From NCBI GenBank assembly GCA_028023455.1, contig JAQFVV010000008.1, forward strand, positions 9,486,001-9,550,000: DNA of 64,000 nt. Direction: 5' to 3'. The position numbers and the translations under genes are program-made. The first letter of the stretch is position 1; the number at the start of each line of letters is the position of its first letter. The notes below the pieces were generated by a model. The model saw nothing but the letters and a program-made list of their open reading frames with translations. It was not told the DNA's origin and did no database searches. The stretch is from Epiperipatus broadwayi. Taxonomy: Eukaryota > Animalia > Onychophora. Below, piece after piece: positions 1 through 64,000 of this stretch.

Positions 1-149
1 TTACATTATGTTTCATTGAATGCAAATGCATTTTGTGATTGGTCTCATTTAACATACTGAATAAAAATACAGGAATAATTTTTGATAAATTTATAAGGTA
101 TAAATTAAACAATCTAATTGTCAAAAAACTAGAAAAATAGTTGAAATTA

Positions 150-1810
150 GAAACTGCATATTGGCTATTCTACTTTAGTTCAACAGAATTTAGCTTTCTG
201 AGAATCTTCTGAAACTTTTTATAATCAACACAATGGTAATTTTGGGGGATTTAATTTAGATTGAAAAATTTGTTTCAGATTCAAATAATCATTTAAATAA
301 AAAAGAACATCGATATTGATCCCATTCAATTAGTCAATAAGCGCAACATCAAATAAATTGCAGCCATTGAAATGCAGTAAAATAAGCTAATTATTATTCC
401 ATTTTATTGGACTGTATCAAGTCATAACAAATGTCTTTTGATTGTTCTCCCTTATGTAATATAACAGATGATGACATTATTAAATTTGAAGTTCATTAAC
501 AATCAAAAATTATTCTGAACAATTTGATGTTCAATTTATCTCGCTGTCATGGACAAAGTTATAATAACAGTGTCAGTATGAGAGGAGTATACTAAAGGAT
601 TCAAGTCTATATATTTACATGAAAATGAAAAAGATTTTTATGTACCAAGTAAAAGTGACAATTTAAAATTTATTACCAAGAAATATAGCAAAATCTTCAA
701 TACAAGCCCCCCTCCCCCTTGTCTTTTATAAATATTATCTATCATATTAGACCATATTGATAATTTTACTATATACCATTATTCAAAATAAGATAGGAAT
801 GTCATAAATTACAGAAACAAAGAACTCAGATATGCCATCATCACAGCAAAACAAATTGCAAAAGGATTAGATATAATATCAAATTTCAAAAAAGAGAATT
901 CTTTGATTATAAAAGCCAGGATAAAATACTAACAATTAATGATAAGGACAATTTACATATAAATTATTTATTATAAAGAAGAAACAAACCTTTGATCATG
1001 TGCTTTTACGAATTTACATGAACTTGTCCATGAGCATCCATTTGAAAAGCATAAGTGTATACTTATCTATATATAAATCAACCTTTGCTCACTGTGATGA
1101 AATCAGGGCTTTAATCTATTGTGTGCCTGTGTAATAAATTATTAATTGAATTGTATAATCCTATTCGTTCTATAGCAGGGGATAGGTTAAAAACAAGATT
1201 CTCCCTTCTACTGCAGAATAAATAGGTTTGTATAATTCAATTAATAATTTATAACTCAAGCACATAATAGAATTGAAACTCTGATTGCAGCATGGTAAGC
1301 AAACGTTGGTCTATATATATAAGCTCTATGCACAAGCATATTTAACGCTTTTCAAATCAATGTTCAACTGGAGGTTTGTTCTTCTTTATATTACACACAC
1401 AAGTTTGCACTACATAAATAATAAACTATTTTTTTATAACAATAGGGAATATTTAATCAAATGTCTTGATTTATATATTCATTTTAATGGAGATTTAGAT
1501 AGAGCAGGTATGTTCGAAGAAATCAAAATGTTTCACGTGTTACTATAGATAAAAAAAAATCTTTCTAAAGCTTTTCCAAACTTATTTAATAGCCTTTCAA
1601 ATTACGTTAATAACAATAGTTGCGGAGGCATCAGCTGAAACAAATTTTTCAAAATTAAAATTAATTATAAACTATCTGCAATCAACAAATCAGAAACACT
1701 TCACTTCATTGGCCATTCTTTCAGTAGAAAATCAAGTTGCAACTTCTATGAATTATAACAATATAATTAAAAGCTTTGTATCCAAAAGATAAAGAAAAAA
1801 ATTGTAATTG
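150..1810 (+). pseudogene. Degenerate hAT transposase (Tip100/ZMYM1-like, DUF4371 plus hAT dimerization domain)
   Basis: Broken reading frames give QQNLAF*..HNGNF (~180-250), YYSILLDC (~390), RCHGQSYNNSVSMRGVY (~541-592) and AFPNL..ASAETNFSKLKLIINYLQST..LAILSVENQ (~1570-1740). These match the order of ZMYM1-type hAT motifs. Many stops and frameshifts; termini not found. Confidence 0.7.
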
Positions 1811-2209
1811 TTTCTTGCTCTTTTTGTTGTGAAATATCATATATATATCGTACTTTAAAAGTAAACATTTCAAAATATAAGTAAACTTTTTTTTTAATGA
1901 TATTACAAATGTTTGAATTCTACTCTGCAATAACCATTTTAATACAAATTTGAGATAGTGGAACTCTTAAAAAAATATATTTCAGAAATATTTATTACAA
2001 GTATAATTTACTTTTCAATAATAATATGGCCACATTTGTAATTAACAAATATAAAAAATAAGGTAACAAAGACCTTAAAAAAAGCATGGATTAGAAAATA
2101 CTACTTAAGCAATCAAAATAATTATTTATAGATCTATTGGTTTTTTTTTTATTACTTCAAGCTGGATTTAAAATAATTAAAAAAAAATTATCAATTTTTT
2201 AAGCAAACA

Positions 2210-2228
2210 AGAGAGAGAGAGAGAGAGA
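2210..2228. repeat. (GA)n microsatellite
   Basis: gagagagagagagagaga run. Confidence 0.9.
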
Positions 2229-4617
2229 AAACTAGTTTCACATGGAACTAAACTGGAATTTAATTTTCTATAGTTGCATTAGAAACACATCCACTACATT
2301 CAATAGCACATTTTTTTTAAAAAATAAAATATTTGCTAATAATTGATGATTTAAAAAAAAAAATAGTAATAATTTATTTTAATCTCATTCTAAAATTTTT
2401 TGTAAAAAATTCTTAAGATCATTGACATAGGAGCTGAACTTCTATGTCATAGAATCATATAGCTGTGTTGGAGAATGAATTCAAGTTTAGCCAAAGTTAA
2501 TTAAAATAGAATATATATTAAGTAATAGCTAGTATATTTTGCAAATAAATTCTCATTATTGAAATTAAACTCTCACTATTGGATAAAAAAGATTACAAAG
2601 GAATTCATACAAAAAAAGTATAAAGATTGTATTTTTTAAATTTCATTGGAAAATTGCAGATTCTACTGTTCCTAAAAATAATATATACTTTCCCAAGACT
2701 GTGGTACTCTTTTGCATTATCAGGTTAACGAGCATACTTGTTTCATTGATAGCAAAAATTCAAATTAAAACAGTATGAATCACATTTACAAAATTGTCAA
2801 ATGCATTAGTATTTATTCCTCAAGATAATATTAATATATTTTATATATCTGCTTACATTCATCAATTTATATTTGTCAAGCTGATGGATCTTTTGATGAC
2901 TTTCAGAACAATTTTTTTGCCCTTTGACTAAGTCTAAACACATTACAAAAAAGATTCCATTTTTCACTTGCAAATGTAAACAATGTATATAAAATATTTT
3001 TTAAATGCTTTTATTCAACTCACATTCTCTATATGTTTGTAATTTAAGTAAGAGATGTGAAAGGGCAATATAGATTTTTTTTTGGTTTCAATTGATTTAT
3101 TAAAAATGAGCTTGATTTAAATAATGAACAATTTTTTGGGGGTTCAATTGAAAGCTTAATGATTTATTAGATACATATATAGTAATGTACATACTAAATC
3201 TGATATATGCATATTAGCTTATTGCAGAAACATCAAGTGATATATATAAACTAAGTGTCAAATTGATTTCAAGTACTTTCTGTATTCTTTTAAATGAGCA
3301 AAACATGAAATTTTAAATAGATTTGAACTTAGTTTTGATATATATATATTATAGTAAGTAATACATAATTTAGAATGGAATTATTACTTTATAAAAAGGG
3401 AATTGCAAAATATAGTAAATACTTTTATTTGTTATGCACCAAAAATAATTGTTTCTTCAACCACCCTGAAATAAAAATGTGTGTGTGTGTGTGTGGGGGG
3501 GGGTTCCAGAAATTCCACCCTAAGTGGACCCCTATACTTTTATTTCAAGTTCAATTTAAAAATCCCAATTGTAGTTGAAAAAATATTTTTTTTAGTGCAT
3601 GACAAAAGCATTTACGATAAATTATTTTTAACCTGTATTAAGAAATATTTTTACTTAATTTGATGACTAATACACTAAAAAATAAAATTTATTCTTGGAA
3701 CACAATTTTGGTTATTATATATAACTTTGAATAAAAGTTTGAGTCATCCATAAATTAATTAAAAGATGTCTTATGCTTTTATCTAGCTATATAACAACTG
3801 AAATTGTGGTCTAATATATATATATTTTGCTTTTTAATATATCATTCCTTAATTTAAATAAAAGCATTTTAAAAAAACAACAATTATATATATATTTTTA
3901 ATTTTTGGATAGTTTGTTTCAAAAATATGTATACAAATTTTAAAGAAAATCCATTTAATAAAAGTAAGTTAAAAATCATTTGCAAACTTTGCCCCAAACA
4001 GTCTGAAAGGAAAAGTTAAATAAATTATATCTATTATATGTGGTTTACAAGATTTTTATTTAATGGCAGAGGTTTAAAAATACATGTTTTATATAAACAA
4101 TCCAAAGGAAAATTAAGATTTCATTTTTCCTTTTTATTATAATTGTAAGTTTCTTACTCAAATTAAACAGAAACATTTTCTTGAAAAATGTAATGACATC
4201 TATTGCATATGACTAAAACTTTAACAAACTCATTTGAATTTGAATTGTGACTTGCCAATTCTGTTAGACTGGATAATCCTGAAAGATTATATTGCTATAT
4301 TGCATTGCCAATGAATCCAAACACAAGTACAAATTTGAAAAATCCATTAGGCAGAAATAGGTTAAAAATTGTTACAAGATTTGATCCAAATAAACTAGTC
4401 TTAAGTTAAATAAAAACATTTGAAAAGATAGCAACATTTAATAATTTAAAAAGTAATTTGTTCATTTTTTAAAAAGCAAATATTTGATACAAAAAATATC
4501 ACCAAATGGAGTTCCTTTATATTACAAGTATTAATTAAATCAATACTAACATTAACATTTTATTTTTAAAAATGTTATCTTGATTTACAAATGTACAGTT
4601 GAGAACATATTTTAATT

Positions 4618-5216
4618 GGTAGTTGTGAGTTTTCAAGTAAACCAAGATGGCAGCCTGTATTTTTGATAAATCTAGTTTTGGGGCCCTCAAAAAATGTTTA
4701 CAAAAATGCCTGCTAGGAAAGATCATATTTAATAATTACATTTTATTTTTTATTAGTTATTTTTTAAAAATGAAATCATTGTAAAAAAATTAATTAATGT
4801 TTATAGTTTTTCTTTTTTTGGATTAACTTATTAACAGAAAAATGAAAAAATATATAAATTCAATACTTATCATTTATTCATGTTGGAAGTGTGTAATCAT
4901 ATGATGGGGAGGGGGTATTCCATATCTTTGGAATTATCCACTGCATCATGTTCCCAAATTTTATCATTATGAAAATTTACAAAAAAAAACAACATACTGA
5001 ATTGAACCAAAGTACTACAATGTTAAGAGCATCTTGTCACTTCCATGTCATAAGTAAAAAAAATGATATAAATTTTTTTTAATGAAATTTAACAATCGAT
5101 TTATTAATTTTGTTTTAATTTAACTACTAACACACTTTTGGTATAGGCTCTTGAAACTGTACATTTATCAAAAATACAGGGTGCCATCTTGGTTTATTTG
5201 AAAACTCACAAGTACC
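4618..5216. mobile_element. Non-autonomous DNA transposon (MITE) with GGTA-starting TIRs, Merlin-like
   Basis: 54-bp TIRs at 4618-4671 (ggtagttgtgagttttcaagtaaaccaagatggcagcctg...) and 5163-5216, 3 mismatches. Flanks ttttaatt / ttttattt (7/8) fit an 8-bp TSD. No coding content. Confidence 0.65.
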
Positions 5217-5319
5217 TTTTATTTTTACAATTTAATGTAAATTAGATAATTTGATTGTTATAAACTGATTATAATTGAGTATTAAGAAAAGATAAATTAA
5301 TATTCAAAACTTTTACATT

Positions 5320-5364
5320 GCACTAAGCATGCATTCATCAAAAGCAAACCAGTCAGAATCAGTG
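5320..5364 (-). ncRNA. Decayed minimal type I hammerhead ribozyme motif (inverted partner of 7500-7543)
   Basis: Minus strand reads CACT GATTCT GACTGGTTTGCTTTTGAT GAAT GCATGC TT AGTGC. Stem I (CACT/AGTG), palindromic stem III (GCATGC) and the UH site are kept. The core has a 2-nt deletion and stem II is damaged. Confidence 0.45.
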
Positions 5365-5412
5365 GTTTTGTTTGCAGTTGAAAATTATGCCTATATATGT
5401 GGACATAATTTA

Positions 5413-6633
5413 CACTCAGGTCTCATTTTATGCAAATTTATTTAATGCAATTTTGAAGTTATGCGATAAAAATTATTAATCAAAAGTTGAGCTTTGATAA
5501 TGCGCTATTACTTTAAATATTATAAATTTTGTGCACTCACTTCATATTTAAAGTAATAGCGCATTATCGGAGTTTGACTTCCATCTAATAATTTCAATAT
5601 TTTCAGCGCTTTACACTAGTATTGTAATAGATTTTATGCAATAAAGTTCACACTTCACTTAAAATCAGGATTTCCCCATTTTATATACACACATTAAATT
5701 TTACAAGACTATAATGTAAATCTGTTGAAACACTATAGATGAAAAATACTATGTATGTTGTTGTTTTTGCATTTTAAATCACATTTTATTTTTGCTTTTT
5801 ATAAAGAGTATGTAATCAATTAAGCATTTTGTGTCCACAAGTTTATTTTTAAAAGGTGAGTGACAACGGTGGGCACAATTTAAATCTGATTTTTAATTGT
5901 AATTAACAATTTAAAAATTACGTAACGTGATCTGAAATTAAGGTGATGTGAAACAATGAAATTTGATTTTTAAACGGAATTAAAAAATTAAGGACAAAAT
6001 AAGAATTTAATTTTTAATTGTTAATTTTAATTAAATTTTGCCCAACAGTGGTGAGTCAGTGTCTTTTTATTATCGCAAGTCTAAGTTCTTATTTTTATTT
6101 TAAACTTTTAGTTTACTCTAATGGAGAGAAAAAAAACACCCAAGAAAATGAATTTCTTTGTAAACAAAAATTTCAATTTTAGATCACTTAGCGAAATGGG
6201 AAGGATCAACAGCGATTGGAAAACATTTTAGTTGTATTTCCTCTTGACTTCATTTAAGAAGCTATAGTACCTCACATCACATCATGACAAATCTGATGTC
6301 TCAAATAGCGATGATTAAAATACCATACATGTATGAAAAAAATGTAAATTATGCAAGCAAATATATTGTTTTGAATAAAATTAAATACTGTAGTTAATAA
6401 AAAAGTAAAAAAAGTTTGTGTTGTATCAATTTTTTTCAAATTTGAAATTTTTTATTAATCATATTTTATTTTATTTTTATGCAAAATTTGAAGTAATTTT
6501 ACATTGTTGCTTTTCTTTTATGCGATTTTTGGAAAATTACAGTACATATCCCCCATTTTTCAAGGTAAGTTAAATCTATTTTTGTGCGCATTTTCAGAAG
6601 AACCAATCTACCACATAAAATGAGACCCAGGTG
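5413..6633. mobile_element. Non-autonomous Tc1/mariner-type element (TA TSD, 21-bp TIR)
   Basis: TA|cactcaggtctcattttatgc ... acataaaatgagacccaggtg|TA (17/21). Internal 25-bp palindrome at 5496-5568. Reverse-complement copy at 52605-54051. Confidence 0.85.
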
Positions 6634-7122
6634 TATTATATAAATCATTTTTTTCGATAATGGAACACAAATCTTTTCTGTTGATTGCATTTGAATCCTT
6701 TGCAATCGCCTATACCTTTTTCTATTATCTCTTTTGGCACAAATCATCTTCACATTAATAGAATTGAAATATAACCCGTAGTGAACTCGTGATCAAGGAA
6801 GATCAAATTATATTCGTTATTTTTTGTTCAGTCGTATAAATGTGTGATGGGCAATCCTGGTGAATCTATTAACCTGTGACTCACCATAATACACAGCATT
6901 ACAAAATGGGGCACTACATGTAATTTTGTAAACTACTTGAGAAATATGTTCAGATAGTATTTTGTCTTTTGAATTATTTAACAAATTATTTAGTGATGGA
7001 GGTGATCTAAAGCCAACCCTGTAAGTATCAGCACATATATTCCTTAATTTTTTTTTTTTTGCCATTTTATGGATGAATAAAAGGCTTATCCATGCCCTTG
7101 GTATGTTATTTGTAATTTTATT

Positions 7123-7580
7123 TTTCAAGTAGTTTACAAAATTACATGCAATGCCCCATTTTGTAACTGTATATTATGGAGAATTGAAAGTGAATAGATC
7201 TGAGGATAACCAGGGCATATACTTATACATCAGAGCAAAACAAAATAAGGAATAGAATTCAATCTTCCTTGATCAAGAGTTTGCTACATCATATTTTCAA
7301 TCCTACAATGTGAGGATGGTTTGTGCCAAAAGAGATAGAAAACAGAAATACAAAGAGGCATGAGAGATTGTAAGGATTCAAATGCAATCAACAGAAAAGA
7401 TTCATGCATTCCATTGTTGAAAAAATTGAATATTTAAGTCTCATTTACATAATATATTACAACCATATAGAGGCATAATTTTCATCTGTTAAACAAACAG
7501 CACTATGATTCTGGCAATGGTCTGCCAAAAGTATGCTTAGTGTAATATAAAAGTTTTGAATATTAACTATTATCTTTTTT
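7123..7580 (+). mobile_element. Penelope-like element 3' part, right arm of the inverted pair
   Basis: Starts at caagtagtttacaaaattacatgcaatgccccattttgtaac (VVYKITCNAPFCN). Diverged inverted copy of the left arm; ends in a pLTR with a hammerhead motif. Confidence 0.7.
7500..7543 (+). ncRNA. Minimal type I hammerhead ribozyme motif, A3-U8 variant core (decayed)
   Basis: GCACT ATGATTC T GGCA-ATGGTC-TGCC AAAA GTATGC T T AGTGT. Stem I GCACT/AGTGT, stem II GGCA/TGCC, near-palindromic stem III, CUU site. Located just downstream of the GIY-YIG region, where PLE hammerheads sit. Confidence 0.6.
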
Positions 7581-8639
7581 TAATACTCAATTATGAGTTT
7601 ACAATAAAGAAGAGAGATTCAAATATCGTTTAGAATTATATAATTTGATAAATGCATCTATTTAAAAATGAAATTTTTCTATAAGGATTTTTTATTTATG
7701 CTTACACATAAACAAAAATAGCGACCATAAATTTACATAGGAACAGTAAACTAAAAGCATCAATTACAATGCAACAAATTAAATAACTTTCAATAAATAA
7801 TCAAAAAGCATAGATGTAAGTTCACAAAACATTAAAAACAGCATTATTTGGTATTTACTTGCAAAACAATGTAATGAAAAATTGTATTACTATCTTCCAT
7901 TAAAACTCCTTGTAAATATTTTTATATCTTTAATAAAATTAAAATATTCCAAAATTGGTGTGAACTAATAAACAGTTGATAATAAACCAACAAGATTTCT
8001 TTGCTTTTCCATTTAGAAATATCAATATAATTCCAAACAAATGTTTTTGTATCATTTCAAAGGCTATCTACCTTAAAGTTTACAACTTCAATTTAAATGA
8101 ATACTTGGATCTGCACAATGAAGTCTGGTAGAAGATTTATAAAGCAAATAAACACTTCAATAACTCAGACATCTTTGTCAGATATTTAGTTTATTTACCT
8201 TTTCTAACTCTAGCAATGACAATATTGTATACATTTTAAAAATAAAAGCCATACAAGTAGAATTTGAAAGCTAATCAATATTGAATAAAAAAATGTTTTC
8301 AAAGTCAAATATGTAAATATAATGGAAATCTAAATGCTAAATACAATCATTAAATCAATGAATGTGGCTAATATAGCAATGTCATGCATCAGACTTTTTG
8401 CAAATTTTATGAGTCCATTTGCATTTAGTTTTTCTTCTGCTATTTATTCATTGTTATTATTTGTTGTTTTTTAAAATCCTTTTCACATATGTAGAAAAAC
8501 TATTAACCAACAGCCATAAAAAAAGAATCAAATATTAATTAGTATTGAAGTAAAAAGAGATAACTTCTAAAAAAAAAAGCTGTAAAATGGCTGACATTTA
8601 ACTTGTGAACACAGTATGTTTAAATCAATGATCTACATC

Positions 8640-9000
8640 ATTTAAAAAAAAATAAATGCAAATTATAAATGCGCAAATAGCAAGAGATTTTGAGAAGTTT
8701 ATGTTATAGCATCATGGAACAAATAGAAATAATTTTGCTAATATGATAAATCCAAAACAAATAGTAGGTAATAATTTCAATGAGGCAATCATTTATGAAA
8801 AGGCCAAACAATTGAGGAATTTTTTGCTAACAGTTCATGAGAAAGAGACTATTAATAGCAAAGTAATATTAATCTGATCAGCAAAAAATCCAGATTACAT
8901 AGTATTTTAAGTAAGGTTATTGAAGATCTGTTGATAGAACTGTTGCTTAACGTTATCTCACAAGAAAGCTAAAGTTCTGAAATCAAGATCTGTAAAATTT
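8640..9000 (+). mobile_element. Highly degenerate LINE (CR1/L2-like) ORF2 remnant
   Basis: EKAKQLRNFLLTVHEKE resembles the EKAxxLNxFFxSVF motif; only fragments are readable. Confidence 0.3.
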
Positions 9001-9910
9001 TATTAGGATATGTAGGTTTGTTTACATTTTAAATTAATGCTTTCAAAAATTGAATTTTAGTTTTTGTTAATATCAAATTATATAGTAAAGCACAACAATT
9101 TTATATGTATTTCTACATTTTTGTTTTGATATTTTCTATCTAAATAGTTTTGAATAGTTACTTTGGTCTAACTTTTTAGCTTAGGATGGATTACTAATAA
9201 ATGCATTTTCATCTATAAATAAATACTTTTCTTATTAAATGCAGTTTCTTATGATAAGCAGTTGAACAAGCAAACTTTCTCACCAGTCATTAGTATAGAA
9301 AACTAACAAAAAAAAATTAGTATTTTAAAAAGATATTGAAATATATTAATATGCCAAAAAAAAAAAAAAAATCAATTTCTAGATGCCTTTTTTCAGGTAC
9401 TCAAGTAAAAAGACAGTAATAAAAATGAAATTAATGTATTAACTGATACTGATTAAACAATGTCCCATATGAAATTACAATATCAAAGCCACTGTATTTA
9501 ACAATGCACATAATAAAAAAAACAAGCATAGAAAATCAATTCCATTTAAAAGAAAGTTTACATATACTGTATATTGTACTTATCATTTGATTTCATTACC
9601 ATTAACATTTTGGTGAGTATTACAACAAATGCTAATGATGATCAAATAATTTTTTGTTTAGTTTCAATCTCTTTGCTTATTTGAGCATTCTGTATTTATT
9701 ATTCATACTTTTTGTAATTCCAGTTGTATGGATATACACATTGAGCTGATAAAACATTTATAGAAGTTAATGCATTTGTGTATATCATTTATACGCATTT
9801 ATATAGAGCACATTACTTATAAAAAATAGGAAAACTTTTTTAAGTAATTGTAATCACAAAAAAAAAAATCATTATCTAAAAAAGGCAAATGTTGATTGAA
9901 AAATCTACCA

Positions 9911-10757
9911 AAGCGTTTCTCTACATTTTTTTTTTTGTTGGACTGGTAAATGACCTAGAAAAATTTCGTGGACCGGCAAGTTCACAAAATAAGATGTTTC
10001 GCAAAAGTTTTTTTTGTACTGATTACAAACAAAAAAAAAAAAAAATCAAATAAAATAAATACATAAAAAATTAACAAAGAACTAACAAAACAAATAACAC
10101 ATTAATATGAAATAAAATATCGCACAAAAGTAACCATGTCTGATTTTGTATTGATTACAAATAAATTGTCAAAAGATGACATTGAAATATATATAATATT
10201 AACAAATAAATGATGATTTACAAAAAAATTAATCATTAATTGATATTTAATTTTCAAAGTGAAATTTGCTCCTGCCTTTCACTTACAAATTCTTCGATCT
10301 GTGGCTGCATGGTTGTTTTAGAAAGAGGAAGTGCAGTATCAGAATCCAAGCGATTTCCGTATTTTATTTTTATAAACGTTAATGATGAAAATGTCTTTTC
10401 GCATAAATAGGTTGTGGAAAAACTTAGCAGTAATTTTAAAGCTTTCTTGCTAAACTCGGATATTCATTATCCACAGATATACAAAATTTGATCAAAATAA
10501 TTTTCTTAAATTTGGATTCCAGATTAATATCGAAAAATAGTTCAAAAAGAGCTTTTTCGTGAAGATTAAGACTTGTTTGAGTCACATTTTTAAAAATAGA
10601 TTTGATATCCAACATTTTTAATTTCCTGGAATCTTCATTTTCTGGATGTTTGTCAACAAGTTTTTTATATCTTGACGATTCATATTCATACAAATTTGAT
10701 TAACATGATTCGATTTATTTTGCATGAATACAGTGGAACGACAGATGGGAAACGCCG
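9911..10757 (-). mobile_element. Internally deleted hAT element (Charlie/ZBED5-SCAND3-like) with transposase C-terminus
   Basis: Minus-strand frames give NEYPSLARK..LSFSTTYLCEKTFSSLTFIKIKYGNRLD...QEQISL* (hAT dimerization domain). Ends aagcgtttctc / gggaaacgccg resemble a CAGCGTTTCCC TIR. Flanks taccaaag / ttccaaag (7/8). Confidence 0.75.
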
Positions 10758-10919
10758 TTCCAAAGCAAACAAATATATAAATACACACGACTTTTATGTG
10801 TGATGTATTAAGAGTAATATTAAATATATATATTACTCACACGGATGAATTAAAAACGAAATTATATTTCAAATATCCTGATAGTTATTAGAAGATAATT
10901 ATTTTCATTTAAAAAAAAG

Positions 10920-11330
10920 TTTGGGAAGAACAAACTCCATTGCCGTAGATGAAATCCCACTCCTCACCACCAAACTCAATGATGTTAATTCCCATGATGA
11001 TATTGGTGTAATAAAAATCTCCTTCATGACAAAATGAATGGTTTTATTAAAAATATAGTTACCTTAGCTTCCATTATTAGAGTTTGCTCTCTCTTCTAAT
11101 CATGATTCTTTCAAAGCCAGGAGATATATTTGTAGTTAACTTTGTGCCTTAATATTGATTGGGAATTTTATTCCACATATTCAGACAAATTATTTCCTTT
11201 CATTTTATGTGCATTGAAGAATTTTTTGCATATGAACAATCCATTCTATCACCACATCAATTTGTAATTTCATGAAACATTTTCGTAGAAATTTCAATAA
11301 AAGCTAAATTTGTACTGCATCTTTTTTTTA
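10920..11330 (+). mobile_element. Degenerate CR1/L2-like LINE RT C-terminal remnant
   Basis: LNDVNSHDDIGVI resembles the ..KDLGV.. motif; downstream frames are broken. Confidence 0.3.
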
Positions 11331-11929
11331 AAAATCTTAATATTGTAATGAAATTATTTCATTAAAAATAATTTATATTCAAAATATTTATACATTTACA
11401 ATAAGTACACTTATTATTATATTATTAGACTCGTATAACCTACCATAAATATTACAATTTAAAGTTTTTAAAATATCATCTAAAAGCATTATATTCATTT
11501 TTTTTTCTAATTTGTTTATAAATAAGCATATTCATGTGTTTATATATAAATGTTATTTCATCTCACTTAAGTAATTCAAAGCCTGAAATACTTTGCATTA
11601 AATGAGTTTTGTTTGTGAAACATTTTTTTCTTTTGATAAATAATTCATGTTTTCATATTATTTTATAAGGAAACAAATCCAGCTTCAATTTATCTGATAA
11701 TTTCCTATTAATAATAATAGTTAAGTTTAATATTATTGGCTCTCTAATACAAAAAAAATATCACAATTTATCATATTCAACAATCATGACATCACATATA
11801 CACTTGTCATCATCATCCAAAATATTATATGCATTTTTCATCAATTTCAAAATTATTACACAATATTATAAAATAATAAAAAACATGTATTTAATACATT
11901 TTTAAAAATAATTAATGTTTTTTTTTTGT

Positions 11930-12720
11930 AAGTGAATAATATAAAGTGACTAGAATTTTTATTTGTAAACAAAAAAAATCAACCAAAAAAAAAAAAAAAA
12001 TCAAAATATTAGAAATGTAACTTATATGTGAGCAATAGATCAGAAAAATGTTTTATTCATTGCACTATAACATTTCAATTCTATATATTTTTTATTCATA
12101 TATTTTCCAAATTATATTTATTTTTTATCACTGTAAAAAAAAAAGTTTACATGCTGAACCTGTAATTTAGAATTTTGTCAATTATAAAAAATAAATAAGA
12201 CAAAACATGGTGGAATAAATAAATAAATTCTATAGTGAAACATTTTGTAATTTTTATTTATAAAATATGGGGAAAAAATTGCTAATTACACGAACAGTTA
12301 CAATTTATATTATTTACTTGCAAAAAAAAAAAAAAATTATTAATTACAAAAAAAAAATAATTTATTAAATATAAAAATGTTACTTTTACATAATTAAATT
12401 ATTTTTTGACGAATAATGTAAATTAAAAATATTTTTTTTTTGTATTTAATGAGTAAACATTACAAAATGTTCAACTTTGAAATTTATTTCTTCTTCCATA
12501 CTTGATCTTTATTTTTTATAATTGATCCAAATTTGAAATTGTACATTGTGAGTGCATACATTTTTTTGTACTGTGATAAAAAGTAAATATGATAATTTTG
12601 AAAATGTGTGAAGAAAACGAATGTAGGAAATTGAAATGTTATGAAGCAACAAATAATTTTACTTCTAATTATTCTTTATTTTTTTTGCAAATAAAAAAAT
12701 TACTTATTAAATATTTTATT
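11930..12720. repeat. Large degenerate AT-rich palindrome (foldback), centre about 12352
   Basis: Perfect inverted blocks 12067-12080/12629-12642 (14 bp) and 12178-12195/12508-12525 (18 bp) share the same centre; weaker blocks extend outward. Confidence 0.6.
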
Positions 12721-13720
12721 TGAAAATATATAATTCTAAAAAATTAAAAGATTTTTCTTGCATAAATTGTAATATTTATGTTCATGTTATAAGCATGAAA
12801 TAAAAAATGGTATAATCGTATTAAATATATTATTCACTGAACATGCTTTCAACTATCAGTCAGATTTAGTGTTTAATTGTTGCACAATTTGTAACAATTA
12901 AAAATCTATTGTGCTTATGTAAATTAGATATTTACATATTCAATTTTTTTGATAATGGAACACTCAATTCTTTAATTGCAAAAGGCTCTCTCTCTCGCAA
13001 TAGCCAGTGCTTCTATAAATCTACATTTCCTGTCATCTGTGAACATAAATATTACATAATTTTGAAATGTGAGAAAGAACATATGAACATTTTAACATGT
13101 GTGATGACATGTTGGCACAATTATTTTATAAGGAAATAATCCAATTTTGCTTCAAATTGTGATAATTTCATATTAAGCTAAATGTAAAATTTAATATTAC
13201 TTATCTAATCTTAAAAATCTTGGTTAATAACTGTATTTTGTAACATTCAATTAAAGTATGATAAACAATCTAGTTTGCAGACTAAATTAAAATCCTCTAT
13301 AAAAAATGAAAAGTTAATTAATTTTTAAATTCACATAATTTATAATTAATAAAAAAAATTCTTACATTATAATTACTAAAAAAATTAAATTCTATAACAA
13401 ATTTTAATTACATATTTCCAATCAAGAAAAATTTTTTATGTAAAAAAAAGATTATTTGATATATTGCAAATTTGTTTGAAAATGAAAAGGGTACAAATAA
13501 TAATGTAATATAGAATAAATATTTACTTATATAGTTAAATTTATAATTGCAATAAGATTTAAAGTCATTACAATTATTACTAATAAAGTGTTTTGATTAG
13601 TATAAACATTATGTATTATAGCAGAAGGAAAAATATAATAAATTATAAAAATGTTAACAATTATTAAATATTAATCAGAGAATAAATAGGTTCATTCATT
13701 ATACAATGATAAATCTTTTT

Positions 13721-15336
13721 GGTAATAGTATGAATACTAAACCCTACCATTTGATGGCGCTTTTTTTCACCCAATGCACATCAATATACCGATTCATGGG
13801 CTGTCGATTTCTTTACAGAATACCACAGCAAAAAAAATTTTTTTTTCACTTTCTATACATAAAACTCGTATGGTTTTTTTTTTTTTGTTGCATTTTTAAC
13901 AAACACTTTGTTTTTATATGGTGTAGGGGAGGGGGGTTGGTTTGCTTTTAAATTGACTTTTTTTTTTGATTTTGAATTATCGATTTCTTTACATAATACT
14001 ACAGTAAATATATATATTTTTTTACCCCTTTCTATACATAAAACTCTTACGGGTTTTTTCTTTTCAATAAACAAATACTTTGTTTTTAGATTGTAGAGGG
14101 GGATTGGTTTGCTTTTAAATTATCACCGTTTTTTTGAGCTTTTTTAAAGTCTTAAACAATTGTTTTAATTAATAAACCAACAGTTGGTTTTTAGAGGGTG
14201 GAGGGGGATTGCTTTGGCTTTTAATTTTAGTATCTTTTGTCAATGTACTGGAAACTTCGCATATTAATTTTAAATGTGTTCGAATATAGAATACATATAA
14301 AGAGATAGATTAACAAAATATATGAATTGGAGGGGGGTTGATTTGCTTTTAAATTATCGACCTTTTATTGATTTTGAGCTTTTTTTTTGGGGAAAGTCTT
14401 ATTAATCAATTCATTTTTAATAAACCAACAGTTGGTTTGATTTTTAATTATCGTCTTTTATTTTCTTATTATGTTTTTATTTATGCTACCGAAACCATTA
14501 TATGATAGCGAAAAGTTCTTCCTTTACTTTTTGCTTTTTTCAAAAAGCCTTAAACAGTTTGTTTTTAAAAAACATTTTTTTTAGTGGAGGGGGAGTTATG
14601 GTTTATTTGACTCCAATAGGAGATGAGTCTTAAAGCTGTAACGGGATTTTGGAGCCACCCAACCAACTTCCCATACACAGACCCCACGTATGCTTGCAGG
14701 AGTGACAACGGAATTCCCCAGATCCTGTAGTTGACTAAAACCATGCTCCTCCCGCAAATGCATAACTTTGCATCTGGCAAAATGTTCTCTTTCTGGAAAA
14801 ACATAACAGCATCAACTTCTGTGGCTGGCAATCCACTCCCCTTCAACCAATTTTGAACACTTGCCACCAACATTTTACTGTCCTCGCATGGATTCACACA
14901 TAAACATGCATTTGCATGTAAACTTGGCAGAACTCTTCTGAAAACCCTAACCATTTCAGGTTGTGTGCAGTTCAAAATCATAGGGAAGAGTGCGTGATGG
15001 CCTGACAATTAATTCTTAATATGTAATACTAAATCCACTACGCTTTCTCAAAATTTTTCCACAGTGAATGTTTTGAGTTTCGCATCCTTCAAATATGGCC
15101 ACCATCAAATCAGACTGTAGCGAGTTGAATTGCGCTCACTTGAGGAATAGTCACAAGTCAATGGGCATAGTATTTCGTTATTAATTGTAGGATACATCAC
15201 CTCTAAATGGCCTGTTATGGCTCTACACAACACTGTTGTAGTGTTAGTCGTAAGTTAGGCCACTACAATAATATATTGATGTGCGTTGTGTGAAAAACGC
15301 CATCAAGTGGTAGGGTTCAGTATTCATACTATTACC
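13721..15336 (-). mobile_element. Merlin (ISXO2/IS1016-like) DNA transposon, internally deleted
   Basis: TIR GGTAATAGTATGAATACT(A/G)AACCCTACCA(T/C)TTGATGGCG... of about 68 bp; perfect 8-bp TSD ATCTTTTT (13713-13720, 15337-15344). Minus ORF 14565-15008 has LPATEVDAVMFFQKENILPDAKLCICGRSM (Merlin N-terminus). Tandem repeats with 176-bp period at about 13800-14460. Confidence 0.85.
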
Positions 15337-16402
15337 ATCTTTTTTCATTAGTCACAAAAAAATAAAAAATAGGTACTTTATTAAAACATATGTATTTGTT
15401 ATCAATCATTAATTTTTTAGTTACATCTTAACAAATATTAATAACACTATTAAAATTAATATATAGTAAATTAAATTTCAGATGAATCTTCAATTAAAAA
15501 AAAAATACCAAAGAAAAAGTCTCACTAATTCTCTTAATGATGAAAAGGCTCATTTATGTTAGTCTAAAATTGAGATAGTAGAATGAATGTTATGTTTAAA
15601 GAGTGGTAAACTACTACCAACAATAGCCTTATTACTTGGCCTAATTATTCTATCTACCTCTGGGAAGAAAACTTCATATACCTAAATAGTATGTAAATAA
15701 AATCATTATTAATTCTTTAAATTATGAAGTATATTATACAAGAAAAAACAAATCTTATATGCAGTTGAAATATAAAAACCTAGATTAGGAAAATGATAGT
15801 TTTTGACCATGTTAATTTTCTTTATCAGAATTCATCTCTAGTTCACAAAATAAACTTGATAATTTTAAAAATTTCATAAATTCCAAAGTTCATAAAGACA
15901 CATTTTTAAAACCCTGATAAAAATGTATACATAGAATGATAATAATTAATGAGCTTCATATAAAAACATTTATTATCATTGACAATATCTATAATATCAA
16001 TGTTCTCTGATGTCTTTAATTACAAAAAAGTTTCCAACTACATTGGTGTTTAATACTATTTCAGTTGACAATTTGGCAATATAAATATGATAGAATACAA
16101 TGCCTTTTTTACGACAATTAATTGTAATGATTTTATTAAGTTTCATCAATCCAATAGTGATGCTTCAGCCATGTTTTATGAGTACCTGTAATTGAAGAAT
16201 ATGACAACTGATTTATTCTTAACAGGTTAAAAATTCAAATATTATTGTGGAATAAGGTAGTATGATGTAGCAATATCAAAGAGTTTGGATATATTTTATG
16301 CATTTATTTTACACCCAATAAATGTTTTCTAGTAATATGAAATTTAAATCTTTGCCCAGACATTACTCAATCAAACAGAAGTGGACAGCACCTCTTTTAG
16401 AG

Positions 16403-18106
16403 CAGTGGTCTTCAACCAAAAAAGTTAGTACTAACAAAATAATAAGATTTTAAACTTTTAATTAACATAAAGTTTTTATTTTTTCATCGCACTTTTACCA
16501 GGTTAAAAAAAAAGAAACAGAACAAAAATGAAATCTAATCAATCATACATATATTAATTTGTTTTTCAATTTATCATAGATGTTTATGGAGGGGTAGAAT
16601 TAAATTTATTATTTTTCTAAAAAAATTCAAAATTAAAAAATAAATTATTATACAAACTCCAGTTGTCTTTTGATAGCCAATCACGGCCGCTTGTCGGCAT
16701 TGTTTATGTGTTAAAACAATAAAATGTAACGTTACCAGGCCGAAAATTTAAAAATACGGTGACTTTTTGATCTCTTAAATTTTTTCTACTCCCTCTGTTA
16801 ATACAATATTTCATTTTTAGTGGGTTTTTTTTGGCTTTAACTTTTATTTTTGAAATCAATTTTTTTTACCTTTTTTTCAAAATAAAAACCAAAAATAACT
16901 TCTATCTCTAACTTTTACAAAGTATTTCTCAACACCCCTCCACCCCAAAATAAAGTAAGATCAAAACTTTTGACTTTTTCAAGTTTCAGGTTTTTTTTTT
17001 GTTTAATTAAAACTACGGCGACTTTTTTTTGGCCTATAAGGTGATATCTTTTTTTCCTTTATTCGTATACCGCTAATATACTAAAACTTTTATTTTTAAA
17101 ACTAATTTTTATTACCTTTGTTAAAAAATAAAAACAAACCAAAAGTAACTTTTGTCTCAGTGAAGTCAAAAGTATTTCTCACCCCCAAATTAAAATAAGA
17201 TCTTTTTTGGCTTTAACTTTTATTTGTTAAATCAATTTTTATCACCTTTTTTTTTAAAAAGTAAAACAACCAAAAAATTTCTGTCTCTAACTTTTACAAA
17301 GTATTTCTCAATCCACCACCCCCAAATTAAAATAAGATCAAAACTTTTGACTTTTTCAAGTTTTGTTTTCTTTTTTTAAAAAAATACTCCCACTCTTTTT
17401 TTGGCATATAAGGCAATATATTTTTTGGCTTTATTTGTATGCCACTAATATACTAAAACTTTTATTTTTAAAACCAATTTGTTACCTTTTTTTAAAAAAC
17501 TTTTCCTATTAATTACATTTTTTGATCCTTTCAACACACCCCAGCACAAAAAAAAAAAAAATTACAATAACATCAAAACTTCAAACTTTTACACGTTTTA
17601 TTTTTTCAGATTTAAAATACATCAAATTTTTTTTTTTGGCTGTAAGGTGATTTTAATTACACGATTTCTATTTTGCCCTTACTACTATCAAAAGACAACC
17701 TCCATATATATATGACCATCTTGTATATTTAACATTAAATACAGATATTACATTTATCATAATCATTGCCATGTAATTACACTAGCTATGACATTTCCCA
17801 ACATTCAGGTGAATAACATTTTATTCTTGAATGTTTTAACAATGAAATAATAAACATAGAAATGCAAGCACATTAATGAGAACGATTGTTATTGTACTGT
17901 TTTCTGTGCTCAGCATGTGAAGGTAAGCAACACCATTACAATACACAATAACTAGTGTGCTGTTTTGGTTAGTTATAACAATTATGCTTATCTAAGGCTA
18001 AGCAGGCTGCATCTTTAAGAAAATTTATCTGTAAACTTCTGCCGGTCTGCAAAATCTTATCCTTATTTTTGCCGGTTTGCAGATGTGAAAGGGTTGAAGA
18101 CCACTG
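16403..18106. mobile_element. Non-autonomous hAT (Charlie-type) element
   Basis: Perfect 15-bp TIR CAGTGGTCTTCAACC / GGTTGAAGACCACTG. TSD ttttagag / ttctagag (7/8) with central TA. Confidence 0.85.
16661..17700. mobile_element. Nested TIR element filled with tandem repeats (GG-type terminus, superfamily uncertain)
   Basis: Ends agttgtcttttgatag / ctatcaaaagacaacc (15/16 inverted). Internal repeats with about 376-bp period (16827 vs 17203). No 8-bp TSD; only a tcc/tcc 3-bp match. Confidence 0.6.
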
Positions 18107-19659
18107 TTCTAGAGGAATTATCAATGTTCATTTTCATTAGAATGGTGACAGAGTTAACACATATTATAACATGACTTTGTTGTATCATTTATTATAAATC
18201 TGAATTTAAAACACATATATATTAAAGAACAATGCCTAATGATATTGAGATGTTCTATAATTTTGTTCGACAACTTTAGCAATAACTCAATTAAATTATT
18301 TTTTACATAAGTCAAATCACTTCCTCACACAGTATTATTTTACCAAGTATTGTGAAAACAGTTTATCAATAGTAAAGTGATTGATCATATATTTTTCAAT
18401 TACAGTTCACTTATTCACTCGATCCAAGTCCTTGTAATTTAAGGTTGTCAGAACACTTTAAAATCTGGTTAAATGACTCTTGAAAATTACAAGAGATAAA
18501 ATTAATTCAGATTGTGTTCCAGTATTGATATTATTCAACAAATGTATTTTTTAGAAAAAATGATGTTTATTATATGCTATAATTTCACATTTTCTCTTAA
18601 AGCAACTATTTATTTTTGCCTGAACTGTATGTTTGTGAAAACATTGATTGTATTCCATCAATGTTTATGTAGATTTTCAACACTCCCTTTTTAAATATGA
18701 TCACTCAATTTATTAAAATATTTTATTAATACTAAATGAATTATATTATATGCAAATAAATAATCAATCTGAAGAAACAGCAAAACATTTTATTGAATAA
18801 AACATGCATTCAAAAGCATATTTAATGAGTGCTCTCTTTTAATATTTCTTTTGTTGCTACACCAATATTTAATGTGTGATTTGATGTGTATTAATTCTGA
18901 AAGACATTGGGTTCTTAAATTGTAATATGTCAAAGAAATCAAATTTGAATTGGTTTATTAGAAACTTATTACTTTCTTCAATAACTTTATTATAATGTAA
19001 CTATACATATTAATAAAATCAAAGTATGTTTTTATTCAGACAAGAAAGGCTAAATTAGAAGACATTAATTTTCACTGCTAAAGAATAAATGTTACAAAGA
19101 CAGAAAAACAGGGGTAATTGTAAAGACATTTTAAAAAACAATATGCAATAAATTTTATAAAATGTGTACATTTAAAATGCAGAATCACTGATAATAATAT
19201 GCAATTAATAATTTGGGAAAAAAATATTGATAATTATCCAAAAAAAAAAAGAAGTGGTAAGCATGGCCAAAGACAAAGCTAGGAGGTTTATAATACTATA
19301 AACATAATTTACAAACAACTATAAATCAATAGATTTAGAAAATAATGAGTAACCACTATGAGCATTACATGTAATATAAAATGCATAAAAAAATTAAATA
19401 AGACCTCATAATTAATGAATTGAATCTTTTCATGTTAACAATTTTTAAGATATTTGTGGCAATAAACTAACTCATTCATAAATTACTGAGGAAAGCTGAG
19501 ATTGACTAGTTTTATGAAATTTGCTATTATCATTGATGTAATGATGACTTAGAATTTCAAATGAATATAAATCATAATTTGAGATTCATAAGTTGCAAGT
19601 GATAATGTGGCAAATGACACAATTTTCATGCCTCATCACAAAAACGTTTATACTATCTT

Positions 19660-19761
19660 GCATTGGTGGTCGAGAGGAAAGCGCGACTGCCTTGCACTAG
19701 TAGGCAGTTGCCCGGGTTGTGGATTCGCGTCCCGGCCAATGCTATGACACTTAAAAAAAAA
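19660..19761 (+). mobile_element. Short tRNA-derived SINE (or tRNA pseudogene) with A tail
   Basis: GCATTGGTGGTCGAGAGG...CCCGGCCAATGC forms a perfect 7-bp acceptor stem with an A-box-like start, followed by TATGACAC and an A-run. Second copy at 58876-58981 on the minus strand. Confidence 0.7.
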
Positions 19762-19779
19762 TTATCAGATGAGCTGGGT

Positions 19780-20800
19780 ACTACTTGGTTAAATTCAAAG
19801 CTAAATTTAAGAAAACGAAAGATAAATTACCTGATAATTATTTTTCTTGGAATGCTATGCACAGACAGAATTGATACAATTCTATTTCAAAGACTTCAGA
19901 TAAATGAATGATATGAGAAATCAATCATCCAGATATTTTAATAGTAATAACAGATTTTTATATAAAGTAATTTATTAAGGTATACCTACTAGATAATTCT
20001 TAACAAATGTCTAAACGTAAGATAATGGTGAATCCAAATATATGTTAATAGAAAGGGTAATTTATTACCAGGAAAAGAAAAAAAAAACATTTTATGAACT
20101 ACATTCAAAAGATCAACAGACATCTGTTGCTCTAATATCCGAGGCTGAATGCAGCCTATGTTACAAAGAATATAAAAAAAGATATTAGATTTTGGAATTT
20201 AAAACAATTCATAAATGGTTTAAGACCCAAATATGCTGTTAAAAAGACCAAATTATAACTACTAGATTATATGCAGGAAAAAACTATTTGATTTAGACAA
20301 TTTCACAGGGCTTCGGCTTAACTTCAAAAAGAAAAATGCAATAAACATTTTCAGAAAGAACTTCAGACTCAAAACAGACTTCAGATTTTAAGGTAATGGC
20401 ATAGTTTTATAAATAATACAAACAGAATCTATTTAAAAATATATATATATATAAATTTTATATTATTTTATTGATCATATTCACACAAAAATCTACAAGT
20501 TTCAACAAAATTCTTTGTAAATATGTATATGGACACACACATCAATATGTATGATGCTAAATTTATGCTGACAGTTAGTTGGAAATAAAGATGACATCAA
20601 AGATACTCTAAAGCAATGTGATAAATGGCTGAGAATGAAATACTTTAGAAATTTAGAATTAGACAAATTAAAGTCCTCTGGATTAAAAGTTCATTATAGA
20701 AATTAAGGAAGAGCACTGTAAGATATTAAACAAACAAATTAAAAGGCTGGCATGTGATGTATGGATAATTCACAAAAATTCAAAAACTAGAAATACTTTT
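19780..20800 (+). mobile_element. Degenerate LINE reverse-transcriptase remnant
   Basis: Fragmentary RT-like peptides with many stops; YAD-like motif near 20560. Confidence 0.3.
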
Positions 20801-23800
20801 TTGAGATTTCTAGATTTAGTGTATTTTTTCCAATCGAAAGGATAATCTACAGGATATTATTTTAAATGCAGCAAACAAGATTTTTGTTTAGTAATTAATG
20901 TTTAAAAAAAAAAAAAAAAAGTTTTATTACCAACATTAACCTTGGAGAAAAGGCAAACATATATCTATGAAATTAAATATTTTATTTATTTTAGAAATAT
21001 GCATTAATTTATTCAAAGAAAAAAAAAAAATCTCAGTAAATTTTAAAAGATCAAAGAACTTACTTTTAAATTTTGTTTTTCTAACAATTTTCTTCTTTTG
21101 GTATTAGAATAGACATATTCATTTACAAAATGTTGATGCTTAGAATAAAGATTCACTAATCTTTTTGTTAGTTTTATTTTGTACAGAAAAAAAGATTATA
21201 GCTTTTATTAAAACAATCAATATTAGGAACAAAAAATTAGCCCAGGTGTATATTTACTAAACTGCAAAAAATGAATAACGTTTCAAAAAACACACAGAAG
21301 TTTTTTGCTAATCCAAAATTATTACAGATTGAGTATTAATAATCTGTCAACCTTGGTTTAGAGCTTTTCTGGATTAAAAGATTTCAATACTTTTTGTATT
21401 ATACATTTGTCTATAAAATACTATTAATTGATGAAGACAGAATTTTTAAAAATATTTATTGGATATAATCAATTTTTATATTTATATAAAAAAAAATTAA
21501 AAGTTCAACATTTTTTAGAAATTTTGTTTTCTGGCAGTTTAAGTAACATTTAGGTTAAAGTTAAGTGTTAAACAATATTGGAGTAATCATTACAAATTTA
21601 ATTAAAAGAATTAAATGTTTTTCTTTTTCAGTTGCATTTTTGTAAGAAAAAATAAAAATCATATTGTATAAAAGAGATGGACAATTTTCTCTTGTAGCTG
21701 GAAATGACAAATTAAAAAACAAAAGAGAAACTAATAACCTAAGTAAATTGGTTTGTTTAGTTACTACAATGTTTATTTATTTATTTAAAAAATATTTATT
21801 AATTTAAGATTAAATAAAAAATGTTATTTGAGTAAATCTTAAATAAATTTAATCAAGGTAAAATATAATAAAGTTCAATGGTCAATTGTTGAATTATCAA
21901 TGCTCACTAAATTTTAGTAAACATAACAATAATTTTTTATTTTATTGGAATAGATCTGCCTCATATCTTATCCTCCTTGACATCTACAACTGATAGTGAT
22001 ACAGACTGTCTCTGATTGTTGTAGCATCTATACATTGATTTAATAATTAAAAAGACCAATTCAAATATGCAATACGATTTAAGCATAACTATTTTTTGCC
22101 TTTGTAGAGTTGGAAATTTAGATTTCAATTTCATTATTGAACTGTAATTTACAGTATTGTAAAATTATACTGCAACATAATACATATTACAAAAAAAAAA
22201 AAACTGATTGGTTTGTTTTTTGGTAGTTCACAAGAAGTTCAAATGCAAAAATCTTGAAGTTGAGCTACAATCCAGTCTTTGAACTCACGAATCTGCTACT
22301 CTATAATAAATCTGTTGAGTTTATATGAAATTTGATCACTGAAGGTAACAAAATTGAGTTGCAATCTGTGAACCTTGTGTTAGAAGTCCATTGTTCTATC
22401 ATTGCTCTAAATCATACAGGATGTTTATTGTAATTATTACTGGATAAAGAACTAAAATAGTAAAAATAACATTAAGGTCTACTATCCAAAAGTGTATGAC
22501 AATCTTTTTACCAATATTGAAAGTTACACCCATTATTACTTTTTTTTTATACAATTAACATAGTTGATGATATCTAATCTAGATTAGTTTTTTAGATATT
22601 TAATTCAAATTTATTTAGAAAATTTCCAATTGTCCAAAAAATCTTCCAAGTTTCATTTTGGAATTGAACTTTAAAAAAATAGCCAACTAACATCATAAGC
22701 TTTTACATATTAAAAAAACTATAAATTTTTAACAAAAATTCTACATGTGATAATCTATCAATAACCTCACTTCCCCAAATCAAGATTATTGATTTATTAA
22801 TATAATGAAGGGGGGAGGGGAGGGAATTATACAATTTAACATTTAATAAAAGAATATCTTCAAATTTTGCAACTAAAATCATTATTTTATTTTTCTAAAA
22901 AATAAATAAAATCAATTATAGATAAATGAAAATAATTTTAAGTTTTATTAAAAACTTTTATTTAAGACTTGTTTATTTGGGTTAAATTTTGTAACTGATT
23001 TTTAATCTATTTCTATTGAACATATTTTCTTCAAATTTTGTACAACTGTTCAGTTTCAATGACAATGCAATATATCAAAATTGCCCAACCTAATACTATT
23101 GGAGGCAGCACTTCAAGTTGAAATCAGTTTGACAAGTTTTGAATGATGCACAATAGATGGCACTTTTTTAAAAAATGTTTTGATAATTATTGTATTAAAA
23201 AGCATTTAAAATTAATTTTTAAAAAATAAAGGATGAAATTATAATTTCTTTATTTATTTAAATCTTATTTTTTTCTAACAGCTACCTTCACAAACACAAA
23301 AATCTTGGAACTGAGTTTTAACACGCACAAATTTAATTTCAAATATTACAACACCATTGCCTACATTCTGTTTTTAAAATTGAATATGAATAATTTTCCT
23401 ATTTATGATTTCAAAAAAATATGAGGATAAGATTCGAATACTAAAAAATAATATACATAAAAAATATTTGTTTCTTGAACCATAATTTTGATTATTATAT
23501 GTAACTTAAATAAAAGAATGGGGATTCCACAAATTAATTCAATTGCTATTTTTTTTGCTTAATAGTGATTGAATTAATTTATGAATGAATATATAAGAAT
23601 AAAAATTGTAATTCAAAAATTTTTTTTTGTTTTTAGTGCTCATCAAATTAAAACATTTAAAAGAAAAAAAATATATTGTTACCAAGGTTAGTAACTCTAA
23701 AAGAAAAGTGACATTTCAATTTTATATTATTTCTTATATAAAAAAAAATTGTAACACGTTTTCCATTACTAGTGTTTTAATTAATAATTATTTGATTTGA

Positions 23801-26335
23801 AGAATTTTGTCAATGACAAATGCAAATGATGAAATGAAAATTTGTTTGCAGATTGCCATTAAGAATTAAATAAAATTGTAGACTTAGAACACAGTACATT
23901 ATATGACAAAAATATGTAAATAGGTCCTTCTATTTTATTGTTTTGCAATAACAATCAATCAATATTATTATTATGAGTGTCTTTTTGCAGTCCAATTACT
24001 AGCAACCATTGGTTTTTATATTCAGCATATCATTAACAAGTATTCCAAATTTCTTAAAAATAAATAGTGATTCCATTTAAAAAAAAAAAAAAGGGGGGGG
24101 GGGAGGATATAAGATATAAATTACTATTACCATATAGGGACCTATATAAATTCTTTATCTAAATCATTTCACTCATGTATTAAAGAGGTATAAGTATATA
24201 TTTAACATAAATATTTATCATCTAGTTTTTTGAAATTAATTTTCTAAGTAAAAAACAATTTAAAACTGTTGATTATATTAATCAGAAAGGTTTATTGCAG
24301 TAATTAATCCATTATTTTGAAACATTCAAAATCTTCTCTATAGATGTTTGTAAGCCTTTAATGCCGGAATTTAGTGATTAATGGTTTACAAATTAAATCT
24401 CATATTTGTAATTATATTTTTTAGTACACAGTTTGAATAATGACTAATGTGAATCAAACAATAAAAATTTGGAGCAAGAGAATGGATTCTTATTCACTGT
24501 ATACCAAATACATTGACAGCAAAGATTTGTTAACTTTATGGGGCTGATTTTAATCTATTTATATGGTTTCTTGACTTGTCTATTTTTATCACATGTTCAT
24601 TTCTCAATGCATGTTCTAAGAATAGGGAGAGTTCATCTTTTCCATTTTTTACCTATGTATTTACTTTTTTCATATCAAAAAAAAAATTCTAGTTATAATT
24701 ACCCCCCCCCCCCCAATTAAAATTGCTGAAATTCTAGATTTACAACTTTTATTATATATATATCAATACAAAGTCAGCTAAAACAATCTTGTTTGCTAAA
24801 ACTTATTGAAAATATTACATATTTTATGTGTTCTCTTATATATATATTTTTAAAAAAATTGAAATATTTTGAATATAAGATTTTATAACAGTAAAATTTT
24901 ACATTTCCTGTATTGAAAGACTCTCAAGTTTAGGCTTTCCTTCTTATATTTCATTCACATAATATTTTAGCCCATTGATTCTATATTATTTGATATATAT
25001 TTTCCAATGAAACTTTTTTATTTCATTATTAAATAATTTCAAGAGCTTAGATTTTTCAGTTTACATGCTAAATGTTTATATAGTGAAAGATTTCAAAATA
25101 TTACACTTTATGATAATATATAATCACTATTTTTATTTTATATAGTGTAATTTTTCATTTCTTATTTTATGTACATTCAGATTACACAGAGCCCATTATA
25201 AAAAAGGTTAGGGTTTATATCTATATATTTATGCAGATTTTCAATATTATTATACATATTTCATATATATCTATAATTAGGATTTCTAATTTATATAATG
25301 ATAGATTTCATATTTTTTACTTTATAAATTTTCGATTGCATAAATGATACTTTTTTTTTTGCTAGATAAAAATGTTATCTATATCAATATCCATCACTAA
25401 TGACTGCATACATGAATGAGTTTTTAAAGTGATGATAATATGAATAAAGAAGCTCCAAATACAGATAAGGAAAATAATGATAATGAGGAAATATGCAAAA
25501 TATTTCTCTATCCTTGTCAATACAGAGATGTTAAAGTACTGAAATATTTGAATTGATTTTTGAAGCATTGTCCAAAAAATTATATGCAGATTATAATAAC
25601 TGGAAACCCATTTCTCTAAAAGAGTTGAGGCAGTTTTTTTGGATAGTGATATTATGAAGAATCACCAAAATGCCATATTACAAGTGGAACTCTTCAGAAA
25701 ACAAAATTTTCCTAAGTCTCCATATTTTCTTATTTGATGACAGGTAGCAAATATATATATCTTACTCATAAAATTTCTTCATTTTTCTGAAAATGAAAAA
25801 TTCAATGAAAATAACCATACAAATCCAAAGCTCTATTCTTCTATATAAAGTTCTGAAGTAGTTGAGCAAATGTTTTAAGTTTTTGTACCTTACAAATTAA
25901 ACTTTTAGTTTGGATGAAAGACTGATATTTTTCAAGGGTACCTTGAGAAAAAATAAATTACTTTTTTTTTGTGTCAACACTAAAATAATACTATATGCCT
26001 AAAAGGATAAGATAAAAAAAAAAATTAAATAATTAAAATATAAAAACATTTAATTATTTTATGTCCTGAGTGACTTAGTGGAGTATGGTCTCAAGAGCTA
26101 AAGATTTCCAGACTGAAGTTTAACTTGTCACTTCATATGACATGACCACCTGAGCAACTAATCATTTTATTATGTTTATTTTATTTCATTATTATTATTT
26201 CTTTCTATTTTGTAATATTGCTTTATGATGTTAAATTTCAAATTTTGTCAGAATTCAATACAACTGTCATAAAAAGAAATAGATATCTGAAAGTTCATCA
26301 AGTGCTCTACCTTGAATTGATTTTTAGAAAGGATA

Positions 26336-26439
26336 GAATATACTTAAATAAGGGCAGCATATATAGTTTATAATACAAACAAATTGTGAATATACTTAAA
26401 TAAGGGTAGCATATATAGTTTATAATACAAACAAATTGT
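26336..26439. repeat. 52-bp tandem duplication (2 copies, 1 mismatch)
   Basis: gaatatacttaaataaggg(c/t)agcatatatagtttataatacaaacaaattgt x2. Confidence 0.95.
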
Positions 26440-28505
26440 AACTTATATTGTCAAGTAAATTATCTAAATCTATCTGTTCATCTGTTTGGCAATATTTGAT
26501 TTGTGCATTAAACATAAATATTATAATTAAATACTAGCATTTTAAACTTAGATCTTGTAGATGTTAATATATATATTTTACACATAAATAACTTTAATAA
26601 TTATTTATCAACTTAAAATGCAGATTGGATTAATTTATAAAAAAAATGTTTCTGAGAAAATATTGAGACCTGATAATTGCTGAAATCAATAAAAAGAAAG
26701 CATTGAGCTTAATTATTGCATTCATAGTGATTTAAATAATTACTATTTTTTTTTAGAAAAGTTAATTTAGTTAAACTTTTATAAATATGATGATCATTTT
26801 TTTAAAGTTGTTTATTATTATTATTATGTAATCTATAGTTTTTAATAGAACATATATTCATCCATATTTTTATTATTAGTTTCTACTAAGATTGCTTGTG
26901 TATTTATATCTGATTTTAATGTTCTGCAAAATTCTTTTATAATTTTGAAAAGAACAAGAAACTCTAAACAGCCTTTCTATATTATCAAATTAAAGAATAT
27001 GCTAATTTTTGATAACTTGCTAAATTTATTGATAATTCATTGGCAAGAAGTGTTTTTTTTTTTTGCAAATAATTTGTGGGTGATGTAATATTTATATACT
27101 ACTATAATTGTCAATAAGAATATTGATTATTATGTGATTAAACAATATATTTTTCTTGAAAACTTATTAAAAAAATCTGAATCAGATTAAAAAAAAAATT
27201 ATATAAATAATTGCAAGTTACAAATTTAAAAGATAATTTTGCAACAGTTTTAAAAAATTGTTAGCTTTGATCATTTTTTAATAATAAAAACGTCAACTAA
27301 ATGATATTAAGCCTTTTTTTAATATTTCCCCTTAAAATAATGAATTTGTTAAATAAACAATTTTTTTTTAAATATGTATTTATTATATATATATATATTT
27401 TACTGATAACACACATACATTTATATATACAAATATAAAGCATTGATGTCAATAATAACCAAAAATAAAAAATAAAACAAGACTTGTAGGTAAGGAGTAA
27501 ATGTTAAAACTGATCAACAACAATTTTACCAGACCAGTATTACCGATATTTTTTTCCAATAGGTTGTTGAATAAAATGTGAATACAATGGAACACAATAG
27601 TAAAGTTTATACATCAAATAATAAAAAAAGTATAATAATTTATTTGAATAATAAATAGCATGAGGAAGAGAATGGATAAGATAAATATTATATTTATTTT
27701 ATAAAATATGACTTAAAATTTATGCAAAAATAATTTAATCACTTAAAAAAACACAAACAATGATCTTCTTAAAAAAAAAAAAGATTTTATCATAAAAAAA
27801 AAAAAAAATGAAAAAAGCATTTTAAAATTAAATATTTTTTTCAGAAAACTATTAATTTAAGAAGTCCATTTGCATTTCATCATGTATTACTGTTTATTCT
27901 TTGCGTTCCAATTCTTCTTGCTTTGAAAAATACATATTTATTTATACAAATAAATGTTTTAGATATCTACATATGACATCAACCAAGTGAATAAAAATAT
28001 CATTATTCAACCACATTTCCAGAGTATTTGATAATTAAATTGGATTTTAAGCCATAAATTATTTTACTGCAATTTGAATCACTGTGGTGCAACTTTATGA
28101 AAGTTTTAAACCATCAAGTTTCAAAATACTTTTACTCCTCTCTCCCTCATTTTTTTTAAAAAAAGATCTTCTGTTTCATACTCCACCAAATTCATTAACT
28201 GTTTTAAACTAGTTGTTTTTAAAGAGTGGGCAAAAAGCAAAAGATATCTGAATGTTTGAATAAAAAAAAAAAAGTAGTGAACATAATATAGGCCTGGTGT
28301 CATTGATTGGTTTTACAGATATCAATTATTTTATATGAAAAACTTGTGGATCTCCTCTTTTTTTTATTTTTTATATACACCTGAAAGGAAGAAAATAAAG
28401 CATTTAATCTTCAGTACACAACTTCAAAGAAGTCTTTTTCTTCATTGATTTTGGGATATGAAATTTATTACAGAGTAGCTTTGAAAGGGTAGGTAATGTA
28501 TTTTA

Positions 28506-28568
28506 TCAGTCGGAATGATTGAAAAATTCAGATGCATTACCACGACAAATAGGACAGGTACGATTTGT
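28506..28568 (-). CDS. RNF38: RNF38/RNF44-family RING-H2 E3 ligase, last coding exon
   Basis: ttttttcag|TNRTCPICRGNASEFFNHSD*; matches the family C-terminus NRTCPICR. Confidence 0.95.
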   Translation of the reverse strand, partial: TNRTCPICRGNASEFFNHSD

Positions 28569-28833
28569 CTGAAAAAAAAGAAAGAAAGAAGAAAAAGCAT
28601 GAATTATCTAAAAAAAAAAAAAACATAAATAAATTCATGTTATCAACTAGTCATTACTGATTTTAAATTTAATGAATATTCAATTATTCTATTACAAATC
28701 ACATTGAGTTTGATTTCAAATACAAGAAATAAATATAGAAATAATTTTATATGAAAGGAAAAAAAATGACATAGATTAAAAAAAAATTATATATATAATT
28801 AAAAAATATTTCCAAAAATAATCAATATTTTTA

Positions 28834-29082
<249 letters not shown>

Positions 29083-29186
29083 CTATAAAAAATGTTTGTT
29101 TTAAATCAAATATACTGCATTATAAAAATTAAAAATGTTAATTATCAAGATGTTTAAAATATGGAAGAAATTTATAATTTCATTAC

Positions 29187-29265
29187 CTCATAATTTTCTG
29201 CTTCAGCATTTTCATTGGCCATGTCCATGCTATATGCAGGTACAGAAGGATTTGATAACATTGCT
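29187..29265 (-). CDS. RNF38: RNF38/RNF44-family coding exon
   Basis: ag|(L)AMLSNPSVPAYSMDMANENAEAENYE|gtaatg; 79 nt, phase 2-0. The ENYE|ALLNLAERL junction is conserved in the family. Confidence 0.92.
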
Positions 29266-29346
29266 CTTAAATAATAATAATAAATTAATTAAAAATAATT
29301 AAGTATAAATTTAAGCATCAACAATAAAAAAAAAAAATTTACTAAC

Positions 29347-29480
29347 AAAAAGTGCAATAAGAATCCTGGATATGGTGGAGGTGGTGGAGGGGGTAGAGGA
29401 GGTTGTAATGGTACTCTCCAACGTCTATTTGCACCCCTACGACTGTGTATTAATCCTCGACGAACTCTAGAATAGGGACC
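29347..29480 (-). CDS. RNF38: RNF38/RNF44-family Arg/Pro-rich coding exon
   Basis: ag|GPYSRVRRGLIHSRRGANRRWRVPLQPPLPPPPPPPYPGFLLHF|gttagt; 134 nt, phase 0-2, frame-compatible with neighbouring exons. Confidence 0.9.
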
Positions 29481-31342
29481 CTAAAATAAAACAAAAATCC
29501 AAAGCATTATAAACATACTATATGCATTGCAAATTTGAAAAAATTATATGTTTAAGAAAAACAATGTTGCAAGTCCATTTATAATTTAAAATAATAATAT
29601 TACACTCTAATTTTAAAATTACAGCATTATAGAAATTATTTTATTTTTGTTCATTTTATATTGCACAATTACATACACTTAATTACATATCTGCAAGTAT
29701 AATAATAAAATAGAAAATGTTTAAAAATAAAACAATATATTATCATAATTTAAATATAAATTATTAGTAAATAATTCTGGGGAAAAAAAAAATTAATAAC
29801 AAATAAAATTGCATTTCAGAGTGAAAATGGTGATCAGTGAAAGCATTTAAAAATTCAATTTAATTTAATTTTAAGAAAAAAAAAATTACTTTTATGTATT
29901 TGCATTCTTTTGGTTTTATGTGAAGCAAAGAATTTGTAATAAAAATTTAGGTTTTTTTTTGTACACTGTTTAATGTGAAAGTGATTGCTATATTTACATT
30001 CTTTTTCAGTTTGAGATAATATTTAGCAGAGAATTATAAATTTTTTGCTTCTGAATATCATATGCAATTGTGTTAGAGCATATCGATAAGTTTTCCTTCT
30101 TTATAAAATCAATTATGGATATTAAACTCCGACTACATTTTTCCTTTTTTAAACTAGTCGATGCAACAGCATAAAAATCCAATCACATATATTTACTGTT
30201 TCTATAAAAAAAATATTATGATAACTGTCACTAAAATATAATAAGTTAAAGAGATTACTAATACTGCTTCATATACGGAGAAAATATTATTTTTGACAAA
30301 GGCGCTCAGCACTGAAAATGTATTAAGATTATACTTAATGTTTTCAATAGAAACACTAAAACTGCTTCATATATGAAATAGTAGTGTTAGTGCTTCTATT
30401 TATGTTGAAAATAAACTATTACTATGGAATTTTCCGAATATCATATGCAATTGAGAATTTTGCACAGTTTAAGAATAAATTTTTAATTTTCTTTATAAAA
30501 TATATATTTTAAGGATATTAAACTCTGATTATATAAAGTTTAGCCTTGGCATTAAAAGTTGAATTTTTGTTGAAAATAAATTTTAGCAAAGACATAATTT
30601 TTTTATAGTTTTGAATGTTAGAATAAAAGGGATTAAATTCATGCAGTTCAAAATAATGATAATCTACTTATATATACAAAAAAATTACAATAAGCAAAAG
30701 TCACATTAAATTAACATGATCCAAATACAAATGGATTTACAATATGAGAATATTATGGCTTATCTAAAACTTTGTTCATAGATTGGATACAGATAGTTGA
30801 TAAAAGTTGGGAGAGGAGTAAATTGACACCTGAAAATAAAAATGAGACAATTTGCTCTACATAAATCCTCTTCATGTAATAAAGATATATATGAGAGATG
30901 ATGACCTGACCCAACTAATAAGTGCTGGTTCAGCACAAAATGCATGTTGGGAGTTATTTGTCTTTAATTGTATTTTTATTTATATAAAATTATTTATGAA
31001 ATAAAAAAGAATGGAGAAATATGGAAGTTGTCTATCTATAAAAAAAAAGACAGTATACAAATCAGTAAACATTATTATATTTTACTGAAAAATAACAATT
31101 CAAGATGTATAATAAATCTAAGAAATTACAATTACTTAAAGTTGTTGACAAAAAAAAGAAAAAGAAAAGAAAAAGACCATAATTATTCAAAACATTTTGC
31201 AGAATGTAAGTGATCAACAAGTTTGTAAGACAATGCAATATCATATACATAATCTTAATGCATTAGCAAAATAATAGAACACAAGGTAATTTATCATGAA
31301 AATAGAAAAGTTTTCAAAATTTAAAAAATTATAGACACTCAG

Positions 31343-31907
31343 TAATTCTGAAATAAACATCAAATGACCACCTCCTCTTATGCTTGTGTATATCTGTTGT
31401 TAAAACAGGCAAAACTCACTATATATATTGCTACACATAGCAAGCTAGAGTAATCAATGGATGCCATAAGAGGAGGTGGTCAAGTGATGTTTATTGGCTT
31501 AAAACCAATCCTACCTAATAGGATAGTAGTGGCTATGGTTATTAAAGAACCAAAGATACCAAAATGTATGGGTACTGAACTGGGTTCAGACCCATATGAC
31601 TATATAAGCTGATGGGCTTGGATTGAAAACATTAAGGTGTTTTCAATTTAAGACTCATAGTTTTGTAGTTAAATGGAGATAAAAGGTGGGTGCTGGAGGG
31701 TTGCATTAGATCCTAAGATCTAGATGCAGTGCTCTCAGATCCAAAGCTCCTCACTGACGAAAGCCATAAGCCAGAAACTAGTCTGGGGATATTGGATGAG
31801 AAGGCACTAGATGGGGATTTTATGCACAAGCCTTCTGGCATCCATTGATTACTCTAGCTTGCTGTGTGTGGCAATATATATAGTGAGTTTTACTAATTCT
31901 GAAATAA
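31343..31907 (+). mobile_element. Non-coding hammerhead-bearing retroelement (PLE pLTR / retrozyme-like) with inverted partial copies
   Basis: 14-bp direct repeat taattctgaaataa at both ends; inverted repeats 31411-31466/31836-31891 (54/56) and 31354-31382/31465-31493 (27/29); several internal hairpins; hammerhead at 31748-31789. Confidence 0.6.
31728..31808 (+). ncRNA. Minimal type I hammerhead ribozyme, canonical C3-G8 core, extended stem I
   Basis: TCCTCA CTGACGA A AGCCATAAGCCA GAAA CTAG TC TGGGGA. Palindromic ACTAGT stem III and GUC site (after 31783). Stem I continues as TCCAA/TTGGA, TCTCA/TGAGA, AGTGC/GCACT. Stem II has two mismatches. Confidence 0.8.
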
Positions 31908-33550
31908 TAAAAAAAAAAGATTCTACATAGTTAAGAAAGAAGTACTAATACAACCAATGATCTATCTGTAAAATGAAGCTATCACATATCAATAAAACAA
32001 AGAAAAAACTAATAGATATTACAAAACAACAACAACAACAAAAATAGTCTATGAAGTCAATATAAGAAAATACCAAATATGCAAAAAAAAATAAAAATCA
32101 TTCAATTCATAAAAAAATAATTGGCAGGAATAAATCCATAAGAAATTAAATTAAAAAAAGATATCCTTCTATGTACAAAAAAAAAGAAAAATGCTATCAT
32201 CATAAAAAGTATACAGTCATACACTTATGATAATAATTATACCTTTGTAACATTCAGTTTTTCATTTTCCTTCTACATGGAAAGTTTTTTAAAAATTTCT
32301 ATGGATTTACTGTCATCAATTACTTTCTTATGGATTACATAGTTTACTTTTTACATTGTTGTGTTTGAAATATTATTTTATATAGCGCTATGTTTTTTAT
32401 GTAATAGTAATATTAGCGGTTCGTAAATTGTAAAGATTTCACAAGTGTTCATTCAAACATAACAAATGTAATTTAAAGTGATCGTGTAACACCTAACATC
32501 TTCACACTCTTATTTCCACACACTTAAGATTTGCCCATACATAAACGTTTGGGTCGAAAGAATGGGTGGATTCATTCCATTCTTTCTAAAATACTATATC
32601 TCTTGTCTGGAAAAATTGAGTATTCATTTATAATTTATCTTTAAAGCGCATGTGCATTGGCTTAATCGCTGATATTACTATTGTTGTATTTGGTAAATCC
32701 TTACTTATATTCAATTCATGGACTGGTTTTGTAATTTAATTTATTATGAAGTTGCATTTTGCCTCATATGTAATTTAATTTCTTATGGATATTGAATGTA
32801 TTTTTTGTGTAATCAATGAGCATTGATATGATGGCAAAATATTTTATTTTGGGTTTTTAAAAGTTTTTCTTTTTCTGTGTATTTTTTGTTATTGTTAATT
32901 TTTTACTAAAAATATTAAAATTATCTATTAGTTTTTCTTTGATTTATTGGTATGTATGTTATTTCCATCTTAAAAATAGAGCACAGGTTCTACTAAAACA
33001 AAAAAATTATATGAAATTTCAATGTTGGATAAGATATAATTTTAGGAATATTGTACAATATTACATTATAAGTATATCTCATATATATGGAAAGAAAATT
33101 GAACAAAATCTCAAATTATCCCCGATTTATGATAGGATAATAAGAGATGCATTAAAAAAATAATTAAGATTTCATATCAAGAATGACATAGTAAAAAGAC
33201 TTTAGGTCAATTTGTTTGGCTTACTTCATAAATGTAAAACGAGAAATTATCAGAACTTATAGAAAGTTCTAATCAAAACACTGTCTTTAAATATAAACTT
33301 TGTAATGTAATATAATAATAATAATTAAACAAAGGAAATTAATATGAAAAAACCTTTAGAAGAAAAAAACTTTTAATTGATGTTTTTATAAAGTGGAAAG
33401 AAACAAAATAAAAAAAGCTAATGCAGCAAAAAAGTGTAAAATTCTTTATAAAATTTTATAAATAAACCATTTCACATGTGATCTCTTTTTAAGACTTTTA
33501 TAATCTCCTGGCATACTGTTTCAACAGTTCATCTATCTATCTCTTCTAGC

Positions 33551-33710
33551 AATATATCCAGCATAATTTTATTTCAGACGATAATACTTTCAATGATATC
33601 AGTAAGTCCTCTTTGTTCTCTCATTCATATATTTCATGGATGAGAGAACAAATAGGTCTTATTGACATCATTGAAAGAATTAAAGAGACTGGAACTGGGC
33701 TGGATATATT
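33551..33710. repeat. Long intronic hairpin (42-bp stem, 7-nt loop, plus 12-bp outer stem)
   Basis: 33587-33628 vs 33636-33677 match 37/42; aatatatccagc (33551-33562) pairs with gctggatatatt (33699-33710). Confidence 0.85.
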
Positions 33711-34926
33711 ACATTAAAAAATTTATACTAAAACAAATTTATCTTACATTAATCATAACAAAAAAATGATATATACACTATGCACGTGTATGATACACTA
33801 AACTACAAAATTCATTTGTCTTTAAAATAATATTTTCAAAAAATGAATATTTTCATAAAAGCTATTTTTTATTTTCATAAAATCTATTTTTTAAACAATA
33901 AAAAAATCTTTTTTTATTTTATTTTACAGAAAACAAAAAAATTATGAAGAATTTAGATGCAGACATTTAAAAAAAAAATTATTATTTTTTATATACAATT
34001 CAATTTTGTATACATTTTATACAGAATTTTCTCAATAAATTATTTTATATTTGTGCTTCCTTTGTAGAAGAAATTGGTCACACATATTCATGTGTATATA
34101 AATTATCTATTTATGTGTATATAAATTATTATATGGATGTCATACAAGCATTCAAAAGTGCATGCGAGAGATTTTGGCCTTTCAATTTAATTTCTAAACA
34201 CAGTAATACATATATTTGCACTTCCAATTTATAATGACCATTCTGAATTTTACAAAGTATTAATTAATGTGTGTCATTTTTAAATTTTTGTAGCATAATG
34301 TAAAAATAAGAATAAATTTAAAATTAATAATTTTAAAAATGTTCAAATTTTTTACTTTTGTATTTAATAATAATGATTATATATTTTCATTTTTATTATT
34401 ATATAATTTAGCATTATTATGAAAATTGCATCTTCAACAAAATGCACAAAAAGTCAATATAGCATAAGTGGAAAACAAAAAACTTAAAGCAACACATATG
34501 ATTAAAAAAAAAAGCCATAAAGAATTCTCATTGGAGCAAATATAAATAGATCAGAAAAAAAATATCATTACATTTAGAAAATCAACTAAACCTAAATGAT
34601 TCTCTTTATCACTTGTTAAATATTAAAATAGATTTTTAATAAATAGAAGTTTAATGCAATTAACACATGGAATATTTTTTGAAATTAGTTACTGTATACA
34701 GAAATATAAATATGATAAGTAATGCTAGTAATAATAATAGAGATTATATTTATTTCCAACCCCCCCCCCCATCTTTTGATAATGAGTTAAATTTTTTGGA
34801 TAATGTGGATTATTATTAAAATACAAATACAGTGGAGCTGCAAACTACGCTATATGTTATTCCACCTCCTCCCCTCAAGTTTAATGTATATAATGTATTT
34901 GCATATAATAACGTTGACAATCTACA

Positions 34927-34977
34927 AGGCTATGATTATGGAGTAACGAAACTCTGAAAGCGCGCAGCCTAAATAAA
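34927..34977 (+). ncRNA. Minimal type I hammerhead ribozyme motif, A3-U8 variant core (decayed at 16.1)
   Basis: AGGCT ATGATTA T GGAGT-AACGAA-ACTCT GAAA GCGC G C AGCCT AAATAAA. Perfect 5-bp stem I, 5-bp stem II, GAAA, palindromic GCGC, then AATAAA. The expected U16.1 reads G. Confidence 0.6.
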
Positions 34978-36497
34978 TTGTTATATGGAATAGTTTCACC
35001 ATCAACACATTAGCGCATTATTAATTATAAAAGCTCATGTTTTGGTGACAAACAGTGATTAGAATAGAAGGTATTGTTTATTGAACTGCAAGTATACAGT
35101 ACTTTGCAACACACACATAACACGGATCCTTTTTGTATGTATAGTTTGCATATAATTCAACACTATAGTATAAACAAAATTTTAAAAATAATAATATAGT
35201 TAATAATAAATTGAGAGGAAAAACTAATTGTATCACATTTTTATTTTATAAATAAAATGAATAGTGAAATGTCTAACTTTCACCCTACTAAATATGCTTG
35301 GAGTGATATTCTTTTTTTCAATAACTTTTTTTCTCCTGTAGAAACATAATAAACTAGTCTCTTTATCAAGAAATTATAATCTCTAATTATTTTAATGTTT
35401 TTAAATCAATATTAACTTGAAATATGTTCTAAAATTTTGCACCCAGAAAATATTTTATTACACAAAATACTGCTCATTAAATTTGGAAAGAATAATGAAG
35501 GAAGAATAAAATGTTTGGTGCTCTTAATATAAACTGAAGAAATTTTGTTAATATATAATTGCATATGGTGCTCAGATGGAAAAATGATTGGTGAACAGTA
35601 TAAAATTTGTGAATTTTAATGTTTTTTTTTGGGTTTTTACATTTTTATTTATCCAACATATAAATGAAGTTGTGAGTTACATAAAGCATAATTAGAAAAA
35701 TTCCATTGTATGATATCAATTGGAAAAACTCACATTCTTATTATGCTAAAATCATATAAACATTACACAGAAATAAAAATATATAATTTTGGGAAAAAAA
35801 CAACAACACACACACACACACAATTTGTTAAATGAATAATTTTACCAAATGAATATATTTTTCAGTTCAGTTATTTATTTCTAAAATAATTTCATTATAC
35901 CATTTTTATGGCTAATTGTGAATCTACAACATATACACATATACACTGAGAGATTGTGAAATGTTTTTAAAATTTAAATTTCTAAAGACTTACAGAAGAA
36001 TAAACCATATTCTGAAATAGTAACAATTTAAAAAATCTCCATTAATCAATTTTATATGTACTCATGTTTTTCCATCATTACTTAATAACCAAAGCAAATA
36101 AAAAGTAGCATTTTAAAATAAAAAATTTTCAAAAGTAAATAAATTGTTATAAACAATATGCAGTGCCAATTTCTACAAAATGTATTTTTATAGAAAGGAA
36201 ATTAAAAAGCAAAATCTCTGCAGATGATCAATTAAATAATTAATTATGATTGACTAATAGAATGCCATTTCTTATTTAAGACAATAAAGCACAACACATG
36301 TTCTATAATACAACAATAACTTATATTATAAATAACTATAATAAAAAGTTTTGATGTAATCATCTATTTGTAAATAAACAAATTACTTAATTTAACAACA
36401 ACAAAAAAAGATATATGAATAGTATTTCAGTAAAATGAAAGGTTAATCCTCCTATTTTTATAATAATATTTTTTAAAATTATCTTTATTTATTAAGT

Positions 36498-37555
36498 ATC
36501 TAGATATTGTGCCAATTGCCATCAACAAAAGCTGGTGTGGTAGTGTTTTTACAGGACAACAACATACTCCTACATGCCAAGAGATGTGTGTGCGGCGAAA
36601 CTATGAGACTGGAGATGTCCAAAACCATCTCACAGTTCAGATGCAAGTCCCATTCTAGTTGGCAAAAGTGTTCTCTTCGAAAGGAGATCTGCTTTGACGG
36701 TTCCAGAATCCCGTTCATTTTGAAAGTCTTAGTGTGAGCCACGTTCAGGAATGAAGCGTGCTTCAGTAGCTTATGTCCATTTCTTTGGTTTACCCATTTA
36801 GGATGAGTTCAATCCAGGAATCTCCAGTATTTAAGGATTGGCCAATGAAGTATTTTGGAAAGCAATAAAAGAACGTAGACACATGATATCAAGTACTACA
36901 CCGTATTGCAGATACAGTCAAACCTTATTAACATTAATATATAGGTATACCATCCCATATGTTACTATGCTACAAAAAACAACAATCCATTATGAAATGA
37001 ATAAAAACCCATTTTTCCTTAAAGACATTATTCTTAGCATGAATAATTATTAATAGGTATTGTCGTTGAACTATTTATGCACATAGATCTGATTCTTATT
37101 AAATATATAAATCTATGAAAAAGATCGCACGGTACTTCTCTATTCCAAATATTAAATTAGCAGAAGTGTATATAATTATTGGCCTTCTAATGTGTAATTA
37201 ATTAATACATATCTGGTTTGATTAAGTATACACATATAATAAATATAACTTGTCTAATTTATTTACAAATGAGTTCCACCTTACATAGCAGGGTGAGAGT
37301 AAAATTTGAAACAAAAGTTGTTTTGAACGTATTTTAATTTCTATCATCCAACTTCTCATTTATATACATATATTTCACATCATCAACTAAATAACAAATA
37401 AACAAACTTGATTTTGTAGATAGGTTAACATACATTAATATATAAAGATATTAAAAATTAATTTTTAGGCCGGCAGCCCAGTAAAGTTATATTTCTGTGT
37501 TTTTGCATAGAATCAGCACCATCAAGCGGCTGACACGAGCTAATAGAACAGTACC
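36498..37555 (+). mobile_element. Merlin transposon, 5'-truncated and deleted copy (same family as 57479-59231)
   Basis: ORF 36507-36737 reads QLPSTKAGVVVFLQDNNILLHAKRCVCGETM...RKEICFDGSRIPF (Merlin N-terminus). Right TIR ...gctaatagaacagtacc ends at 37555; left TIR absent. Confidence 0.75.
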
Positions 37556-38563
37556 TTTTTTTTTGTTTACCTTCAACTCAACTGCTTTTATACTTGATGC
37601 ATCTATTGAGTTGATTTTACTATTCATTTTTATTATCACATTATACAAAGCACATAAAAAAAAAATTGGAAAGCTTTCTTTGTATAAAGTAATTAAAAAG
37701 TTAAATATATAGATTCATTACATATAAATATTAAGAAAGAAACAAAACAAAAAATATATGGCTATAAGCAATTTATTAGCAATATTATTTTCTCTTGATA
37801 TTTTCTTACTAATAGTGTGATAAGATAAAGAAAATCTTGAAAACAAACTATGTTATAATATCACACAAAAACTTTTTCCTTTTTTTTTTTTTGCCATTTA
37901 CAAATTTTATATTTAATCATGTTTTTTTTAAAAACTTTTAGCAATGTTAAAAAAAAACCAAAACTTGCATATTAAAGAAATCTATTCAGAGAAAGCCATA
38001 TATTTAATCTTAATAAATAATTTTAACAAGCAATTATTATTGCTCAGTGACTTCTCCAAACCATTTGATTAAATTGTTAAATGAGTTCTCTATGATAGAC
38101 ATTAATATCAATTATATAATCTAGTAACCATTTTTTAGTTATTACAAACTTTAATTCAGCCAATCTTAATATCTTTTTTTCCTACTATCATGTCCATTAA
38201 AAATAAAAAAATGGAATGGTTAGATGCTCAGGATGGCATGTGACATTCTAGAATTGATTCAAACACCTTTAGCTCTCTCAATTCTATTACTCTACTACTG
38301 GACAAACAGCTGCATTTAAATATCCGAAAAGCAATTTAAATTGCAACTGTTTCAATTCACAATATGAAAAATTTTCAGGAACTAAGTTTTCTTATAATTT
38401 ATGTGAATTTATCATGAAAATATCTAAAGTTATCAACAATAAAAAATTTCACATCAACATTATCAATAACTTGTAAGAATATATACAATTTTCATGTCGA
38501 GTATGTGTATGACTCTTAAGTATATTTCCATAAATATATATCATATAAACTTTTAATACTAAC

Positions 38564-38734
38564 CAGTGAGTGAAAATGTGCTTCCGGCTGTGCAGGGCGG
38601 ACTGATGGTTCTTGAAGAAGATGTAGAGGAGGAGAAGCTGGTAAAGGGGATGCATGATGTACAGCACTTGATGCAAGCTGATGGAATGCAGTGGGACGGT
38701 GCTCACTCAAGATTTCAATTTCACTGTCTTGATA
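38564..38734 (-). CDS. RNF38: RNF38/RNF44-family coding exon
   Basis: ag|YQDSEIEILSEHRPTAFHQLASSAVHHASPLPASPPLHLLQEPSVRPAQPEAHFHSL|gttagt; 171 nt, phase 0-0. EIEILSEH parallels the family EVELLGEH motif. Confidence 0.88.
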
Positions 38735-39691
38735 CTATAAATATATAAATAAGTATAAATGTAAAATAATAGTAAGCTGATAATTTACTGATACATGCAA
38801 TTTAAAAGTGTTAATGTAAGTACATAAACTGATATACAAAACATATATTTTACTAATAACAATTCTTAACAACCGCTCAAAAACATTAAAACAACAACAT
38901 CAATAAAATAAACAAAGTAAAATGACTTACAACAGTAAAAGTTTTTTTGAATTAGAAGTGGCTTTTTAATGGTACAAAGTCGTGAAATTCATCTCAACTA
39001 TTATTAATTAGCATTAGGATTATAAAAACAATTACTACATAGAGCAATCACAAATAATAGGAGAAAAGAACAAAATATAGAAATAGCAACAAAACCAGGG
39101 GGAGGGACGGACCAGATAAGATGACAGAAGCTAATCTGTCCTGGAGATACTTCCCTCAATATGTATCAAAGACAACCTAGAGATTGCAGGGGTCATTATC
39201 ATAACAGTAAGCTTTCGGGCAAATTACATTACGTAATATCAGTTTAGGCTAATGAACAAGAATAATCTACATATTCATTTTAATATTATAAGGCCATATT
39301 TTTATTATCTTTTAACAAAGAAGTATCATCAGTCTATTAGTAATACAAATAAATTTAGATTGATAAGTTTTCTCATTTCAGTCAAAACATGAATGCCATG
39401 TATCAGTCCACTCACAGAAATTTGACAAATATCACTGCTTGAAATGCTTTTATTATCTTTTGAAAAATCTTTGAAAAAGTAGTGATAGAGTTATATTTTG
39501 AAAATCAGTTTAGGGTAGTTTTTTGAGATGAACAATTTCTGGGTAATAGCAAAATGCAAAAAAAAAAAGAAGAAGCAATTCAATTTTCCATACCTACATA
39601 AATATATATTTTTTACATTATGGTATATTGAAATAAAAGTATTATTGTTATTATTTTTTAAAAAGTTCCGATTTAATAATTCTATACTTAC

Positions 39692-39979
39692 AAAGGCCTG
39701 AGGAGCAGGTGGTGATCCAGTATATTGGGCTGCATTAGTCACATGATGCTGAGAATGGTGTTGGAAGACAGGAGGGAGAGGATGTGTTACAGGTAGTTGC
39801 TGGATTCCACAACTTGGCAGTTGTTGTAAATTGCATGCAGGAAATTGTACACCACAAGTTGCAGGCAATGTTTGCCCTTGACAGACAGGAAGATGAGGAG
39901 CTGTACACATTGGTAAATGAGGTCCTGTACATACAGGAATAGCATGAGTACCCATGCTTATTGGGAGAGTAACAGGCAC
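39692..39979 (-). CDS. RNF38: RNF38/RNF44-family Cys/Pro-rich coding exon (most upstream exon confidently found)
   Basis: ag|VPVTLPISMGTHAIPVCTGPHLPMCTAPHLPVC...PPAPQAF|gtaagt; 288 nt, phase 0-0. Parallels vertebrate VPV...HGIPLCTGQHIPAC. Confidence 0.9.
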
Positions 39980-41229
39980 CTAAAATATAAATATGTATCA
40001 AAAGACTTAGTTAAAGTGACAAAAAAAAAATCTATTAAATATTAGAAATAATAAGTAAATTTTTATTAGGTATTTATTTCAATAAATAAAAATTTAAAAT
40101 ACAACCAAAATAAGCAAATTGCTTAAGAACAAGAAGCAAATTGGATATATAGTTGAGACACTTATAGTTATTAATTCATTTATACAGGATACTAATAAAA
40201 CATTTAGATTATTTTTTTACAAGTATTTTAATTACATCACCCACACAAACAATCACCTAATTTATATAACGAGTAAAAACTTCAAATATAGATTTTTATA
40301 ATTGAGCACCATATGTTATTCAACACACATCAATACAGCAATAATTCCTTTCATATTCTTCTATTGATAGTGGCATGCATGCTCAAGCTAGAGCAAACAA
40401 TATTCTTGATAGTCTTAAGTCAGTACATATGGGATTGTTGCATGATGCCATCCTATTCAAAGATAGTCAGATTCAACATATGTCATCCGTGGCATCAATC
40501 ATTCTATCAACATGTCTGAATAGATTCCTCATAAGTGATTTGATAAAAAATATCTATTAATTTTGGCCTAAAAGAATGCACAAAACTTATTGTGCTTTAA
40601 TGTATAAGTGCAAGATGTTTCCATGGAGGCATCTGGATTATCACACTTCCAAATGTATCATTAGCAAAAAATTCAAACCCTCTAATTAAATAACCAAGAA
40701 CATCAAATCTGTTATTATTTATTAGATATTGTTCATTGATATGTATATCATTTGAATATTTTTATGATTAAAAATGAGACAAGTGGTATAAAATAATGAT
40801 ACAGTCAAGCAATTTTTGAGTACTCATGTGTTGTAGTAAAGTAGTGAGAAAAGCATATTTAAAAACTAAAGGTTTCTAGAATGATTCTCCAATGAAGAAA
40901 AAAAAGCTCAGTAATTTTTGAGCCAGAAAATTACTTTATTTCCCATGCACTCAAGCAATTATACTACTTATTTTCCATTTTTGAAAATATACAAATTAAT
41001 TAATTTTTACTGATTAAATTATGAAATTTTAAATATTACAATTTATAAACATTATATAATCATGTAAACCTTTATTATTTATTATCAACAATCTTTCATT
41101 TATGTAATAAATTATTAATATGTAATATTTTTATGATCCATTTGAATGCAGTAAAGTAAATGTCATCATACTTTTTATATATATGAAAATGTCATTATAT
41201 TTGGATTTTGTGTCTCATACTCCATACAA

Positions 41230-41350
41230 ATTATCCCACATTTATGAAAAATCTACTCAAATGTAAAAGGAGGAGCACAAAAGTAATTGAACAAATAAAA
41301 ACCTATTCATATGGCCAAGATATATAACTGAACTCAATAAAAGAATTTCC
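41230..41350 (+). mobile_element. CR1/Jockey-like LINE 3' remnant
   Basis: KCKRRSTKVIEQIKTYSYGQ resembles EKVQRRATKMI...SYEERL. Confidence 0.35.
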
Positions 41351-44300
41351 ACTAAGTTTCTTTTCTTATGACAGTTTAATGTGATATAGGCAATGATATG
41401 ATTATAACTTTCACTAGAGCTTACTTTTATCTGTATCATTACTACAAATTTATGTTGGTCTGCAGAATAGAATAAAATAAAATACCAAAAAAGAAAGTCA
41501 TATTCATAAAGAAAAGTAAGTTTATTGCATTCGAAGTACCTTCATTTCAATTTATCGTGGCAGCAAATCTGACATACAATATTTATTTTCAAAGATTCAT
41601 AATTCAAATATGTAATCAGCTTCAAGAGGTTATTTCAACATTTATGATCAAAAAATAGTTTTTTTTGGGGAAAAAACACCTCTAGACTACTGCTAAGGCT
41701 GAACTGCCCAAGATGAGCAATGTTGATGTTATTAGATTTTTTATTTTGTATTCCACTCAATGCCTAATAAACAATCATCAATAAAACTCAAGCCTTAGTG
41801 ATCCCAAAAACATTTTTGCTCGTTTCTCAGTAAGAAAACAAAATACACCACAAACTAAAAGAAATATAATTTTATGGTAATGCTTTGGGTTCCAGCAATT
41901 GTAATGCAGTGAAATATTTCCATTTTTACTATAATTTATGAAAACAGATATCATCTGCAAACATCAATTAAACTAAGTTCATTCACACAAGGATTAAGAT
42001 ATCAAGCATGCATTTTATTCAATACAATTTTAACTGCAGCTAAATAATTAATATGTAATGTTAAAATAATGGTGGTTAAAACATTAATTATTTTTCTATA
42101 TACGCTATAAAAATAGATTACCGAAAGACTTTTGTCAATATATTACATATCAAAAATTACTATTACATGAATATTATGATTTGAGAGCACCTCAAATAAC
42201 TTTTGGTAGCTGAGAATAAATCTCCAAAACACACACATCCATGTACACAAAAAAACTTGTGGCGAAGATATATTTTTTGTTCATACACTTTCTAGTCACA
42301 TAATTTTAAAAAGAAAACAAAAAATTGACACATCCAACATTATAGCAACTGAAGGAAATGTTTTTTTATTAAAACAGACTATTAAATTCATTATTGACTG
42401 CAAAAATTATAAATTTCTTAGCAGTACAGATTAAACAAATCTTAAATGAACTGAAAAAAACAAGTGGTAATGTGTCGCAAAAGCAATAGGAATTTTTTAG
42501 GGTGATTTTTACAGCTCTGTTTATGATTACATGCAGTTAACAGTAATGTCTTTTCAAATATTCTCCATTTTCGAATAATGTATAAATAACATTGCAAATC
42601 TGTTGAAAAATATATTTACCTTCCAACAGCAACAATAATAAAAAAATATAAATGTGTAAATTCAAAAATGTATTTTAATCAGTTTATTTATCTCAAAATT
42701 ACTTGGAGAATAAGTTTGAACTGTTCCATTACCAAAATTGTAGATTTTGCAGCAGAATAAATTTGATTTAAAAAAAAAAAAGCATTAAAGAAATTTTAAA
42801 TGGTTAAAACTACCCATGCAGAAAAATTTGCTTGTAATACATGTGCATACCAATCAATTTCTAAAAGAAAGAAAAAATACATTATGAAAAAATAAGCTGA
42901 GCTGTAGTCAATATAACTCCACATTCAATTACTATTTTTCTAAAATAAGTTTGTGTTATACAATAATATAAAACTAAACTTTATCTCCTTTCCCTATTCT
43001 CATTTTAAAATGTGCTACCAAATACTTGCCTTATATATTTTCCTTTAAAAATAAATTTTTCTGCAAAGATCTGAACCGAGTTCTAGTTGACACATTCCCC
43101 CCCCCCCCCACAATCAACATTATTTTTATGGCTTAGTGATTAGAAAATCAATTATCAGGCCTACATCATGGTATTTGGAAGCCAGGTCAGTGATATTTAA
43201 AAAATTTTCAGTCACAATCAGGTTTAAATTTTTATTTAAATGCCCCATGGACAATTGTGTTAACTCCATTACTTTTAATTAAAAAGAAAAGGTTCTAGAT
43301 TATACTATATTAGATGGGATGTTAATAATACTGGTTATAAAATAAATAATACAACTATAATATAACAATGTCTTCACCTGTAGTCATGATGACAACATAC
43401 TCCCATGGGTGTTGAGTTCACAATTTATCTTTTTTATTACTACTCAGAATACCTAGCATCACTTGTACATAAATTTTATCTCCAGATTCAATTTTTTCAG
43501 TTAGTTTTCACTGATCAACAATCTTGTTATTCTTTGTAAAAATTTTATTTAAATTCTTTATCTGAAATCCTATGCATTAAATTCTTCAAGATTTCGACAA
43601 TTATAATTATTAAAACATTTCATATATAAAAAAGATCTTGGCTTTTAAAATTTTATTTTCTATATATTGATGATTTCAACATTATTGAGTACAATATTTC
43701 AAATCTTAATAAGAATTTATGAATTATGTATAAGAAACTTCTTCATTAAAAAAAAATAATTTTTTTTTAAAGTTTTTTTAAACTCTAATGATCAAATCTG
43801 GATGAAATTTGCTGAGATTTGACAAATCTGATCAAAACATTAAAAGACCAACCATCTAACACAATAATCAATTTTTCAGTCAGTCAGTCTTTACCATAAC
43901 TGACTTTTTCAGATGATTATAACTGTATTAATATAATGGCTGTCCAGTTATATAAAAAATCAGTTAAGATTTGATGATATAAACACTTACAAGCAGCAAT
44001 ACTAGCACAATACTCATTTACTTTGTTTATAGCTCATATATAAATGTGTGTGTATATATATAATGCATGCATAAATTTATTTATAAAAAAAAAAATTTAA
44101 TAATCTAAAATCAAAGAATAGCACTATATATTATGTTTTTTTAAAAAAAATATTTATTTCATAATCAATAAGCACAATACCAGAAAAATAATTAAGAACA
44201 TTCACTACAAAATACAGATTAGAAATGCAAACAATTACTAGAATAAACCAATTAATCCCAAAACTCCATGATTCAATGATCACTGTCTTGCACATATGCA

Positions 44301-45379
44301 AAGGAAGTTCCTATAGTTTGTATATTCATTACTCAAGTTTTTATAAATGTCTGTTTTCCAGTGTGCTCTCTCACACAAGAAATCTAAGTACCACATTATT
44401 ATGAATGATTTAAAAATAATTACTTTCTGATTGTGAAAGAAAAATGGACAATAAAATAGAAAATTTGTACATAATTTTATTACAAAGTGCAACTTTGTAA
44501 TATTATTACCATATAATATTATAATAATTAATTATTATTTTATGGCTGCTTTATATATTTTCTTTTTTAATTAATATGTACAGTGTATTTATTAACATGA
44601 AAGTAATTTTTAAAAAAATAAAATCTAAAAAATTAAACTTATAATATTAATTATAATGTCATACTAAATGAAATAGCAGACAGATTTTTTCTTGTGTTTA
44701 ATGAATCTTTAATTACTAAGTAAGTAGTTAACAAATGTGCATGTATGAATGGGATAGTGGTTAAATTTGCTCTTTCTGCAAATATATTTTTCAAATGTCA
44801 TTTGATCTCTGAAACATATAACAATTATATAATCTGAAATTTTTGAGAGTAAAAAAAAATATTAATCAAGATTTATAATTATAAATTGCATCTATTAATG
44901 GGTTTTTTTTCCCATTTCAAATTTTATTAATATTTAAAAAAATATTTATCAGGATATTGAGTTAAACTTTTGTTTGTTTATAAAACATATTTTTATATCG
45001 ATTAAAAAAAAAAATGTATACAACAATGCCAAAACTTACATTTGTAAGTGACACAATATGCAAAAATTGATACCCAAATCATCCAATTTAATCATTATTC
45101 AAATGAAACAAAAATTATTTATAAGAATATTATATATATGTGTGTACATGAACGTTGAGTGTATAAAAGACAACTATTAGCTTGCAAGAGAAAAAAAAAA
45201 TGTTAAAAATATATAATAAAAAAATAAAAGATCAATAACATTTGTTCAAGCAAAAACACACACTATATATAGAATATGTTTTAAACATTTAACTTTCTAA
45301 CAAATTAAAATCATGTGGAAAGTCTTATTCAAATTAAAATTAGGATTTTTGTAACAGCTGAATTAAAGTGAGAAAAAAT

Positions 45380-45700
45380 AGTGTAAAAAGAGGGGCCAAT
45401 AATAAAACTGTTGAAGAGAATATTTCTTTCCAAAGGGGATTTGTCTGACACCATTGTATGCAAAATTGATCCAGATTTGATCCAAGATTTGATTTGAAGC
45501 AATACAAAACGATTTGCTGAGAGTAAGTTTACAAAGCAAAGAATAGGAGGAGGAGAAAGGGAGGATATAAGCATGCATCAATAGCTCAATCAAATTGTTT
45601 TACCAATCTTAAGTTTTGGAGCAGAATTCTGATTCTGTAACAGATTTGTTTTGCCATCTGCACCTTCTCTAGATAAGTTGAAACAATTCACTCTGAACTT
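45380..45700 (+). mobile_element. RTE-like LINE remnant
   Basis: IVLPILSFGAEF* resembles the RTE motif VLPVLxYGxETW. Confidence 0.45.
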
Positions 45701-47440
45701 GCTTTCATTCAATATTAGTGGGGGAGAGGAAAAAAAGTGATTCAAGTCTTATTATTTAAAAAAAAAAAAAATTACAAGTAGGGTTTTATTTTAATACATG
45801 TATAATATTTATTAATTTATTATAATACATATATATAATTAAGAGACTAGATAAATACGTTACAATCTGCTCTAATGCTTTTATCATCCCTGTTAGTATT
45901 TCTAACCCATAGTTTCTCTTCTAATACTACTCCAGCAAGTTTCCTTATCCATCTATTTCACATGTAGTCACTTTCTAGCTATCTTAAAATTTAGAGGGAT
46001 TCAGTTTGAGAATTCAGTTATCTATTTATTATCATAACTTCTACCAGCAATTCAAGTTAATCTTCATTTCAACTTTTAATCCTCTCAATAAAATCATGAA
46101 TATCTGCTACATCACTCATTTATGTATTTTACTACAAATTCTTCATAGTTGTCTCTCCATACTTTGTTATATGCTCTGCAATCTTAGTATTACTTTTCTA
46201 ATAAGTGTTCAAGTCTCAGATCAGTAACTAAATAATAGTAGAACTCATCTATTGTAATTTTTTTTTCTTTTAATATTATTTCTACAAAAAGCACCAAATT
46301 TAAGTTAAATTTTATGATTAATTGCATTCATTATGTTTCAAACTTATTATCTTCTTTTAATTAATTAATATCAACCATTGTTTACTTTTTTTTTTCATTT
46401 TTGGATACTCACTGAACATTCCCCCCCCCCCTCAATATTTACTAATTTTAGATCTAATGTTTTGCTTTCATATCATCTATAAAATCCACATTGCATATTT
46501 CAAATAGAGTTGATGAATGATGGTATCACCCCCCCCCTACCAAATGCTAATCTTAAAAAATATCAGATGACTCCAGCTTATGCAAAGCTTTTCAAAAGCT
46601 AACCTCATTTCACTAAAGCTCTGCCACATATTATACGCTTGAATAAATCTCTACTTATCATCAGACTGGTATTTTAGTTTAAGGATTTAATCAGTAAGAG
46701 TTTTGAACCTGGATCTAATGCATCTAAATTTTTTGAATTTCACCCAGCAGCCTTTTATTCTTTATTTTTTTTACTATCAAGCTACTAGCTTGAAATTCAA
46801 AAATATATTAATGTCAAATTTGAAGACAAGCCATTTTGTTTGCAGAATTATATAGTTTGATGTTAGTTTATATATATATTTAGCTGTCAACATTTTTTAT
46901 AATAACTGTAGGTATTTCTATCTCTTGGCCAAGATTTGTATAAAACTAAAAAATAAATAAATCACATGATCACAACTTATATACTCTTTTTCAAGAACCA
47001 ATCTTATTCTACTACCAATTCTGCCACTTATTATAAGTTTGATTAATCAATAGATGTGTGATGTAGTGCTTATAAAATCCGTATGCTTACAGCCTCCATT
47101 TTGAATCTGAATCTAATGCACCTGGATTTTTTTTTTTTTTTATCTATGCACTTTTTATCCAGCAGCTAGCTACCTATCTCTTTTTGTTCTATTAAATTGC
47201 CAGCTTGAAATTCAAAACGTATACTAATGTTTTGAATCCAAGATAGCTCATGCAATGCTTTTTCTATTTGATAGCATTTTTGATTAAAGAACATAAGTGT
47301 CTGAAAAATGAAAGACAAATACATAAATATTGAACTAGTGTTTAGTGGACTGAATTCAAAACATTACACTTGCTGTTACATTTTGATTAATATTCTTTAA
47401 ATCAATTATTTTATATAGTGCGATGTTTTATAAACTGTAA

Positions 47441-47593
47441 TAACTAAACAGCATTAAGCTGTTGCACACGCGCTTTGCAGATTTTAATTATAAATGACTG
47501 AAGACTTTATCATGTGTTTGAAGTGTTTGTATTCAGTCATTTATAGTTAAAATCTGCAAAGCGCATGTGCAACAGCTTAATGCTGTTTAGCTA
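47441..47593. repeat. Near-perfect hairpin / small MITE (62-bp arms, 29-nt spacer)
   Basis: 47441-47502 vs 47532-47593 match 59/62; a related single arm lies at about 32620-32675. Confidence 0.9.
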
Positions 47594-48051
47594 TTAATAT
47601 TCTTTAAAATTTGACATTCTCAAAATACTGTATATCATGATATCTAAAGCTTTAATTAAGACAAAAATGTTTATTGAGTTGAATGTTTTATTTTAATCTA
47701 CAAATCCAATACAAAATGGCATAATACTTTCAGTTCTTTCTATAACATTCTTTAATACTTAATGATTCCTACTTTGCTATAAGCCATTTTTAAAATCCAG
47801 CTTGTTTATTTAGATGACTTGAAATAATCTCAGTAAATATCTAACATACATATTCCTTTTTCTACAAATACATAGACAGCTTTAGATAACATAGGGCTTC
47901 ATTTCCGCAGAACCATAAGAGTGTAGAAAATATATAATTCTCTATCGACATTATGATCTTAAGTTTATAATTAATGAAAGAATACACTTGCAGATATAGC
48001 TCATATTTTTCTAACTAGTTGAAATGTGATTCATTATTAAACAGTTCTTTC

Positions 48052-50660
48052 AACAATTATTATACCATTATATATTTATTAACAATATATATCTAGTATG
48101 TAGTTCTATGACTAGGCAATGGAATACTATGATCAAATAGTAACTCTTTATCATTGTCAGTCATAATTAGATATGACACCATTTTAATTAATTCAATTTA
48201 TTCCAGTGTCACAATTTTAAAGCTATATTATAATCTTTAATAAGCACAATATCATTAAAATGTTTAATAACTTGTGCTAATGTTAAACTGCAGCAAACAC
48301 ACACACACACATATTATTAAAGAATAAATAAAAGTGCGAGTGTAAAAGCTTAATGATATGTTAGAATACCTCAGAAACAAAATAAATCAACTAATTAATT
48401 ATGCAGAAAGAGAAAACTTACTGAAAATTAATTTGCATGTAAAGAAAAATTTGCTTTATACAAATTATCAAAGCTGATAAAAAGTCTCTAGAAGATCCAA
48501 GTAAAAGAAAAGTGAAATAAAGTTGTGTGTGAAAAGATAAATTAGTGAAAATAAAGTTGTTCTGGACACTAATAAAGAAGAGCTCTAATCAAGAATCTAA
48601 TTGGACTATCTCTAAATTAATGGATATGAGCAGTAAGGTACTTACAAAATTATAAAGTTACAAGTTACTGAGTAAAGAGACTTTATAGATATTATATCTC
48701 TAAGGAGATTTGAACTTTAGAGATATGAGTGATCTTATTCTCAACTAGCAAATTATGAAGTTGAATTACTAATATCTTACTAATATCATTATTATTATTC
48801 AGATTAAATACTCTTGAAGTTTTATTTAAGCTTTGTTGTTTTTCTTATTTATTAAAATATAATTAATCAGCTGCCAACTGACTGCTTAGTCCTGGATATA
48901 TTATTTGGCACAGTTTGACAGTCTAACCTGTAAGGCCTGGATACTATTTGGCACTGATCAACAGTTTAACCTGTGAAGTTTAGATAAGCATTAGTTTGAG
49001 ATATTAAATTTAGAGGTGTAGTGAACTGAATATGCAGAACAACGTAACAATATTTGATATACAAAATCCAGGTCAATGTTAAATATATACAAATCATATT
49101 TAAAGTTGCAATGCTGTTATTAATGTCCGGTAAAGATATCTTGAATGTGGCAAATCATTTATGTGATCCCACGCTGCCTGAAAAAATACCCTATAAAGAG
49201 TTATTGAAAAAAAGTAAATAAATATTTTAAACCCAAAACATCGAAATTTACAATTATGTCTTCATTTTTTGAGGGAGGATACAGTCACAAAATGAAAATA
49301 TATTGACTTGGTATATGAACATTAGCAAAAATCGTGAATTTAATAATTTTATTGAAAATGCAACTGGATTATCTACTATAAAGAATAAGACAAGTAAAGC
49401 TTAGAAAAATATTATTAACCTAGAAGGGATTAATGTAAAAGATCGCTATTGAACAAGTTTTAGCTTATGAAGCCATGGTTGATAAAAACTTTCAGAAATA
49501 TGAGAGTAAAACAAGTATAAATACGGCAAAATGATGACAGATAAGTAAAAAGTTAACAAATCCCCCCTCCCCACACTTGTTATTGTGGAACAACAGGATA
49601 TTTAAAAATTGCAGATTTAAAATGAAATATTTTAATTGCGGATTTAAAGGTCATTAATCAAAGTTATGTAAGCGATGAATGACAAAGCAGGATTTATGGC
49701 AAAAGAGTAAATCAAGGGTAGGAGTATTTAAAAAGTTGACGTTTATGAATAAATTGAAAGATACTGATAATACGCTAAAAATAAAAGTTAAAGTTGTTTG
49801 ATGAATGAATTGTTGCTGTTGAGGAAAGAAAGGTCATATTTGTCAAAGGTCCGCAATAAAAACCATCAAATGTCTAAAGTTGATTTACCGTAAAATAGTA
49901 AGACAAGGGAAGTAGTAGTGAAGAATGTCAACATTCGAGAAATAAGTATCAGACATGTTAAAACTGCTACAGTAAAAATAAAGGCCCAAAATAAATTTCC
50001 ACCATGAAGCAAAAACAGTTATTTGGAAAATGTAAAATTTACCATGATCCAAAATGTAGGAATTAAAGATAAAATAAAAAGGAAATGGCTAACAGAAATA
50101 ATTACAAAAATATTATCTGAACAAATATGCGATATAAGATTAGAAGACAGCATAGTATTTAAACATCATATAAACAACATTAGAGAACAGAATCATTAGA
50201 AGATGTAGTGATTAGTTCTAACTCAGAGAAAGCAAATCAGGCTAATATTTCTGATAAAAGTGAAGTAACAAACTCCAGTTAGCTCTCCTGTTCAAGAAAA
50301 AGCTATTGATGTCAATAGCTGGCAGAAGAAAGATATTTACTTCTAACAAGGCCTACCAGAGTGCAGAGACTGTTAAAATTACAATTATTACACCATTATA
50401 GATTTATTAACAGTTGTATATGTATATAGTTCTATGACTAGGCAATGGGATATCAACAGTGATAATTAGATGCAACACCATTTTAATTAATTCAATTTAT
50501 TCCAGCATCACAATTTTAGAACTACATTATAAACTTTAGTAAACCCAACATTATTAAGATGCTTATTTAAAAATTTGTGCTAATGTTAATAAAAAATGTA
50601 AAGCAATACTTGTTTAATACTAAAATACGATTTCTCCATTCAAAATAGTCTCACATACAC
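48052..50660 (+). mobile_element. Degenerate, internally deleted Gypsy LTR retrotransposon
   Basis: Diverged direct repeats (LTR-like) at about 48052-48284 and 50371-50590. Internal frames give HLCDPTLPEKIPYKELLK (K02A2.6-type gag) and two zinc-knuckle remnants (CYCGTTGYLK near 49580; CCC*GKKGHIC near 49812). Purine-rich tract then TGTTA at 50371. Confidence 0.6.
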
Positions 50661-50689
50661 ATGTATTAATTTGTGTTCATATTAAGCAA

Positions 50690-50880
50690 GTCTTCTATCT
50701 ACTGAATAAGTCAAAATAGCTTCTTTGTTGAATTTCGCAGTTCATAACATGCATTACACGAACAGCACATCTAACCAACATTCATTCAGAATAAATGTGA
50801 GATGTGCAGTTATTTTTGCTTCAGTTCATTGTAGGACACACTCCAGCAATTGAATGGTATAATGTAATGAATTTATGACA
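50690..50880 (-). mobile_element. Tc1/mariner transposase C-terminal remnant
   Basis: NELKQKITAHL...WLDV resembles the ELKxRIxxA....LDVC tail of mariner-like transposases. Confidence 0.35.
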
Positions 50881-52198
50881 ATCTCTATTTTAGATCTGCT
50901 TCTACATCTGCCATACTCAACCTGTGGCCCACAAAACTTTTATTTGCAGCCATAGTTAACTAACAGTTAACAGATGTGGATGACACTTATCTGTACTTTT
51001 GCAATGAGAGAGAAAAAAAAATTTCGACTTGCGATGGATTTTTATTTATTTATTGATGAGCTAATAAAATTAGCTGCCAATTTTAAAATTTTAGATCTAA
51101 ATAATCATGGAGGGAAAAACCTGCCTTTATTATTGCTGAGTAACCATTTGTGTTTGATTTTTTTTATTAATGTGCTAATAATGTTAGCTATTAATTTTTA
51201 CCTTTAGTATGCAAATTACTCTATTGGCAATTTTTGATTGGACAATTACAAAATCAGCAGTAAAAACATATTCATTTTTTAAAATTATATTTGTTGTAGT
51301 TTAGCTGCTCAAATGCAAATTAATAATTCATCAGATTATTAAAATAAAGTTTTTTAAAAAATAAAATTCTATTTATAATTGATGAAAATAATTTATAGTT
51401 GTTAATTTAAAATGTACAATTGTCAAACAATTTCAAATTGCAGTTGTATATCATTGATTTCTGTGTTAATTTGTCTCCTCGTAAAAATAAATATTTTCTA
51501 CTACAAGTCTAAATTATTCTTTTATAATAATTAATATTTCACAAGTATTTTGTGATAGAAGTAATAAATGTGTAACAAAATATAGCAAATATATGTTTTC
51601 ATTTTCAAAATCGTAATGAAGAGAACTGTCAAAATTGATGACAGCCTCTCACATGTGGAGAGAGCAAGAAACTATCAACCAATGTCTTAGAAGACTTTTA
51701 CTTGTGTCATTATAATTATGTTAAATTTAAATATTATTTATTTTATTAGTTAAAAAAAAAAAGTCTAGCCACTATTCAATACAATTTTTCTTATAAAATG
51801 AATAGAAAATCGTGAAATAAACATTAAAACAGTCGTTAAAGTGAGTTAAAGCAAAGAACAAAAATTTTTGGTCCTTTCATAAGATTTTAATTTGAACTAC
51901 CATGCGAGGGAAGAATTCGCCTTTATTATTAATGAGTAACCACTTGTGTTTGATTTTAATTTTTTTTAGTGACATGTTAATAATATTAGCTGCTTATATC
52001 CTGTATTAACTAAGCCAAAGTTGTTGTCTTATATGTGAATATAAACACAGGCTCATAAAATATATTTATAAGAAGAAATCTGGACTAGTCCAATATTTGA
52101 AGGAAAGATATTATGAATGATTATCATAAGTGATTTGAAAAACTTATAGTTGTTTTGCAAAGTATTACTTTATATCAAATTATAATTAAATACCCAAA

Positions 52199-55100
52199 AT
52201 GATGTCTTCAAAGAACAAACAAAAAATATCTGATGAAAAAAGAGTATTTCAAGATAAGTGGGAAGAGGAATATTTTGTTGTATTAAGTAACAAAGGTTCA
52301 GCAAAGTGTTTGATTTGTCAAGGCAATAACACTAAAAAAATTTAACATTGATCATCATTATAGCACAACACATAAATTGTTTAATGATATTTTTTCTCAT
52401 GGGTCTTTGACAAGAAATGAAAAATTAGCTTTCTTCAGAAAATCATTGCGGCAACAACAAAGTGTTATGTCAGTGGCGATCTTACAAGAAATTGTGGTGA
52501 CACAAGCATTATATGAGATTTGTTACATACTTGGCAAAAATTTGAAACTATTTACTGATGCTGAAATTGCATAAGAATGTTTCATAAATAATTCCAATAT
52601 ATTACACCTGGGTCTCATTTTATGTGGTAGATAGGTTCCTCAGAAAACGCGCACAAAAGAAATCGCACAAAAATAGACTTAACTAACCTTGAAAAATGGG
52701 GTATATGTACTGTAATTTTCCAAAAATCGCATAAAAGCAAAGCAACAATATAAAATTACTTTAAAATTCGCATAAAAAATAAATAAGAAAATTAAATATG
52801 ACTAATACTAAAGTACCAAAATTTCAAATTTGAAAAAAAATTGATACAAGACAAACCTTTTTTACTTTTTTTATTAACTACAGTATTTAATTTTATTCAA
52901 AACAATATATTTTTATGCGTAATTTACATTTTTTTCATACATGTACGGTGTTTTAATTATTATAGCTATTTGAGACATCAGATTCGTCATGATGTGAGAT
53001 ACTGTAGCTTCTCCTTAAATGAAATCAAGAGGAAATACAACTAAAATGTTTTCCAATCACTCTTGATCCTTCCCATTTCACTAAGCGATCTAAAATTGAA
53101 ATTTTTGTTTCCAAAAAAATTCATTTTCTTGGGTGTTTTTTTCTCTCCGTTGGAGTAAACTAAAAGTTTAAAATAAAAAGAACTTAAGACTTACGATAAT
53201 ATAAAGACACTGACTCACCACTGTTGGGAAAAATTTAACAATTAAAAATTAAATTCTTATTTTTGTCTTTAATTTTTTAATTTTCAATTCCGTTTAAAAA
53301 TCAAATTTCATCGTTTCACGTCACCTCATTACGTAATTTTTAAATTGTTAATTACAATTAAAAATCAGATTTTAATTGCCAAATTTAATTGTGCCCTCCG
53401 CTGTTACCTTTTAAAAATAAACTTGCGGACACTAAATGATTAATTGATTACGTACTCGTTTCATAAAAAGCAAAAATTGAACGTGATTTAAAATGCAAAA
53501 ACAACAACCTACATCGTATAGGCATCTATAACGTTTGAACAGATTTACATTATAATCTTGTAAAATTTATTACTTGCAGACACTAAATGATTAATTAATT
53601 ATGTAATCTTTTTATAAAAAGCAAAAATAGAACACGATTTAAAATGCAATAACAACAAACATAGTATTTTTCATCTATAACATTTGAACAGATTTACATT
53701 ATAGTCTTGTAAAATTTAATGTGTGTATATAAAATGGGGAAATTCTGATTTCAAGTGAATTATGAACTTCTTTATTACATAAAATCTATTACAGTACTAT
53801 TATAAAGCACTGAAAATATTAAAATTATTAGATTGAAGTCGAACTCCGATAATGCACTATTACCTTAAATATGACGTGAGTGTGCGAAATTTATAATATT
53901 TATAGTAACAGCGCATTATCGGAGCTCGACTTCTGATCTAATAATTTTTATTGCATAAAAGAAAACCGCATACAAAGATATTAAGAAGAATCATAAATCG
54001 CATAACTTCAAAATCGCATTAAATAAATCCGCATAAAACGAGACCCGGGTGTATTTGGTAACTTTAGCAATAAAAATCAAATAATATTACAAATTAAAAA
54101 ACTCCAACTCTCAGATTCTACCTGCATTAGACACATTGAAGATATTGAAAAAATATTTCTAATAACATTTGAAAAATTGCAAATATTTTAATATGAGTGT
54201 TGATTCTAGCACTGACATTTCAGCAAGGTCACAATGTGCCATTTTCATCAGATATTGTACTGAACCAAATTTCACTTCATGAAGATTTTTTAAAATTTTT
54301 TCATATGAAGGACCAAACCAGAGATAATGATTTTCTTGATAATATTAATACTTTTCTGGAAAAGAATAATATTGAAATAAAAAAATTGGTTTCTGTGTGC
54401 ACTGATGGATATCCTTCAATGTTTGGATCCAAAAAGGGATTTGTTTCCTTATTAAAAAAAAAATACAATTTAACAAATCTCTTATCATTTCATTGTTTAA
54501 TTCATCAAGAAAACTTTGAAGCACATATATCCATAAAAGAAATAGATGTTGTGATGAAAACCGTCATAAACATTGTAAATTATATTTGAGCCAGAAAATT
54601 GAACCATAGAAAATTTAAAAATCTTTTGGAAGAAGTTTTGGATCACTTTTTTTCATTATGGCATGAAATTATTTCATTTTTACAAGAAAACAATAAAGTT
54701 TACAATGAGTTTGACAATGATGGATGGTGGTGTCTTTTAGCTTTTTTATGCAACTTCATGGAAAACCTTTATGATTTTAATATTACTTTACAAGGCGAAA
54801 ATAAAATTATTTTGCAAGTGGCTAATAAAATATCTGCATTTGAAGAAAAATTAAAGATTTATTACCAAGAGTACAAAACCAAATACTACATCATTTCCCA
54901 ATATTAATTAAAACTAAGCAAGATAGTATTGACATTTCTTCAGAAACCTATACCATCATTTCAAATTATTTAGCTACCTTATTGAAAGAATTTACAAGCA
55001 AATTTCAAGATTTAAAAAATATTAAGAATTGTCTTTTACTTATAGAAAATCCTTGGCACTTAGTAATAACAACTATTACACAATTAGCTGTATTTGGACA

Positions 55101-55453
55101 TAATTATGTTAAGACTATTGGATGAATTTATTGAATTTAAAAATGACATGAATTTAGAGGTCATTTTTAAAGAAAAAAGAGAGGAAAAGGAGTATATGGA
55201 ACTTTGGAAATTAATGCCTGAAAAATATAAATTTTTCAAAAAGTATGCACAAATGTCGCTCACATTGTTCACATATATATATATATATGTTTGTGAATCA
55301 TCTTATGCAAAAATGAAATATGCAAAAAAGGTATATGGAAACAGCCTTACTAATTCATACCTTGATCATATATCAAGGGTAACATGTAGTACTTATAAAC
55401 CTGATTATTGTAAAATTGTTAAAAGTTTGTCTCAATATCAAAAATTGAATTAA
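52199..55453 (+). pseudogene. hAT transposase pseudogene split by the insertion at 52605-54051
   Basis: KRVFQDKWEEEYF..KCLIC (N-terminal Zn finger), SVDSSTDIS, CTDGYPSM, HCLIHQE, LQGENK, VCESSYAKMK. Stops, frameshifts, and loss of the RWLSRG block. Confidence 0.9.
52605..54051. mobile_element. Non-autonomous Tc1/mariner-type element (TA TSD), inverted copy of 5413-6633
   Basis: TA|cacctgggtctcattttatgt ... gcataaaacgagacccgggtg|TA (18/21). Extra internal tandem duplication of about 150 bp at about 53428-53718. Confidence 0.9.
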
Positions 55454-55937
55454 TATTTAAACAAATGTTTAGATCAAATAAAAGTTTTTGTTTTATTAAC
55501 CTGTTATTTATAAAATATAATGCAGTGATCTACAATTAATAAATGCACTACCACTGCTGATATAGCAAGTTGCGGCCTGCTTGATTCAGTAAACTAATGT
55601 ATGTGGCCAGAGCAAAAAAAAAAAAAAAAAGAGGTTAAGTATGGCTGTTTTAGATGATAGCTGTAATCAGGAAAAAAGATGATTTCTGATGTTAAAAAAA
55701 AGATTCTATTTTTTTTATAATTTCAAATTATTAAATACTGATTTTTGTTTATTTTTTTTTAAAATCTTACAAACCGATGAAACACTTTATATCAGTAATG
55801 TTAAAAATATTTATCAATGTTTTTCTTTTTTCAAGATGTTTTTAGTAAAAATATGCTAATTAGAAAAATAAAAAATAAAATTGACGCTGGAAAGATCTTA
55901 ATGTAGAAGAAAATAAAGACCAGGATAAGATTTACAT

Positions 55938-55955
55938 ACACACACACACACACAC
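55938..55955. repeat. (AC)n microsatellite
   Basis: acacacacacacacacac run; similar runs near 3478 (GT), 35806 and 48297. Confidence 0.9.
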
Positions 55956-57950
55956 AAATAAAATTGTACAAGTATAATAAAATAGTAATAATCTATTATT
56001 TTCAGTTCTCTAGTCTCTCCAAATCAACATCATTACCAGACTAAAAAGATTCGTAATAGTAATTCAACAATATGCTTTTTATCTTTATTCTAAACTTCTT
56101 ATGTCTTTAAAATATTTATGCTGCTGGAAACTCGTGTTCTGTTTATTAAACATTACTATATCAATAAGTTACTTAAATAACTCATAATAAAATAATAAAT
56201 GCCTGATAGTCATAAAAATGTGATGGGAGTCTCATAATTTTATGCAAATTAAAAGAATAGCCTCAAAATTAGCTGCCAGATTAATGGTATTACATCTATA
56301 CTTACAATGTCATTATTATTGTTCACATTAATCAGAAAAAAATAATTTTGAAAATGACAATTTACTTGGATTAAACTATTTAATTAAAAAAAATTATAGT
56401 TAGATCTATTCTGATTATCTTAATTTAAAATATTTTCTAAACTCATAATTCATAATGAGCGCTACAGCTTCAATTTTAATACTGAACTTAAAATAACAAT
56501 AAAATGAAAAATTATAATTTTTAGAGTATAAAAAAACAATAATCTTACATCACTTCTTAAGTACTATTAGCTAAAAAAAAAAAAAAAAAAAAAAAAGCAC
56601 AGGATCAACAGATACAATAATTGCATAGATCTCTAAATATTAATTAAGGAGCAGTTTCTATATGGAATGAATAAAATTGAAATTCATTTTCCATAACAAT
56701 TTTCCTGGGTTTAACAAGAAACATTCTTTTTATTATCTTAAATTAATCATCTGGGATGTGTTAGCTATATTACAACACTCTCTAATATCAATATAATCTA
56801 TGCTGCTGGTTCATCAATCCAATTATTACATATTATTAATGATATATTTAATAATTACATAAAAATCCTTTTAATGTTATACAAGGAAAAAAAAATGCTT
56901 TGAAAATAATTTGATAACTTTAAAACAAAACTATATAGAAAACTTAGCAAAAATATTAATTTCGAAAAAGGTGTTGATTTTACTCATGTACACATTGATT
57001 AACCACTTAACAATTATTGATCACTCTAATACTGGACTATAAAATTTACTTGAACCACATCAAGAAAACACGATCTTGTATTTCATATACAATAAAATTT
57101 TGATTCAACATTTTCCAGTAATCATATAAAAAATGAACTTATAAAAATTATAGATAAAATAATTTAATTGTTAGCTTTAATTACAACTCACATATAACAA
57201 CTCTAAATAGTTTACACTCATTCTATGCAGTTTGTGTGTTTATAATTTTAATAATATAGTAATTACTTACATTTAAAAAAATCATGACTAATATTGATCA
57301 GATATGGTACAATATATATATATTTGTGACAAGCTTATTTAATAAAAAAAGTAACTTTTTTTAAAATTTACCTTTATAAATGGAAGCAAACGCTAGTTTC
57401 AATTCAAAATATGGAGATATTTAGTGATGACAATTCATTTCCAATAACTAATTTAATGTTAAAGTGATTACATAATAAAGTACTGTTCTATTAGAACATG
57501 TCAGCCACTTGATGATGCTATTTCTATGTAAAAACACAGAAATATGCCATTTATGCGGCCTTCTTTCTACACTAAAGGCATAGAAAGAGGCCATTCCGAG
57601 GGTGCCAGCGCCTCTGCGCATTATTTCTATGCTAAAAGCACAGAAACATGCTGGTATGGCTGCCAGACTGGTTTGTGTTACGCACTTTATCATAATGCTC
57701 ACAATTCAAAGTTCGCTACAGTATTGTTTGAGGGTGTCTAAACTTCAGACTTAAAAATAATTCAAATATGCATATCAAAGTACCTTAAAAATGATCTTAC
57801 GATTACCTCCTAACAATTGTAACAGCGTTACTATGCTTCCATACTCAATCTGGAAACTTCAAAAATGCAGAAAGGGTACAGCCAAGCAGGCTTTCGACAA
57901 GCTCATGCAAAAAGTCATGTTTTCACGAGAATACATTTGCGACAAGTAAA

Positions 57951-58734
57951 ATGGCGGATTCGAATGCGGAGATTTGAAATTGTGGCAACTGCCATCAACA
58001 GAAGCCGGCGCGGTGGCATTTCTCCAGAAGCACAATATATTGCTCCATTTCAATAAATGTTTTTGTGGAGAATTTTAGCAACTTGAGGTTTATAAAAAAC
58101 TTCTGGATGTTCATATTAGGTCACACCCTTGCCGTCAGAAGTATGCGCTTCAGCAAGAGAGCTGGTTTGCTAGGCTTCAGAATCCCATTCATCAAATCAT
58201 TACATCTGCTGTACTATTAAAGCTGTCACGAGCTGACACTAGACCACACTGACAGTGATCTGGAGATGTCTCGAGGTGCTTTTGTGAGTTGAACAGATGC
58301 TCTGCATGAGCTGTGCCACGAGAGGCTTGCCTCATGCCCCTGCAGTCAAATCATAAGTCCAGGTTTGATTGGCGAAGTTGACGAGACTCTTCAGCCGTCG
58401 GAAAAACCACTAGGGCAGAATTCTTCCTCAGCAGTGGGTATTCGGAGGGCTTTGCCAGGAGACTGGAGAATGCTTCGCTGCAGCTGTTCCATTTCGCTCA
58501 GTGGACACCCTACTGCAGGCTGTATACGAGAATGTGAAATACAGAATGAGCATCTACCCCAACTGCTGGAAGGTATACAAAACCTCTAAGCTGAAGACTG
58601 CCGGCTTCCAGAACATGACCATCAACCACTGCTACAACTTTGTAGACCCTGCTACAGGTGCCCACACCCAGCACCTCGAACATAGAAAACAGCGTGGAAC
58701 AGCCAGACAATCCATGGACAAGTACTTGTGGTGA
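57951..58734 (+). pseudogene. Merlin / ISXO2-like DDE transposase pseudogene
   Basis: QLPSTEAGAVAFLQKHNILL..CFCG; GSRIPF; IGEVDETL; QQWVFGGLCQETGECF; CWKVY; TINHCYNFVDPATGAHTQHLE. Frameshifted. Confidence 0.9.
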
Positions 58735-58875
58735 TGTCTTCATAAAGGTGAGGATCTGTTCGGGCCACATTAGGGGAGATGCTTCTGCATTAAATTGTTG
58801 ACATTTTTTTATTATTGGTTTTGCCAAGAGTTTTATTTGGTTTACAAGTTCAATTATTTTTATTATTGTTGGGGT

Positions 58876-58981
58876 TTATTTTTTTTTTCCCCATGTGTCA
58901 TAGCATCAGCCGGGAAGCAAACCCGCTAATCCGGGACAACTGCTTGTAAGGCAGTTGCGCTGACCTCTCGACCACCAATGC
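58876..58981 (-). mobile_element. Short tRNA-derived SINE nested in the Merlin element
   Basis: Minus strand GCATTGGTGGTCGAGAGGTCAGCGCA ACTGC CTTACAA GCAGT TGTCCCGGATTA GCGGG TTTGCTT CCCGG CTGATGC, then TATGACAC and an A tail. Cloverleaf-like with a TAC triplet; B box degenerate. Confidence 0.7.
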
Positions 58982-61900
58982 TTGTTATTGATGTTCAAAT
59001 TGTTGTTTCCGAGCAAGAAACACATATCGAGATTAGTTATTTCTTTACTATTTAGTTATTTATTTCTTAATATAGTTTATTTTTCAATTAATTTTTTATT
59101 AATTTATTTTGTTAATATATAATGAGAATGATCAACGTTATAGCTATGTTGGCCTGGAAACATTATATGTATGTGTTTTTGGTTAGCAACAATGACATCA
59201 AGCGACTGACACAATCTAATAGAACAGTATTCATAATAAGATAAGAATATTACTGTGAAAAAATCAAGAGAGAGAAACCAGGTTTGGTGGGTCAGTTTTG
59301 GTTCTCAGAATAATATTGAGTTATTATTAAAAAATATAAGCAAATTTCAATTAAATAATTTTTTAACAATAATATATAGTTTTTTATGTTTTTAATTAAG
59401 ATTATAAACATAAAATAAATTTATTAGCCAAAATGAAATTACAAAAATGTTTTGGAAAATGAGATTATTCTAAATCTACATATATATTTTATTATTCATA
59501 AGTAGACTTTATAAAAATTTAATTACCAAAATATTGTTTAATGATTTTAATAAACCAATTATAATTAGCATTATAGACATATATATATTTTTAGAGATCC
59601 CTAATTTTCGAAGTATTATTTTTTTATACCTATTATTGACACTCATCACAATATTTAGTTTTAAAAAATAAAAACAAGTAAATTACTTCTAATCTAGTCT
59701 CATTTGGCTACATATTAAAAAAAATTTTTTTTTTTAATAATCTGAAACTTTTGCCTTCTAAACTTAAAAAAAGAAAAAAAGAAGAGAGACAAAAGTATTA
59801 AAAGCTTACATTTTAAATCCTTATAAAGTGGATAATCTGTTCAAAGCAAACAAATGTCAACTGCATTTGTTTAAAAAAAAATTTATAAAATTATTTATTA
59901 AAAAAAGAAATATTATCTAATAAAATCTAATTAACAATAACTGATTTATTAAACATGTAATTATAGTGATATTAAAATTATATATACTGCACTTGAATAC
60001 ACACCCAATCACATACAGGCAGTCCTCTACTTTCGTACTTAATTGGTTTTTAAAATATGTATGAAAGTTGAAATATACAAAAGTCGAGCAATGTAAAAAA
60101 AAAAACACCAAAAAGAATTTTTAGTATATATATTGTAACCTTATATTTTGGTACAAAATATATAGCTTGGCAGAACTGATTTAAAATTTCTCTATCTTCT
60201 TCTAAGTATCTTGATTTACCATGGTTAGCACTTTGTATATACTTGATACTTATATTCAAATTAACTCAATGATGAAATTATGTAATTTCTTTTTTTGCTT
60301 TGCTTATTGTATACATTTTTTCACATATTAGTTTTGCTCTTTTCCAAGTCAACAGCATCAAGTTTACTAATCATTATTTGTTTTTCTCTTTAAATAATCC
60401 TAAAGATTATGTAGTTTGGTTAAAACAATTTATTTAGTAAATTTAACTTGGAATTAGTTGATAGGATATGATGAAAGCATTTTTTTTCTCTTGTCTTTCA
60501 TTTTAACAGAAATATGTAAATGAGATGAAATGTAATTGGCTAAAAGGAAAAAGAGAAATGTTCAGAGATTTTTTTTAAAAAAAAAACTGATAGTAACATC
60601 AAGTATGTAAAGTAAAAAAAAAAAAAAAAAGGGGGGGGTTCTGCTGTTAAACATAACGAATATGTAAGCTACTCCTTAAAAAAAGGGAAAAAAAAATTTA
60701 GGACAAAGAAAGAAGATAAATTAAAATTTTTCTTATATAATTCAAATTGCAATATTATGATGTGCTAATAACAAAATGAGGAGCTAAAATTAAACAAATC
60801 TGTTCCAGTCTTCTAACCAAAAATCTAACTGCTGACTGTCTTTCAAAATGTCTATAATTGAAATGTATTGGAATTATCAACTGTGAAAATGGAAATAATA
60901 ATTTTAAAGGTAAGTCCACTTAAAAATATTCTTTATTGTTTACAAACTATATTAACCTGGGATGTAATATTTTACTTTCATGATTTTAATGCATACAATT
61001 GTGCTACATATATGCGGAGTGAAATGCTATATTAACATTTTTTGGGTGCCAGTATCTGAATAAGGAATTAGCTATAACCCATTTTGAACTGATATTAGAG
61101 ATAACATTCCCGCTATGTGAGTTATCTTATTATTCAAATTATAACATAGTTGCTGAAAAAAGATAACAGCTAACTAAAAAATTATTTTATAACTGTCATA
61201 ATTATTTGCTTAGACAATCATTCTTGATCTTCAACACTGACTAAATAAATTAAAAGTAATGAAATATTTTAACTTTGGAGTAACTCCTAAAATATAAGTA
61301 ATGAAGTTTATTAACTTTTGAGAAATACTCTAATTAAAGTTATACATGTCCTATCTTTTAAAAATATTTCACATATTCAGAAAGCTTACGTGTGAATCAA
61401 TTAATTACGGAATATTCATTATGGATGGAAACAAGAGGGAATACAAGCAAAGTCATAAGTTCATATACGTTGTAATTGAAAAGCTATTCCATTTATATGT
61501 TGTACATGAAGTAGTAAGAAAATTTGCTATTGATTTTATTGGTGAATATTCAACATATTTCAAATATTATGTATTTAAATTTTAGTAATTATTTAACGAG
61601 TACGTATTTTGTTTTGGTTCATGTTATGTATTATTTATACATGTATATTCTATTGGGCCTAAAATAATTATTTATCAATTTAGATTAATTGAATTAAACA
61701 CATGATATAGAGATTGAAGAAAATCAATTATTAGGGAACAGTGCTTGCATAAAGATTTAATGATTATTTAATGAATCTATAACATGCATCAACACCATAT
61801 GGCTTAGTCTTTCCAGGGTTTTGTGCCGATACTCGTATTATTTACTAGGTGTTATTATTTTGCCCATGTTTTAGGTAGAGTTGGCCGTTATTTCAGTTAC

Positions 61901-62229
61901 ATCCTATGTTAAAGTACTTATTTCATTTCATGTTTTAATTCAGGCTTGTAAGACTGCATATGTCTCCTAATTTAGCAATTTTATTGATGAGGGTAATTTT
62001 ATGTCTCTTTTATGTGAAAAATAAATGTTAACACTATTTTATAATGTTATATGGTATTATTCTGTGCTGGTGGTTTAATTTGCAGAATTTCCATATATTA
62101 TGATGCTAATGTTGTTAAATTTATTTATAATATATGGAGATATTTAAAAAGAAAATGAAATATAATGTAAATAATGTCCAGTAGATGGAGTGAATATTAT
62201 TATTTGTTTATGTAAATTCTATAATATAA

Positions 62230-62271
62230 TATCTTGAGAAGGTCTCAATGGAGATGAAAGCCGGTTTGATA
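62230..62271 (+). ncRNA. Minimal type I hammerhead ribozyme motif, U3-A8 variant core
   Basis: TATC TTGAGAA G GTCTC-AATG-GAGAT GAAA GCCGGT T T GATA. 4-bp stem I, 5-bp stem II, GAAA, near-palindromic AGCCGG(C>T)T stem III, UUU site. Confidence 0.6.
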
Positions 62272-63509
62272 AATATTTAAATATAATTATTAATAGTTGT
62301 TTATTTCAATCTTGTTTGATTGATTATTTATTTACCCTACATATTATCATTTTCATAATTTATTACATACCAATTTATATATTTCAAGCTGATTTGAGAA
62401 TCAAATCTTCTCTTTGATTCATTATCTTCTCATGGCCAGTTTTTACATGTTTATCAATACTACCTGCTATTATTATTATTATAAATCTGGGGTATAGGTG
62501 CACTGGTTCTGATATTAACATAGTGGAAAAGTTACTGACTAGGTGTTGAACCCATCCCCTCCCCTATAAGGGGCTGAAATCAAACCCATTTGTGAGAAAA
62601 TCTTGTATTGTGTTTATTTAAAATTCATGTACATTTTTTATGTATAGAAACAAGTACATGTGATGGTCTTTTATTTTATTTATTTACTTTTTGTGAACAC
62701 AGTATTAACCAATTATTTATTTAGTATTGATTGAGTCATAAATAAATGTTAATTTTATAATTTAACTATATCATTGCTATTTGTCATAAATAAAAGCCAG
62801 AAAATCCAACAAATTAAATAGACCATATATTACAGCATAAATTGTCCCTGATAATGCATGCAAGGTTTATTGAAATTGTGAGAGAATAACTTAATGCTTT
62901 TGTTCTGGGGTTACTAATGATGTACAGGGGAATAATAAAATCCCATTTATTTCCTACATCAGCTCTGCTTTGTTTTGTTAAGTGTTCATGATATTAGGAC
63001 CTAAATTAATAAATAAACTTGCTAGCCAGTATGACGATTGAACCTATTTTCTAATATTATAATTTAAGATTTATATATTACAATGAGTCTCATTGCTATT
63101 GATTTAATTAGAAATTTGAATTAATGATGAAAGACCTAAAGCTTATATGCTTATCTTTTATTGCAAAGCAAATACTCTACATGGCATTTCTGTACTTAAA
63201 TCCTGAGTATATCTGAGCTTCAGCCAATTATGTTATGAGGCTGATTATAATTTTTACTTTCTTGTAAAGTGGCCTATATTCACCATGTGATAGTTGGTAT
63301 TAATGTAATGGATCTTACATTTAATCCTGGAAGAGGAAATTTTAGTGGTTTTAAAGATCATACCATATTGTTCATGGTTGCCCATAAGGTCTCACGCAAA
63401 TAAAATTAGTAAATTAGGGTTTTGAACTGTAGTTTTTAAGGTACAGTCATTAGTGAGAATGATAATTAATTAAATAGTCACACAATTTATCTTGTGTAAT
63501 TTAATATAC

Positions 63510-63556
63510 CTTCATGTACTGCTATGATGGGTCTTCGCAGTGCATCCTGGCCGTGA
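63510..63556 (-). other. Candidate upstream (5'UTR / first coding) exon of the RNF38-like gene
   Basis: tattccag|TCACGGCCAGG...GTACATGAAG|gtatat; 47 nt, GC-richer than flanks, ends ATG AAG in phase 0. Splice-signal inference only. Confidence 0.3.
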
Positions 63557-63933
63557 CTGGAATATACTGTAACAGTTATGTGTTATATCATTAATTCTGT
63601 CTGTTATGATCCGGATGAACTTTTCGGTCACAATATATATATTTCTGCTAAATATTTTGTCTCTAATTTTTAAAAAAAAGTTTAAAGAATTCTTAATATA
63701 TAATAAATTTTCACACTTCAAAAATATTTTTTGTCTAAAATGTATTTATTTTAATTGAGACAAAAATTAGATTGAATACAGTATACAGACATCCATGACA
63801 CAATTATATGCATATAGGATCTAGACAAATAATATTAAAAAAATGAAGATTAACTTGACAGTGTATGAACTTGGAAATATTCCTTAATTTTGTTCTTGAT
63901 TTTCACAATTGAACATATTATTGATCAGCTTAC

Positions 63934-64000
63934 AAATGATCGATTGAAGCAAAAGATTTGCCATCTTCGTCTTGATCGTATGGAGATTACGAGACCTTGA
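63934..64000 (-). other. Candidate CpG-rich 5' exon running off the window end
   Basis: Several CpGs in an otherwise CpG-poor window, an AAGATGGC (YY1-like) motif, and a strong donor |gtaagc at 63933. Confidence 0.3.

Follow-up and report, generated by a model that had tools for sequence, protein, structure and literature searches.

The locus lies in a window of 64,000 nucleotides from the onychophoran Epiperipatus broadwayi (GenBank assembly GCA_028023455.1, contig JAQFVV010000008.1, positions 9,486,001 to 9,550,000), this being the whole stretch of DNA that was analysed, with a GC content of about 25%. To judge by its sequence, the locus consists of two 5'-truncated 3' ends of Penelope-like elements (PLEs) placed head to head, and appears to be a dead insertion that is ordinary in itself (Table 1). 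Repeat finding and self-BLAST put both of the hammerhead-like motif sites inside one inverted repeat, with the 5' ends of its two arms abutting at about 7118/7119. In a sensitive self-BLAST, 5255-5399 and 6636-6946 of the minus arm were 78% and 76% identical to the plus arm, respectively, and the minus arm was found to reach about 170 nt further 5' than its counterpart. Family contigs in the pile-up described below run on upstream of 7125 as loose ends encoding the same KDKI..EH stretch, and the plus arm is therefore 5'-truncated. Towards the other end, pile-up depth drops after 7594, with family contigs going on past an indel there; the tail ends have diverged and adjoin other repeats, and the 3' end is given as about 7615. 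The head-to-head arms present the arrangement of the PLE pLTR type, namely 5'-truncated copies in an inverted pair, and minimal hammerheads lying close together on opposite strands are known in PLEs (Cervera & De la Pena 2014, PMC4209133).

Table 1. Features of the head-to-head PLE locus and of the motif in its plus arm (positions within the window)
Feature	Position	Strand	Remarks and basis
Plus arm	7119 to about 7615	+	5'-truncated PLE 3' end
GIY-YIG endonuclease remnant, 5'-truncated, frameshifted	7119-7430	+	VVYKITCNAPFCN... to ...AINRKDSCIPLLKKLNI*; translations, inverted repeats
Spacer in the 3' untranslated tail, from reading-frame end to motif	7431-7499	+	
Minimal hammerhead-like motif	7500-7543	+	Sequence, fold, contig pile-up
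Helix I	7500-7504 with 7539-7543	+	5 bp, GCACU/AGUGU; AGUGC in the family majority
5' core A3-U4-G5-A6-U7-U8-C9	7505-7511	+	A3 = 7505, U8 = 7510, C9 = 7511
Unpaired U before helix II	7512	+	
Helix II	7513-7517 with 7522-7526	+	Loop 7518-7521; family-majority extent
AAAA, positions 12 to 15.1	7527-7530	+	
Helix III palindrome	7531-7536	+	Flanked by A7530 and U7537
Cleavage-site letters U16.1 and U17	7537 and 7538	+	Predicted scissile bond 7538/7539
Rest of the plus arm 3' tail behind the motif	7544-7615	+	End position approximate
Minus arm	7118 to 6636 and 5399 to 5255	-	Halves parted by an insertion of about 1.2 kb
Coding remnant of the minus arm (linker + GIY-YIG)	6636-7118	-	ORF 6817-7128(-), protein alignment, blastn
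Unrelated DNA inserted in the minus arm	5400-6635	.	About 1.2 kb; gap in homology, own repeats
3' tail of the minus arm with damaged motif at 5320-5365	5255-5399	-	

The DNA that parts the two halves of the minus arm carries a 125-nt near-perfect hairpin at 5470-5594 and three 44-nt AT-rich repeats at 5871-6035, and is probably a foldback or MITE-type insertion; the hairpin gave a sub-threshold, plant-miRNA-like Rfam match of 46.9 bits against a gathering score of 90.8. Directly to the left of the PLE pair lies a 62-nt inverted repeat (4613-4674 / 5160-5221, 90% complementary, 485 nt apart), which is probably another small foldback element and blurs the left boundary of the pair.

Translation of both arms revealed the GIY-YIG signature VVYKITC.APFCN..YYGES...R..H followed by frameshifts and stops, the reading frame of the plus arm ending near 7430, about 70 nt before the start of the motif. 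The intact 103-aa ORF of the minus arm aligned with residues 706-772 of P0012 (40% identity, E 3e-11), a protein of 876 aa in which an RVT_1 domain at 358-557 precedes the aligned region; on sequence grounds, this order of RT then GIY-YIG is the one seen in Penelope-like elements. Only the endonuclease end remains at the locus, the RT part being absent because of the 5' truncation. The Pfam GIY-YIG model gave no match to the decayed ORF of the window at E 0.1, and a word-indexed protein search with the 103-aa ORF likewise returned no match, while the relatives found by exhaustive phmmer were all of 45% identity or less. The contigs of these relatives showed no DNA similarity to the window family wherever the DNA could be compared. 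One JGI metagenome contig (L002, 27% GC) carries a distant PLE-like ORF, and in its 3' flank, at 1225-1290, UUGAAAA comes before a hairpin GUGGC-UGAG-GCCAC, behind which stand GAAA, a short AU palindrome and UU; going by these letters, the segment looks like a U3-A8 minimal hammerhead of an AT-rich eukaryote sampled in the metagenome.

Anatomy of the motif

The preliminary description had recognised a minimal hammerhead of the PLE pLTR type behind the GIY-YIG region, reading GCACT ATGATTC T GGCA ATGGTC TGCC AAAA GTATGC TT AGTGT on the plus strand, and both the letters and the assignment hold, the architecture and the position agreeing with those published (PMC4209133). In the minimal hammerheads of PLEs, helix I has 4-5 bp, helix II is long, and helix III is a small palindrome that works through dimers (PMC4209133). 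The motif at 7500-7543 has the corresponding type I layout with an open helix I of 5 bp, an unpaired nucleotide followed by the helix II hairpin, a short palindrome able to pair between two copies as helix III, and the U16.1 then H17 letters of the cleavage site. Its helix II, which in the window copy spans 4 bp (GGCA/UGCC, 7513-7516 with 7523-7526), is shorter than the published 6-8 bp. The window copy folds into the hammerhead shape, though without statistical weight (z = -0.96).

The departure lies in the core, where the consensus C3-U4-G5-A6-N7-G8-A9 ... G12-A13-A14-A15.1 is replaced by A-U-G-A-U-U-C ... A-A-A-A. A3-U8 is acceptable as a covariation of positions 3 and 8, but C9 and A12 are not. 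The assignment of these positions is anchored by the UGA of the uridine turn, which is placed by one register only and leaves the eighth letter, U7512, outside the core. Two other registers were considered and rejected: if helix II is made to begin with the pair U7512-A7527, what remains is AAA, a G15.1-C16.1 and an extra U, and if C7511 is treated as a bulge, the core has six letters only. A motif on the opposite strand was likewise discarded, there being no UGA/GAAA arrangement there.

The partner in the minus arm had been described as bearing complementary damage. Its 3' letters are as given (the reverse complement of 5320-5365 ends in GAAT GCATGC TT AGTGC), but as a whole it is the worse preserved of the two: A3 and U4 are deleted, helix II is gone, and it does not fold into the hammerhead shape.

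The family majority and related tails

Logan contigs from two DNA runs of the same organism and from two RNA-library runs were aligned on 7100-7650 at a likeness of at least 80% to the window copy. About 1,300 contigs were matched per DNA run, with 105-114 across the motif, and the summed word depth across the motif, which is not a copy number, reached 16,000-24,000 as against about 25-30 for a contig with an exact match to the locus. This makes the family very abundant and high-copy. Three majority letters within the motif differ from the window copy, namely 7517 A>G (74%), 7532 T>C (77%) and 7543 T>C (78%), and each of them gives a Watson-Crick pair where the window copy has a mismatch or wobble, one per stem. 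In the majority, helix II is GGCAG/CUGCC (5 bp) around a UGGU loop, helix III reads GCAUGC, which makes AGCAUGCU a perfect 8-nt palindrome, and helix I ends in G-C. This stem-restoring pattern looks like decay from a structured ancestor; the window copy itself has undergone three further transitions, each weakening one stem, and has no function at the locus. The majority motif folds as a monomer with an MFE of -15.4 kcal/mol, better than 98.8% of shuffles, and its dimer is predicted at -41.2 kcal/mol compared with -30.8 for two monomers, a gain of about 10 kcal/mol.

The 42 differences listed in the pile-up include no other letter at 7505-7512 or 7527-7530. As differences found in a single contig are listed elsewhere in the pile-up, a majority alternative present in dozens of contigs would show, and A3, U8, C9 and AAAA are therefore taken as the majority states. 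They rest on one pile-up of assembler contigs, as distinct from individual family copies, and the weakest link of this inference is that it draws on the 42 differences listed, beside which there are 120 weaker ones, so that sizeable G12 or A9 minorities are compatible with the pile-up. Within that scope, A3-U8, as previously proposed, and C9, as previously noted in both copies, are borne out as family traits, and the abundant copies show neither a canonical CUGANGA core nor unpaired stems. The consensus put forward earlier, GAAA GCATGC UU AGUGC, stands in its palindrome and in its helix I strand, as seen in the majority letters at 7532 and 7543, respectively. Its GAAA finds no such support, as the differences listed include no majority G at 7527 and most copies of the subfamily would read AAAA (A12).

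RNA-library contigs of two organisms match the tail, one of them spanning 7398-7650 with 14 differences. The family may accordingly be transcribed and shared by a related species, with DNA carry-over as an alternative.

Two further motifs in the window share the layout of 7500-7543 with different stems and keep A9 and G12. The copy at 34927-34970 (+), AGGCU AUGAUUA U GGAG...CUCU GAAA GCGCGC AGCCU, belongs to another family of the same genome and is without the U16.1-H17 letters between palindrome and helix I; it shares A3-U8 and the extra U after position 9 with the motif under study but differs in retaining A9/G12. At 62230-62271 (+), UAUC UUGAGAA G GUCUC-AAUG-GAGAU GAAA GCCGGU UU GAUA is a clean minimal motif with the published U3-A8 core, for which 0.05 descriptor matches are expected in shuffles. 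The weaker copies at 5320-5365 and 12834-12876 have G at the position aligned to 12, the latter (minus strand) ending in GAAA GCAUGU UC AGUGA with helix II lost. Judging from these alignments, G12 exists in close relatives and A12 might mark one subfamily only. With C9 common to three copies in the window and A12 marking the subfamily of the plus arm, the core changes may tentatively be ordered as A9/G12, then C9/G12, then C9/A12. The 12834 copy lies in one of two more tails that have decayed, at 12831-12973 (-) and 11320-11504 (-), which belong to this PLE family or to a sister of it; the tail at 11320-11504 is heavily transition-mutated.

Homology and catalytic competence

On its own, the motif is weak evidence of a hammerhead; what raises it above chance is where it lies, behind a PLE gene, and that it is conserved across a high-copy family. 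Rfam searches returned no hammerhead, either over the whole window at the gathering score or over 5000-8000 at E<=10. A relaxed descriptor, in which A3-U8 was accepted and positions 9 and 12 were left free, gave three matches in the window as against 0.5 in dinucleotide shuffles, and the other two matches look like AT-rich noise. A covariance model (R1) built from the window copy and the majority letters recovered only the minus arm (E 0.09) and, near noise, the motifs at 34923 and 12831; its match at 7837-7876 had the look of chance when inspected. The motif pattern was not found in two scans of metagenomes and one of viral sequences, and the sole genome contig match, considered as a family copy, was dismissed as a chance match within a bacterial gene of 53% GC. 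It could be argued from the missing Rfam match, the chance matches of the relaxed descriptor, the z-score of the single-copy fold and the deviation of four of about twelve conserved core positions that the motif is not hammerhead-derived at all, being instead a hairpin and palindrome of a PLE 3' tail whose look-alike shape arose in AT-rich DNA. That explanation is highly improbable, given that all elements have the order and spacing published for the PLE minimal hammerhead, with UGA at 4-6 and AAA at 13-15.1 present along with the unpaired nucleotide and the U16.1-U17 site, that a motif of this kind is expected where this one lies, behind the GIY-YIG gene, and that the window holds sister families which pass by degrees into the canonical 3' core GAAA. 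The motif most likely descends from a PLE minimal hammerhead, yet departs from the core consensus and escapes the Rfam models; searches with descriptors or with Rfam overlook a large class of motifs derived from hammerheads.

Whether such a core could cleave is best judged from published mutagenesis. G12 is the general base of the hammerhead, and G12A slows the full-length ribozyme about 10^5-10^6-fold and the minimal one more than 500-fold, and also removes hydrogen bonds of the G12/A9 sheared pair (PMC2553840). Complete coverage of single and double mutants of a hammerhead uncovered no compensatory mutation for either catalytic letter, G8 or G12, and in the core only the C3G/G8C swap was rescued (PMC9901934). 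By these data, cleavage by a core with A12 and C9 should be extremely slow or absent, and our analysis suggests that 7500-7543 is a genuine derivative of the hammerhead, one that has probably lost its catalysis. Given A12 and C9, it should not be presented as a working A3-U8 ribozyme. In vivo cofactors could alter the picture, PLE minimal hammerheads being weak in vitro anyway (PMC4209133).

Two ways in which activity might have been preserved were weighed. The family could carry a working A3-U8 hammerhead whose true consensus is GAAA, with G12, the AAAA of the window copy being private decay; the minus arm and the 12834 copy indeed read G at the aligned position 12, the other PLE family in the window has AUGAUUA...GAAA, and G-to-A transitions are the commonest change in the pile-up. 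This is nevertheless unlikely, since the three majority differences inside the motif are each carried by more than 100 contigs and none falls at 7527, where a majority G would have had some of the strongest support; the majority keeps C9 as well, and A3-U8 is not among the rescued double mutants (PMC9901934). Alternatively, the C9/A12 core might be a functional natural variant that replaces the A9-G12 sheared pair, perhaps with a cofactor or a shifted pH optimum. According to isostericity tables, A-G can be replaced by a C-A trans Hoogsteen/sugar-edge pair. Across the hundreds of copies of the family the state seems to be fixed, with all stems preserved, and positions 9 and 12 are in contact in crystal structures as the G12/A9 sheared pair (PMC2553840). 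Against this stand the N1 pKa through which G12 acts, a property that A is unable to imitate (PMC2553840), and the full set of double mutants, in which no second change compensates at G12 (PMC9901934); the functional variant is held to be very improbable. The reading we favour, and hold to be likely, is that of a dead PLE pair bearing a pLTR minimal hammerhead with a deviant core, in a subfamily that lost catalysis and was amplified despite the loss. What the data show is the sequence, its context, its architecture and the majority states; homology to the hammerhead, loss of catalysis and amplification in spite of it are what we infer from them.

On this favoured reading, the RNA of an active element would pair with a second copy via the palindrome A-GCAUGC-U, building helix III in trans, and a cut after U17 would trim the transcript. 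In the subfamily, the core would have drifted from the canonical state, C3-G8 to A3-U8, A9 to C and the general base G12 to A, with the architecture of helices I and II, unpaired U, palindrome and UU site retained. The subfamily would most likely have multiplied with a crippled ribozyme, the motif being kept simply as a stretch inherited from its ancestor or, perhaps, for a part in structure or dimerisation.

Relation to known hammerheads and significance

The closest published counterparts are the PLE pLTR minimal hammerheads, including the U3-A8 covariant of Schistosoma Cercyon, which are alike in their place behind an RT/GIY-YIG gene in the terminal repeat (PMC4209133). The present motif differs from these in that the swap is A3-U8 and not U3-A8, that helix II of its family has 5 bp in place of 6-8 bp, and that positions 9 and 12 are C and A where A and G are invariant. 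The engineered G12A sTRSV hammerhead of Chi et al. (2008) carries the same general-base substitution with the overall core fold kept (PMC2553840); there it is a laboratory mutant, whereas here it appears as the majority state of a natural transposon subfamily, accompanied by C9 and A3-U8. The natural variants of Perreault et al. (2011) similarly include rare core departures and the tolerated 3-8 covariation U3-A8, the others being A6C, A6a, U13a, U15.1-A16.1 and U10.1-U11.1, with none at A9 or G12 (PMC3088659). A3-U8 extends the published U3-A8 covariation, and the new part is the C9/A12 state together with its majority status.

If the majority inference holds, the subfamily multiplied with A12, and either cleavage is not needed for the spread of PLEs or the motif has another role. 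It is tentatively proposed, as a possibility on the doubtful side, that a PLE subfamily reached hundreds of copies with A12, C9 and A3-U8, and that either cleavage is dispensable for PLE retrotransposition or C9-A12 is a workable natural substitute for the A9-G12 pair. Were cleavage dispensable, the motif would serve as a structure or a dimerisation signal. A high-copy subfamily that has kept all the helices of its motif and lost the general base would amount to an experiment of nature that asks if transposition depends on cleavage.
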